Shown piece after piece: positions 1-64,000 of a DNA stretch of 64,000 nucleotides. The DNA comes from Mobula hypostoma. Lineage: Eukaryota. Below the pieces are notes generated by a model that saw only the letters and a program-made list of their open reading frames with translations, made no database searches and had not been told where the DNA came from. Every line of letters starts with the position of its first letter. The first letter of the stretch is position 1. Where the stretch lies: NCBI RefSeq assembly GCF_963921235.1, contig NC_086097.1, positions 22,260,001-22,324,000 on the forward strand, in the 5' to 3' direction. A program made the translations under genes and the position numbers.

Positions 1-1085
1 AATAAAGACCAGTGCTGATCAACTGGCTGGAGTGTTCACTAATATCTTTAACCTCTCACTTCAACAGTCTGAGGTATCCACCTGCTTTAAGCATCTGGCC
101 AGCAAAGGTGCATACGTCAAGATGTTCTTTATCAAGTACAGCCTGGCATTCAAAACTATTACCCCTCAAAACTAATTAATAAGCTTCAAGAACTTGCCTC
201 AATACCTCCTTCTGCAATTGGATTCTCAATTTCCTCACTTGCTGACCCTAGTCAGCTTGTATTGGCAACAACATCTCCTCCCACAAAGTTCATCAGCATA
301 GGTACACCACAAGGCTGTGTGTTTTGCCCCCTGCTCCTATTTGCTTTACACTTATGACTGTGAGGCTAAGCACAGCTCCAATGCCATATTTAAGTTTGCT
401 GATGACACCACTGTCGTTGGCTGAATCAAAAGTGGTGATGATTCAGCATAAAGGAGGGAGATTGAAAATCTGGTTGATTGGAGCTACAACAACAACCTTT
501 CATTCAATGTCATTGAGACCAAGGAGATGATTATTGACCAGGAGAGGGAAATTAGAGGTCCATGAGGCAGTCCTCATTAGGGGATCGGAGGTGGAGTGGA
601 TCAGGAACTTTAAACTCCTTGCTGTTATTATTTCAGAGGCTCTATCCTGGGCCCAGATATAACTGCAATTGTGAAGAAAACACAGTAGTGCCTCTTCTTC
701 CTTAGAAATTTGTGAAGGGTTGGCGTGACGTCTAAAACTTCCGGCAAACTTCTATATATGTGTGGTGGAGAGTTTATCGACTGATTGCATCACACCTGGT
801 GTGAAAACATCAATGCCTTTGAATGGAAAATCTTACAAAAAAATGGCAGATACAGCCTAGTCCATCATGGGTAAAGCCCGTCTACACTGTGGGCTGTGTG
901 AGTTCGTGAAGCTTCTTCCATGCTTTGACAGTTAAAGTAAGCATCTATTGTCACGATCCCCAGCATCGAGGCCACGCTTTGTTTTTGCTGCTTCCTTCAG
1001 GAAGGAGGTACAGGAGCCTCAGGACCTTCACCACCAGGTTCAGGAGAAGTTATTATCCCTCAAACATCAGGCTCTTGGACCAGAG
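1..1085 (+). mobile_element. Degraded Rex1/Babar-type LINE, RT and C-terminal region
   Basis: Frameshifted RT motifs (ACACCACAAGGCTGTGT = TPQGC; TTTAAGTTTGCTGATGACACC = FKFADDT); similar to the better-preserved copy at 59318-60487. Confidence 0.85.
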
Positions 1086-1475
1086 GTGAACAGTTTCAAA
1101 TTCCTTAGAGCACACATCTCCTACAACCTCTCATGATGTAAAAACTTCCTGATGAGGCTGAACTTTCATCAGGGAGGAGGCTTCATAGCACAAACCAGGA
1201 CCACCGGACTCAAAACTATTTACTTTCCTCATTAACACCTCCAGCCACCACCACTACTTTATAATTTCCTGTCAATCACCTTGCGTGCAAACACTTCTGC
1301 GCCGAGTGTCACTGTTATGGACCTACATACAATCTATCTTGTGCATTTATATTTATTGTGTTCTTTATCTTATAGTGATTTTTTTTGTGCTGTATCAGAT
1401 CCGGAGTAACCATTATTTTGTTCTCCATTACACTTGTGTACTGGAAATGATATTAAGAAATCTTGAATCTTGACT
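1086..1475 (+). mobile_element. 3' fragment of a second Rex1-type LINE with (AATCTTG)n tail
   Basis: VNSFKFLRAHIS-like peptide, GGGAGGAGG..ACCAGGACCACCGGACTCAAAA C-terminal motif, tail AATCTTGAATCTTGA. Confidence 0.65.
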
Positions 1476-1569
1476 CTGAAGATCATCTTTTAAACTTTAA
1501 TTTACATTGCCTTCATACTTCATTGGATCTGCTGTGCTTCATGAAGCACTGAAAGATTTAAAGTGTAAT

Positions 1570-1740
1570 ACACATAAAAATGCTAGAGGAACTTAGCAGT
1601 CAGGTTGCATCTATGGGAGGAATAAACTGTTGACATTTTGGGCCGAGACCCTACATCAGGACTGGAAAAGAAAGAGGAAGAGCTCCTCCAGCATTTTGTG
1701 TGTGTGTTACTCTGGATTTCCAGCATACTCAGAATCTTGT
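1570..1740. mobile_element. Penelope-like 3' module, inverted pair, degenerate hammerhead on - strand
   Basis: AAAATGCTAGAGGAACT...CTCCTCCAGCATTTT inverted ends; GGGCCGAGACCCTACATCAGGACT. Confidence 0.75.
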
Positions 1741-1989
1741 CTTGATAATTTAAAGTATAATTTTTTTCGAAAGTTCATTTACATAATGTGGGTGTGACTG
1801 CAAGAACATAATGTGCTGTTCACATTATGAAAAGGAAATAGAGATCGGAGAGGGTGGTTCTGGAAGTGTGAGGATTTAATTATCAAGAAGGGAGAAACAG
1901 ACTGGATCTCCTTGCACTTTAGAAGAGAAAACAGAAAAGTGATCTAAATAACACCTTTAAGATTATGGATGGGCTTGGTAAATGTAGCA

Positions 1990-2535
1990 CACACACAACA
2001 TGCTGGAGGAACTCAGCAGGTCAGGCAGCATCTATGGAGAGGAATAAAGAGTCCATGTTTTGGGTCAGAAAGGGGGACGGAAGAGGCAAGAATAAAATAG
2101 GGAGAGGGGAAGAAGTACAATCTGGCAGGTGATTGGTGAAGCCAGCTGGGGGAGGTGTGATGAACTGAGAATTTGGGATGTGGTAGGAGGAAAAGGTAAA
2201 GGGCTGAAGAAGGAGGAATCGAGAAAGGAAAGGAGAGTGGACCATGGGAGAATGAAGAGGAGGAAGGCACCAGAGGGAGGTGATAGGCAGGTGAGGAGAA
2301 GGGAAGGGTTAAGAGGAGATCCAAAGTAAGGAAAGAAAAGAGAAGGAAGACAGGAGGGGAACAGATGATGAGAAATTGCAGAAATCGATGTTCATGTTGT
2401 CGGTTCGGAAGCTATCCAAACGGAATATGAGGGGTTGCTCCTTCAACCTGATGGTGGCCTCGTTGTGAAAGAACAAGTCAGAATAGGAATGGGAATTGAA
2501 ATTTAAGTGTCTGGCCACCAGGAAATCCCCCCTGT
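1990..2535 (-). mobile_element. Penelope-like element 3' part (GIY-YIG endonuclease C-terminus plus pyrimidine-rich 3' UTR)
   Basis: ORF 2309-2518(-) ARHLNFNSHSYSD..EATIRLKEQPLIFRLDSFRTDNMNIDF matches the PLE C-terminal motif (xxHFN...E..LI..L....P.GMN). Confidence 0.8.
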
Positions 2536-2536
2536 T

Positions 2537-3290
2537 GGGAGAATGGGCAATGAATTAACAGATGGAATATAGTGTGGGAAAGTATGTGGTCATGCACTTT
2601 GGAATAAAGGCATAGATTATTTTCTAAATGGGGAGAAAATTCAGAGGTGCAGGATTACCTAAAGGTTAACTTGGAGGCTGAGTCAGTGGTAAAGAAGGCA
2701 AATGCAATGTTAGTATTCATTTTGAGAGGACTAGAAAATAAAAGCAAGGATGTAATGCTAAGGCTTTATAAGGCGTTGGTCAGATGGCACTTGGAGTATT
2801 GTGAAGAGTTTTGGGCTCCTTCGTGTGGGAGTGAGGGTTCAAGGGAGGCTCATGAGAGTAATTCTGGGAATGAAAGGGTTAACATATGGGGAACATTTGA
2901 TGGTTCTGTAGTCGCTGGAGTTTGGAAGAATGAGGGGGAGGGGAATCATTACATATCAAATATTGAAAGACCTAGATACAGTAGAGTGGATGTGTAAAGG
3001 ATGTTTATAGTGGGAGAGTCAAGGACCAGAGGCCACAGTATCAGATAGAAGGATGCCTCTTTAGAACAGAGATGAAGAGGAATTTCTTTCGCCAGAGGGC
3101 AATGAATCTTTGGAATTCGTTGCCACAGACAGCTGTGGAGGCCAAGTCATTTGGGTAGTTAACAAAAAGGTTGATGGTTTCTTGATTAGTAAGGGTGTCA
3201 ATGGATATGGGGAGAAGGCAGGAGAGGGACAATTAATCACCCATGGTGGACTCAATGGGTTGATTGGCCTAATTCTGTTCGTGTGTCTTA
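2537..3290 (+). mobile_element. CR1/HER1-type LINE 3' fragment
   Basis: ORF 2647-2997 VVKKANAMLVFILRGLENKSKDVMLRLYKALVRWHLEYC; RNFF.QR motif and CR1 3' UTR. Confidence 0.9.
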
Positions 3291-3964
3291 TGGATTGCTG
3301 TACTAGACAGAATGGGGCAATGGCCTCTTGCTGTGCCATGAAGTCAGACTGATTTAATTAAAGGCCGCTTGTTGGGATCTGAGTGCACTATTAGAGTGCA
3401 AATCAAGTAATATTACCCCTGTGCTACCTTACCCAAACCAAGTTGGCCAGTGGTTAAGCTGCTGACCTTAACATTCAAAAGTTAAATTCAGGCCAGATTC
3501 CATGAAATGAGATGATACCTGAGGCTCCCTCTGTTGTGTGAAACAATTAACTGGTATAAACATGTCCTTTCCTTTCCTCCCCTCCCAGCCTGAGGAGGAC
3601 ACTGACTGTGGAAGCCTTGCTTAACCTGCTGTGTGCCATCTGTCCAAAACGGACACGATCAAAAGTGGTCAAATACAAAATACCATCCTACCTCCAAACC
3701 CCTTCAATACTTTTGAGATGGTCACAGTGCATCCTGCCAAATGATCAAGGATCAACTTCATTCACCATATGCATTTACATGTATTAAGAGCTTGCTTTGA
3801 TGTATTGGCAGGACATGCAACAAAGTATCAACATTCAGCAATTATAAATAATAATGGATTATATTATCTACTTATATAATATAAAGTTAGAGGTTAGAGT
3901 ATAGACATGGAATAAAATGTGTATAAATACATGGATCCAGCATGCATTTACAATGTAAACAGCA

Positions 3965-4712
3965 TTATAGACTCATAGAGTAATAGAAAAGTACAGTACC
4001 AAAACATGCCCTTTGGCCCATCTAGTCCATGCTGAACCATTTAAACAGCCTACTCCCATTGATCTGCACTGCCACTATAGCCCTCCCTACCCCTACCATT
4101 CCTGTACCTATCCAAACTTCTCTTAAACATTGAAATCGAGCTCACGTACACCACTTATGCAGGCAGCTCACTCCACACTCTCACGACACTGAGTGAAGAA
4201 GTTTCCCCTCATGTTCCCCTTAAACTTTTCACCTTTCACCCTTAACCCATGACCTCCAGTTGTAGCCCTGTCCAATCTCAGTGGAAGAAGCCTGCTTACA
4301 TTTACCCTGTCTATACCTCTCATAATTTTGCATAAGTACCTGTATCAAATCTCCTCTCAATCTTCTACATTCTGGGGAAGAAAGTCCTACCCTATTTAAT
4401 CTTTCCTTTTAACTCAGGTCCTTCAGACCCAGCAACATCCTTGTAAATTTTCTCTGCAGTCTTTCAACCTTGGGTAGGTGACCAAAACTGCACACAATAC
4501 TCTAAATTATGCCTCCCACATACGTTATGCGACTTCAACATAACATCTCATCTCCTGTATTCAGTACTTTGATTTATGAAGGCCAGCATGCCAAAAGTTT
4601 TCTTCATGACACTATCCAACTGTGATGCCACTTTCAATGAATTATGGACCTGTATTCCCAGATCCCTTTGTTCCGCTGCAATCCTCAATGCCCTACCTTT
4701 CACTGTGTAAAA
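3965..4712 (-). mobile_element. CR1/HER1-type LINE 3' fragment
   Basis: Reverse complement closely resembles 5181-5980; tail CATAGAGTAATAGAAA. Confidence 0.85.
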
Positions 4713-5180
4713 AGTCATTTAAAGTAGTGAGTGATTGCGGGGAGGGGGGGGTTTGGGGTGAGGCTAACTGGAATAGTGGCCCCAGAGACAATGAAGAAAC
4801 TGTACAAGGCACTAGTTAGGCCACTGCCAGTGTAATCAACACAATTCTCGTCCCTAGAGTACAGGGAGTACATAACAGCACAAAATACGGTGCAGTTGAG
4901 ATTGATCAGGGTGAATGGGAGGACCAAGGGTAATATATCCAAGATGGCTACTGATACAATATGGATGGCAGTGTGATTAATAAAGAAAATATCAGAATGT
5001 TAACTGAATGGATGAAGATGTGTTAGATGGAATAGAATGTGGATTATGTGCAAGGAGCTCATGTTGTTCAGAGGGATTTGGGTTCTTGGTACTGTACATG
5101 AAGGTTAAATGTGCAAATACAGAGACCGTTATTGCAAGAAGGTTTTAATACAAGACAGCTTGCTCCACTTAGTCAATACC

Positions 5181-5980
5181 ATAGAAATAGAAACCATAGA
5201 AACTACAGCACAGAAACAGGCCCTTTGGCCCTTCTTGGCTGTGCCGACATTTTCTGCCTAGTCCCACTGACCTGCGCACGGACCATATCCCTCCATGCAC
5301 CTCCCATCCATGTATCTGTCCAATTTATTCTTAAATGTTAAAAAAGAACCCGCATTTACCACCTCGTCTGGCAGCTCATTCCATACTCCCACCACTCTCT
5401 GTGTGAAGAAGCCCCCCCTAATGTTCCCTTTAAACTTTTCCCCCCTCACCCGTAACCCATGTCCTCTGGTTTTTTTCTCCCCTTGCCTCAGTGGAAAAAG
5501 CCTGCTTGCATTCACTCTATCTATACCCATCATAATTTTATATACCTCTATCAAATCTTCCCTCATTTTTCTACGCTCCAGGGAATAAAGTCCTAACCTA
5601 TTCAACCTTTCTCTGTAACTGAGTTTCTCAAGTCCTGGCAACATCCTTGTAAACCTTCTCTGCACTCTTTCAACCTTATTTATATCCTTCCTGTAATTTG
5701 GTGACCAAAACTGAACGCAATACTCCAGATTCGGCCTCACCAATGCCGTATACAACCTCATCATAACATTCCAGCTCTTATACTCAATACTTCGATTAAT
5801 AAAGGCCAATGTACCAAAAGCTCTCTTTACGACCCTATCTACCTGTGACGACACTTTTAGGGAATTTTGTATCTGTATTCCCAGATCCCTCTGTTCCACT
5901 GCACTCCTCAGTGCCTTACCATTAACCCTGTAAGTTCTACGTTGGTTTGTCCTTCCAACGTGCAATACCTCACACTTGTC
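5181..5980 (-). mobile_element. Young 5'-truncated CR1/HER1-type LINE with intact ORF2 C-terminus
   Basis: Uninterrupted 235-aa ORF 5258-5965(-): RDLGI, LYTALVRPNLEYCVQFWSP, ERVQRRFTR, FFTQRVVGVWNELP; (TTTCTATGG)-type tail. Confidence 0.95.
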
Positions 5981-6074
5981 AGTGGTCTATGATGGCCAAG
6001 TGGTCTAAAGAGCTGGTCACAGTCTCACCTGGAGGTGTGAATTTGAATCCCACTCCTGACATAGTTCCTCTAGG

Positions 6075-7477
6075 GTTGGAAGGTGTTGAATAGCTGCGGA
6101 TAGAGCTAAGGAACTGCAAGGATAAGGAGATACCAACCCAGACCTCCAAGCAACAGTAAAGATATTGTCTACAAGTTACAATGGGAGATAGAAAATGCAT
6201 GCCAAAAAGGCAATGTTATGATAGTCATGGGGGATTTCAATATGCAGGTAGATTGGAAAAATCAGGTTGGTGCTGGATTCCAAGAGGGGGAATCTCTAGA
6301 GTGCCTGTGAGATGGCTTTTACAGCAGCTCGTGGTTGAGCCCACTAGGGGATCAGCTATTCTGCAATGAACCAGAATGTATTAGAGAGCTTAAGGTAAAA
6401 GAACCCAGAGGGGAAAGTGATTTCACCCTGAAATCTGAGATGCTGAAGTCAGATGTATCAGGATTACAGTGCAGTAAAGCAAATTACAGAAGCACGAGAG
6501 AGGAGTTGGCCACAATTGATTGGAATAGAACACTGGCAGGGTTAATGATGGAGCAGCAATTGCTGGAATTCCTCGGAGTAATTCAGAAGGTGCAGGATAT
6601 TGACATCCCAAAGGAGAAGATGGATTCTAAAGACAAGATGACACAACCATGCGAAACAAGGGAAGTCAAAGGCACCATAAAAGCCAAAGTGAGGGCATAG
6701 AATAGAGCAAAAATTAGTGGGAAGTTAGGGGATTGGAAAGCATTTAAATACCACAGACGGTAACGAAAAAGGTCATGAAGAAGGTAAAGATGGAATATGA
6801 AAGTAAGCTCGCCAATAATATTAAAGAGGATACCAAGTGTTTCTTCAGATACATAAAGTGAAAAAGAGAGATGAGAGTAGATATTGGACCACTGGGAAAC
6901 AATGCTGGAGAAGTAGTAATGGGGGACAAGGAAATGGCAGACAAACTGAATAAATATTTTGCATCAGTCTTCACTGCGGAAGACACTAGCAGTATGGTGG
7001 AAGTTCCAGGTGTCAAGGGTTATGAAGTGCATGAAATTACCATTACTCGGGAGAAGGTTCTTAGGAAACAAAGTTCTGAAGGTAGATTGTCACCTAGACC
7101 AGATAGTGTACACCCTAGAATTCTGAAAGAGGCAGCTGAAGAGGTTGTGGAGGCATTAGTAATGATCTTTCAGGAATTCTGGAATGATTCTGGAAGACTG
7201 GAAAATTGCAAATGTAATGCCACTCTTCAAGAAGACAGAAGAAAGTAAATCATAGGCCAATTAGTCTGACCTCAGTGGCTGGGAAGATAATGGAGTTGAT
7301 TATTAAGGATGAATTTTCAGGGTACTTGGAGGCACATGATAAAATAGGCCACAGTCAGCACGGTTTCCTCAAGGGAAAATCTTGCCTGACACATCTGTTG
7401 GAATACTTTGAAGAAATAACAAGCAGGATAGACAAAGGAAAATGAGTGAATGTCGTGTATTTGGATTTTCAGAAGGT
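6075..7477 (+). mobile_element. CR1-type LINE ORF2 internal fragment (endonuclease to start of RT)
   Basis: ATGGGGGATTTCAAT (MGDFN), VVEPTRGSAIL, KEMADKLNKYFASVFTAED, SPRPDSVHPRILKE, SQHGF..GKSCLT, YLDFQK. Confidence 0.9.
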
Positions 7478-7805
7478 GGATTGAGTATTTCAGAAACTGC
7501 TGATCTGCTGGGATTTTCAAGCACAACAGTGTCTAGAGTTTACATTGAATAGTGAGTGGCAGCTCTGTTGGCAAAAATCCCTCGTTATGGGAGAGGTTAG
7601 AGGAGAATGAGTTAAGTTGACCGGAAGGCGACAGGAACTAAAGTAACCATGTATTACAACAGTGGTGTGCATAAGAGCATCTCTGAATACACAACACATT
7701 GAACCTTGAAGAGGAAGGGCTTCAGCAGTGGAAGACCATAAACGTACACTCTGTGGCCATCTTATGAGGCACAGGAGCTGCCGAATAGTGTGGCCACTGA
7801 GTCTA
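7478..7805 (+). mobile_element. Tc1-like non-autonomous DNA transposon fragment
   Basis: Encodes HTH-like SISETADLLGFSSTTVSRVY; ends in TIR-like GTGGCCACTGAGT; same family as 41814-42375. Confidence 0.75.
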
Positions 7806-8059
7806 TTATAATTATTCCACTCTTCTAAATCTAAACTCTGTAAATTTTCAAATTATTCTGTCATTGCTTTTTCCTTTGTACTACCTTGAAGTATTTAAAT
7901 TTGAAAAGTCTGTACAAATTGCCTGCAAAACAGATTTTTACCCTGTGCCTCATGAGCATATAAGGTACAGAGAAAAAAATGTTTTGCATGCCAGGGAGTG
8001 TCCAAGAAGGGCTAACACCCCTGGTGATGGGGCTTGTGGTGTCCATTGTGGAGAAGCTC

Positions 8060-8495
8060 ACTCATCTTTTGGACCCCACTGGACACTCAGCTCTCACCTG
8101 TGGCTCTAAGTAGCTGCTTGTGTGCAACAATGGTCACACCACAGTACAACAACTCAATAACAGATGGGCTAAACCAGGCGAGGGTAGCTAGTGGGCCTTG
8201 GACTCTGGTGAAATAGGGACATGCCTATCCTGGCATGCAAATTCAACTCCGAAAGACTGGGCAGATGAGAACAACAGTGAGATCCAACATCTGGGAAGGC
8301 AGTTCTGCAAAGCTTTGTAGAGAGCGAAGGGCACGACAAGGTACAGAAGAAGTCATGATCATCCATGGCAGCCAAAGAAAACCCCAGTTGTGATGACTAC
8401 TAGCACCACTTGTCTCAGACTTCCGATGTTGAGAGAGTGCCTCCTCTCTCAAGAGTGGAACAACTACTCCAGTACAGCGGCATTTCCACTTTCAT
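8060..8495 (+). mobile_element. Probable RTE-type non-autonomous element
   Basis: RTE 5' UTR-like composition (GGGCTAAACCAGGCGAGGGTAGC...GGTGAAATAGGG); no coding motif; assignment by resemblance only. Confidence 0.4.
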
Positions 8496-8549
8496 AACCG
8501 TCCAGCACAGAATTTTTTTGTGCAATTCACATCATCTAGAAGATCTGCA

Positions 8550-9282
8550 AAGTTCAAAGTAAATTATATATATCACCAGATACAATCCTGAGATTCATTT
8601 TCTTACAGACATACTCAGCAAATCCATTAACCATAACAGAATCAATGAAAGACCGCACACAAGAGTAGACAACCGATGTGCAAATGACAAACTGTACGTA
8701 TACAAAAGGAAAAAAAAAATAATAACTACCTCAGCAATAGCTATTGGGAACATGAGATGAAAAGTCCTTGAAAGTGAGTCCATAGGTTGTGAAAACAGGT
8801 CAGTGTTGAGGCAAGTGAAGATGTGTGAAGTTATCCCCTCGGGTTCAAGAGCCTGATAGTTGAGGGGTAATAACTGTTCCCAAACCTGGTGGCATAAGTC
8901 CCAAGGCCTTTGTACCTTCTTCATGATTGCAGCAGTGAGTACAGAGAATTTTCTAGGTGATGGGAGTCCCTGATGATTGATGCTGCCTTTTTACAACAAT
9001 GCTCCGTGTAGATGTGTTCAGTGGTGGGGGAGGGCTTTACTTGTGATGGTCTGGGCTGTATCCATGACTCTTTGTAGGATTTTCCGTTCAAGGGCATTGG
9101 TGTTTCCATAGCAGGCTGTGATGCAGCCAGTGAATATACTCTCCACCACACATCTAAGGTTTGCTAAAGTTCTAGATGTCATGTTGAATCTTCACAGACG
9201 TCTGAGGAAGTAGAGGTACTGCCACGTTTTCTCCATAGTTGCACTTATATGCCGAGCCCAGGACAGGTCCTCTGAAATGATT
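8550..9282 (-). mobile_element. Rex1/Babar-type LINE 3' fragment
   Basis: HCCKKAASIIRDSHH C-terminal motif in ORF 8921-9151; tail (AACTTTG)n. Confidence 0.85.
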
Positions 9283-9349
9283 GGTTTTCTGTTGCATCCA
9301 ATCAATCACCTTGGTATATGTATCAGAAATAAACCAATTGCATTGTCTT

Positions 9350-9630
9350 CCCTATCTAAGTGTCTCAAACCAGGAGTCAGGGTCTCAGAATAAGGGCTGA
9401 GCTATTCAGTGCTGAAATAAGAAGAAATTTCTTCACCCAGAGAGGAGCAAGTCTTTGGGATTCTCTACCCAAGCGAGCTGTAAACATTCAGATCCCGAGT
9501 ACAGGGATAGATTTTTCCATATCCATGAAGCTTGGTGTTAGTGCAAGAAAGTGGGGCGAAGATTAAAGATTAGGTATGATCTTACTGAATTGTAGAACAA
9601 GCACTGAGGGGCCAAATGGCCTCTTGTTTC
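9350..9630 (+). mobile_element. Old CR1 LINE 3' fragment
   Basis: ORF 9360-9566 TRSQGLRIR...IRRNFFTQR..LWDSLP. Confidence 0.75.
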
Positions 9631-10934
9631 AATTTCTCACTTTTTCATTAAAATTATAAATCTTGCACATGGGTTCCTTGCATGCATTGTTGGCTGAGAT
9701 TAATGTGGACATGAGATACTCTGCCTGGTGTTTTAAGATATATTTTGACTTGCTTTTGTTTTTTCTCTTTCAGCAATAAATCGACTACAAAGCATGTGAG
9801 AGGATATAAATGTAATTTTTTATCCAGGGCTGAAAGAGTGAAGCTGAAACAAAAGGTCAACTACATTGATATCAATGCCAGCAGCACAACTTTCTTGTCA
9901 GTCTTTACTTATATGACATGCAAGCAGACCACAAGTATACACAGAGGACTGCTCTGTACAGCTGCCTACCACGGTTTGTTGAACTTAACACACAGCTTTA
10001 CAATCTCTCAAGAGAGATTCATGGATTCAGCACCATCTTTGAAAACATTTATTCACACAAGTGTACATTCAGCCCATTTAATCTGCTCTTCTATTTAATT
10101 AGATCATCATTGATTTATTAAATAGATTGATTATCAACCCAATTTCAGTTAGCCTGCAGCAACTTTTGCCCCCGGCTTTTGAAGTGGGTTCCTGCCTTAA
10201 ATATATTGAGACTCTGCTTCCAACATTCTTAAAGGAAAAAAAAAATTCCAAAGATTTGCTATCCTATGTGAGAAATTTTCCCTCATACTTGACTTAGCTA
10301 AGTAACCCTCTGTTTTAAACAGCAACCTTTAGTATTTTTATATGAGGAAAGATCTTGTGTTCCACTCTCTTCGAGATGTTGTGAAAACTGTGGCCTATAC
10401 AACTTCCTTCATAACACCACACACCTATTACAGATATTAGTCAAACACACTTTCACTGTACTGCCCCAAGCACATTAATATCCTTCTTTAAATAAGGAGA
10501 CCAATATGGTAGGCACTGGGGACCACAGATTCTGGCATCTGGAGCAAGCAACAAAATGCTGGAAGAACTCTGCAGTCCTGGAAATATCTGTGGAATGAAA
10601 TGGGTGAAGGGCCTAAGACAAAGGGGCCCTGGAGAGATCAGGTGTAGGGTCAATCTGAAATTTTCAACCATACATTTTCCTCCATAGACGCTACCTGACC
10701 CATTAAACTCCACAAGCATCTTGTTTGCTTCAGACCGATGATGCACATACAAGGTTCAGGAAGTGATTAACCCTCAAACATCAGGCTCTAAAACCAAAAG
10801 GGATCACGTCACTCAACTTCACTTGCTTCATCACTGAACAGTTCCCACAAGCTGTGGATTCACTTTTCAATGACTCTTCATCTCATAACACACTGGAGGA
10901 ACTCAGCAGGTCGGGCAGCATTCATGGAAACAAT

Positions 10935-10972
10935 CAGTCAACGTTTTGGGCTGGAACCCTTCATCAGGACTG
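10935..10972 (-). ncRNA. Hammerhead ribozyme motif with GAAA>AAAA core change
   Basis: Reverse complement CAGTC-CTGATGA-AGGGTTCCAGCCC-AAAA-C-GTT-GACTG. Confidence 0.6.
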
Positions 10973-11086
10973 AAGAGGGAAGGGGCAGAAGCCCTGTAAA
11001 GAAGGTTTTTCCACCAGGAACCTACCAGCCTTCTCCTTCCCACCCTCCCCCTACCTTCTTTATAGGACCTCTGCCCCTTCCCTCTT

Positions 11087-11124
11087 CAGTCCTGACGAAG
11101 GGTTCTGGCCTGAAACGTTGACTG
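11087..11124 (+). ncRNA. Minimal type I hammerhead ribozyme motif (core intact)
   Basis: CAGTC-CTGACGA-A-GGGTTCTGGCCT-GAAA-C-GTT-GACTG: stem I CAGTC/GACTG, CUGANGA and GAAA boxes, NUH triplet GUU. Confidence 0.75.
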
Positions 11125-11753
11125 TTCATTTCCACGGACGCTGCCCGACCTGCTGAGTTCCTCCAGCATGTTGTGAGTGTTGCTTTGACCCCAGCATCTG
11201 CCGATTATTTTGTGCTTACTCTTCATCTCATGTTCTTGAGATTTATTGCTTATTTATTTATTTTTTCTTTTTGGATTTGAGCAGTTTGTTGTCTTTTGCC
11301 CAAGTTGGTGCTATCTTTCTTTGATTCTGTCATGGTTATACACAAGAAATCCAAAATAGAATATATCTGCAAGAAATGAATCTCAGGATTGCATATAGTG
11401 ATAGATATGTACTTTGAGAATAAATGCACTTTGAACTTTAATAAGCACTAAAAATGTATCTCATCAAAGTCATATATAATCAGAATCAGATTTATTATCA
11501 CCGAGTTAAATATTGTGCTTTTTTGTTTTGTGGCAGCAGTACCATGCAAAAACATTAACATTACTATAAATTACAAAATAAACGAATAATGGAAGTGAAA
11601 TTGATAACAAAATTGTGGACCTTACAGAAAACTGATGGTGAAGGAGAAGAAGCTGTTCTTAAATTGTTGAGTGTGAGAATTCCTCCTCCCCCTGACGAGG
11701 GCTTGTCCTCCCTAATTTTGTTTTCTATTATCCAAGCAACAATAAATGTGTAT

Positions 11754-12088
11754 TGTGGCGAACATTTGGTCCATAATGACAGATCAGGAAGCTCTTTAGC
11801 TCAACAACCGTTTTATTGTGATAAACACAAAACAGACTGGGCACCATGACCCGGAGAGTGAACCCAACCAGTCTCACACCAACGGGGGAGGTGACCATCA
11901 CACACCCTGGTTACAGTTAGGGCGACCCACAAATACGCTAGCAAGTAACTATATAACCCAAGCTAAAATGTAACAATAAATGAACTGGAACTTCCCACCA
12001 TAATCCCACAAAAGCTTTTTAACACAGGAACAATAAACAGTACTGGTCATTAGAAATGCAGGGGCAGGCTGTCGACCATGCCCCCACA
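11754..12088 (-). mobile_element. Possible solo LTR (Gypsy-like)
   Basis: TGTGG...CCACA termini; AATAAA near the 3' end on the - strand; no clear TSD. Confidence 0.45.
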
Positions 12089-12604
12089 CAGAACTTCACA
12101 ATATGTTTGGATGTGATAACTGCTATGACACTTTTATACTTTATTTCTTCCCTTCTCTCTCGGAGGCTGTCTCCAAACTGTCTGAGTTAAAGTCAAATTT
12201 ATTATCAAAGTCCATACAGCATATGCTGCCATATACTAGCTTGACATTCATTTCCTTGCAAGTATTTACAGGAAAAATAGAAATAGATAGAGGATAACAG
12301 AAAACTTTACATGAAAAGACTGACAAACAACCTGTGGCCAGAAGAAAACTGTGCAAATAAAAACAGAATACAAAATTCCATCCAAGGTCTCTGGCCCCGC
12401 GGTGATCATTCACACGTGTGTCCAGACGATGGGCAGCTGGGATCACAGCTTCAGACATTACGTCCTCGCCAACATCCACAACCTCCCCGTAGAAAGCATC
12501 CTATCTGGACTCATCGCGGCTTGTTATGGCAGCTGCTCTGCGTGTGACCACAAGAAACTGCAGAGTTGTGGAGGCAGCTCAACACGCAATGGAAACCATC
12601 TTCC

Positions 12605-13510
12605 TGTCAGGACGCTGAAGCAGGGACCCAATCGCAGACCAGGTACTGTGCACACTGTGGTACTTACTGAGTGAAAAATCCAGAGGGGCAACAAATTCAG
12701 TGTCAACGTTCAGGTGGAGATCAAAAAATCCAGAGAAATCCAAAAATCAGAATCAGGAAACCTGCAGAGTCAAAAACCAAAACAATCTAGGTTATCAGGC
12801 AGAGTCAATACTCAGAAGGACAGAGTTTAAATATGAACTCTGGTGTCTGAAAAGAGGATGCTGTCCAAGTTGCATGCCATCTTGGACAATGTCTCCCATC
12901 CACTACATAATGTACTGGGTGGGCACAGGAGTACTTTCAGCCAGAGACTCATTCCACAGAGATGCAACACTGAGCGTCATAGGAAGTCATTCCTGCCTGT
13001 GGCCATCAAACTTTACAACTCCTGCCTAGGAGGGTCAGACACCCTGAGCCAATAGGCTGGTCCTGGACTTATTTCTTGGCATAATTTACATATTACTATT
13101 TAATTATTTATGGTTGTATTACTACTTAATTATTTATGGTGCAATGATAACAAAAACCAATTTCCCTCGAGATCAATAAAGTATGACTATGACTGCTAGA
13201 AAGGCTCAGGAAAACTTACTGGCACAATCTGGCAAAACATAGGTGAAAACACAGGACTAAAACACACTGAGCAATAAACAGAGGCAGATGATAGGTGGAG
13301 CACAATGAGACACAGGTGGCAGCAATTCAGGTAATAATGGGAAACAGGTGAGGGGCGGAGTAATCAGAGATACAAGGGCCGGGGTAGAGCAGGGGTGGGA
13401 GACAGGAGCACATGGGGCATGAAAACAAACAAGAGCATGTGGCAATACAAAAACACAGTGACAGCTAGGGGGAAACACACAAAAAGACAGAGTTCAACTG
13501 GAGGTACCTC
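12605..13510 (-). mobile_element. Gypsy-like LTR fragment interrupted by a Rex1 insertion
   Basis: Starts TGTCAGGAC; ACAGGTG-rich purine strand typical of fish Gypsy LTRs; sits inside the host Rex1 fragment. Confidence 0.45.
12841..13194 (+). mobile_element. Young Rex1 LINE 3' end with (ATGACT)n tail
   Basis: ORF 12843-13055 nearly identical to the C-terminus of ORF 38461-38928. Confidence 0.9.
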
Positions 13511-13779
13511 CAGTCCATGGACTCTGATAATTCTTGCTGTTTCAGTAAAGAAGCAAGCAGTATCAAAGATAATGCTCTGGACGTTCTCTCTTCTCCCCTC
13601 TCCCATCGGGTGGAAGATACAAAAGCATGAAAGTATGTACCACCAGGCTTAAGGACAGCTTCTGCCCTACAGTTATCAGACTCTTGAGATGGAATCTACC
13701 TCGTTACAACCTTGCATTTTAATGTTTACCTGCACTATATTTTCTGCCACAGCTGTTTCACTTTATTCTTCATTGTTAA

Positions 13780-14130
13780 TAGAACATAAAAAAATAGAAC
13801 ATTAGGGCACATTAGAGCCTTAGACCCTCAATATGGTGCCAAACTTTTAACCTACTCTAAGATCAATCTAATCCTTCGCTCCTACATAGCCCTCCATTTT
13901 TCTATGATCGATGTGTCTATGAATGAGCTTCTTAAAAGTCTCTAATGTATCTGCCGATATTACTTCCCCTGGCAACCATTCTATGCACCCACCACTCTCT
14001 GGGTAAAAAAACTTTTCTCCGAGATCGCCCCTATACTATCCTCCAATCACCTTAAAATAATGCCCCCTTGTGTTAGCCATTTCCACCTTGGGAAAATGTC
14101 TCTGGCTATCGACTCAGTCTATGCCTCCTC
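13780..14130 (-). mobile_element. CR1 LINE 3' fragment
   Basis: Reverse-complement FF.QRVVG motif (CACCCACCACTCTCTGGGTAAAAAA) and TAGAACATA tail. Confidence 0.75.
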
Positions 14131-14443
14131 TCATTATTGTTTTTGTTACTCTTATTTTGCCTTGTTCTACCTCAGTTTACTATGTGATATCCTGATCCAT
14201 ATGAACAGTATGCAAGACAAGATTTCCACTGTATCCTGGTACATGTGACAAGAATAGACCAGTTCCAATGTCCTCCAGTCTAGGCAACACCCTGCTGAAT
14301 CTTCCAATGTCTGATCTGTATGAACAAAATGCAAGACGAGCTTTCCATTGTACCTAGGTGCACGTGACAATAATAAACCAATACTAATACCAATAGTACG
14401 AAGAAATTATGGGTTAAAAGTGAAGAGACGGAACACAGACTTA

Positions 14444-14969
14444 CGAGGATGGATTGATAAGTTTGTGGCCGAAGGTAGAAGGAGTCAGTTTTAGAAAACC
14501 TAGCACATTTATTTTTCAACATAGTCCCCTCCTACATTTACACACTTAGTCCAGAGGTCGTGGAGCATACGGATCCCTTCTTTGTAGAAGTCGGTGTCTT
14601 GGACCTCCAGGAAGTGGTCCACAGCAGGGGTGATTGATAAGTTTGTAGCCTAAGGGAGAAGGAGATGAGTTATACAGCTCTTGTTATACACACGTGCAGG
14701 TCAGCTCTTTGAGTGATAATGCAGAAAGTTTGAAGTTAATAACTCATCTCCTTCTACCTCAGGCCATGAACTTATCAATCGCCCTTGCTGTGGACCACTT
14801 TTCTGAAGGTCCAAGATGCCGACTTCTACAAAGAAGGGATCCGTATGCTCCACGGGCACTGGACTAAGTGTGTAAATGTAGGAGGGGACTATGTTGAAAA
14901 ATAAATGTGCTAGGTTTTCTAAAATTGACTCCTTCTACCTTAGGCCACGAACTTACCAATCACCCCTTG
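14444..14969. mobile_element. Mariner-derived palindromic MITE with TA target-site duplication
   Basis: TA at 14442-14443 and 14970-14971; ~230-bp inverted arms; 14821-14904 reads DFYKEGIRMLHGHWTKCVNVGGDYVEK*, a mariner transposase C-terminus. Confidence 0.9.
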
Positions 14970-15220
14970 TATTTCAGTAGCATGTTACAGACACTCTCAT
15001 TGCTGAGCAAAAAAAATGCTGGAGGAACTCAGGTCTGAGGAGGGAGAGTGACAGTCGGCGCTTCAGGGGGAGATCCTTAAGCTGGACTGTCTCCACCTCA
15101 TTATCTACTGCAACCCAGAGTTGAAATCACTTACAACATCTTTACTTTCCATGACTGAGGGATATTGTGAGATAGAGTGGATCGAAAAGACATATTAGAA
15201 AAGAGGACAATAGGCAGGGA

Positions 15221-15617
15221 CTTACTTACTGTTCATTACATGGTGGCATTTAGGGCAGCAATGAAGCTCCTCCATCTCTGGTAGTGCTCAGGGCTTCCTT
15301 CATCATGTCAGTAGCTTCCTCTCGGTTTTCACTACTGTCATGTGAGTACCAGCTGGAAACTCAGGAAAACTGTTGCAGTCAAATGTAGAAGGGTTCTTCG
15401 TTGCTGTTTCCATAACGATTTTTCTTTACCAGTTAGGGCTAGCAACCTAGAGGATTAGTGGACCACTCTTAGTCTGACCTCCACCCTTTGAGCTGCTTGG
15501 CATGGGTGACCCGACCAAGAGCCAAAGCATAAAGCCCTGACTCCAGTCAACACAGCTCTCTGGGACACTGAGGCACACAAGCCTCCAAACCACACAAGGC
15601 TGTGGTCCTCTTGGAGG
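15221..15617 (-). mobile_element. Short internally deleted RTE element (5' UTR fused to 3' end)
   Basis: RTE-type 5' end GGACCACAGCCTTGT; C-terminal RWRSFIAALNA; (AGTA)n tail; TSD AATAGGCAGGGA/AATAAGCAAGGA. Confidence 0.75.
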
Positions 15618-15644
15618 AATAAGCAAGGAATTTAGATTTAATGT

Positions 15645-15900
15645 ATTCCTTCCCCCTGCCCCCACCCAACCACTTTTCCCCTCACCTGGTCTCGCCTATC
15701 ACCTGCCAGATTGTATTCATTCCCCTCCTCCCTCCTTTCTTATTCTGGCATCTTCCCCTCTCCTTTCCAGTCCTGATGAAGGTTCAGCCTGAAACATCCA
15801 CTCTTTATTCCCCTCCGTAGATGCTGCCTGACCTTTTGAGTTCCTCCAGCATTTTGTATGTGTTGCTCTGGATTGTCATCATTGCCAAATCTCTTGTATT
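15645..15900 (+). mobile_element. Penelope-like 3' module with hammerhead motif at 15769-15802
   Basis: AGTC-CTGATGA-AGGTTCAGCCT-GAAA-CATC; downstream ATGCTGCCTGACC..GAGTTCCTCCAGCATTTTG. Confidence 0.8.
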
Positions 15901-16734
15901 TAGATTTGATGTATGGTAGAAGGATGATTTATTTCAGATCATGCTTTTTTTTTTACATAGATGTCTTGATTTGCTTTTATTTGCTTATTATTTCAAGATT
16001 CAAAGATTCAAGGTACATTTATTATCTAAGTATGTATGCGGTATACAACCCTGAGATTCCTCTTCCCACAGACAGTCATGAAGCAAAGAAAGAAAACCAT
16101 GGAAAAACACCAAACCTGCACAACATGCAAAACAAAGAACAAATCATGCAACTGGCAAGAAAAAGCAAAAACCACAGAATATAAAACACCAAACCACAAA
16201 TTATCGAACTAGTCCAGGCATATTCAGTTCAGCTCAGTTCAGTTCAATCTAGCTCTGTGTTGTTCGTTCACTTCAGGCCACACAGCCGGCCTGCCCTGAT
16301 CAAAATTGCACAAAATAACAACAGAAAAGTTAAGACCAGAAACCAAAAGAACATCGTAACGTGAACTACAGAGTCCAAGCCACAAACTGCATCGATTAAA
16401 CCTTCCCAACATCCAGGACTCCGGCAGCATCAAGCAAGAGGGAGAGAAAGAAACCATTGAATGCAGGGACCTTCCTCTGGCAAGAAGGAGAGAGAGAGAG
16501 ACTGTCACATCCAGGCACCTTCCTCTGGCATCAGCAAGCGAGATGGGGTCACCTTCAGTTGCACAGCGCTGAACACCTGCTCACCCTCTGCTGTCGTCCT
16601 CGATGACTTTAATCTTCCCCGAAGCTTTGTGCGGCAAGGTGGGTGAGAAATGGAGTCGATCATGGGCTCGCGCCCTGTCTCCAGGCTTCTTGGCTCCGGG
16701 TCACACACTTTGTGACACAGCACTGAGCCTTCCG

Positions 16735-16960
16735 AGCCACATCGCCCCAGCAACCCCACATCCCTGAGTAACCCTAACCTAATCACATGACAATCTACAA
16801 TGGCCAATTAACCTACCCGGTATGTCTTTGCAAAGAAACCGGAGCACTCGGGGAAAACCCACCTGTTTCACCGGAGTCAGGGCCGGAATTGAACTCCGAA
16901 TACCAGAACATCCCGAGCTATAACAGTGTCGTGCTAACCACTACGCTACTGTGGCACCCG
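16735..16960 (-). mobile_element. tRNA-derived SINE with V-domain-like core
   Basis: Reverse-complement A box TAGCGTAGTGG and B box GAGTTCAATTCC. Confidence 0.75.
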
Positions 16961-17067
16961 ACTGTCTTGATTAATTCATATATGATTTAGGTTCTGTGTG
17001 TGGTCTGAACATAAGTCCCACTGATGAAGCTGCTGCAAACAAGTTTGTCATTGTGTTTGTACCTGGC

Positions 17068-17216
17068 CGTACCTGTGCACATGACAACATACCGTACCTG
17101 TGCACATGACAACATACCGTACCTGTGCACATGACAACAAACTGTACCTGTGCACATGACAACACACCGTACCTGTGCACACGACAACATACCGTACCTG
17201 TGCACATGACAACAAA
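17068..17216. repeat. Minisatellite, 6 copies of a 25-bp unit
   Basis: CGTACCTGTGCACATGACAACATAC repeated at 25-bp spacing (GTACCTG at 17069, 17094, 17119, 17144, 17169, 17194). Confidence 0.95.
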
Positions 17217-17311
17217 CAGAACCAATTGAGGATGAGCTGTGGGAAAGCTGTTTTAGCCAAAGTGCAGAGTGGTGGGCGTGGTGAGAGATGGCATAGCTCA
17301 CTTCCTGAATG

Positions 17312-17620
17312 ACAAAGATAAAGATTAGCTTCATTTGTCACATGTACATTGAAACATGGAGTGAAACATGTCATTTGGATTCAATTCAAATCAAATCAGC
17401 AAGGGTGTGCTGGGGGCAGATCACAAACACCACCGCGCATTTGGTGCTATTAAAGCATGCCCACAGCTTACCAACTTGTCTGTCCTTGGAATGTGAGAGG
17501 GAACCCAAGTGGTCACAGGGAGAACGCACAGATTCCTTACAGTCAGTGGCAGGAATTGAACCCCAATCTTCCGATCGCTGAAGCTGTAGAGCGTTGCGCT
17601 AACTGCGACGCTACTGCGCA
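17312..17620 (-). mobile_element. V-SINE with Rex1-like tail
   Basis: Reverse-complement B box GGTTCAATTCC, V-domain TTCTCCCTGTGACC, tail GTACATGTGACAAATGAAGCTAATCT. Confidence 0.75.
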
Positions 17621-18471
17621 CGTGGCAACAAACGTGATGACTTGAGGATCAGTTGAGGGGAAGTCGTTTCAGCTGAAACTCAGAGGGGGGTGTGAGAGGT
17701 GTGGAGTTCAGTTCTTGAGTTGATGGCGGAGGTAGAAAGGCTTGTCAGCAGTCAGCTGCATATTCCACAAGGTGTGACTAAAAATGCAGACAGTAGGTGC
17801 ACAGTTGAGGCTATTCAGCTCATTGAGTTATGGAACCGTACAGCATCTTCTGCCCACCTTGAAAGATCTAACTACCCAGGCTCCTGCTCTTCAGCTCCTT
17901 CCACCTCCATCAGAATGGTCTCGAGATCAGATTTGGATTTATTTATCACATGTACATTGAAGCATACATCATTTGTGTTAACAACCAACCGGACAGCCCG
18001 CAATTATCACCACACATTCTGGCACCAGCACAGCATGCCAACGATGCTTGGCAGGGGAATACAGAACACAATAAGCAACACGTCAACAACAGCAAAGCAA
18101 GCCCCGTTCCTCTCTCCCACCCACTTGCGCACATGAACTGTCCCCCAACTCCAGGACAGGCCGTTAGAATCCAGGCTCCGGCTTACGGACTTCCACTGTT
18201 CTTCGGGCTCTGATTTTCAGTATCGGCCCACTGTCTAGCCCATGATAGCACCGTAACATCCATGCTCAAGATGGCTTGTGCTTGGTCCCACTGGGAGACA
18301 GCCCACAGAGTTCTCACAGCCTTGCACCGTCCCGAGGAATGTCACGGCCAAGAAGGTTCAGTCACTGAGGTGATGCTGGAGCACGGCGGCCAGTTATGTC
18401 CACAGCAACTTCCCACAGCCAGGAGTGACCTCGGCCTCTTTTTAGCTATGGCTGTGGAAGCTCCAGAGAAG

Positions 18472-18950
18472 ATCTAGAGGAGGTATACTGGGTTGCTGTC
18501 TGGACGAGAGGGCATGGCCTATGAAGGTAGGTTGAGTAAGCTCGGTCTTATTTCTTTGGAGTGAAGGGGGATGAGAGGTGACTTGACAGATGTGTATAAG
18601 ATAAAAGCACAGATCGAATGGATAGCCAGAGACTTGTTCCCGGGGTGTCAATGGCTAATACGAGGGGATATAATTTTAATGTGACTGGAAGAAGGTATGG
18701 GGGGAATGTTGGAGGTAAGTTCTTTACAGAGAAGGTGGTGGGTGTGTGTAACACCATGCCTTGGGTGGCGTTGGAGGCAGATACATTAGGGTCATTTAAG
18801 TGCTGCTAGATTAGCACATGGATGAATGAAAAACACAGGGTCATGTCAGAGGAAGGGGATAGATCGATCTCAGCCTAGGTACAAAAGTTACCACAATATT
18901 GTAGGCTGAAGGGCCTCTACTGTGCTATAATATTCCAGATCTTATGTTAA
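18472..18950 (+). mobile_element. CR1 LINE 3' fragment
   Basis: ORF 18618-18809 NTRGYNF...KFFTEKVVGVCN. Confidence 0.8.
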
Positions 18951-19781
18951 CACAATCCAACAAACTATGTGGCAAGATTGTCCATCATTCTCAGAACACC
19001 TGGTGTAAACAGGGTACAGGGGTGCCCCACAGTGTAGGGAAAAGCAGGCCTGTGTGACAAGTTATAGGTCAATGTGTGGAGCTCACCACATTAAGAGGCA
19101 ATCAGCCTCCCTCCAGCTCCCAGAATCTCATTCCAGCACTTCAGTATAATTAAAAAGCACTGTAGAGGCTAAAAGCCTGACAGATGCAAACAGCGGGGAG
19201 TCTTTTCAGCTGACAAGCTCACGTTTTCAGACTCACGCCAGCTTTGGTAATAACAGTTGAACTCCAGGTTTTGCTGTAAAGGAATTAGATTTCAGCATGG
19301 TCGTTCAGCTCATCACATTCATGCCAGCCTTCAAACATACAGTACATTTACACTGCTACCATTTATTCATCACAAATTTTCACTAACTCCCCCCTCCCCC
19401 AGATTCAGTCACCCACCTACACACTAGAAGCAATTTAGATCATAGAGCAGGGATTAGAGAAGATGGAATATAGATCTTAGAACATAAAACATAGAACATT
19501 ACCGCACAGTGCAGGTTCACAATGTGGTGCTGACCTTTTCACCTACTCTAAAATCAATCTAACCCTTCCCTCCCACAGAGTCCATTTTTATTCTATCATC
19601 CATATGCCTATCAAAGAGTCTCTTAATAGTCATTGTCATACTTTATTGATCCCGGGGGAAATTAGTTAAATGCCCCTATTGTAACATTCCAAGCACTCAT
19701 AACACTCTGAGTGAAAAAATACCTCTGATATGCCCCTATACTTTCCTCCAGTCACCCCAAAAATTATGCCCACTTGTATTA

Positions 19782-20302
19782 GATTAGATTAGATTAGATT
19801 AGATTGAACTTTATTGTCATTGTGCCGAGTACAGATACAAAGCCAATGAAATGCACTTAGTATCTGACCAGAAATGCAAAGAATAGTGTTATTTACAAAA
19901 TAACTGCGAATAAGAAAAGCGCTACAGCACACAAATATAAAAGTACTGAGACAGTACAATATGGGTGCAATACTGTTCAGCGCTGTGATATGAGGTTCAG
20001 CAGGGTCACAGCCTCAGGGAAGAAGCTCTTCCTGTGCCTGCTTGTGTGGGAGCGGAGGCTCCTGTAGCGCCTACCGGATGGGAGGAGAGTAAAAAGTCTA
20101 TGGTTAGGGTGAGATGCATCCCTGATAATGCTTTTCGCCCTGCCCAGGCAGTGTTTATGGTAGATGTTCTCAATGGTGGGCAATTGGGTGCCGATAATCC
20201 GCTGGGCAGTTTTCACCACACGCTGGAGTGCTTTGCGGTCCGATACGGGACAATTGCCATACCACACTGAGATGCAGTTGGTGAGTATGCTCTCAATGGT
20301 AC
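19782..20302 (-). mobile_element. Young Rex1 LINE 3' end with (AATCT)n tail
   Basis: ORF 19977-20267 WYGNCPVSDRKALQRVVKTAQRIIG...LPSGRRYRS...SFFP; (AGATT)n at 19782-19805. Confidence 0.9.
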
Positions 20303-20449
20303 ATTCCCGCCCTGGTAAAAAGTCTCCAGATACCCACTCATTCCATCATGTTGTTCACCTCTATCTAGTTGCCTCTCATCCTCCTTCACACAAAGGAGAA
20401 AAGCCCTCGCTCGCTCAACCTCAAGAGTGCTCTGTAATCCGGGCAGCAT

Positions 20450-20968
20450 CATCTGAAGGAGACGTTTGACGGGTTTGAAAAGGATCGACCATTATTGAAT
20501 TTGTTCAAGAGAGCGTGATCTGCATGAGACAGCCTCTGCTAAAAGTGGTAGAAAAGGCTGTGCAGGATCTAGTCTACGGAGGAGGAAGGTCAGTGCCTTT
20601 AAAACCGTTTTATTTCCGTCGTTGTGAATCCTGCGGACAAGGCAGGATCCGGCTGGGAGTGGCAGTGATGTCGTGTCTTCGAGGAATTCGTTACTTCATG
20701 AAAGTCTCTCCTAATTGACTACATAAATCTCTTGGACTTAAAAATTTACCATTCGAGGAACTGTGTTTGAATTTATCGCTTTAAGAACCGGTTTCACATT
20801 TATCACTTTAAGAACGAGTAATGAGTAGCGGTTTAATGAATGGCTGCATAGCCTTTTACTTCCGGTTAGGGTTTTCATTTTTTTTTTCATTGTTTATCAG
20901 GGTTTAATAAATGTTTGTCTGTTTATAAATTCTGACTCAATATATTCATTTTTGCTGATCACGTGACA
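20450..20968 (+). mobile_element. Probable LTR 3' portion
   Basis: CpG-retaining block ending AATAAA...CACGTGACA. Confidence 0.45.
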
Positions 20969-21499
20969 GTTCAAAGTGAATCTATCATCTAAGTTCATAT
21001 ACTGTTTACGATCTATCTTGAATTTAATTTTTTTACAGATATTAACAGGAAGAAATTCAATAAAAATTAGGAAAATTATGCATAAACCCACAAAGACAGA
21101 CAAACAACCAATGTGCAAAGACAAACTTCAAATACAGAGATCATGAGATGTAAAGAGTCCTTGGAAATGAGTCTGAAGATCATAGAATCTGTTCAGTGTT
21201 GAGGAGGGTGAAGTTATCCACATCAGTTCAAGAGCCTGATGGTTGTAGGGTAATAAATGTTCCTGAATGTGATGGTGTGGGAATTAAAGCTCCTGTACCT
21301 CCTGCCCAATGATAGTAGCAAGAAAAGAGTGTGTCTTGGATGATGGGGGTCCTTGATGGGAGATGCTGCTTTCTGATGAGAAAGAAACACAAAATTGCTG
21401 GGCAAGGACAGATAGGATTGTGGTGCGGTTCAAGATAGTTGGAACCATGGGAGCATTCAGAGAGAAAAGGGACCTTGAGTTTTTATTTACTTTACAGCC

Positions 21500-21740
21500 A
21501 TTTTGGATACTGCCCAGCAACTCCCATTTTAACCCGAGCCTAATCACAGGGCAATTTACAATGACCAATTAACCAACTACTCAGTACATCTTTGGACTGT
21601 GGGAAGACCCAGAGAAAACCCACACATTCCATGGAGAGGACGTACAGACTCCTTACAGATGATATCAGAATTGAACTCCAAACTCCGATGCCCTGAGCTG
21701 TAGTAGCGTCGCGCTAACTGCTACACTACCGTGGCACCCT
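21500..21740 (-). mobile_element. tRNA-derived V-SINE
   Basis: Reverse-complement head GGTGCCACGGTAGTGTAGCAGTTAGC, B box GAGTTCAATTC; same family as 16735-16960. Confidence 0.8.
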
Positions 21741-22394
21741 TGGGTGGGTGAAGACTGGATCATGGAGTAGGGTAGGTGGTCAGAGTCAAGTCCGTGGCAG
21801 CATGATGACAAGGTGAGACAGCGTCACAGGGTTGGGGAGGTTGCTGAGGCCGCAGGTATGTGGGGTAAGTGAGACATGAGGAAGAAACAAAACAGGAACA
21901 CTGAGTGTGAATTGGGATTGCAGAATAGGACTGCAGATGAAAAGAGATAATATGGTTGGACTAGGGGAAATATCAAGATTGTGGGGAGCTGGGTAAGCAG
22001 AGGGTTACCTGGGAGAGAAAAGGATACAGAGTAACAGCAGTTCAGAAACAGTTATTACCCTTCAACCATCCGGCTCCTGAACCAGAGTGGATAACTTCAC
22101 TCACCCCAACTCTGAACTGATTCCACAACCTATGAACTCACTTTCAAGAATTCTTTACAACGCATGTGCTCAGTATTATTCTGTATTTGCAGTTTGTCTT
22201 TTGCACATTGGTAGCTTGTCAATATATGTTTATGTATAGTTTTTTGTAAATTCTATTGTATTTCTTTATTGTAAATACCTGCAAGACAATGAATCTCAAG
22301 GTAGTATATGGTAACATACACTTTGATAATAAATTTTATTTTGACTTGACTTCAGGAGCTTCTAAACTGCTTTCTTCTCCTGTGGCACACCTTA

Positions 22395-23030
22395 CTTTCG
22401 AGAGGATTAGAATATAGCAGCAAGGATATAATGGTCAGGGTTTATAAGGCACTGGTGATGTGTCATTTGGAGTATCTTGAGCAGCTTTGGGCCCTCTATC
22501 TAAGAAAGGATGTGTTTACAAAGGAGAGGGTTCAAAGGAGGTTCACGAAAATGATTCCAAGATTGAATAGCTTATCATATGAGGAGTGTTTGATGGCTCT
22601 GGGCCTGTACTCACTGGAATTCTGAAGAATGAGGAGGGACCTCACTGAAAACTATCAAATGTTGAAAGGCCTCGATAGAGTAGATTTGGAGAGGAAGTTT
22701 CCTGTGGTGGGGAAATCTAAGACCCGAGGACACAGCTCAGGATAGAGGGATGTCCTTTTAGAAAGGAGATGAGGAGTAATTTCTTTAGGCAGAGAGTGGC
22801 GAATTTGTGGAATTTGTTCCCACAATTTGTTGTGGAGGTCAAGTCACTGGGTATATTAAAGGTAGAAGTTGATAGATTCTTGATTAGTCAGAGCACAAAG
22901 GGATAAGGGGAGAAGGCAGGAGATTGGGGCTGAGAGGAAAATGGATCAGCCATGATGAAATGGCGGAGTAGACTTGATGGGCCAAATGGCCTAATTCTGT
23001 TCCTATAACTTATGATCTTACAGTCTTATG
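22395..23030 (+). mobile_element. CR1 LINE 3' fragment
   Basis: ORF 22431-22625 YKALVMCHLEY..ERVQRRFTKMIP; CTTATGATCTTA tail. Confidence 0.9.
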
Positions 23031-25499
23031 TTAGGAAAATAATGATCAGTGTTGTTTTCTCATCAATAATGTCAAAGGAAGGGGTGAGATCACTGTTTGT
23101 TGATGTGGAGGGAATGTTCCAGTTTTGACAGCACAGGCAGTTCCTGTTCACTGACAAATACAATACTCACTTACTGGATGTTCACATATTTATTATTTTG
23201 TTTAATCTATGTGGTTCACTCAAAGTTGAGCACAAGATGTTTCAGTGGAGAGTAAGGGTGACTGGTTCACCAAACTCTATTCCTCGATCATGGCCCTGTG
23301 GACCGTGGTACCCAGAGTTACTGGGAACAGCCTGGAGGATAGAAGGAGGGGTTTGAGAATAAAAATATGCAGATGATGAAAATCGGGAACAAAACCAGAG
23401 CATGGACAGAAACCCTCAGAAGGTCAGGCAGCATCTGTGGAAAGAGAAACTGATAATGTTCAAGGTGTGGTCCTGATGTTAGAAGGATATGGTGGTTGAG
23501 TGAACAGTCATAGGGTGGGAGGGAGGCGTGTGGAGAACATATTTGGCCATGAAGCTCTTTTTATTATTAGCGCAGTCAATCAATGGTTTTTTTTTGACTG
23601 GACCAGTGTGTAATGTTCTTTCTTGATTATTCTTCAGCAGTGTGATGAGTTTGACCACTTCAGAGGGCAGTAAAGAGACAACTAAGGTGAGCATTCAGAC
23701 TGACTAAAAGTAGAACATTGCTTTTTTTTTCTCATGTATGACATTAATAAGCCAGCAAAATCAATAATACCAGCCTTTTAAATCCTGCTTTATTTTTTAA
23801 ATTGAATTACTAGTTGCTGTGGTGGGATTTGAACTCCATCCTGGTTTTGCTGGTTCACTAATATAACATCACTGCAGAGTATTGTAACTCAATACAGTAG
23901 TTGGGCTCAATGTCATGGAGTCACAGAATCAGGCTGTGTAGAAACAGGCCCTTCAGCCCGCTATAGCCTTGCCAGCTATTAACCAACCATCTATATTAAA
24001 CCCATTCCCAGTATCTCAGCTCATATTCATCGCAGCCTCTATGGATCAGGTGCTCATCTAAACACTAGACCCACTTCTGCCATTCTGTCAGACAACTCAG
24101 TCCGGATTCCAACCCACCTCTGGGTGAAGTTTTCTTCCTTAAAATCCCTTTTAAATTCCCTACCCCTACCCTTACCCTTAAAATCTAGCCCTCTGACATC
24201 TCAAGATTGTTTTCAAGATTTCAAGATTCATGTTTATTTGTCACATATGTGTTGAAGCAGACAGTGAAATGAATCATTTTCATTGACAGCCAACGCGCTC
24301 GAGAGTGTGCTGGGGGCCACCCGCAAGTGTTGCCACACATTCCAGTGTTAACTTAGTGTACCCAAAATACTCAGCAGAACAATACAGAACAAAGTAACAA
24401 CAGCAAAACCAGCCCCTCCCCCCCATACCTCTCTCCCACTCTTGTCATACACCGTACTTTCATCCCATGGCAGTCCCTAATGTCGGGCCTGAAGATATTG
24501 GGCATCAACCTTCCCAGAAAACTTGCATCAATTCACAAAGTTGGCTCTGGCTGTCAGCCTCGACCTCCTGACTTCCATTCAAATCTACAGGAAAAGTTTC
24601 CATATGTCTCCTGAATGAGTACCATATCATCTGACCCAAAGGGTAATCTGTGGAATTTTAAGACAGAGGTCAAGATATTCCTGGATGTCCATGGAATCAA
24701 GCATAATGGGACTAGCATTCAGAAAGTGATGTTGATGTGGAAGATTAACCAGGATCTCATTGAATGGTGAGTGATGGATAATCACTTCCCAGGCCCCAAA
24801 AGGGCTTATTACTAAACTCAGTTTTTCACCACAACTGCAAAACCTGTCCAAGTATCAGAGCTTTGTTGTTCACTAAGATAATTTCCTTCTTAACACAGCA
24901 GCAGAAATTGCCCAATGTTCAAGATGTTTGTTATTTAATCAGTTCAAGTTCAAGTTTATTGTCATCTGACAACCAAACAAAACAGCAGTCCTTTGGACTG
25001 TGATTCACCCACAATACATGTCCCACACACAGCACATAAAACAAAATATAAGCATAATCGAGTTAATAAAACATAATTCAAAATGCATGTGAAGTGTGCG
25101 GCCTGGGTAAACAGCTAACAGTACAGTACACTGTAAACAGCTCTTTGTCCTAGTGACGAGACCTCGGTGGTGGCAGGGTATTCATTAGTCTCACAGCCTG
25201 GGGGATAAATCTGCTATCCCGTCTAGCAGTCATAGTCTTGATGCCCCTGTACCTCCTTTCTGATGGTAGTGAGTTAGAGGGATTGTGGAATGAGTGGTAG
25301 AGACCTCCTGCAATGCTTCAGACATTTAATCTACAGTGTGATGCCTTGCAGCTTCCGTATCACGCAATAATGTAGTCAGACAGGACATTCTCAGTGGTGC
25401 TCCTGTAGAAAGTTGTTAGAATGGGGGGGGGGCGGGGATGGGTGAGCCTAGCACATCTCAATCTCCTCGGAATGTGTATAAACTGCTGTGCCTTCTTGG

Positions 25500-26145
25500 C
25501 TAATCATCTGCACTCACCCCATCTTCCCACTGTCCCTCTTGTCCTTATCTACCACCCCATCAACCTTCGCGTCCAACACAACTTCCTCCGCAACTTCTGC
25601 CATCTCCAGAGGGAACCCACCAATAAACATATCTTTACCCGCCATAAATTGAGGGATTGCTTTGTCGAGCATCCCTGCACCATCCTCCATAAGTGGGACT
25701 TCCTGGTGGCCAAACATTTTAATTCTGACCCCCATTCCCTTTCCAATGTGTCAACCCATGGCCTCCTCTTGGGCCACGATGAGGCCACCCTCAGAGTGGA
25801 GGAGCAGCACCTTATATTCCGTCTGGGTAGCCGCCAACCTGATGGCATGAATGTAGATATCTCCTTCCGGTGAACCAAACATCCTCCCCCGCCCCCCACC
25901 CACCCACCCTATCCCCCACTCTGACCTTTTACTTCTTTTCACTCACCTCTCCAATTAAGTTCTTTTGTCTCCAGCCCTTGACCTTTGCCACCCACCTGGT
26001 TTCACCTATCACCTTCCAGCTAGCCTTTCCCCCTCCCTCCACTTTCTAATTCAGGCATCTCCCCTCTTCCCTCTCAGTCCTGAGGAAGGGTCTCGGGTTG
26101 AAATACTGCCTGACCTGCTGAGTTCTCCCAGAATTTTGTGTGTGG
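25500..26145 (+). mobile_element. Penelope-like element 3' part (GIY-YIG region)
   Basis: ORF 25421-25873 VPLVLIYHP...VAKHFNSDPHS...EEQHLIFRLGSRQPDGMNVDIS; truncated hammerhead CTGAGGAAGGGTCTCGGGTTGAAA. Confidence 0.85.
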
Positions 26146-27569
26146 TGCTAATGAGATGGTGTTGTGAGTCCAGGTTCGGTCATCCATTAAGCGCACTCCA
26201 TGGAGCTCTGTTCTCTTCACCCTCTCCACGGCAGAGCCGCTGATGTTCAGTGGAGAGTGGTCGAGCTGCACCTTGCTGAAGTCTACGGTCCTCTCTTTTG
26301 TCTCTTGTTAGTTGGTTGTTCTCACACATCTTGGCAAGCCTCTCTGTATGCTGACTCAATTGTTGTTGCTGATGAAGCCGACCACTGTCGTCACCAGTGA
26401 ACTTGATGATATAGTTTGAGCTGAATCTGGCAGTGCAGTCATGAGTCAACAGTGTGAACTGCAGAAGGCTGAGTACAGAGCCCAAGGGAGCACCAGTGCT
26501 CAGCATGGGATGTTTCTGCCGACTTGGACTGACTGGGGTCCTTCTGCCGAGAAATCCAAGGTCCACTTAGAGGGAGGAGTGATGAGTCCCAAGGACAGTT
26601 TACCCACCAGCCTCTGAGTTTTAATTCAGTTCACTTTACTCACCCTCGTGACTTATAAAGAGAAACAATGGGGTCTACATTGGCCTAGTTAAACATTGGA
26701 TCCATCTGGTCTGATAAGTATAGTTGAGAAACATCACACACAGTTGATGCCAATTAATAGAAAAACAGTATAAATGATAGAAGGCAGCTGGGGTTGGTAG
26801 TGACAGAGAGAAGACACGGAATCTGTCCCTCAGCCTCAGTGTCTGTGACGGCACTTGTCTGCAGCCCATTTGTAGGTCTTTCTAGTTGGTGAGAATCGTA
26901 CTTTTGTTTTGAAATCCTTCGAAAGTTATAAATCTCCTTAAATCTTTATAATTTATATTATAACTGTATAACTTCTCAGAATTAAACACATTTCACTTAA
27001 AAATAAATTATGTTTAATTTGCTTCGTTAGTTGGAACTATCTCTTTGCTGCTGGGTATGGGTGGCTCACTAATTGAAATGGAGATTGTTTACAGCTAGCC
27101 CCCCTTCAGGAAGAAAATAAACTAGTGAAGTAAAATAATTCTTGAAGTGTACGTTCGTACAGTACAATCTCCCTAAGGTGAGGATACGAGTAGATGCTTA
27201 TATCATGTGGAGCTAAAAGTTTTAAGTTGAGTCCTCTCAAATGGGTACATTCAATATCATCACAGGTGGAATAAATAAGGGACTGAATGGACTACCCCTA
27301 GTGCTGATTCTTATGGTCACATCAAGCCAAAATGGCCCAGTCACTCAAATAAATGACCCTGCTTATTTCAGCACAATGTAATCGACAGGAGACTTACCCT
27401 GCACTGTATTACGTTAATGATTCATTCTGGGCTCTTTCCTGTCACCTTCCAATGCTGAAAGGTGTGGGCAGTGTTCGCTGTCTATGGTGCCCAATGTCAC
27501 TGCTGAGGCCCCATCATGCGATGGGCATGCTGGGGAGCTCATGGGCACTGTTGGCAGAGTCGCTGGTCA

Positions 27570-27850
27570 CATGGTGGCATAGCGGTTGGCGCAACACTTT
27601 ACAGCACCGGCTGTGCGATCGGGGTTCGATGTATGTTTGCCCCCTGGGTTTGCCCCAGCTGCTCCAGTTCCCTCCCACATCCCAAAAGGCATACAGCTCA
27701 GGGTTACTAAGTTGCGGGTTTGCTATGTTGACGCCGGACGTGTGGCATCACTTGTGGCTGCTCCTCCACACAACCTTCGCTGATCAGATTTAACGCAAAT
27801 CACACACTGCACTGTATGTTTCAATGTACATGTGACAGATAAAGCCGACC
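27570..27850 (+). mobile_element. V-SINE with Rex1-like tail
   Basis: A box TGGCATAGCGG, B box GGTTCGAT, TTCCTCCCACATCCCAAA core, tail CACTGTATGTTTCAATGTACATGTGACAGATAAAG. Confidence 0.75.
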
Positions 27851-27989
27851 TTTCCTACAACTCCAGCAACCCAGGCTCAACCCTGACCTCGGGTGCTACC
27901 TGTGTAGAGTTTGCCGCGTGACCATGTGGGTTTCCTCCGGGTGCTCAGGTTTCCGCCCACATGCCAAGGATGTTTGAGTTTGTAGCTTT

Positions 27990-28365
27990 GAGAGCAGAAT
28001 TAGGCCATTTGGCCCATCAAGTAGTTAACAAATTTCATGACACATGCCGGTGATAATAAACCTGATTCTGATTCCGATTCTGCTCCATCTTTTCAACATG
28101 ATTGATCCATTTTCCATCTCAGCCCCAATCTCCTGCCTTCTCCCTACATCCCTACATGCCTGACTAATCAAGAATATATCAACCTCTGCCTTAAATATAC
28201 ATAAAGACGTGACCTTCACAGCTTTCTGTGGCAACAAATTCCACACATTCACCACTCTCTGGCTAAAGAAATTCCTCTTCATCTCTGATCGAAAAGGACA
28301 CCCCTCAGTTCTGAGGCTGTGCCTTCTGGTCTCAGACTCTCCCACCTGACGAAACATCCTCTCTT
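27990..28365 (-). mobile_element. CR1 LINE 3' fragment
   Basis: ORF 28025-28357 ETRRHSL..MKRNFFSQRVVNVWNLLP. Confidence 0.85.
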
Positions 28366-28772
28366 AATAGGGGTGTTTCCTCACTGCTTCAGAGACCCAG
28401 ATTCAATGCTGACCCCAGGCACTGACTGTGTCATGTTTGTAAATCTTACTATGACCCACAGGCTCCCTCAAAGTGTCAACGTAGACTTACTGTGAAAGTA
28501 CACATACGTCACCATATGCTACCTTGAGATTCATTTTCTTGCAGGCATTTACTTGAAATAAAGAAATATATTAGAATTTATTTATTCATTTTTATTGAGA
28601 TACGGTGTGGAGCATGCCTTCTGACCCTTTGAGCCACGCTGGACAGCAATTGCAAACACGAGGAAATCTGCAGATGCTGGAAATTCAAGCAACACACACA
28701 AAATGCTTGTGGAGCGCAGCAGGCCAGGCAGCATCTACAGGAAGAGGTACAGTCGAAGTTTCGGGCCGAGAC

Positions 28773-30525
28773 AGTACAGTAGCGTGGCGGTTAGCGCAAT
28801 CACTTTACAACACGAGCGATCAACGATCGGGGTTCAATTCCCACCACTGGATACAAGGAGTTTGTACGTTCTCACCGTGACCTAGTGTGATTCCTTTGAG
28901 TGCTCTGGTTTTATTCTCCATTCCAAAGATATTTGAGTTAGGATTAGTACGTTGTACGCATGCGATATTAGCGCCAAAAACATGGCGATACTTGTGGGGT
29001 GCTCCCAGCACATCCTCGGACAGTGTTAGTCATTGATGTGTGCTTAGCCCACGTCTCTACTCTGTCTGCACCCATGACTGTGTGGCTCGGCACAGCTCAA
29101 ATGACATCTATAAATTTGTTGATGACACAACTATTGTTGGCAGGATTTCAGATGGTGGTGAGAAGGCGTACAGGAGCAAGATATATCAGCTAGTTGAGTG
29201 GTGTCACAGCAATAGCCTTGCACTCAAAGTCAGTGAGACCAAAGAACTGATTGTGGATTTCAGAAAGAGTAAGATGAGGGAACACATGCCAGTCCTCACA
29301 GAGGGATCAGAAGTGGAAGGAGTGAGCAATTTCAAGGTCCAGGGTGTCAACATCTCTGAGGATCTATACTGCGCCCAACATATTGATACAATTACCAAGA
29401 AGACATGACAGCAACTATATTTCATAAGGAGTTTGTAGAGATTTGGTATATCACCAAAGACGCTGGAAAATTTCTACAGACTACCCATCGCTGTCTAGTA
29501 TGGGGGCTGGGGGAAAGGGGGGGGGGGCTACAGCACAAGATCAAAAGAAGCTGTAGAAAGTTGTGCCCTCAGACAGCTCCATCATGGGCTCTAGCAAGGA
29601 ACGATGCCTTAAAAAGGTGGCATCCATCGTTGAGGACCCCCATCACCCAGGAAATGCTCTGTTCTCATTGCTACCATTAGGCAGAAAGTACAGGAGCCTT
29701 CAGGAGCAGCTTGTTCCTCTGTGCTATCAGATTTCTGAATCTAGATCCTCAGAGATGAGTATAGTATAGTATAGATCCTCAGAGATGAGTAGTATAGTAT
29801 AGTATAGATCCTCAGAGATGAGTATAGTATAGATCCTCAGAGATGAGTAGTATAGTATAGATCCTCAGAGATGAGTATAGTATAGATCCTCAGAGATGAG
29901 TATAGTATAGTATAGATCCTCAGAGATGAGTATAGTATAGATCCTCAGAGATGAGTATAGTGTAGAGTATAGTATAGATCCTTAGAGATGAGTATAGTAT
30001 ATAGTATAGATCCTCAGATGAGTACAGTATATAGATGAGTATAGTATATAGTATATAGTATAGATCATCAGAGATGTTGACACCCTGGAACTTGAAATTG
30101 CTCACTCCTTCCACTTCTGATCCCTCTGTGAGGACTGGCATGTGTTCCCTCATCTTACCCTTTCTAAAACCACAGTCAGTTCTTTGGTCTCACTGACCTT
30201 GAGTGCAAGGCTATTGCTGTGACACCACTCAACCAGCTGATATATCTTGCTCCTGTACGCCTTCTCGTCACCTTCTGAAATCCTGCCAACAATAGTTGTA
30301 TCATCAGCAAATCTATAGATGTCATTTGAGCTGTGCCGAGCCACACAGTCATGGGTGCAGACAGAGTAGAGACGTGGGCTAAGCACACATCAATGACTAA
30401 CACTGTTCGAGCCCATAAACATTACCTCAATTATATTAAACCTGATTCTGATTCTGACACAAAGATGATGCATTTCACTTTATGTTTTGATGTTTCAATG
30501 TACATGACAAATAAAGGTAATCTAA
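28773..30525 (+). mobile_element. V-SINE interrupted by a Rex1 LINE (approx. 29039-30457) that carries an internal inverted duplication
   Basis: SINE head at 28773, LINE RT ORF 29040-29408 (YKFVDDTTIVG), LINE tail GATTCTGATTCTGA at ~30444-30457, SINE tail resumes after 30458. Confidence 0.85.
29741..30062. repeat. Imperfect minisatellite (TAGATCCTCAGAGATGAG plus variable (TATAG)n)
   Basis: About 10 units directly visible; the unit is the reverse complement of LINE sequence CATCTCTGAGGATCTATACT. Confidence 0.95.
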
Positions 30526-32179
30526 GAATCTAAAAAAAGTAACAACATGCTTTGGAAGATGCTGCGGCCATGAAAGGTTATATAAATGCAAGGCATTCTT
30601 TTCTCCACTGTTTAACTGAAAGACAAAGCACTAATTAAATGCCATCAAAGTGCAGCAGATGCTGAAATTAGACATAATTAAATACTTCTACCATTGTTCA
30701 ATCATCAATTGCAAATTGACAGTTCTGTGTCTCAGGGGCACCATCTTACTTTTAATATATCTCTGTTTACTGATTCACCTGCAGAATGCCTTGGGGAAAT
30801 TGTGAAGTACTTCTCTTTTACCCTTAAACAGGACACTTATTCTGAACAACTAGGTCACAATGGTTTACATTCATTGTCATCAGCTAATAAAGGGAACACA
30901 GCAGGCAAGATAAATGAGACAAAATATAAATGTGTAAGTGGAAGATTATATGGCTTAATCCCACTCTTGAGATTCACTTCTTCATTAATGCTGAGAAAGA
31001 GGCCTTTCTGCCCATTAAGTCATGCCAGCTGCTTGGGAAGAAATCCATTAGTCCATCTTTCCTCTGTTCAGACGTGCTTAGGGTCTTGAACTCATGCTTC
31101 ACAGAAACAGGCCATTTGGCCCATCATGTCCATACTGACCCACATCCACTTTCCACCACTTCTATGTCTTACTAATTTGTGTTCCTTTTAGTTAACTAAA
31201 GGTTGTAAGAAAACTTACCTCTACTGTAATGGATATTCACTTTCCAGGGCACAAGAGAATTATTAGTGATATTTCTTTCAAAGCAGCATGACCTTTCAAA
31301 AGGGTCAGAGTTGTTTTTGATGAAGTTAAACTTCTAACCAATATTCCTTGCTTAGCTTCTTCTTGTAAACAATGAAGACATGTTCAATCAACATAATACA
31401 ATGGGGTTATGTTACTTGCACCATTGTGACTGAGTGAAAAGAAGTTTGCAGACCAGACTGACTTTGTCACTTCGCACATCAAACATGGTTGGATATCAAA
31501 ATCAGTAGCTGGGATATTTGTGAAAGTAAGCACTCAGAGGATTCACTTTGGGTGCCTGGGATCTCTGTGCCCTGAAGCTTTTAGACCATCTGTGTGAATT
31601 ACTTTGACCCAGTAAAGGTATCGGAAGAAACCATCACATGCAGCTAATGTCAACTGGTGGCAAAGCAGTATAAATGTTAGAAAACATTGGGGGTTGCTAG
31701 GGATGACAAGGAGAATTCATTCCTCAATATTCAGTTTCTGCAGTGGATGATTTGTTCATCTGCAACGTGTAGGTGTGTTCTTTCAGTTCATGAGAATTTT
31801 ACCTGTGCTCGGAAATCCTCTGTAGTTTATAATCTTATGTAATTCAGTAATCTTTTATAAATCATAAATCCCCTGTGAGTATGAGATTTATAACTGTATA
31901 AAATGGACAATTCAAATCAGGGGCTGATCTGTTGATGAGTAAATAATGTGTGATTTATGAATGAGTGCAAGCTGTCAGAATCCAGTTTACTGGCTGTGGC
32001 CGAACCAATAAGTTGCACCATGACCTCCCCACTTTTATATTCTTTGCCCTGGCTAATGAAAGCAAGAATTCCATATGCCCTCTTCACCTGAGTTGGCATC
32101 TATTGTGCGACCTTTTGGGTATATTTAACTTACACACCAAGGTCCCTCTGTTTTTCAGTATTCACTGGGCCCGAGTCTG

Positions 32180-32745
32180 AGAGGTCTCCATTGGTCAGGG
32201 ACGACCACTGATATTGCGTCCTAGCTGTCTAGATATGGAAGCCAGGACAGTACAATATGGAGTGTAAGCTGTTGTCCATGTGGCAAGCTCCCCTCTCCAT
32301 GCATCAGGTGAACCCAAAGAAATGGCAGAGTTTGGCACCAGCAGTGTCACAGTGTTGCCAATCATCGTTGAACTCAACATAGGACTGCGCTGGATTTTTC
32401 CCTCGGGATTTACTCCTGAAGTCTTCCACATGAGTGGGTATAGCCACAAAGTAGTGGTTTGAAATCAGAGTTTTCCTTCTGCTAGATGAACTGACAACCA
32501 CTGCTGACGATCCCCATCTGCCTGAAGTCACTGATATAATGGCACCAGTAACCCCTCCCCCCCCCCACCACCACTTTGCCCCTTCTCCTGCTGGTTCACT
32601 AGGCTTAGTAGCTAAACCACATGTGAAGGCCAGGAGCTGGACTTGGTTGTCAGAGGTTTTTTGTGTCACACGCATCTGGGATCATGTAATAGGTAGTGGG
32701 AGCTTGTCCCCATTACCACCCTTGGCTATAACAACCCCATGGATC
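32180..32745 (-). mobile_element. RTE-type non-autonomous element, copy 1
   Basis: Colinear with 41170-41790 (TTGGTCAGGG, TTTGGCACCAG, GAGTTTTCCTTCT..TAGATGA, GAAGGCCAGGAGCTGGACTT). Confidence 0.6.
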
Positions 32746-33269
32746 CAACTATTCATTGTGCATTGGTGACTGTGGACTTCCGCTGTAGTAGTTCCAAATG
32801 GGAACGTTTGATCATTTCCTTTGGATCAGCACACAGAAGCTCACTACTCTCTGGCGCCATCTTGCAGGGCAGCAGCAACTTAGGAAAAGCTTCTTCCCCT
32901 CCACCATCAGACTTTTGAGTCGCCCATGAACCCACAAACACTACCTCAACATTCCTCTTCCGCACAATTATTCTGTCTTATCTGAACAATACATTTCACA
33001 GCATATGTCAGAGATTAAAACTGAAGGTTTAGTTGTGTTGAATGCTAAGTCGGTCAATAAACTGCAGCCTGATGTACAGCAGGTATTATGGCTGTCCAGT
33101 GAGATTGCATTCGCTGTAGACCAAATATGACGATAGGGAAATAGCAGTGGCTCCAGTCTTGCTTTGGCAGGAATTGATTCCATCCATGACCAAACACTCA
33201 GAGCACTTCTTCACAGTAGGTGTGAGTGCCATTGGGTGGTAGTTGTCGAGGTAGCTCACCCTGCTGTTA

Positions 33270-34845
33270 AGACCATAAGCATATAAAACATAAAAGCAAA
33301 ATAAGGCTCTTCAGCCCATAGAGTCTGCTCTGCTGTTCAATCATGGCTTATTTATGGTCCCCCTCAATCCCATTCTCTGCCTTCTCTCTGTAATCATTGA
33401 TGCCCTTACTAACGAAGAACATACCAAACTCCATTTTAAATATACTCAATGACTTGGCCTCCACAGCCACCAGCGGCAATGAATCCCACAGATTCACAAC
33501 TCTCTGGTGGAAGAAATTCCTCTTCATCGCTGATCTAAATGGACGTCCTTCTATTCTTTATTCCCACCGTCTGCCTTCTGCCAGTCAGCCAATATTTTGT
33601 TTATGCTAGTATCTTTCCTGTAATACCATACGCTCTTATATTGTTAAGCCATCTTTGGGATGTATATATCCCGTGCCTTCGGAATTGTCCCCAGGACTCC
33701 AGCCATTGTTGTTCTGTGGTCATCACTGTTAGTGTCTGCTTCCAATCGACTTTGGCCAGCTCCTCTCTCATGCCTCTGTAACTCCCTTTTCTCCGCTGCA
33801 ATACCGATACACCTGAAATTTACCTTCTCCCTCTGAAACTACTGGGTGCATTCTATCATATTGTGATCACTGCCTCCGAAGGGTTCCTTTACCTTAAGCC
33901 CCCTAATCAATCTGGTTCATTGTTCAACAACCATTCCAGAATTGCCTTGTGCCTAGTGGGTTCAACCACAAGCAACTCAAAAAACCATCTCGTAGGCATT
34001 CTGCAAATTCCCTCTCTTGGGATTGATAGCACTGACCTGATCTTCTTAAAGTAGCTACATATTGAAATTCCCAATTACTACTGAAAAACTGCCCTTTTTA
34101 CTTCTTTCCTATCTCTCATTGTAATTTAAACCCCACATCCTAGCTACTATTTGGGAGCCTGTATATATTTCCCATCAAGGTCTTCTTACTTTTGCAGCTT
34201 CTTAACTCCACCCATAAGGATTCTACATCTTTTGATGCTATGTCACCTCTTTCGCAGGATTTGATTTAATTTTTTTTACCTACAGAGTTACAACACCCAC
34301 TCTGCCTACCTTTCTCAACCATGATTTTCTTTCAGCTATGAGTCAGTGATGCCCACAATCTCTAAACGTGTTACAAGATTATATATCTTATTCCGTATAT
34401 TGCATGCATTCAAATCTAACATCTTCAGTCCTGTATTGCCCCCATGTTACACTTCGTCTCATCCCACTGACTGGAATTTTGCCCTGTCATCTGTTTGTCC
34501 TTCCTGACAGTCTCACTATACTCTGTTTTATACTATCTGCCCCACCCTCAGCTCTACGGTTCTGGTTCCCACCCCCTTGTCAAACCCTCCCTACAGCTCT
34601 AGCAAACCCGCCCCCTCTGGTTCGGAGGTAATCCATCGTTTTTATACAGGTCATGATTTCACAAGAATAATCCAACTGATCCAGAAAACTGAAACCCTGT
34701 CCTCTGCACGCATTCCTCAGAAATGCATTCATCTGCCAAGTCATCTTACTCTTTCCCACAATGGTGCATGGCACAGGCAGCGATCCAGAGATTACTAGCC
34801 TGGAGGTCCTGCTTTTCAGCTTTTTACCTGACTCCCTATATTCTC
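33270..34845 (-). mobile_element. Internally deleted CR1 LINE running from ORF1 esterase to the 3' tail
   Basis: KLKSRTSRLVISGSLPVP..QMNAFLRNACRGQGFSFLD (SGNH-esterase-like ORF1); MREELAKVDW (ORF2); RNFF.QRVVNLW; tail. Confidence 0.8.
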
Positions 34846-35419
34846 TTCTCTTGGGCACTGATATGATTGTCACCCTTTTAAAGCAGGTGGGAACTTCTGA
34901 CTGCAGCAGTGAGAGATTAAAGATGTCCTCAAACACTCTCACCAGTTGGTTAGCACAGCGTTTCAGAGCCCTACCAGGTACATCTTCAAGGCCTGACTTC
35001 TTGCTAGGGTTCACCGTCTTAAAAGATGTTCCGACATCAGCCCCTGAATATGAAAGTCATTCAGAGAGAAACATCAAATCCAACCCCCACACAAAAAAGA
35101 ATGTCATCCCGATCATTAATCTCCAAACCCCCTCCCTCCGCTTAAAATGGAACAAGAATATTGACTCCAAACCCTCTCCCCTCGCACAACAAAAGAGAAA
35201 GGAATGGGCTAAAAACATAGAAATTAAAAACCATAAGTGCGAGAAAGTCCACAGTCCATAAATGCAGATGTCCAATCCATAACGCAGAACCACAGTAACA
35301 CCTTCCTTCATCAACAAGGAGAGGGGCACCGTACAAGCAGATTGGCCTTCCCATTTGCCACAGCGTTAGGCCACTCACAGACTCCTTTTTGGCAGCAATC
35401 AAAAGGAGGGTAGCTGGAA

Positions 35420-35832
35420 TTTAGAAGGAGGAGGAGGGGATCTCATTGATACCCTTTGAATGTTGAAAGGCCTAGACAGGGTAGATGTGGAACGGATGTT
35501 TCCCATGGTGGGGGAGTCGAAGACAAGAGGGCACAGCCTCAGGATGAGGGGGTAGTCCATTTAAAATAGAGATGTGGAGAAATTTCTTTAGCCAGAGGGT
35601 GGTAAATTTGTGAAACTTATTACCGCAGGCAGCTATGGAGGCCAGGTTATTGGGTGTAGGTAAGGCAGAGCTTGATAGGTTCTTGACTGGACACAGCCTC
35701 AAAGTTTACAGGAAGAAGGTTGGGGAGTGGGGCTGAGGAGGAAATGAAAAAGGATCAGACATGATTGAATGGAAGAGCGGACTCAATGGGCCAAAAGGCC
35801 TAATTCTGCTCCTACATCTTATAGTCTTATGT
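35420..35832 (+). mobile_element. CR1 LINE 3' fragment
   Basis: GGGGATCTCATTGA...AGAAATTTCTTTAGCCAGAGGGTGG; CTTATAGTCTTATG tail. Confidence 0.85.
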
Positions 35833-36014
35833 CCACAACACTTGGCAGAACCACACAGAACACAACAAGGAACAAACAGCAGTGAAAACAAGCCCTATTC
35901 CTCCCTTCCTCCTGTGCACACACACAGGACTTTAACCGAGGTCAGGCTTCCAGAGGAAACAGGTTTGGACCCAGAGACACAGAGCTTCTTGGATCAATTC
36001 CACAGCATTTTTAA

Positions 36015-39000
36015 GTGGAAAGGGCAATCAGCCAGAGGTTGTAGTCAACATCGGTATCAGTGACGTGGGTAGGAAGGGTGTAGAAGTCCTGCAAGGAGAG
36101 TTCTGGGAGTTGGGCACTATGTTAAAGGACAGGACTATCAAAGTCGTGATTTCAGGATTGCTACCCATGCCACGTGCTAGTGCAGCCAGAAATAGGAAGA
36201 TTATACAGTTTAACATGTGGCTAACAGGAGGGAAAGCTTCAGAATTTTGGATCATTGGGCTTTCTTTCAGAGAAAGCGGGATCTGTATAGAAGAGACAGT
36301 TTGCACCTGAACTAGAAGGAGATAATATTCTCGCTAAAATTTGCTAGTGCTGCATGAGTGGTGGGATGGGGCTTTAAATTAGGGTTTTTCCCAGGGCTGA
36401 AATGGCTCGCAAGAGAGGGCACAGTTTTAAGGTGCTTGGAAGTAGGTACAGAGGAGATGTCAAGGGCAGAAGGTGGTGAGTGCGTGGAACAGGCTGCTGG
36501 CAACAGTGGTGGAGGCGGATATGGTAGGGTCTTTTAAGAGACTCCTGGAGAGGTACATGGAGGTAAGAAAAATAGAGGGCTATGGGTAACCCCAGGTAAT
36601 TTCTATGTAAGTACATGGTTTGGCACAGTTTTCTGGGCTGAAGGGCCTGTGTTGTGCTGTAAGTTTTCTATGTTTTATGTTTTCTATGTTATTCAGAAGT
36701 ATTTCCTTAATCTGTACATAGAGAGAGGGTGATACTCGATCTCCTACTGAGAATGAGACAGGGAAGGTGACAGGTGTTTGTTGAGGAGAACACCTCGCAT
36801 CTAGTGATCATAATGCTATTTGTTTCAAGAGAAGGATTGGTCTGGTCCTCGGGATGAGATTCTAAGTTGGAGAAAGATCAACATAGGCAGTTTCAGAAAG
36901 GATCTGGCAAGTGCGAATTGTGACACGTTGTTTTCTGGCAAAGGTGTACTTGGTAAGTGGGAGTCTTCAAAAGTGAAATTTTTGAGAGTACTGAATTTGT
37001 ATGTTCCTGTCAGAATAAAAGGCAAGGATAATAAGTTTAGGGAACCTCGTTTCCAAGATATATTGAGGCTCTGATTGAGAAAAAGAAAAGAGGTGCATAG
37101 CTGGTACGGGCAGGTTGGAGAAAATGAAGTACTTGAGGAGTATAAGAAATGCAAGGGAACACTTAAAGAGGAAATCAGGAAGGCTAAAAAAAAGACATGA
37201 GGCTGCTCTAGCAGACAAGATGAAGGAGAATCCTAAGGTGTTCTACATATATATTAAGAGCAAAAGGATTGCAAAAGACAAAATTAGTAGAGTGGTCATC
37301 TGTGCATGGAGCCAGAAGAGATGGGGGAGATGTTGCATGGATTTTTCCATCTGTATTTACTTTGGAGACAGAAACAGAATCTATATAAGTAAAGCCATGC
37401 AGCAGTGTGACCCTATACAGAGGATGTGTTGTTGTCTTGAGAAGAACATTAGGGTGGATAAATCCCTAGGGCTTGACAAGATATTCCCTCAGATCCTATA
37501 GGAGGCTAATGTGGAAATTGCAGGGGCCCTAGCAGAGCTATTTAAAACATCCCTAGCCACAGGTGAGGTGCCATGGGACTGGACAATACCTAATGTATGT
37601 TCTGTTGTCCAAGAAAGGCTCTAAGAATAAGCCAGGAAATTACAGGCTGTGAGCCTGACATCAGTGGCGGCAAGTTATTGGAAGTTATTCTAAGGGATCA
37701 GATATATAAGTATTTGGACAGACAGGAACTGATTAGGGACAGTCAACATAGCTTTATGCTTGCTTAACCAATTTTATAGAGTTTTTCAAGGAAGTTTCCA
37801 GAAAAGGTGATGAAGGCAAGACTACATGGACTTTATCAAGGCCTTTGACGTGGGAGGATGGTCAAGAAGGTTCAGCTGCTTCGCATTCAAGATGAGGTAG
37901 AAAACTGGATTAGACATTGGCTTTGTGGAAAAAGCCAGAGTGTAGTAGTAGATGATTGCCTCGCTGACCGAGGCCTGTGACTAGTGGTGTGCTGCAGGGG
38001 TCGGTGTTGGGTCCGTTGTTGTCTGTCACCTATATCAATGATCTGGATGATAATGTGGTTAACTGGATCAGCAATTTTGCAGATGACATCAAGTTTGGGG
38101 GTTTAGTGGACAATAAGGAAGGCTATCAAAGCTTGTAGCAGGGCCTGGATCAGCTGTAAAAATGGCAAATGGAATTTAATGCAGACAAGTATGAGATGTT
38201 GCACTTTGGGACTTACACAGTGAGTAGTAGGACACTGAGGAGTGTGGGAGAACAAATGGATCTGGGAATATGGATCCATACTTCCTTGAAAGTGGTGTAG
38301 ATAAGGATGTAATGAAAGTTTTTGCACGTTTTCCTTCATTGATCAAAGTACTGAATAAAGGAGTAGACATTTTATGTTGAAGCTGTATAAGATGTGCTGA
38401 GGCCTAATTTGGAGTACTGTATGCAGTTTTGTCAACCACCTACAGGAAAGCTATCAATAAGTGAAAGAGTCTAAGAACACTGAGGCTGTCTACAAGAAGG
38501 GTCAGAGCCGTCACCATTTCCTGAGGAGACTGAGGTCCTTTAACATCTGCCGGATGATGCTGAGGATGTTCTACGAGTCTGTGGTGGCCAGTGCTATCAT
38601 GTTTGCTGTTGTGTGCTGGGACAGCAGGCTGAGGGTGGCAGACACCAACAGAATCAACAAACTCATTCGTAAGGCCAGTGATGTTGTGGGGATGGAACTG
38701 GGCTCTCTCACGGTGGTGTCTGAAAAGAGGATGCTGTCTAAGTTGCATGCCATCTTGGACAATGTCTCCCATCCACTACATAATGTACTGGTTGGGCACA
38801 GGAGTACATTCAGCCAGAGACTCATTCCACCGAGATGCAACACAGAGCGTCATAGGAGGTCATTCCAGCCTGTGGCCATCAAACTTTACAACTCCTCCCT
38901 TGGCGGGTCAGACACCCTGAGCCAATAGGCTGGTCCTGGACTTATTTCCTTGCATAATTTACATAGTACTATTTAACTACTTATGGTTTTATTACTATTT

Positions 39001-39475
39001 AATTATTTATGGTGCAACTGTAACTGAAAACCAATTTCCTCCGGGATCAATAAAGTATGACTATGTCTATGAGTGCAGAGAACATTTGCAGTGATGTTGC
39101 CAGGACTTGAAGACCTGAGTTACAGGGAAAGGTTGAAAAGGTTTGGACTTTATTCCCTAGAGCGTAGGAGAATGAGGGGAGATTATACAGAGGTACACAA
39201 AATCATGAGGGGTATAGATAGGGTAACTGCAAGCAGGCTTTTTCCAGTGAGGTTGTGTGAGACTAGATCTAGTGGAACAAGCTGCCAGTGGAGGTCGTGT
39301 ATGTAGGTTACATTTCAAGATTTAAGAGAAGTTTGGATCAGCACATGGATGGGAAGTGTATGTAAGGTTCTGGTCTGGGTGACTGCTGATGGGACAAGGC
39401 AGCTCAGTAGTTTGGCATGGACTAGATGGGTCGATGGGCCTGTTTCTGTGCTGTAGTTGTCCATGACTCTATGAC
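36015..39475 (+). mobile_element. Degraded long CR1 LINE (ORF1 esterase, ORF2 EN/RT, 3' end) with nested CR1 3' piece (~36380-36690) and Rex1 (~38470-39070)
   Basis: ORF 36065-36310 VVISGLLPMPRA..NRKIIQFNMWL; KENPKVFYIYIKSKR; GTGCTGCAGGGGTCGGTGTTGGGTCCG; TTTGCAGATGAC; ORF 39073-39306. Confidence 0.85.
38470..39070 (+). mobile_element. Young Rex1 LINE 3' fragment with (ATGACT)-like tail
   Basis: Open 155-aa ORF 38461-38928 (FLRRLRSF..MFYESVVASAIMFAVVCW); splits the CR1 motif GAAAGAGT/GAGTGCAGAG. Confidence 0.9.
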
Positions 39476-41169
39476 TCCTCCTGCCTGCACAGAACTCTCA
39501 CTCCAGAACCCGCTGACAACTCATTGATTAGGGAGGCTCTTGCCCACTCTCTGCCCATCTGACAGGCGACATACGAACATCTGTGTCATTGAGCTGCAAA
39601 CACGGGGCAGAGACTTAGCTGTACACCCATTATCTTCTCCACACCATCCTCTCCACAGCTTGTGACTGGAATCTCGATAAATGTCAGAGCTTGAACCCTG
39701 AACTGTTTATCTTTCCTGCTTCTTAACTTTCAACTTTGACAAATTAATCAATGTCTGGGCATGAATATTGTTTGAATATCAGTACAAGACCTTGCTGCTC
39801 ATTTGCCTTTTTCTTTGTTCCTCTGTGCCCATCTAATTGTCTGGAGAAGTTATTGGAAAAATAACAAATGGACAGTATGCAAGCTCATTATATTTGAAAT
39901 GACAAATTATATCATGAGCAATGTCAATACGCATTTGAACTCCTAATTCATTTTGCCTAATGAAAACAAAGTAAATATGGTTAACACAATCATGAATATT
40001 GTTCCCTTCAGTCAAGTAAGTAAAATGTAGGAAATCTTCCCAGTGATTGTTGGCACTTAAAAGGACGCAAACCATTAAAGCTGCCTTTATCTTCTTCAAA
40101 GTCGATGTCAAAGTTAATTTGTTAACCATGTACGTATATGTCTCAATATATTGCCTTGAGATTTATTTTCTTGCAGGGATTTACAAGGAAATATTGAAAT
40201 ACAATAGAATTTATGAAAAACTATATATAAATAAAGACTGACAAAAATCAATGTGCAAAAGAAGACAAATTATGCAAATAAAAATAAATAATACTGAGAA
40301 CACGAGTTGTAAAGAGTCCTTGAAGTTGAGCCTGTAGGTTGTGGAATCAGTTCAGTTCTGAGATGAGTAAAATTATCCACTCTGTTTCAGGTGCATGAGG
40401 ATTGTCAGGTATAACTGTTTCTGAACCTGGTGGTGTGGGACCTTAGGCTCCTGTATCTTCTGCCTTATGTTAGTAGCGAGAGAAAGCATGGCCTGGATGG
40501 TGGGGATCCTTGATGATGGATGCTGCTTTCTTGTGGCAACGCTCCCTGCAAATATTTACCATGGTGAGGAGAGTTTTATCTTGGTCTCTGAACTACAGTA
40601 TAGTCCAAAATATTTTTGTGATTGGTGTAATTCTTGGATATACCTCGACACAAGAGATCCGAAAAGCCGCTGAGGTAGGTTTGAAGCGTAGTCTGGGTTG
40701 ATTAATTTTCCTTCTGGGTGCGAAAATAAAATTATTCATCTTGGTTGATAGCAGCCGTCACTGTATGAAGACTGCCGGCAATGTAGTAGAGGCCCCAGCT
40801 GAAGACTCCCTACTGCTGTTCTCGCCCAGTACATCAATCAGTCACAGTGTAACTCATGTTTCCACTAAATACATAAATAAATAAAGGCCAGCAATACAGG
40901 CATTGCCCGGTTTCAGCACTGCCTGAGTGTAATCAATCCTCTTCAAACAGGGCTTTCCCCACCGCAGGCTTGGTTTGTACATTTGTAAAGATAAATAGTC
41001 TCTAAGTAGGTGGATCAACAGGCAAGCGGGCAGAACTGGTTAGTAAAGAGACAGGCCGGGAAGAGAAGATAGAGACAGAGCTGACGGATAGGTACAGAAG
41101 CAGGAGAGTTTCAAATCCGAGAGGACACACACATTTCAGATGAGGAGGGTAAGTCAAGGACCCACAAGA

Positions 41170-41790
41170 CCTTGATGTGATGAGCAGTGTCCACAGAGGC
41201 CCTACGTTGGTCAGGGTTGACCATGAATATTGTATCCCAGCTGTCTACATGATACGCAAGCCAGGGCAGTATGACAGGGAGAGCAAGTTGCTGCCATGTT
41301 GCAGACCACTCCCCCCCTCTCACCACCTCCTGGCAGCTGATGGATCCAAAGGAACAGCAGAGACTAACACAGTTTGGTACCAGTGGCGTCGCAGGAGTTG
41401 CCAGTCAGTGTTGACTCAACATTGGACTGCCTGAGGAACCCTAGCTCTGTATTGTTCTTTGCGGGTTTACTCCTGGTGCCTTCCCCATGAGTGGGTGCAG
41501 CCATAATTTAGTGGAAGTTTCAGATTAGAGTTTTCCTTCTCCTAGATGAGCTGTCAACCACGAGCTCCATCAGCCAGAAGTCACTGGTTTTAAGGTGCCA
41601 GTAAGCCACTTCTCCTGCCTTTTCTCCTGTCAGTTGAAATAGTTCTACAGTACTTATTAGCTAAGCCACAACTGAAGGCCAGGAGCTGGACTTTGTTGTC
41701 AGAGATTATTTGAGACGCACACCATATGAAGCATTTAATAAATCCCCACTTACTGCCAACCCCCGGCTACAACAACTTTAAGGAACTGAG
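41170..41790 (-). mobile_element. RTE-type non-autonomous element, copy 2
   Basis: Colinear with 32180-32745. Confidence 0.6.
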
Positions 41791-41813
41791 CTGCGCCCAC
41801 ATGGTTGAATTGT

Positions 41814-42375
41814 ACACTCAGTGGTCACTTTGTTAGGACAGGAGTGGAACGCGGTGTGGTCCTCTGCTGTTGGAGCCCACCTACTTCAAGGTTCAGCATC
41901 TTGTGTATTCAGAGATGCTCTCTGCACACCACTGTTGCAATGCGTGGCTATCTGAGTAACCACCCTGGCCTTTCTCCTCCGACCTCTCTCAGTAACAAGG
42001 CATTTTTGCCCACAGAACTGCTGCTCACTAGATTTTTTTTCACTCCCACACCATTCCCCGTCAACTCTTAGGCAGGGGTTCCCAACCGTTTTTTTATCGC
42101 GTGGACCCTTACCATTGACCCGGGTGTCCATAGACCCCAAGTTGGGGACCCTGCTCAAGAGAGTGTCGTGTGTGAAAATCCTAGGAGACGAGCAGCTTCT
42201 AGGATACTCAAACCACCCAGTCTGGCACTAACAGTTGTTCTCCATCAATCACTTGGATCACATTTCTTCCCCAGTCTGATGTTTGGTCTGAACAACAACT
42301 AAACCTTTTGACCACGTCTGCGTGCTTTAATGCATTGAACTGCTGCCACATGATTGGGTGATTAAATATTTGCGT
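41814..42375 (-). mobile_element. Tc1-like non-autonomous element
   Basis: TA-CACTCAGTGGTCACTTTGTTAGG terminus; reverse complement matches 7478-7805. Confidence 0.75.
42073..42153. mobile_element. 81-bp hAT (Charlie-like) MITE nested in the Tc1-like element
   Basis: TIRs CAGGGGTTCCCAAC/GTTGGGGACCCTG; degenerate 8-bp TSD CTCTTAGG/CTCAAGAG around NTCTAGAN. Confidence 0.8.
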
Positions 42376-42849
42376 TTAAGGACCACTGAGCATATTCCCC
42401 TTCTGTCATCTTCAAAAGGCTCACCAGCCGGGATATGCTTCTTCTCATTACCATTATCATGGACAAGATACAGGAGCCTGGAAAACCACACTCAAAAATT
42501 TAAGAACAGCTTTTTCCCCTCTACCATCAGATTTCTGAATGGACATTAAACCCGTGTACACCACCCCACTATTCCTCTTTTGCAATATTCATTTATTTAT
42601 TGCAGCTTATAGTAATTTTTTTAATGTATCACACTGTACTGCTGCCAAAACAATAAATTTCATGACATTTATCCAATAATAAACCTGATTCTGATTCTGA
42701 AGTTTAAGGGAGACATGCGGGGCAGGTTTTATTTACACAGAGTGGTGGGTGCCTGAGACGGACGCAGCTGATACAATATTGGTGTTTAACAGGCTGTTCA
42801 ATACATGATGATGCAGATCAAGCACAGGCAGAAGAAATTTAGTTTTAAA

Positions 42850-43050
42850 CACAAGAGGTTCTGCAGATGCTGGAAATCTTGAGCAACACAGACAAAGTGC
42901 TGGAGGAACTCAGCATCAATGGAGGGGAATAAACAACTGACATCTGGGGCTGAAGAATCTCAGCCAAAATGTCAACTGTTTATGCCTCCCCATAGATGCT
43001 GCCTGACTTGCTGAGGTCCTCCAGCATTTTGTGTGAGTGGCTCAAGAAAT
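42850..43050. mobile_element. Collapsed palindromic Penelope-derived module
   Basis: GTGCTGGAGGAACTCAGC...GCTGAGGTCCTCCAGCAT inverted arms meeting within the hammerhead region. Confidence 0.75.
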
Positions 43051-43189
43051 ATGCACATTAGTTTGTTTGTCAATCTTGGTTTGTTGCAGTTTTTCATCGA
43101 TTTGCTTGCATTTCTCTGTTCTACTGTGAAAGTCCACGAGAAAACGATTCCCAAGATAGTGGTTGGTTGGCATGTGTCTGTCTCAAAGG

Positions 43190-43770
43190 ACAATGGGTGA
43201 TGATAACCTTCACAAGCCTGGACAGAAGGTATGGAGATCCTGAGATGCCCAGTCATCAAGATCTCCCCCTCGGCCTCACCAGTGTAGTCCAAAGGAAAGC
43301 TTATGAAGCAATACGCTTGGCACCAGCTTGGCTGCAGGAGCTGCCAGGAGGACGTTCAGTGATATCCAAGGCCTTAGGGGCTCCACTCCAGATTTGCTGT
43401 CTGGGATTTACTCCCGTACCCTTCGTCTCTCCCGAGGCTTCCCACAAGGCAGTGGGGCATAGCTGTGGGTCTGGTTCACGAGCACCGGGCGTGTCCATAT
43501 GCCTGTGGGCCTGCGTGCTACGTGTACAGGGGTTAGACCACCTCCCCATCCTCTGTAGTTCAGCCTGAGTCTGAAAGGAGCTCGGTGTCCGTGTGTCGCC
43601 AGCGAGGAGGCTGTACATGAGGCTTGCTGTTGGAGAGGATATGTACTGGCAGGGGGAGACTTACACATTCAGCTCTCCTTTTTGCAAGACTGCTAGCCGG
43701 CGGTGGAAGCTGAAAGTGACAGCAACAAGCATTACTACAACACTACCACACTAGATGCATCACAACAACC
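43190..43770 (-). mobile_element. GC-rich non-autonomous retroelement, RTE-like
   Basis: Shares TTGGCACCAG..GCAGGAGCTGCC and GGATTTACTCC blocks with the 32180 and 41170 copies. Confidence 0.45.
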
Positions 43771-43782
43771 ATTTTGACACCA

Positions 43783-44268
43783 TATACTTTATACTTTATT
43801 GTCACCAAACAATTGGTACTAGAACGTACAATCATCACAGCGATATTTGATTCTGCGTTTCACACTCCCTGGATTACAAATATTAAATATTAAAGATATT
43901 AAAAATAGTTAAAATTAGTAAATATGAAAAATTTAAATTATAAATCATAAATAGAAAATAGAAAAATGGGGGAAAAAGTGCAAAAAAAACTGAGAGGCAG
44001 GTCCAGATATTTGGAGGGTACGGCCCAGATCCGTGTCAGGATCCATTCAGCAGTCTTATCACAGTTGGAAAGAAGCTGTTCCCAAATCTGGCTGTACGAG
44101 TCTTCAAGCTCCTGAACCTTCTCCTGGAGGGAAGAGGGATGAAAAGTCTGTTGGCTGGGTGGGTCGTGTCCTTGATTATCCTGGCAACCCTACTCCGACA
44201 GCGTGCGGTGTAAAGTGAGTCCACGGACGGAAGATTGGTTTGTGTGATGTGCTGTGCTGTGTTCACAT
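43783..44268 (-). mobile_element. Young Rex1 LINE 3' end with (GTATAAA)n tail
   Basis: ORF 44036-44266 LPSVDSLYTARC..LPSRRRFRS..NSFFP. Confidence 0.9.
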
Positions 44269-45879
44269 GGTGATATATACCTACATTGATACTAAATTTA
44301 CTTTCAACTTTGAACTTAGAAATTTAGTTCCATTCAGCATAATTGTTAGCACAGGCATTGTGGGCTGGAGGGCCTGTTCCTGTGCTGTTCTCTATGGGAA
44401 GGAGAGATACATATGGTCATAGAGAGATAGTCAGAGCTAGTAAATGGGCAGACAGATAGCTGCAAGATGCAGTGTGTGGTGGGACTGCTGCTGCTACCTG
44501 TTATTATTACAGTGATAGATTCAATCATCAGGTGACTTTCCAGATGCCACTCAGGATGGTGCCTTCAACAGGACTCTGGAGGGGCACCAGTAGAGTCCAT
44601 TTTCTCTATGAGCCAACTGGTGCGGCAGCTGTTCACCTCATCTTCTCCATTCTCTCCGTCTTTCCCTTCTCTATGGGAGGCACCTATTCAAATGCAAACA
44701 CTTGACATTTCCTGGAGATTCCCACTTGGATATCTGCCAGGCTTGGCTAGTCACAGTCCCAGTTACTACAATCATATGCAAAATAAGCCTGTCTTGTCTC
44801 AAAATATGTAGACCAAGATGTGTAAACATGCCTTAAAACTACTTATAAACAGAAGAAATTCTGTAGATGCTGGAAATCCAAAGCAACATACATAAAATGC
44901 TGGAGGAACTCAGCAGGTTAGGCAGCATCCATGGAACTTAACAGCCGATGTTTATAAAAGCAAAAACAAGCTACTTATAAAAGCTAACGCAGCGATTAGG
45001 GAAATGCTTTAGAGTGCATTAGTTGTAAGTCGGGTTTGGATATCTACTGCTGCCTGTCTGGAGTTTGTATGTTCTCCCCATGTTTGTGAGGGTTTCCCCT
45101 TGGTGGTGCAGTTTCCCCCATGTTCCAAAGCTGTACAGGATAGAGATCGGGTTCATAAGTTGTAGGCATGCTACGTTGGTTTCGGAAGCATGGCGATAGG
45201 TGTGGGCTGCTCCCCAGTAAGTGGACTTCGTTTGTCATTGATGAAAACGAAGCCTTTCATCAAATGTTCTGACGTTTCGATGTACACATGACAAACGAAT
45301 ATTGAGGAAACAGCGAGTCTGCAGAAGAACTTAGATCTAAGTAATAGCGTATAGGTAAGTGTATAAAGTTTGGTAAAAGGAATAACAGCATAGATTATTT
45401 TCTAAGTGGGGAGAGAATTCACATATCAGAGATACAAAGGGTCTTGGTAGTCCTTATGCACGACTCCCTGAAGATTAACTTGCAGGTTGAGTTGATAGTA
45501 AGAAAGCCAAATACAATGTTAGCATTCATTTCAAGAGGACTAGAATATAAAAGCACAAATGTAATGTTGAGGCTTTATAAGGTACTGATCAGACCACACT
45601 TGGCGTATTGTGAAAGTTGTGTACTCCTTATCTATATTAAACAGTGGTTGAGCCACATCCCTGATAGGAACCAAGACAAATGCAAACGACCATCGAGCCT
45701 TTCCACCTTGCACCTATTAATTCTCTCTCCCACAGACAACCTACATTACTCACTTCACCTCTGAAAAGGGATTCCCACTGAATGTCAATGTATTGAAAAT
45801 TTATTATCAAACTACATACTATATACTACCTTGAAATTCATTTTCTTGCCAGCATTTACAGGAAAATAAAGAAATAAAT

Positions 45880-46065
45880 ATCACACACAAAATGCTGGCG
45901 GAACTCAGCAAGCCAGGCAGCACCCACCGAAAGGAATAAACAGCCGATGTTTTATCATGAAATGTCGACTGTTTATTCCTTTCCATAGATGCTGTCTGAT
46001 CTGCTGAGTTCATCTGGCATTTTGTGTGTGTGTTACTCTGGATTTTTAGCTACTGCTGAATCTCG
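45880..46065. mobile_element. Collapsed palindromic Penelope-derived module (~150-bp hairpin)
   Basis: ACACACAAAATGCTGG...AAAGGAATAAACAGCCGATGTTT / GAAATGTCGACTGTTTATTCCTTT...GCATTTTGTGTGT. Confidence 0.8.
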
Positions 46066-46714
46066 TCTTAAAAAATACAATTGAATTGATGAAAAGTTCT
46101 ACATAGACAAAGATAGACAAGCAACCAATTTGCAGAAAAGAACATTTTTTAAAATTATAAATAAAATAATAAATAAATAAAAGTGAGAGCATGAGTTATT
46201 GAGTCTTGATAGTTCTGTAGGTTGTGAAATTAGTTCAGAGTTGAAGTGAGTGAACTTAACCAGGCAAAAAGCACAGTTTACATTCAACCAAAATTCTACA
46301 GAGTTTGCTTTCTCCCTTCATCTACAGCATGTTGTTGCATTGCCCAGAAAGCTTTTGCTTCCAGCCATAAGAGAACTCATCTCATCTTAGGCTTCCTTTA
46401 GTTACTACCCCAATCATATTTGCTTTTAGAAACACAACAATGATTTTAACTCTACCCACATGTTGTAAAGTAGTCACAGCAACCCGAATCGTCTTTATTT
46501 ATTCTTTTGTGGGATGTTGATATTGTTTGCAATGCCAGCACATCCCTAATTAACCCTTTGAACCGATTGGCATTCTGGGTCATTCAGAGGACAGATATGT
46601 GTCAACCACTGGCATGTTTGGAGTCCCATACCTGAATGGGTAAGAACATCAGTGAGCCAGATAGGTTTTTATGGCACTATCATTTTTCAAACATTCTTTA
46701 TTATTATTAAATTT

Positions 46715-46918
46715 TATTTAGAGGTACAGCATAGTAACAGACCCTTCCATCTCAACAAGCCCATGCTGCCCTACTAACCCACACATCTTTGGAACGTGAG
46801 AGGAAACAAAACAGCTGAAGGAAACCCACATGGTCACAGGAAAACGTACAAACTCCTCGCAGACAATGATGGAATTGAACCTGGGTAGTTGGATCTGTAA
46901 TAGTGTTATGCTAACAGC
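46715..46918 (-). mobile_element. V-SINE with CR1-like tail
   Basis: Reverse-complement GGTTCAATTCC, GAGTTTGTACGTTTTCCTGTGACC; tail GAAGGGTCTGTTACTATGCTGTACCTCTAAATAAA. Confidence 0.75.
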
Positions 46919-46919
46919 T

Positions 46920-47600
46920 AAATCCGTGAGAGGAGAAGATGGTAACGCGACGCAGCTCACAGCGGTCACACCGGTGGTGATGTCTGTTATTTGTCAAGTA
47001 GAGTGCCGTGCACAATCCTGATTTGATGGAGACGGACGTGAGAGCACGGAGGAACATCTGGTGAAACATCTGAAATGCCTTCTTCGCTGCTGCTGCTACT
47101 GTGTGGTCCAGAATCTACAGAGGAGAAGGCCCCGAGTCCTCGGCTTTGCTCGTTGCTCGGCGGCCGGGGCGGGGTCGAAATGCTCGACAGAGGATGGTGT
47201 TCAGTGCTCCGTGTCGGAGGGCTGGTCGGAGGCTTGAAGTTTTCGGTCGGACTCAGAGCCCACTGCGGTCGGGTGCTTTCAATGGTGCTGCATCAGCAAG
47301 TTCGTGGTGCTTGGAGGTTCATGGCAGGGAGATTTCCTCCCTTCTGCCGCCTGCGTGAGATGATGAGTCTATCGGGACTTTGAGACTTTTTTTTTACCAT
47401 GCCCATGGTCTGCTCTTTATCAACAGTGCTTTGCACTGTTGTAACTATATGTTATAATTATGTGGTTTTGTCAGTTTTAGTCTTGGTTTGTCCTGTGTTT
47501 TCTTGTGATATCATTCTGGAGGAATGTTGTATCATTTTTTAATGCATGCATTTCTAAATGACAATAAACGAGGACTGAGTGTCCTCATAATCTAATCTAA
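46920..47600 (+). mobile_element. CpG-rich non-coding non-autonomous retroposon with (TAATC)n tail
   Basis: 5' GAGAAGATGG motif, high CpG, T-rich 3' UTR, AATGACAATAAA, terminal hairpin GAGGAC..GTCCTC, tail TAATCTAATCTAA. Confidence 0.6.
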
Positions 47601-47959
47601 AAAAGTCTTTTAAAAAAGCCAGAATAAGAAGGTGGGGGGAAGTGGTAGGAGTACTGGAGGAAGGTGAGAAAGGAAGAAGAAAAGGAAGTTTACTGTACTG
47701 CAGAGTTAAAAGTGAGAATTGTGATGGGAAAAGTTTCCTTGCGTATTGGATCCTACTTTAGAGTGGGCTACTCCTGCTATGCTGTCATATTCCTCCCAGT
47801 TCTCAGACACTAGTCCAAAAACAGATGGAGGAACTCTGAAATGGAAATACTCAGGGGTCTGAGAGAAAGAGGCAGATTCAATGCTTCATGTTGATAACTT
47901 GTCATCAGCTCTAATCAAATTTCAGGTGACCTGAAATGTTGGTTTTATTTTTCTCCCCA

Positions 47960-48062
47960 CAGAATCCTGATGAAGGGTCTCTGCTTGAAATGTTGACTGT
48001 TTATTCCTCTCTATACATGCTATCGGACCTGCTGAGTTCCTCCAACACTTTCTGTGTGTTTC
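47960..48062 (+). mobile_element. Penelope-like 3' module with hammerhead core at 47963-47998
   Basis: CTGATGA-AGGGTCTCTGCTT-GAAA-TGTT-GACT followed by GACCTGCTGAGTTCCTCCA. Confidence 0.7.
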
Positions 48063-49019
48063 TCTACAGAGTCCTCTGTTTATTTTTAATTTTAAATTTC
48101 CAGTTTTTGTTGTCATTGTCTTTGCTCTGGAATTTTGTGGAGATATCATACAAACAGAATGGTGGATGACAGCAGATTGTTCTGTATTGCTGAGCTCAGC
48201 CAAAATTCTGCTGCTTGTGTGCAGTTTCATACATTAGAATAAAATACATGGCATAGTAGCTGCAGGAAGCCAATAAGCACGGCCACAGCCTCTCTGTGCT
48301 GGTTCAGTCCTGACCTTGGTTGCTGTCTATGTGGAGTTTGTATGTTCTCCCTGTGATCACATAGATTTCCTAAAGGTGTACCAATTTCCTCTCACAACCC
48401 AAAGCTGAGCTGGTTGTTCGGTTAATTGACCATTACGAATCCTTCCTAGTTGTACAGTCACAGAGCACTACAGCACAGAAACAGGCCCTTCAGCCCATCC
48501 AGTCAGTGCTGGTCTGCAATTCTGCCAAGCCCCATCAGCCCAGTGAGTGGTGGTACCTGGAGGGAGTTGATGGGAGGGAAGGTAAGGGTAAGAATAAAAT
48601 GGGATAAACAAAATGTAGGATTAGTGTAAATGACAAGGTGGTGTTGAGCCAAAGAGTCTGTTTCTGTACTGAATGACAATGAATCTATGATTCGAGTGCC
48701 TGTTCCTCTGTTCAATAAGGTCATAGCTGATCTTTTACTACAGCCCCACTTTCTTGCACAAGCTCTTTGATTCTGTTGAAGTCTATAAATCTCTGTCTTG
48801 ATATAAAAATCTATGGATCTCTGTTCCATTTACCTATTACCCCTGTGTTAACTCTACACGGGGTCCAATTAATCAATGCCTCAGTGTTTAAATAATGCTT
48901 TTCAAAGCATCTGCTTGCCTCATCCATCGCAGTCCCTGTAATTGCCTCCAGCTTCACGGTCGTTTGACATTTCTGTGTCTCTCTAATTCAGATCTCCTTG
49001 TGGACTAGAGTTCAGTGAC

Positions 49020-49520
49020 TCGGAATACTGTGCTCAGCTCTGGTCACCTCATTATAGGAAGGATGGGGAAACTTTTGAGAGGGTGCAAACGAGATTCACC
49101 AGGACGCTGGCTGGATTAGACAGCGTGTCTTGTGAGGGCAGGCTGAGCATGTTAGAGCTTTTTGCTTTGGAACAAAGGAGGATGAGTGGTGACTTTATAG
49201 AGGTGTGCAAAATGATAAGAGGCATAAATCAAGTGGACAGCTGGAGACGTTTTTCCCAGGCAGAAGGAACTAATACAAGGAGACTGGAAGAAAGTATAAG
49301 GGGGATGACTGAGATTCTTCTTTCACAGCGAGTGGGGGGGCACGTGGAAGCCCTGTCAGGGGTAGTAGTAGAGTCAGATTGAGACGTTTAAAAGACTCTT
49401 AGATAGGCTGGTGGATAATAGAAAAATGGAGGACTATATAGGATTGATATAGGATATATAGGATTAGATTGACCTTAGAGTAGGTTAAAAGGTCAGCACA
49501 ACAAAGTATGCTGAAGGGCC
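49020..49520 (+). mobile_element. CR1 LINE 3' fragment
   Basis: ORF 49083-49382 QTRFTRTLAGL..LEQRRMSGDFIEV. Confidence 0.8.
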
Positions 49521-49685
49521 TGGTCCCTTCATCTGTACTGGGAAGAAAGTGGCAGAAGTCAGAACAGGACCTTGTAGCCACTAGTGAGACTTGGTGCAGG
49601 AGAGGCAGGACTGTCAGCTCAGTGCTCTGGGGTTCCGTTGTTTTGGACTTTACAGAGCAGGGAGGATTAAAGGGGGGAGTGGGAA

Positions 49686-50828
49686 GGACTTTAGCAAGGC
49701 CTTCCACAAGGTCCTGCATGGGAGGTTGGTCAAGGAAGTTCAGTCACTTGGCATTCAAGATGAGGTGGTAAATTGTTTTAAACATTGGCTTCACGGAAGA
49801 AGCCGGAGAGAGGTAATAGATGTTTACCTCTCTGACTGGAGGCCTGCGACTAGTGGTGTGCTGCAAGGATCTGTGCTGAGTCCATTGTTATTTGTCATCT
49901 ATATCAATGATCTAGATGATAATGTAGTTCACTGGATCAACAAATATGCGGATGACACCAAGACTGGGGAGTAATAGACACCGAGGAAGACTATCAAAGC
50001 TTGTAGCAGGATCTAGACCAGCTGGAGAAATAGGCTGAAAAATGGCAGATGGAACCAAGTGATAGATAGTGGACTTTGGGAGGGCCAACCAGGGCAGGTC
50101 TCACACGGTGACCAGTAGGGCACTGAAGAGTGCAGTAGAGCCAAAGGATCTGGAAATACAGATCTATAATTCCTTGAAAATGGTGTCACAGGTAGATAGG
50201 GTCGTAAAGAAAGCTATTGACATATTGGCCTTCATAAATCAAAGTACTGAGTTTCGGAGTTGGGATATTATGTTGAAATTAGTGATGTTGAATATGTGTC
50301 CAGTTTTAGTCATCTACCTACAGGAAAGATGTAAATAAGATTGAAAAAGTGTAGATAAACCTTACAAGGACGTTGCCAGGATTTGAGGACCTGAATTATA
50401 GGGAAAGGTTGAATAGGTTAGGATTTTATTCCTTAGAATGTAGAAGATTGAGGGGAGATTTGATAGAGGTTTACAAAATTATGAGAGGTATAGATAAGGT
50501 AAATAGCCCCACACTTTTTTCACTGAAGTTGGCTGGGACCACAGCTAGAGGTCATGAGTTAAGGGTGAAAGGTGAAATGTTTAAGGGGAACATGAGGGGG
50601 AACTTCTTCACTCAAAGGGTGATGAGAGGGTGGAATGAGCTGCCAATGGAAGTGGTGGATGTGGGGTTGATTTCAACATTTAAGAGACATTTGGATAGGT
50701 ACATGAATGGTTGGGGTAGTGAGGCCTATGGTCTGGGTGCAGGACGATGGGAATAGGCAGATCAATGGTTTGGCACAGATTAGATGGGCCGAAGAGCCTG
50801 TTTTGTGCTGTAGTGCTATATAACTCTA
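49686..50828 (+). mobile_element. CR1 LINE RT and 3' end
   Basis: DFSKAFHKV, GVLQGSVLSPLLFVIYINDL, KYADDTK; ORF 50373-50756. Confidence 0.92.
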
Positions 50829-50829
50829 A

Positions 50830-51320
50830 GAAGAAGGGGATAGGAGATGGGGCACAATTTCTCAGGTGATAGGTGAGACCAGTGAGGGGAATGGTGAGGG
50901 TGGGGAATGAAGTAAGAAGCTGAGAGGGGATAGGTGGAGAAGATAAAGGGCCGAAGAAGAAGGCATCTGTTTGGAGAGAAGAGTGGACCATGGAAGAAAG
51001 GGAAGGAGGAGGGTAGCCAGATGGAAATGATGGATAGGTGAGGAAAAGAGATAGTGTGAGAGGATAACCAGAACAGGGAATAGAAAAAGGGAATGGGGGG
51101 GGGGCGCGGAGGAGAAGGAAGTAATTACTGAAATTAGAGAAACCTATGCTCATGCCTCATTATAGCAATAGGGGAGTGAATGGACTTGCATGTCAGAATG
51201 CCTTCTTTCTTCCAGTCATGATGAAGGGTCTTGGCCTGAAATGCCAGCTGCTTATTCCTCACCATAGAAGGTGCCAGACCTGCTGAGTTTCCTCAACACT
51301 TTGTGTGCGTATTACTCAAT
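50830..51320. mobile_element. Penelope-like inverted pair with degenerate hammerhead at ~51213-51250
   Basis: Purine-rich - strand UTR ending in the MSIGFSNFS* frame; + strand GTCATGATGAAGGGTCTTGGCCTGAAA. Confidence 0.7.
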
Positions 51321-51384
51321 CCTCTTGGACATCTCTTATTATACTCAACAGAGCTCAGTGAGACACAATTTCCCATGAACAGAG

Positions 51385-54335
51385 AATCAGGATCAAAATC
51401 AGGTTTAATATCATTGGCATAGGTTGTGAAATTTGTTGTTTTTGCAGCGGCAGTACAGTGTAATACACAAGAATCAAAACTATAAATTATAATAATACAT
51501 AGTGCAAAAAGAGAGGGAAAAATAGCGTGTAGTGTTCATGGGTTCTATGTCCATTCAGAAATCTGATGGCGGAGGGAAAGAAGTTGTTTCTGGAAAGTTG
51601 AATGTGTGCCTTCAGGCTCCTGTACCTCCGCCTTGATGGTAGCAAATGAGAAGAGGGGATGTCATGAGTGATGGAGGTCCTTAATGATAGATGCTGCCCT
51701 TTTGAAGGTGTCTGGATGCTGGGGAGGCTAGTGTTGATGATGGAGCTGGCTGCATTTACAATTCTCTGCAGCTTTTTCCAATCCTGTGCAGTGGCCCCTC
51801 CATACCAGATAGTGATGCAATCAGTTGGAATGCTCTCCGTGGTACATCTGTAGAAAATGGTGAGTGTCTTTGGTGACACACTAATTCTCCTCAAATTCCT
51901 AATGAAATTCAGCATACTGTCATGCCTTCTTTGTAATTGCATCGATCTGGTGGGCCCAGGATAGATCCTCAGAGATGTTGGCATCCAGGAACTTGAAACT
52001 GCTCACCCTTTCCACTTCTGATCCCTCAATGAGGACACATGTGTGTTCTCTTGACTTCCCCTTCCTGAAGTCCACAATCAATTCCTTAGTCATACTGACA
52101 TTGAGTGCAAAGTGATTGTTGCGACGCCGGTTAACCAAATGATCTCTCTCACTCCTCATCACCATCTGCAATTCTGCCAGCAAGAGCTGTGTTGCCAGTA
52201 ACTTTATAGATGGCACTTGAGCTCTGCCGAGCCACACAATCATGGAAGTAGAGAGAGTTAGAGCAGGGGGCTAAACACACATCCCTGAGGTGCGCCAGTG
52301 TTGATTGTCAGCAAGGAAGAGATGTTATTGCCAATCCCCACAGACCGTGGTCCCGCAGTGCAGAAATCAAGGATCCAGCTCCTGAGGGAGGTACAGAGGC
52401 CCAGGTTTTGGAGCTTGTTGATCAGAACTGAGGGCATGATTGTGTTGAGCGCTGAGCTGCAGTCAATAAACAGTAGCCTGGTGTAGGTATTACTATTGTC
52501 TAGGTGATCCGAGTGAGAAGCCAGTGAGATTGCATCTGCCTTAGATCTCTTGTGGCAATAGGTGAATTGGAATGGGTCCAGGACCTTGCCTAGGCAGGAG
52601 TTGATTCTGGCCATGACCAACCTCTCAAAGCACTTCATCTCAGTAGATGTGAGTGCCAGAGGGCGAAATTCATTGAGGCAGCTCACCCTGCTCTTCTTCA
52701 GCACTGGTACGATTGCAGAGGGAACCTCCGACTACAACAATGAGAGATTGAAGATGTCCTTGAACGCTCCCACCAGTTGGTTGGCACAGGTTTTCAGGAC
52801 CCTTCCAGAGACACCAACATGGCCGGATGACTTACAATGCTTCAGCCTCTTGAATGATGCTCTGATCACAGACGGAGATCACAGAGTCACCAGGTGCCGC
52901 AGGGATTCGCACAGATGGTGTTTTATTCTCTCTTTTAAAGTGAGCATAAAAGGCGTTGAGCTCATCTGGGAGTGAAGCATCACTGCCATTCACAGTGTTA
53001 GGTTTCTCTTTGTAGGAAGTAATAGACTGCAAACCCTGCCAAAGATGATGCTCATCTGATTCCGTCTCTAACCTCGTGGAATTGATTCTTCTTGCCCTTA
53101 AAATAGACTTCTGTAGGTCATACCTAGACTTCTTGTATAATTCTGGATCACCATTGAATGCCACAGATCTAGCCCTCAGCAGACTACGAATCTCCTGGTT
53201 CATCCATGACTTTTGGCTTGAGTAATGTCTGGTGTTTTCTCAAAGACACACACACATCCACACAGGTCTTGATGAAGCCAGTGACAGCTGTAGCATATTC
53301 ATTCAAACTCTGTCCACCAGTTCAAAGCAGTCCTATGAGCACTCCTCTACCTCCCTCGAACACTACTTCTTGGTCCTCACCGCTGGCGCTGTGGTGTTCA
53401 TTCTCTGCATAAGCCCTGGAAGTAGAAGTACAGCCAGATGATCGGACTTGCCAAAGTGTGGGATGGCATGGTTGGCGTTCTGGGTAAGTGGTCAAGTGTT
53501 GTTGCTTGTCTGGTTCCGCAGATATGCTGGTGTAGGTGTTCAGAGACTTATTCAAGCTTCCCTGGTTGAAATCGCCTGCAATGATAGAGAAGGCATCAGG
53601 GTGTGCAGTTTCATGACTGCTGATTACATTGTTCAGCTTCTCCAAAACTGCCTGACATTGGCCTGAGGTGGAGTGTACACCGCTACCAAGATGATGGTGG
53701 AGTACTTTCTCAGCAGGTAAAATGGGTGACATTTGACCTCTGGATGTTCCAGGTCAGGTGAGCAGGACTCATACAGAACCCCCACGTATGTGTACCACAC
53801 AATGCGTTAATCATAAAGCATACTCCACCTCCTCTGCGTTTTAAAGACTGAGCTGTCCTGTCTTTGCAGAGAATGGTGAAGCCATCAGGCTGTAGCACTC
53901 TGCCCAAAATTGCCAGTGTGAGCCATGTTTCCATAAAGCAGAATACACAGCATTCCCTGATGTGCCTCTGGTACAGCTATCTTGCTCTGAGCTCTTCAAT
54001 TTTATTTTACCAGAGACTGTGCCTTTGCCAGCATGACAGTCAGGAGTGGAATTCTAAACCCTCTGCTTTTCAATCATACCTGTAGACTAGCGGACATCCC
54101 CACTTCCACTTTCTTAAAGGGAAACTACACTTGCGAGCCGAGTCTGCTGTCCAAGGTTCATTGATTTTGAGTATCGATAGATGTTTTAAATATTTTTAAA
54201 TGATGCTGCTTACTGAAGTACAGTATCTATGGCTGTGACTGTGGATTTCAGTAGCAGTATTCCTCAACATGAATTTTAGATGACTCCCATCAGAGCTGCA
54301 CACAAAAAGTCGTCATTTAATGGCACCATCGTAGC
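51385..54335 (-). mobile_element. Near full-length degraded Rex1/Babar LINE (APE endonuclease plus RT)
   Basis: [75 protein letters not shown]; (GATTCT)-type tail. Confidence 0.92.
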
Positions 54336-54799
54336 GTTGACCAGCCATGCTGACCACCCCTAATTAGATCTAGAATGTCATTTGCAGATTAGTTTCGTGT
54401 GGATCCATAGCCTGCCATCCTCACCCACTCAGGCATTTTGTGGCTCTGGTATGGCTGGCTCGGGACTGCCCTCTGCAAAGGGCAAATAAGCCACTGTTTC
54501 ATGCTCAGTTAGAGATGGACAATAAAATCTTGCCTTGCCAGCGATGTTCTGAATACAGAAATGAATTAGGTCAAGAGAGCCGAGGGGCAGAAAAAGGGGT
54601 GATATTATAAAGAAGAAGAATTTTGACAACATTGGGGTCAAAAGTTCCCAGAAGTACAGCATCTAATGGTGGCTTACAACCTTGAGGACATGACTACTCA
54701 GTGCTGAAGCTGAATGATTAATCTTTACATCAACAGCGCGCTGACAGTCGAGGTGATACTGCTCTTCTTTTAAATGTAACTTATCACACTCAATTCTGA

Positions 54800-55065
54800 G
54801 GAAGGAGTGGAGAAATTTCTTCAGCCAGAGGGTGGTGAATCTGTGGAATTCATTGCCACAGTGTTCTGTGGGGGCCAATTTATTGAGTATATTTAAAGTG
54901 GAGGTTGATGGGCTCTTGATTAGTGTTGGCATCAAAGGTTACGGGGAGAAGGCACAGGAGAATGGGGTTCAGAGGGAAAATTAATCAGCCATGATCGAGT
55001 GGTAGAGCAGACTTGAAAGGCGAGATAGCCTAATTCTGCTCCTATGTCTGATGGTCTTATGGTCT
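54800..55065 (+). mobile_element. CR1 LINE 3' end
   Basis: AGAAATTTCTTCAGCCAGAGGGTGGTGAATCTGTGG; ATGGTCTTATGGTCT tail. Confidence 0.85.
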
Positions 55066-55899
55066 AATGAAAGAACTGAGAGGGAAATAAAAGGGTGAGT
55101 GGGAATACCCTGAGGGCTATTATAGAATAAATGGGCGAAATGGTCTCCTTCTACATTGTTGACAAATAAATAGCGTTAGGAATATATTGCTCAGCCTTCA
55201 TAAGATGATGACTGTGGGACTCTGTCCTTGCATTAGTGTCCAGGAGCAGGAAGAGCGTCAACTCCAATCCCTTTAGTGTCACCCACGTGCTGGCAGACAC
55301 ATGGCTCTCTCAGGAGAGCTCAAATGACAATCCTTTGACAAGCTCCAGGCAATGTGACTCCAGGTAGATAGGAAAAATTAATCTGTGACTTCACTGGTGT
55401 GCTGTATGAGATTTTACAGCAATCCCTCAGACTGACATTCACCTTTAAGAAACATTGCCCGCTTTTTCATTCTGCTTAATTCCTTTCAGCGTTGCTTTAC
55501 AGAGAATCACATTCAATGTTTCAGCTTTGTCAGCCGGTTTGGATAAAAGCTGGGGGAAAATGTGCGACCGGCTGATAGCTTCATGTGACAGCTTTTGTTC
55601 CACTTGGCAGTTCAGAATGGGCACCGATCTCAGTGAGCAGGCCTACGCCGAATGACAGAGCTGAGGGCAGCCGAGTACTGAGGAAGGAACCTCAATCCTC
55701 CTCATTTTGCGACAGGTGGGCATCACCTTCATGAACTGATGCAATTCTTCTGATGGATAAAAAGTCCACATGGATTTATTGATGGTTCAAATGGTTCAAT
55801 TTAATATCAGAGAGTGTATACAGTGTACAACCTGAAATCCTTACTCTTCAAAGATTTGTTAACTAATGATGTGCAACTAACTTAATAAAGTTAATTTGA

Positions 55900-56150
55900 T
55901 GGGTCGCTCGGTAGCGTAGCGGTTAGTGTAACACTATTACAGTGCTAGCGACCCACGTTCAGTTCTGGTGCTGTCTGTAAAGAGTTTGTACATTCTCCCT
56001 GTAACCATTTGGATTTCCTCTAGCTGCTCCACCTTCCAACTACATTCCAAAGACTCACAGGTTAGGAAATTATTTGGTAAGATGGTGTAATTATGCAGCA
56101 CAGACTTATTAGACTGGAATGGCATGTTACCATGCTGTATCTTAAAATAA
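55900..56150 (+). mobile_element. V-SINE (HE1-like) with CR1-like tail
   Basis: A box TAGCGTAGCGG, core GAGTTTGTACATTCTCCCTGT..CATTCCAAAGAC, tail CATGTTACCATGCTGTATCT. Confidence 0.8.
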
Positions 56151-56289
56151 ATGATTGATTTATTGGAGAGAAATTTGATCCATTATATACCCGTAATCAT
56201 CACAGGAGCATCATCCAAATACTCATACCCAGCATTGGAACAGCATCACAGAAAATAGTACACGGTAACTGGCAAAAGGCAAGTGGAAT

Positions 56290-56922
56290 TTCACAAGAAG
56301 GGGAATTGAGTATAAGAGCAAAGAGGTCATTCTGCAGCTGTACAGGGCCCTGGTGAGACCACACCTGGAGTACTGTGTGCAGTTTTGGTCTCCAAATTTG
56401 AGGAAGGACATTCTTGCTATTGAGGGAGTGCAGCGTAGGTTCACAAGGTTAATTCCCGGGATGGCAGGTCTGTCATATGTCGAAAAATTGGAGCGACTGG
56501 GCTTGTATACTCTGGAATTTAGAAGGCTGAGAGGGGATCTTATTGAAACATATAAGATTATTAAGGGATTGGACATGCTGGAGGCAGGAAGCATGTTCCC
56601 GCTGATGGGTGAGTCCAGAACCAGAGACCACAGTTTAAGAATTAGGGATAGGCCATTTAGAACTGAGTTGAGGAAAAACTTTTTCACCCAGAGAGTGGTG
56701 GATATATGGAATGCTCTGCCCCAGAAGGCTGTGGAGGCCAAGTCTCTGGATGCTTTCAAAAAAGAAATGGATAGAGCTCTTATAGATAGCGGAATCAAAG
56801 GTTATGGGGATAAGGCAGGAACTTTTTACTGAATGTGGATGATCAGCCATGATCACAGTGAATGGCGGTTCTGGCTTGAAGGGCCGAATGGCCTACTCCT
56901 GCACCTATTGTCTATTGTCTAT
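56290..56922 (+). mobile_element. Young CR1 LINE 3' fragment
   Basis: Open ORF 56353-56832 RPHLEYCVQFWSP...KNFFTQRVVDIWNALP; (TCTATTG)n tail. Confidence 0.95.
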
Positions 56923-57889
56923 AAGACTGTAGAGGTCTCGGGTCTTGGCCAGTTCCATGATGAGCTCAGTACTCTCCACCATCTAGCGTATCTCCAAAAG
57001 ATGATACCTCTAGAAGTTGCATCCACCATTAAGGATCTTCACCATCTGGGACATACCCTCTTCTCATTACTATCATTGTGGAGGAGGTACAGCAGCCTGA
57101 AGGCCCACACTCAGTGAATAGCAACAACTCCTTCCTCTCCATCATCAGATTTGAAAATAGTCCAGAAAACGTGAATGCTACCTTGTTAATAGTTCTTTTT
57201 TGCACTATCTATTTATTTTGCAATTTGTCGTGATGTTACGTTTCTGAGCCGTACTGGTGCTGCAAAACAACAAATATCACGTCATAGAAGACTGATACTA
57301 AATCTGATTCTGATTCTGATGTCTGCCACGACATGGTGAGAACAGATATTTGCTTATTCCAGCTAGATTTTCTGCAGATATTCAGCTTCTTCCGGCCAAC
57401 GACAGTTCATCTTTATCATAAAGAGGACTGTTTAAAAGACCTACTTAAACACTATTCCTCTTTTGCAATATTTATTTAGTTTTATAACTGACAGCAAATT
57501 CTTATATCTTGCACTGTACTGCTGTCAAAAACAACAAGTTTCAGGACACATATCAGTGATCATAAACCTGATTCAGATTCAAGATAGAAGCTTGATCCTT
57601 GAGCTTGGTGGTCATGCTCTCAAGCCTTTGTATTTTGGAGGGGGCAGAAGAGAGAGTGACCGGGTAGAGAGGGGTCTTTGATGACATTGGCTGCTTTCTT
57701 GAGGCAGTGGGAGGTGGGCAGCTTGGAATCGATGAGCAAAGGCCAGTTCCTCCAGAAGTCTGACTGTTTTATTTGAGACTTCCATTTCTGTCATCTAATT
57801 GGTCATCTCTAACTGCAATACTCAGTCTATATGTGAAAATGTATTTTTTTGTTCTGCTGTTTCAGTAAACGTTGCATAACTTCACCTGA

Positions 57890-58550
57890 AAGTCTGCGGG
57901 GGTCATATATTGTATCTGGTGCTCCTGGTGAGACTTCATTACATCATTGAGACCTGACGCACATTTTGGGACTGCTTTGTTGACCACCTTCGCTCTGTCC
58001 ACCACAAAAGGCAGGATCCATTTCAATTTGACTTCCCATTCTCATTCTGACCTGTCTGTCTATGGCATCCTCTGCTGCCATGACGTGGCCAAATTCAGTT
58101 TGGAGGATCAAGACCTCATATTCTATATGGGTAGCCTCCAACATGCCGGCATGAACAATGATTTCTCTATCTTCCAGTAATCTCTACCCTCTTCCCATTC
58201 CCCATGTTGGTTACCCTCTCACCCCCTCTCTTCTCCTCACTTGTCCATCACCTCCTTTTGGTTCCCCTCCTCCTTCTCTTTCTTACATGGTCCACCATCC
58301 TCTCCTATCAGATTCCTTCTTCAGTCTTTTACCTCTTAAGTCTATCACCCGTCAGCTCCCCACTCACAGACACCCCTCTCATCTGGTCTCACCTGTCATC
58401 TGCCAGCTTGTACTTCTTCCCCTGCCCTCTCCCACTTCTTATGCTGTCTCTACCCACTTCCTTCCCAGTCTTGATGAAGGGTTTCAGCCCAAAATATCAA
58501 CTGTTAATCCCAGTCTGATCTGCTGAGTTCCTCCAGCATTTGGTGTGTGT
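57890..58550 (+). mobile_element. Penelope-like element 3' part with degenerate hammerhead
   Basis: IHFNLTSHSHSDLSVYGIL..EDQDLIFYMGSLQHAGMNNDFS; GTCTTGATGAAGGGTTTCAGCCCAAAATATC. Confidence 0.8.
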
Positions 58551-59317
58551 TATATAAAATACATTTCACAATCTTGGACTGCAGTCTCTAACTCTGTAAT
58601 TCATGTTGACTAAAAGGATGCATTTTTCAGTAACGTCTTTGAAAATATAGATCTGTGCTGTACATTAAGATAGGACTTCCCATAGGCTACTTAAAAATTG
58701 CACATTCCTTAGATCATCAATGTTTAGACAAAGTGATTCTCACATCCTTGCCTCAATGTAAGCATAAATCAACTTCACCCTTTTAGTCTGATGGATAAAT
58801 TTGCCTCTCTTTACATAAATTGCCCTCTGTTCCAGCAAAGTAATTTGTAGGTTCAAAGATAAACATTTCTAATGTTCTTTGAATGAGACTCAATCAACCT
58901 TAAATCACGGTATTGTACAGTAAGTGAGCACATATGGCGGAATCCTTGGTGTAGGCTTCATCAAGTTAAGCTGGAGTGCATTGGTTAGGAGCCCACCGAA
59001 CCCTGGAATTGTTATGCAAAGAAGCAGGTCCTTTAGTTCAGTAACATCCCTGAGAGGTCAACCCATCAGCAGATCTCCTGTAAGCTATCCTCTGACATCT
59101 CAGATGCAAGGTTTCGACTCTAATCATTAACACGAATATATATTCACAGCCATCCAAACTTCAGTGAGTATACACAGAGAAACAAGCAGAAAGCAGACAA
59201 CTACACACTCAAATCCACATACAGTTACATACACGAAGCTGCAACCACACACACAAATACATATAGATGCGCTAATGCATACAAACACACACTCACCCTG
59301 CAGATTCACACACTTGC

Positions 59318-60487
59318 ATGCCCACAATCCTGATTGAGAAGTTGCAGAACCTGGGCCTTTGTACCTCCCTCTGCAATTGGATCCTCGACTTCCTAACCGG
59401 AAGACCACAGTCTGTGAACATTGGTGATAACATATCCTCCTCGCTGACGATCAACACTGGCACACCTCAGGGGTGTGTGCTTAGCCCACTGCTCTACTCT
59501 CTATATACACATGACTGTGTGGCTAGGCATAGCTCAAATACCATCTATAAATTTGCTGACAATACAATCGTTGTTGGTAGAATCTCAGGTGGTGATGAGG
59601 GGGCGTACAGGAGTGAGATATGTCAACTTGCGGAGTGGTGCTGCAGCAACAACCTGACACTCAACGTCAGTAAGACGAAAGAGCTGATTGTGGACTTCAG
59701 GAAGGGTAAAATGAAGAAGCACATATCAGCACTCATAGAGGGATCAGAAGTGGAGAGAGTGAGCAGTTTCAAGTTCCTGGGTATCAAGATCACTGAGGAT
59801 CTAACCTGGTCCCAACATATCGATGTGGTTATAAAGAAGACAAGACAGCAGCTATACTTTATTAGGAGTTTGAAGAGATTTGGCATGTCAACAAATACAC
59901 TCAAAAACTTCTATATTTGTACCCTGGAGAGCATTCTGACCAGCTGCATCACTGTCTGGTTCGGAGGGGCTACTGCACAGGACTGAAAGAAGCTGCAGAG
60001 GGTTGTAAATTTAGCCAGCTCCATCTTGGGCACTAGCCTACAAAGTACCCAGGACATCTTCAGGGAGTGGTGTCTCAGAAAGGCAGCGTCCATTATTAAG
60101 GACCTCCAGCACCCAGGGCATGCCCTTTTCTCACTGTTACAATCAGGTAGGAGGTACAGAAGCCTGAAGGCACACACTCAGCGATTCAGGAACAGCTTCT
60201 TCCCCTCTGCCATCTGATTCCTAAATGGACATTGAATCTTTGGACGCTGCCTCACTTTTTTTTTAATATACAGTATTTCTGTTTTTGCTCATTTTTTAAA
60301 AATCTATTCAATATATGTAATTGATTTATTTGTTTATTTATTATTATTATTATTTTAATTTTATTTACTACAGTATTTTCCCTCTGCTAGATTATGTATT
60401 GCATAGAGCTGCTGCTGCTAAGTTAACAAATTTCATGTCACATGCCGGTGATAATAAACCTGATTCTGATTCTGATTCTGATTCTGT
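59318..60487 (+). mobile_element. Young 5'-truncated Rex1 LINE with (GATTCT)n tail
   Basis: 222-aa ORF with [41 protein letters not shown]; continues in frame after one stop (60026-60217). Confidence 0.95.
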
Positions 60488-60529
60488 GTATACACTCCTG
60501 TGTTCACACACACACACACACAGACACAC

Positions 60530-61095
60530 AGAGCACAGAAAATGCTGGAGGAACTCAGAAGGCCAGGCAACATCTAAAGAGGAAATAAGCAGCATTTCAG
60601 GCCAAGACTCTTTACCGGGACAGGAAAGGAAGAGGGCAGAAGCCAGAGTAAGAAGCTTGCTGATGATAGGTGAGACCAGGTGAGGGGACAGGTGGGTAGT
60701 GGGCGAGGGGGGATGAAGCTGGAAGGTGATAGGTGAAAGAGGTGAAGGGCTAAATAAAAAGGAATCTAATAGCACATTGTCCTCTCCTATCAGATTCCTT
60801 CTTCTACAACACTTTATCTCTTCCACCTATCACCTCCCAGATTCTCAGTTCACCCCAGTCACCCCTTCCCCGTCACCTGGTCTCACATCACCTGCCAGTT
60901 GGTAATCTCCTTCCCCTCCCGCGCCCCCCCCCCCACCGATCTTTCTGTTCTTCCTTACTTTTAGTCCTGATGAAGGGTCTTGACCTGAAATATCGACTAT
61001 TCATTCCCCTCTATAGATGCTGCCTGATCTGCTAACTGCCTCCAGCATTTTGTGCCTGTTACTCAAGATTTCCACCATCAGCAGAATCTCCTGTG
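60530..61095. mobile_element. Fold-back Penelope-like element (~560 bp, two inverted 3' modules)
   Basis: Left arm ~60530-60772 (-) and right arm ~60786-61095 (+); AGGAATCTAATAG / CTATCAGATTCCT at the fold. Confidence 0.8.
60962..60999 (+). ncRNA. Minimal type I hammerhead ribozyme motif (core intact)
   Basis: TAGTC-CTGATGA-AGGGTCTTGACCT-GAAA-T-ATC-GACTA; stem I TAGTC/GACTA, AUC triplet. Confidence 0.75.
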
Positions 61096-61754
61096 TTTAT
61101 GAACACAAGTACATAGCTTGGCACCAAACCAATATATTGTAAGTGTTGAACCTGTCAATCTCTGTGCAGAGTTTACAAACCAGCCTTCTCCAATTGCCTC
61201 ACCTCCCTTTAAAATCTTCCCTCTTGAACAAGTCTCTTTCCATTTTCATCTAATCTACTCAATGGACTTGTTGCGGTCATTAGCTTTGGCAGCAGTCTGA
61301 TATTTCCCCTTGCATCTCCATGGAGATCTGTAATCATTTTGCAAAGGCTATATCATGATTTTGACTTGTTTCTAATGCAATATTGTTGATCTGGGTTCTG
61401 ACTCGTTCACCAGTTTTCCACTAGGCAGTGGTTATGGGAATGGCTTTCACATCTGTAACAGCACAGCATTTCTTTCCAATGTTTTACTGCAAAATAAACT
61501 TCATTAAAAATTCTTAATCTGTGTATTTTTTAGGAAATTAAAAGGATCAAATGCACATAAATGATAATTAATAATTTCAAAACAGTAAATTACTAACTCA
61601 TAAAAGCATAGCACCTGTACAGTACAGCATGAAACAAGCCTTTGGCCCATCTCCTCCACACCGATCAGTGAGAACCTTTCTATACTAATCCCAGCAGCCA
61701 ACACAGAACGTCTCAGCAAAGTACAGGCCCTTCGATCCACAATGGTGACCTTTT

Positions 61755-62030
61755 ACTGAGATGAGGAGGGATTTCTTTAGCTAGAGAGTGGTGAATCTGC
61801 GAAATTTGTTGCCACCAGATGACTGTGGATGCCAAGACATTGGGTAATTTTAAGGCAGAGATTGATAGATTCTTGATCAGTCAGGGCACAAAGGGATACA
61901 GGGAGAAAGCAGGAGACTGGGGCCAAGAGGGAAATAGATCAGCCATGATGAAATGATGGAGGAGACTCGATGGGCCAAATGACCTAATTCTGCTCCTATA
62001 TCTTATGGTTTTATAGTTTTATGGTCTTTT
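61755..62030 (+). mobile_element. CR1 LINE 3' end
   Basis: GAGATGAGGAGGGATTTCTTTAGC; (TTATGGT)n tail. Confidence 0.85.
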
Positions 62031-62167
62031 AGCTTACTCAAAGATTAATCTAACCGTCTCCTCCTACATAGCCCTCCATTTCTCTGTCGTAACTTGCATC
62101 TATGGAAATGAATAGTCAATGATTTGTGCTGAGACCCTTCATCAGGACTTATTTATTGTTTAAAAAT

Positions 62168-62590
62168 GCAAACACGAGAAAATCTGCAGATGCTGGAAAC
62201 TCAAGCAACACACGCAAAACGCTGGTGGAACGCAGCAGGCCAAGCAGCATCTATAGGAAGAAATACAGTCGACGTTTTGGGTCGAGACCCTTTGTCAGGA
62301 CTAATGGAAAAAAGAGATAGTAAGAGATTTGAAAGTGGGAGGGGGAGATCTGAAATGATAGGAGAAGACAAGAGGGAGAGGGATGAAGCCAAGAGCTGGG
62401 AAGTTGTTTGGCAAAAGGGATAAGGCTGGAGAAGGGGGAGGATCATAGGACGGAAGGCCTTGGAAGAAAGAAAGGGGGAGGGGAGCACAAGAGGAAGATG
62501 GAGAACAGGCAAGGAGTTATTGTGAGAGGGAAAGAGAGAAAAAAAATAAAAATTAGGGATGGAGTAAGAAGGGGAGGGGGGCATTAACCT
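62168..62590 (-). mobile_element. Penelope-like 3' module with hammerhead at 62267-62302 (CpG-decayed core)
   Basis: Reverse complement AGTC-CTGACAA-AGGGTCTCGACCC-AAAA-C-GTC-GACT; 3' end TCCAGCATCTGCAGATTTTCTCGTGTTTG also seen at ~28652-28772. Confidence 0.85.
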
Positions 62591-63311
62591 TCTTACCCCA
62601 TCCCTAGTTTTTATTTATTTAAACAAAACAAACTGCCAGTGCAAGAACTTTCTCAGCGTTTAACATAGCAAAGAAGCATTCCCAAGTATAACATAACAAA
62701 GAAGCCATTTTAATTAGCCTACACAGTAACATAAAGGACAAAACCCCCTTACAAAGCCAACACACCATATACCTTCTCAATCTCCTTAAAAGTAAGGGGA
62801 AAGAGAGTGCTCTATCATGCAGCATATTCAAGGCTCCGATCAATAGCTTCTGAGATTCTAACAGTATAGAGACTGGACGAGACAGGACTTTGTCCATGAT
62901 TTTATTTAGCTTTATCAGAATTTGATTTCTATTTCTTTGTTACTTCAACAGACAAAAGCAATTATTGATTATCATTTCTTGTTGCTATTGATTTGAATTT
63001 TCAGGATTACTAAATTAGAGCTTTGGAGGCAGATAATTTATCAATCACTATATATCATTCAAACCTTCATTTAATTATCTGTCAAAATGTAAATAAAGTT
63101 AGTCATTAATATATATCTTCTATGTTTTATATTATTCGAGAAAAAGAACTGAAAAAGATTGAAGATGTCCACTTCAGACTGTCAGCTCCATTTTATATCC
63201 TCTGGCCAATGATCACTTTATTATGGAATTCTGAGAATTGCTGATGGAGTTTTTCTTTTTTTCATCATTATGTAAGTGTGAGATCAAATTGACTTTTGTT
63301 ATACTGACTGA

Positions 63312-63790
63312 CCCAGGAATGAAAGGGTTAACACATGAGGAATGTGTGATGGCTCTGGACCTACACTTGCCGGAGTATAGAAGAATGAGAAGGGATCTCA
63401 TTGAAGCCTATCAAATATTGAAAGACCTAAATAGAGGGAAAGTGGAGATGATGTTTCCTGTAGTGGGAGAGTCCAGGACCAGAGGGCACTGCCTCAGAAT
63501 ACAAGGATGTCCCTTTAGAACAGGGATAAGGGGGAAGCTCCAGAAGGTGGCGAATCTGGAATTTATTGTCATATTGTCAATTTATTGTGGAGGACAAGTC
63601 ACAGGGGTATTTAAAGTGGAGTTTGATATATTCTTGATGAGTAAGGGCAACAAAAGTTGCGGGGTGAAGGCAGGTGAATGGGGCTGAGAGGGATAATAAA
63701 TCATTCTTGATGAATTGGTGGAGCAGACTCAATGGGACGAATGACTCTAATTCTGCTGTTATGTCCTCTAGTCTTATGGTTTTATGACTG
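63312..63790 (+). mobile_element. CR1 LINE 3' fragment
   Basis: PGMKGLTHEE..RRMRRDLIEAYQILK..GESRTRGHCL; CTTATGGT tail. Confidence 0.85.
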
Positions 63791-64000
63791 ATAAAACTGT
63801 CTAATTTTATTGAGTGACAACACAGACTCTGAGAGAAGTGTGATGCTTTCTTTCTTCTCTTCAGTCATACCTTGTAGAAGATACCCTGACTGGTTGTGTC
63901 ATGGTCTGGTACAGCAATTCCAATGTGCAGCAGTGTAAGATGTAGCAGAGAGTAGTGGACTCTGTCCAATACATTGCAGGCACACCCCCCCCCCACTTCC

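Follow-up and report, generated by a model that had tools for sequence, protein, structure and literature searches.

Head-to-head hammerhead fold-backs in the ray Mobula hypostoma as probable two-strand insertions of a Neptune-type Penelope-like element

The hairpin at positions 10887–11217 of a 64,000-nucleotide stretch of Mobula hypostoma DNA (the whole of which is called the window below) is one insertion of two 5′-truncated ends of a Neptune-type Penelope-like element (PLE), placed head to head. The explanation that we regard as probable is that such fold-backs are single insertions of two 5′-truncated ends of an autonomous Neptune-type PLE, with both nicked target strands likely priming on uncut RNA. 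An initial annotation had instead proposed an ORF-less, retrozyme-like mobile family whose ribozymes could cut transcripts of either strand. Neither part of that proposal is supported: junctions are private to individual insertions, arms often reach into the ORF and coding copies are plentiful, while the minus-strand ribozyme lacks G12 and both ribozymes are predicted to be misfolded in the whole fold-back. The locus is a dead insertion that would not work as a two-way ribozyme. Its parts are as follows.

10873–10886, plus strand: left target-site duplication (TSD), 14 bp (direct repeat; empty-site alignment)
10887–11006, minus strand: inverted pLTR arm without tail, spanning about −36 to +88 relative to the opening G of the core motif (BLAST against natural copies)
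10935–10972, minus strand: minimal hammerhead carrying U17 and, at 10947, G12A; predicted to be dead (sequence)
11004–11006, no strand: head-to-head junction with a 3-nt arm overlap (BLAST ends, gap −3)
11004–11217, plus strand: forward pLTR arm with tail, spanning about −83 to +128, which shares 95% identity with the end of an RT and GIY-YIG copy (L021)
11087–11124, plus strand: minimal type I hammerhead with intact core, G10.1-U11.1 wobble, U17, and palindromic stem III; predicted cut after 11119
11178–11217, plus strand: 40-nt one-sided tail, which in a full-length unit (L252) continues into the 5′ end of the ORF
11218–11231, plus strand: right TSD (direct repeat)

The inverted arms (10882–11006 and 11053–11177) are 125 nt each and 86% complementary, and the fold-back has a folding z-score of −20.4 (100 shuffles). 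The inverted structure of ∼330 bp with two copies is as first described, but the copies do not face each other: the arms diverge, with their 5′ ends joined in the middle of the unit. The 14-bp direct repeat around the fold-back was absent from the initial list. When the insertion is excised in silico, the flanks are collinear with a paralogous older repeat at 8554–8890 (70.6% identity over 350 columns, E = 6e-41), and 10887–11217 is therefore a single insertion of 331 bases. Of 120 sites compared, 16 differ between the arms, and 15 of these are transitions, a pattern that fits independent decay. One arm carries the 40-nt tail and the other is tailless. The tailed arm is the longer one, so that snap-back copying stays compatible with this particular copy.

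All 12 hammerhead cores that had been listed as recurrences of one motif were found at their given positions. The four considered intact (11087, 60962, 47963, and 15769) do retain the catalytic nucleotides, but a descriptor that includes stems I and II is passed by only two of the 12 cores, 11087 and 60962. The identification of the motif as the minimal type I hammerhead of PLEs, with a palindromic stem III, holds for the focal plus-strand core, which passes the descriptor. The minus-strand core at 10935–10972 had been called mutated and fails owing to G12A. The role of G12 in hammerhead catalysis is established. In the hammerhead stems, 94.6% of cells are paired, and the covariation signal is weak: 3 of 10 pairs change on both sides among 15 hand-picked copies, a level reached by 30 of 500 shuffles. 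An Rfam search at E ≤ 1 did not report any hammerhead family and returned only chance matches to miRNA hairpins and UTR elements.

Both focal ribozymes are predicted to form when the cores are folded alone (helix probability 0.85–0.99), but this probability drops to 0.00 in the transcript, whether whole or nascent. In a read-through transcript, which by its predicted fold would form a long hairpin, as had been suggested, each ribozyme comes after an antisense copy of itself, and both are predicted to be sequestered in the hairpin. However, the plus arm taken from −60 misfolds also without its partner (helix probability 0.01), and the predictions thus leave room for causes of misfolding other than the hairpin.

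At 95% identity, the plus arm matches the 3′ end of a copy (L021) that has RT and GIY-YIG sequence upstream. Domain matches (RVT_1, E = 1.4e-7; GIY-YIG, E = 7.9e-5) place an RT and, at the C-terminus, a GIY-YIG domain in the parent ORF, and another copy (L135) has a 796-aa frame with DKG and RT motifs. The L021 translation contains a C-x3-C-x2-C linker ahead of the GIY-YIG region. A CX2-5CxxC linker between RT and endonuclease is given as a mark of Neptune/Nematis elements in the available text of PMC8557442, and by this linker the parent element is assigned, from its sequence, to the Neptune/Nematis type. A partial tandem of ∼3.5 kb (L252) has pLTR matches at 3367 and 6849 that flank the ORF as pseudo-LTRs with a hammerhead, and its tail runs into the 5′ end of the ORF. 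The RT search gave 70,427 first-look candidates. Among the 150 that were scored, open frames reach up to 845 aa, some with one stop, and a fully intact ORF was not established. The family has the marks of an endonuclease-bearing PLE, namely an RT and GIY-YIG ORF, a pLTR tandem, an inverted 5′-truncated copy, a one-sided tail, and a variable TSD.

The family is very abundant, as had been claimed. Exact 34-nt cores number 8,564 genome-wide (control matches, 0), and CpG-degenerate cores 88,402. Sixty regularly spaced 10-kb stretches (a 600-kb sample) contain 133 pLTR-end matches, or ∼220 ends per Mb, which extrapolates to ∼770,000 ends over 3.48 Gb. The same sample holds 17 descriptor-passing family cores and one unrelated match (0 in 10 shuffles), corresponding by extrapolation to ∼100,000 such cores genome-wide, and PLE references cover at least 5.9% of it. 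Subfamily A cores in this sample read TG in 15 cases, CG in six, and CA in none, with U at 11.1 in most. Since CpG decay should affect both strands, the G10.1-U11.1 wobble was likely already present in the dominant source elements, perhaps with a weaker ribozyme as a result. It is doubtful that U11.1 of the focal plus arm is mere CpG decay, since U11.1 dominates the related subfamily.

Within the window, nhmmer finds 24 pLTR-end matches. Other family members there include the following.

42849–43053, no strand: older short PLE fold-back, no TSD recovered
45875–46065, no strand: older short PLE fold-back, no TSD recovered
60534–61096, no strand: longer old PLE fold-back whose plus arm has the descriptor-passing core 60962, no TSD recovered
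25532–26158, plus strand: 5′-truncated PLE with linker and GIY-YIG fragment (GIY-YIG 25532–25864), 3′ UTR, and broken core
57875–58569, plus strand: 5′-truncated PLE with GIY-YIG fragment (57875–58177), 3′ UTR, and core with C3U and G12A
1988–2536, minus strand: 5′-truncated PLE with GIY-YIG fragment (2372–2536) and pLTR end with core deleted

TSDs were thus sought for the three older window fold-backs and none was recovered. Pfam gave no match for two window frames, and tblastn recovered the PLE coding fragments instead. The initial annotation had the ribozyme module ending GIY-YIG fragments near 1990, 25500, and 57890. The fragments are real, although the pLTR end near 1990 has lost its core. 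At 62096–62319, two tandem minus-strand cores lie ∼150 bp apart, both with G12A.

A young set was assembled from 100 listed of the 8,564 exact cores, yielding 92 perfect-core arms (89 units) at 90 loci. Fold-backs with two terminal arms make up 38 of the 89 units, a proportion that is inflated because two-armed units are sampled more often, and these 38 have 38 distinct junctions. A TSD is present in 26 of 36 testable young units versus 0 of 142 mismatched-flank controls, and an uncontrolled wider search finds one in 85 of 95 units, mostly of 13–14 bp. The expectation that PLEs insert with an inverted copy is supported by these fold-backs with an enclosing TSD.

The two arms of a fold-back usually end differently. 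Across all loci there are 134 fold-backs, and 123 pair one tailed with one tailless arm. In a filtered set (n = 55) from which query-selected, junction-selected, RT-selected, old, and B2-mapped units were removed, the pairing is seen in 50 units (p = 1e-10 versus 0.5). As to the exceptions, one two-tailed unit (L193) is an upstream pLTR continuing into the ORF, and in several tailless pairs an arm is cut by the locus edge or by a short reference. Young perfect-core arms end in two groups, at about +86 to +105 and about +120 to +134. Solo copies use the same inner end site, as 17 of 41 are tailless. Both end sites follow a similar GU-rich motif in subfamilies A and B, and the segment from ribozyme to tail is predicted to be a long stem–loop in both; the motif or stem–loop is a possible recognition signal for two RT starts.

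The 50 one-tailed units of the filtered set have 50 distinct junctions, and a further count gives distinct junctions in 78 of 79 units, so that the breakpoints are unique almost throughout and dispersed copies sharing a junction by descent were not seen in these sets. This is the outcome that the initial annotation had itself named as pointing to insertion by-products and against a mobile family. Junction ends, which were placed by BLAST against natural copies, may be off by a few bases. The 79 junctions comprise 40 gaps, 28 overlaps, and 11 blunt joins; with 40 gapped and 11 blunt, microhomology is not the rule. Recurrent junctions do appear in junction-selected sets, at 9 of 30 and 8 of 30 loci. 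They lie on microhomologies of 3–4 nt and carry the tail on either arm (L203 versus L208). A single 4-nt palindrome, immediately downstream of the ribozyme, is the joining point in seven fold-backs (L244–L250), all of which combine a tailed with a tailless arm. In another fold-back (L172:2760–3233; C1:19346082–19352115), with a probable 15-bp TSD seen by eye, the forward arm is a 140-bp head-to-tail array of 2.2 units with two cores and the same junction twice. It looks like a product of rolling-circle copying or repeated template jumping. We rejected this tandem as a retrozyme family, since its junction is found nowhere else in the genome and it is one private array among 89 young units.

Arm lengths show whether either arm could have been copied from the other. 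In 28 of the 50 units it is the tailless arm that extends more in the 5′ direction, in 17 the tailed arm is longer, and in five the two are level. Neither arm of these 28 units can therefore derive from its partner by copying; in a larger set, 48 of 95 units have mutually non-nested arms. The 5′ extents of paired arms are correlated (Spearman 0.54, n = 50).

Paired arms come mostly from one source, because they share subfamily-diagnostic transversions: discordance is found at 10 of 160 sites, versus 38–52% for random pairs and a background of 1.1%. This value exceeds the 1.1% transversion background (p = 1e-5), with p = 0.11 against the 4% rate of all mismatches. A minority of pairs, ∼13% by estimate from these sites, look like products of different templates. 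A stronger claim of two RNAs per fold-back, from 22 of 87 discordant sites, was dropped when the larger set without indel-prone sites or terminal sites at or beyond +78 gave the 10 of 160. One TSD-flanked fold-back (L174; C1:19802222–19808255) has arms that differ at several linked subfamily sites and is a candidate for two RNA templates in one insertion. Post-insertion conversion could account for part of the likeness between arms.

The available preprint text of PMC8557442 treats the origin of PLE inverted repeats and of the one-sided tail as an unsettled question. In vitro data exist for PAc, a Poseidon PLE from Anolis. According to the accessible portions of Frangieh et al. (2024, PMC11167929), both target strands are cut and extended, two internal RT starts delimit a tail that is continuous with the ORF, and ribozyme cleavage is not required for insertion. 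The ray element is like PAc in the continuity of its tail with the ORF and, probably, in two RT starts that bracket this tail, in extension of both cut strands, and in insertion without ribozyme cleavage. It differs in having the CX2-5CxxC linker and belongs to another clade. In those portions of the PAc account, no link was found between two-strand extension and inverted insertions, and a search of the open literature for a twin-priming model of PLE inversions gave nothing relevant beyond this paper.

The steps of the mechanism that we favor are all read from genomic end products. The endonuclease would nick both target strands ∼13–14 nt apart. Synthesis would begin at about +130, the tail end, from one 3′-OH and ∼35–40 nt further inside, at about +95, from the other. 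The template for both strands would mostly be a single RNA, or else RNAs from one source element, and synthesis would pass through an uncut hammerhead. The truncated cDNAs would then be joined centrally, often via a few bases of microhomology, and repair would leave the TSD. The two hammerheads would be passengers in the pLTR, trapped in a hairpin in any read-through transcript. We infer priming from both nicks because of the two end groups, the tail pairing, the non-nested arms, the shared source, and the Poseidon in vitro data. In LINE-1 twin priming, the second target strand primes a second cDNA and yields an inversion joined by microhomology, with arms that cover different parts of the RNA. 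In the ray fold-backs, by contrast, both arms span the same element end and the second start is fixed.

The first alternative is an ORF-less retrozyme- or MITE-like family, in which trans-acting factors would mobilize the fold-back unit itself and RNA of both strands would be cut by its ribozymes. In its favor, ∼4% of cores start right at the front edge of the motif, which yields many short ORF-less copies. The recurring junctions of the selected sets, including the seven near-identical palindromic joins, and the 2.2-unit tandem also speak for it. Yet the recurrent joins coincide with short microhomologies and may carry the tail on one arm or the other, the tandem junction is unique in the genome, all 50 unselected units have distinct junctions, and the focal ribozymes are predicted to be sequestered, one of them also bearing G12A. 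We consider this explanation very improbable. Less credible still is an origin of the inverted pair from two independent insertions or a later inversion. Neighbors are to be expected in a family of this density, but a single TSD surrounds both arms, the arms abut within a few bases, and 50 of 55 units obey the tail rule.

In a snap-back or self-priming scheme, one copy (cDNA, or antisense RNA in the available text of PMC3846280) folds back and is copied into the inverted arm, which is how head-to-head palindromes are interpreted there. Perfect palindromic joins do exist in the ray, diagnostic states are mostly common to both arms, and the 17 units with a longer tailed arm, like the focal one, are as the scheme would have them. 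It is nevertheless unlikely, given that 28 of 50 units (48 of 95 in the larger set) have sequence private to each arm, and it gives no account of the fixed stop of the second arm, which solo copies also use. Dual priming on two different RNAs held as a dimer, for instance through the palindromic stem III, receives from us slightly more credit but is still improbable. The stem itself, the conservation of the motif between subfamilies, the few arm pairs that differ at linked sites (L174), and a protein predicted to be dimeric in Anolis (PMC11167929, accessible portions) are in its favor. The low discordance between arms, which reaches only ∼13% of pairs, is against it, and two RNAs of one source locus would be indistinguishable from one RNA used twice.

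The copied repeat is usually uncut, because few copies end at the cut site and many end at the front edge of the core. At the cut site, 206 of 73,004 copies have an apparent 5′ end, versus 213 and 232 at two neighboring positions; corrected for random flanks that pass the pattern, the values are ∼1.6% versus ∼0.8%. We looked for an excess of arm 5′ ends at this position and found none (2 of 100 arms). When 30 cut-site matches were checked, 22 were inverted joins, most with an overlap of 1–4 nt. Ends at the front edge amount to 3,668 of 88,402 (∼4%; ∼11.6% when corrected). All 30 front-edge cases checked have no sense PLE sequence upstream, 13 have an inverted partner, and a TSD is found in 9 of 17 solos. 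This pile-up could mark the 5′ end of the RNA or, alternatively, a stall at the ribozyme fold. Between subfamilies, identity is 34–35 of 38 positions in the motif versus 30–31 of 58 in the upstream flank and 41–42 of 60 and 20–22 of 33 in other flanking segments, as judged from single natural copies. The greater conservation of the motif suggests selection in active elements.

On balance, we lean toward a more general proposal, in which PLE integration would be a two-strand, two-start reaction carried out by a dimeric RT–endonuclease on the same uncleaved RNA, the 5′ end of which would often lie at the front edge of the hammerhead. If this is true, then the head-to-head repeat, the one-sided tail, and the 13–14-bp TSD are explained together, and the role of the hammerhead is other than template-making, possibly RNA dimerization via the palindromic stem III. 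Because this genome has tens of thousands of young copies, end statistics test integration models directly, and they give sharp predictions for the existing in vitro PLE system.

Both the fold-back layout and the minimal hammerhead are already published. Endonuclease-bearing PLEs have a 5′-truncated inverted copy adjoining at the 5′ end, a one-sided tail of 30–40 bp, and a TSD, with the tail explained by endonuclease resolution and the palindrome by self-priming (Craig et al. 2021, PMC8557442; Pen2a_Av, PMC3846280; available text of both). The ray insertions share with these the head-to-head inverted copy, the tail at one end, the TSD, and the pLTR hammerhead. They differ in that 38 of 89 young units (an inflated share) are fold-backs, TSDs center on 13–14 bp, and most arms are mutually non-nested.

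Metazoan PLE hammerheads, as described in the available text of Cervera and De la Peña (2014, PMC4209133), are type I with a helix I of 4–5 bp, an extra base between 9 and 10.1, and a palindromic 15.2–16.2 region. They occur mostly as single motifs in truncated copies, with opposite-strand pairs 100–700 bp apart in Schistosoma and totals of ∼4,000 for the coelacanth and ∼9,000 for Xenopus. The ray motifs are likewise type I with a helix I of this length, the extra base, a minimal palindromic stem III, mostly single occurrence in truncated copies, and opposite-strand pairs, but differ in their number (8,564 exact and, by extrapolation, ∼100,000 descriptor-passing cores), a 4-bp stem II, and a very uniform sequence. 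Non-LTR (animal) retrozymes consist of one fixed unit repeated head to tail, with two or more complete ribozymes (Li et al. 2026, preprint 10.64898/2026.07.22.740005, accessible text). The focal unit resembles them in being PLE-derived and ORF-less with a type I hammerhead, whereas it is a head-to-head pair with private ends and not a head-to-tail array.

The minimal-hammerhead load of this genome is unusually large. By extrapolation it includes many long hairpins, which could feed RNA silencing if transcribed. Other inverted structures occur in the window. A 510-bp palindrome at 14452–14961 is 86% self-complementary, MITE-like, and unrelated to the PLE. Inverted repeats of 356 bp with 96% identity bound 29015–30411, and frames inside resemble by eye the RT tail of a LINE-type element; this is possibly an inverted LINE insertion. 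Purine/pyrimidine hairpins at 60670–60886 and 62540–62620 give chance Rfam miRNA matches below gathering scores, and the former is the center of the 60534–61096 fold-back.
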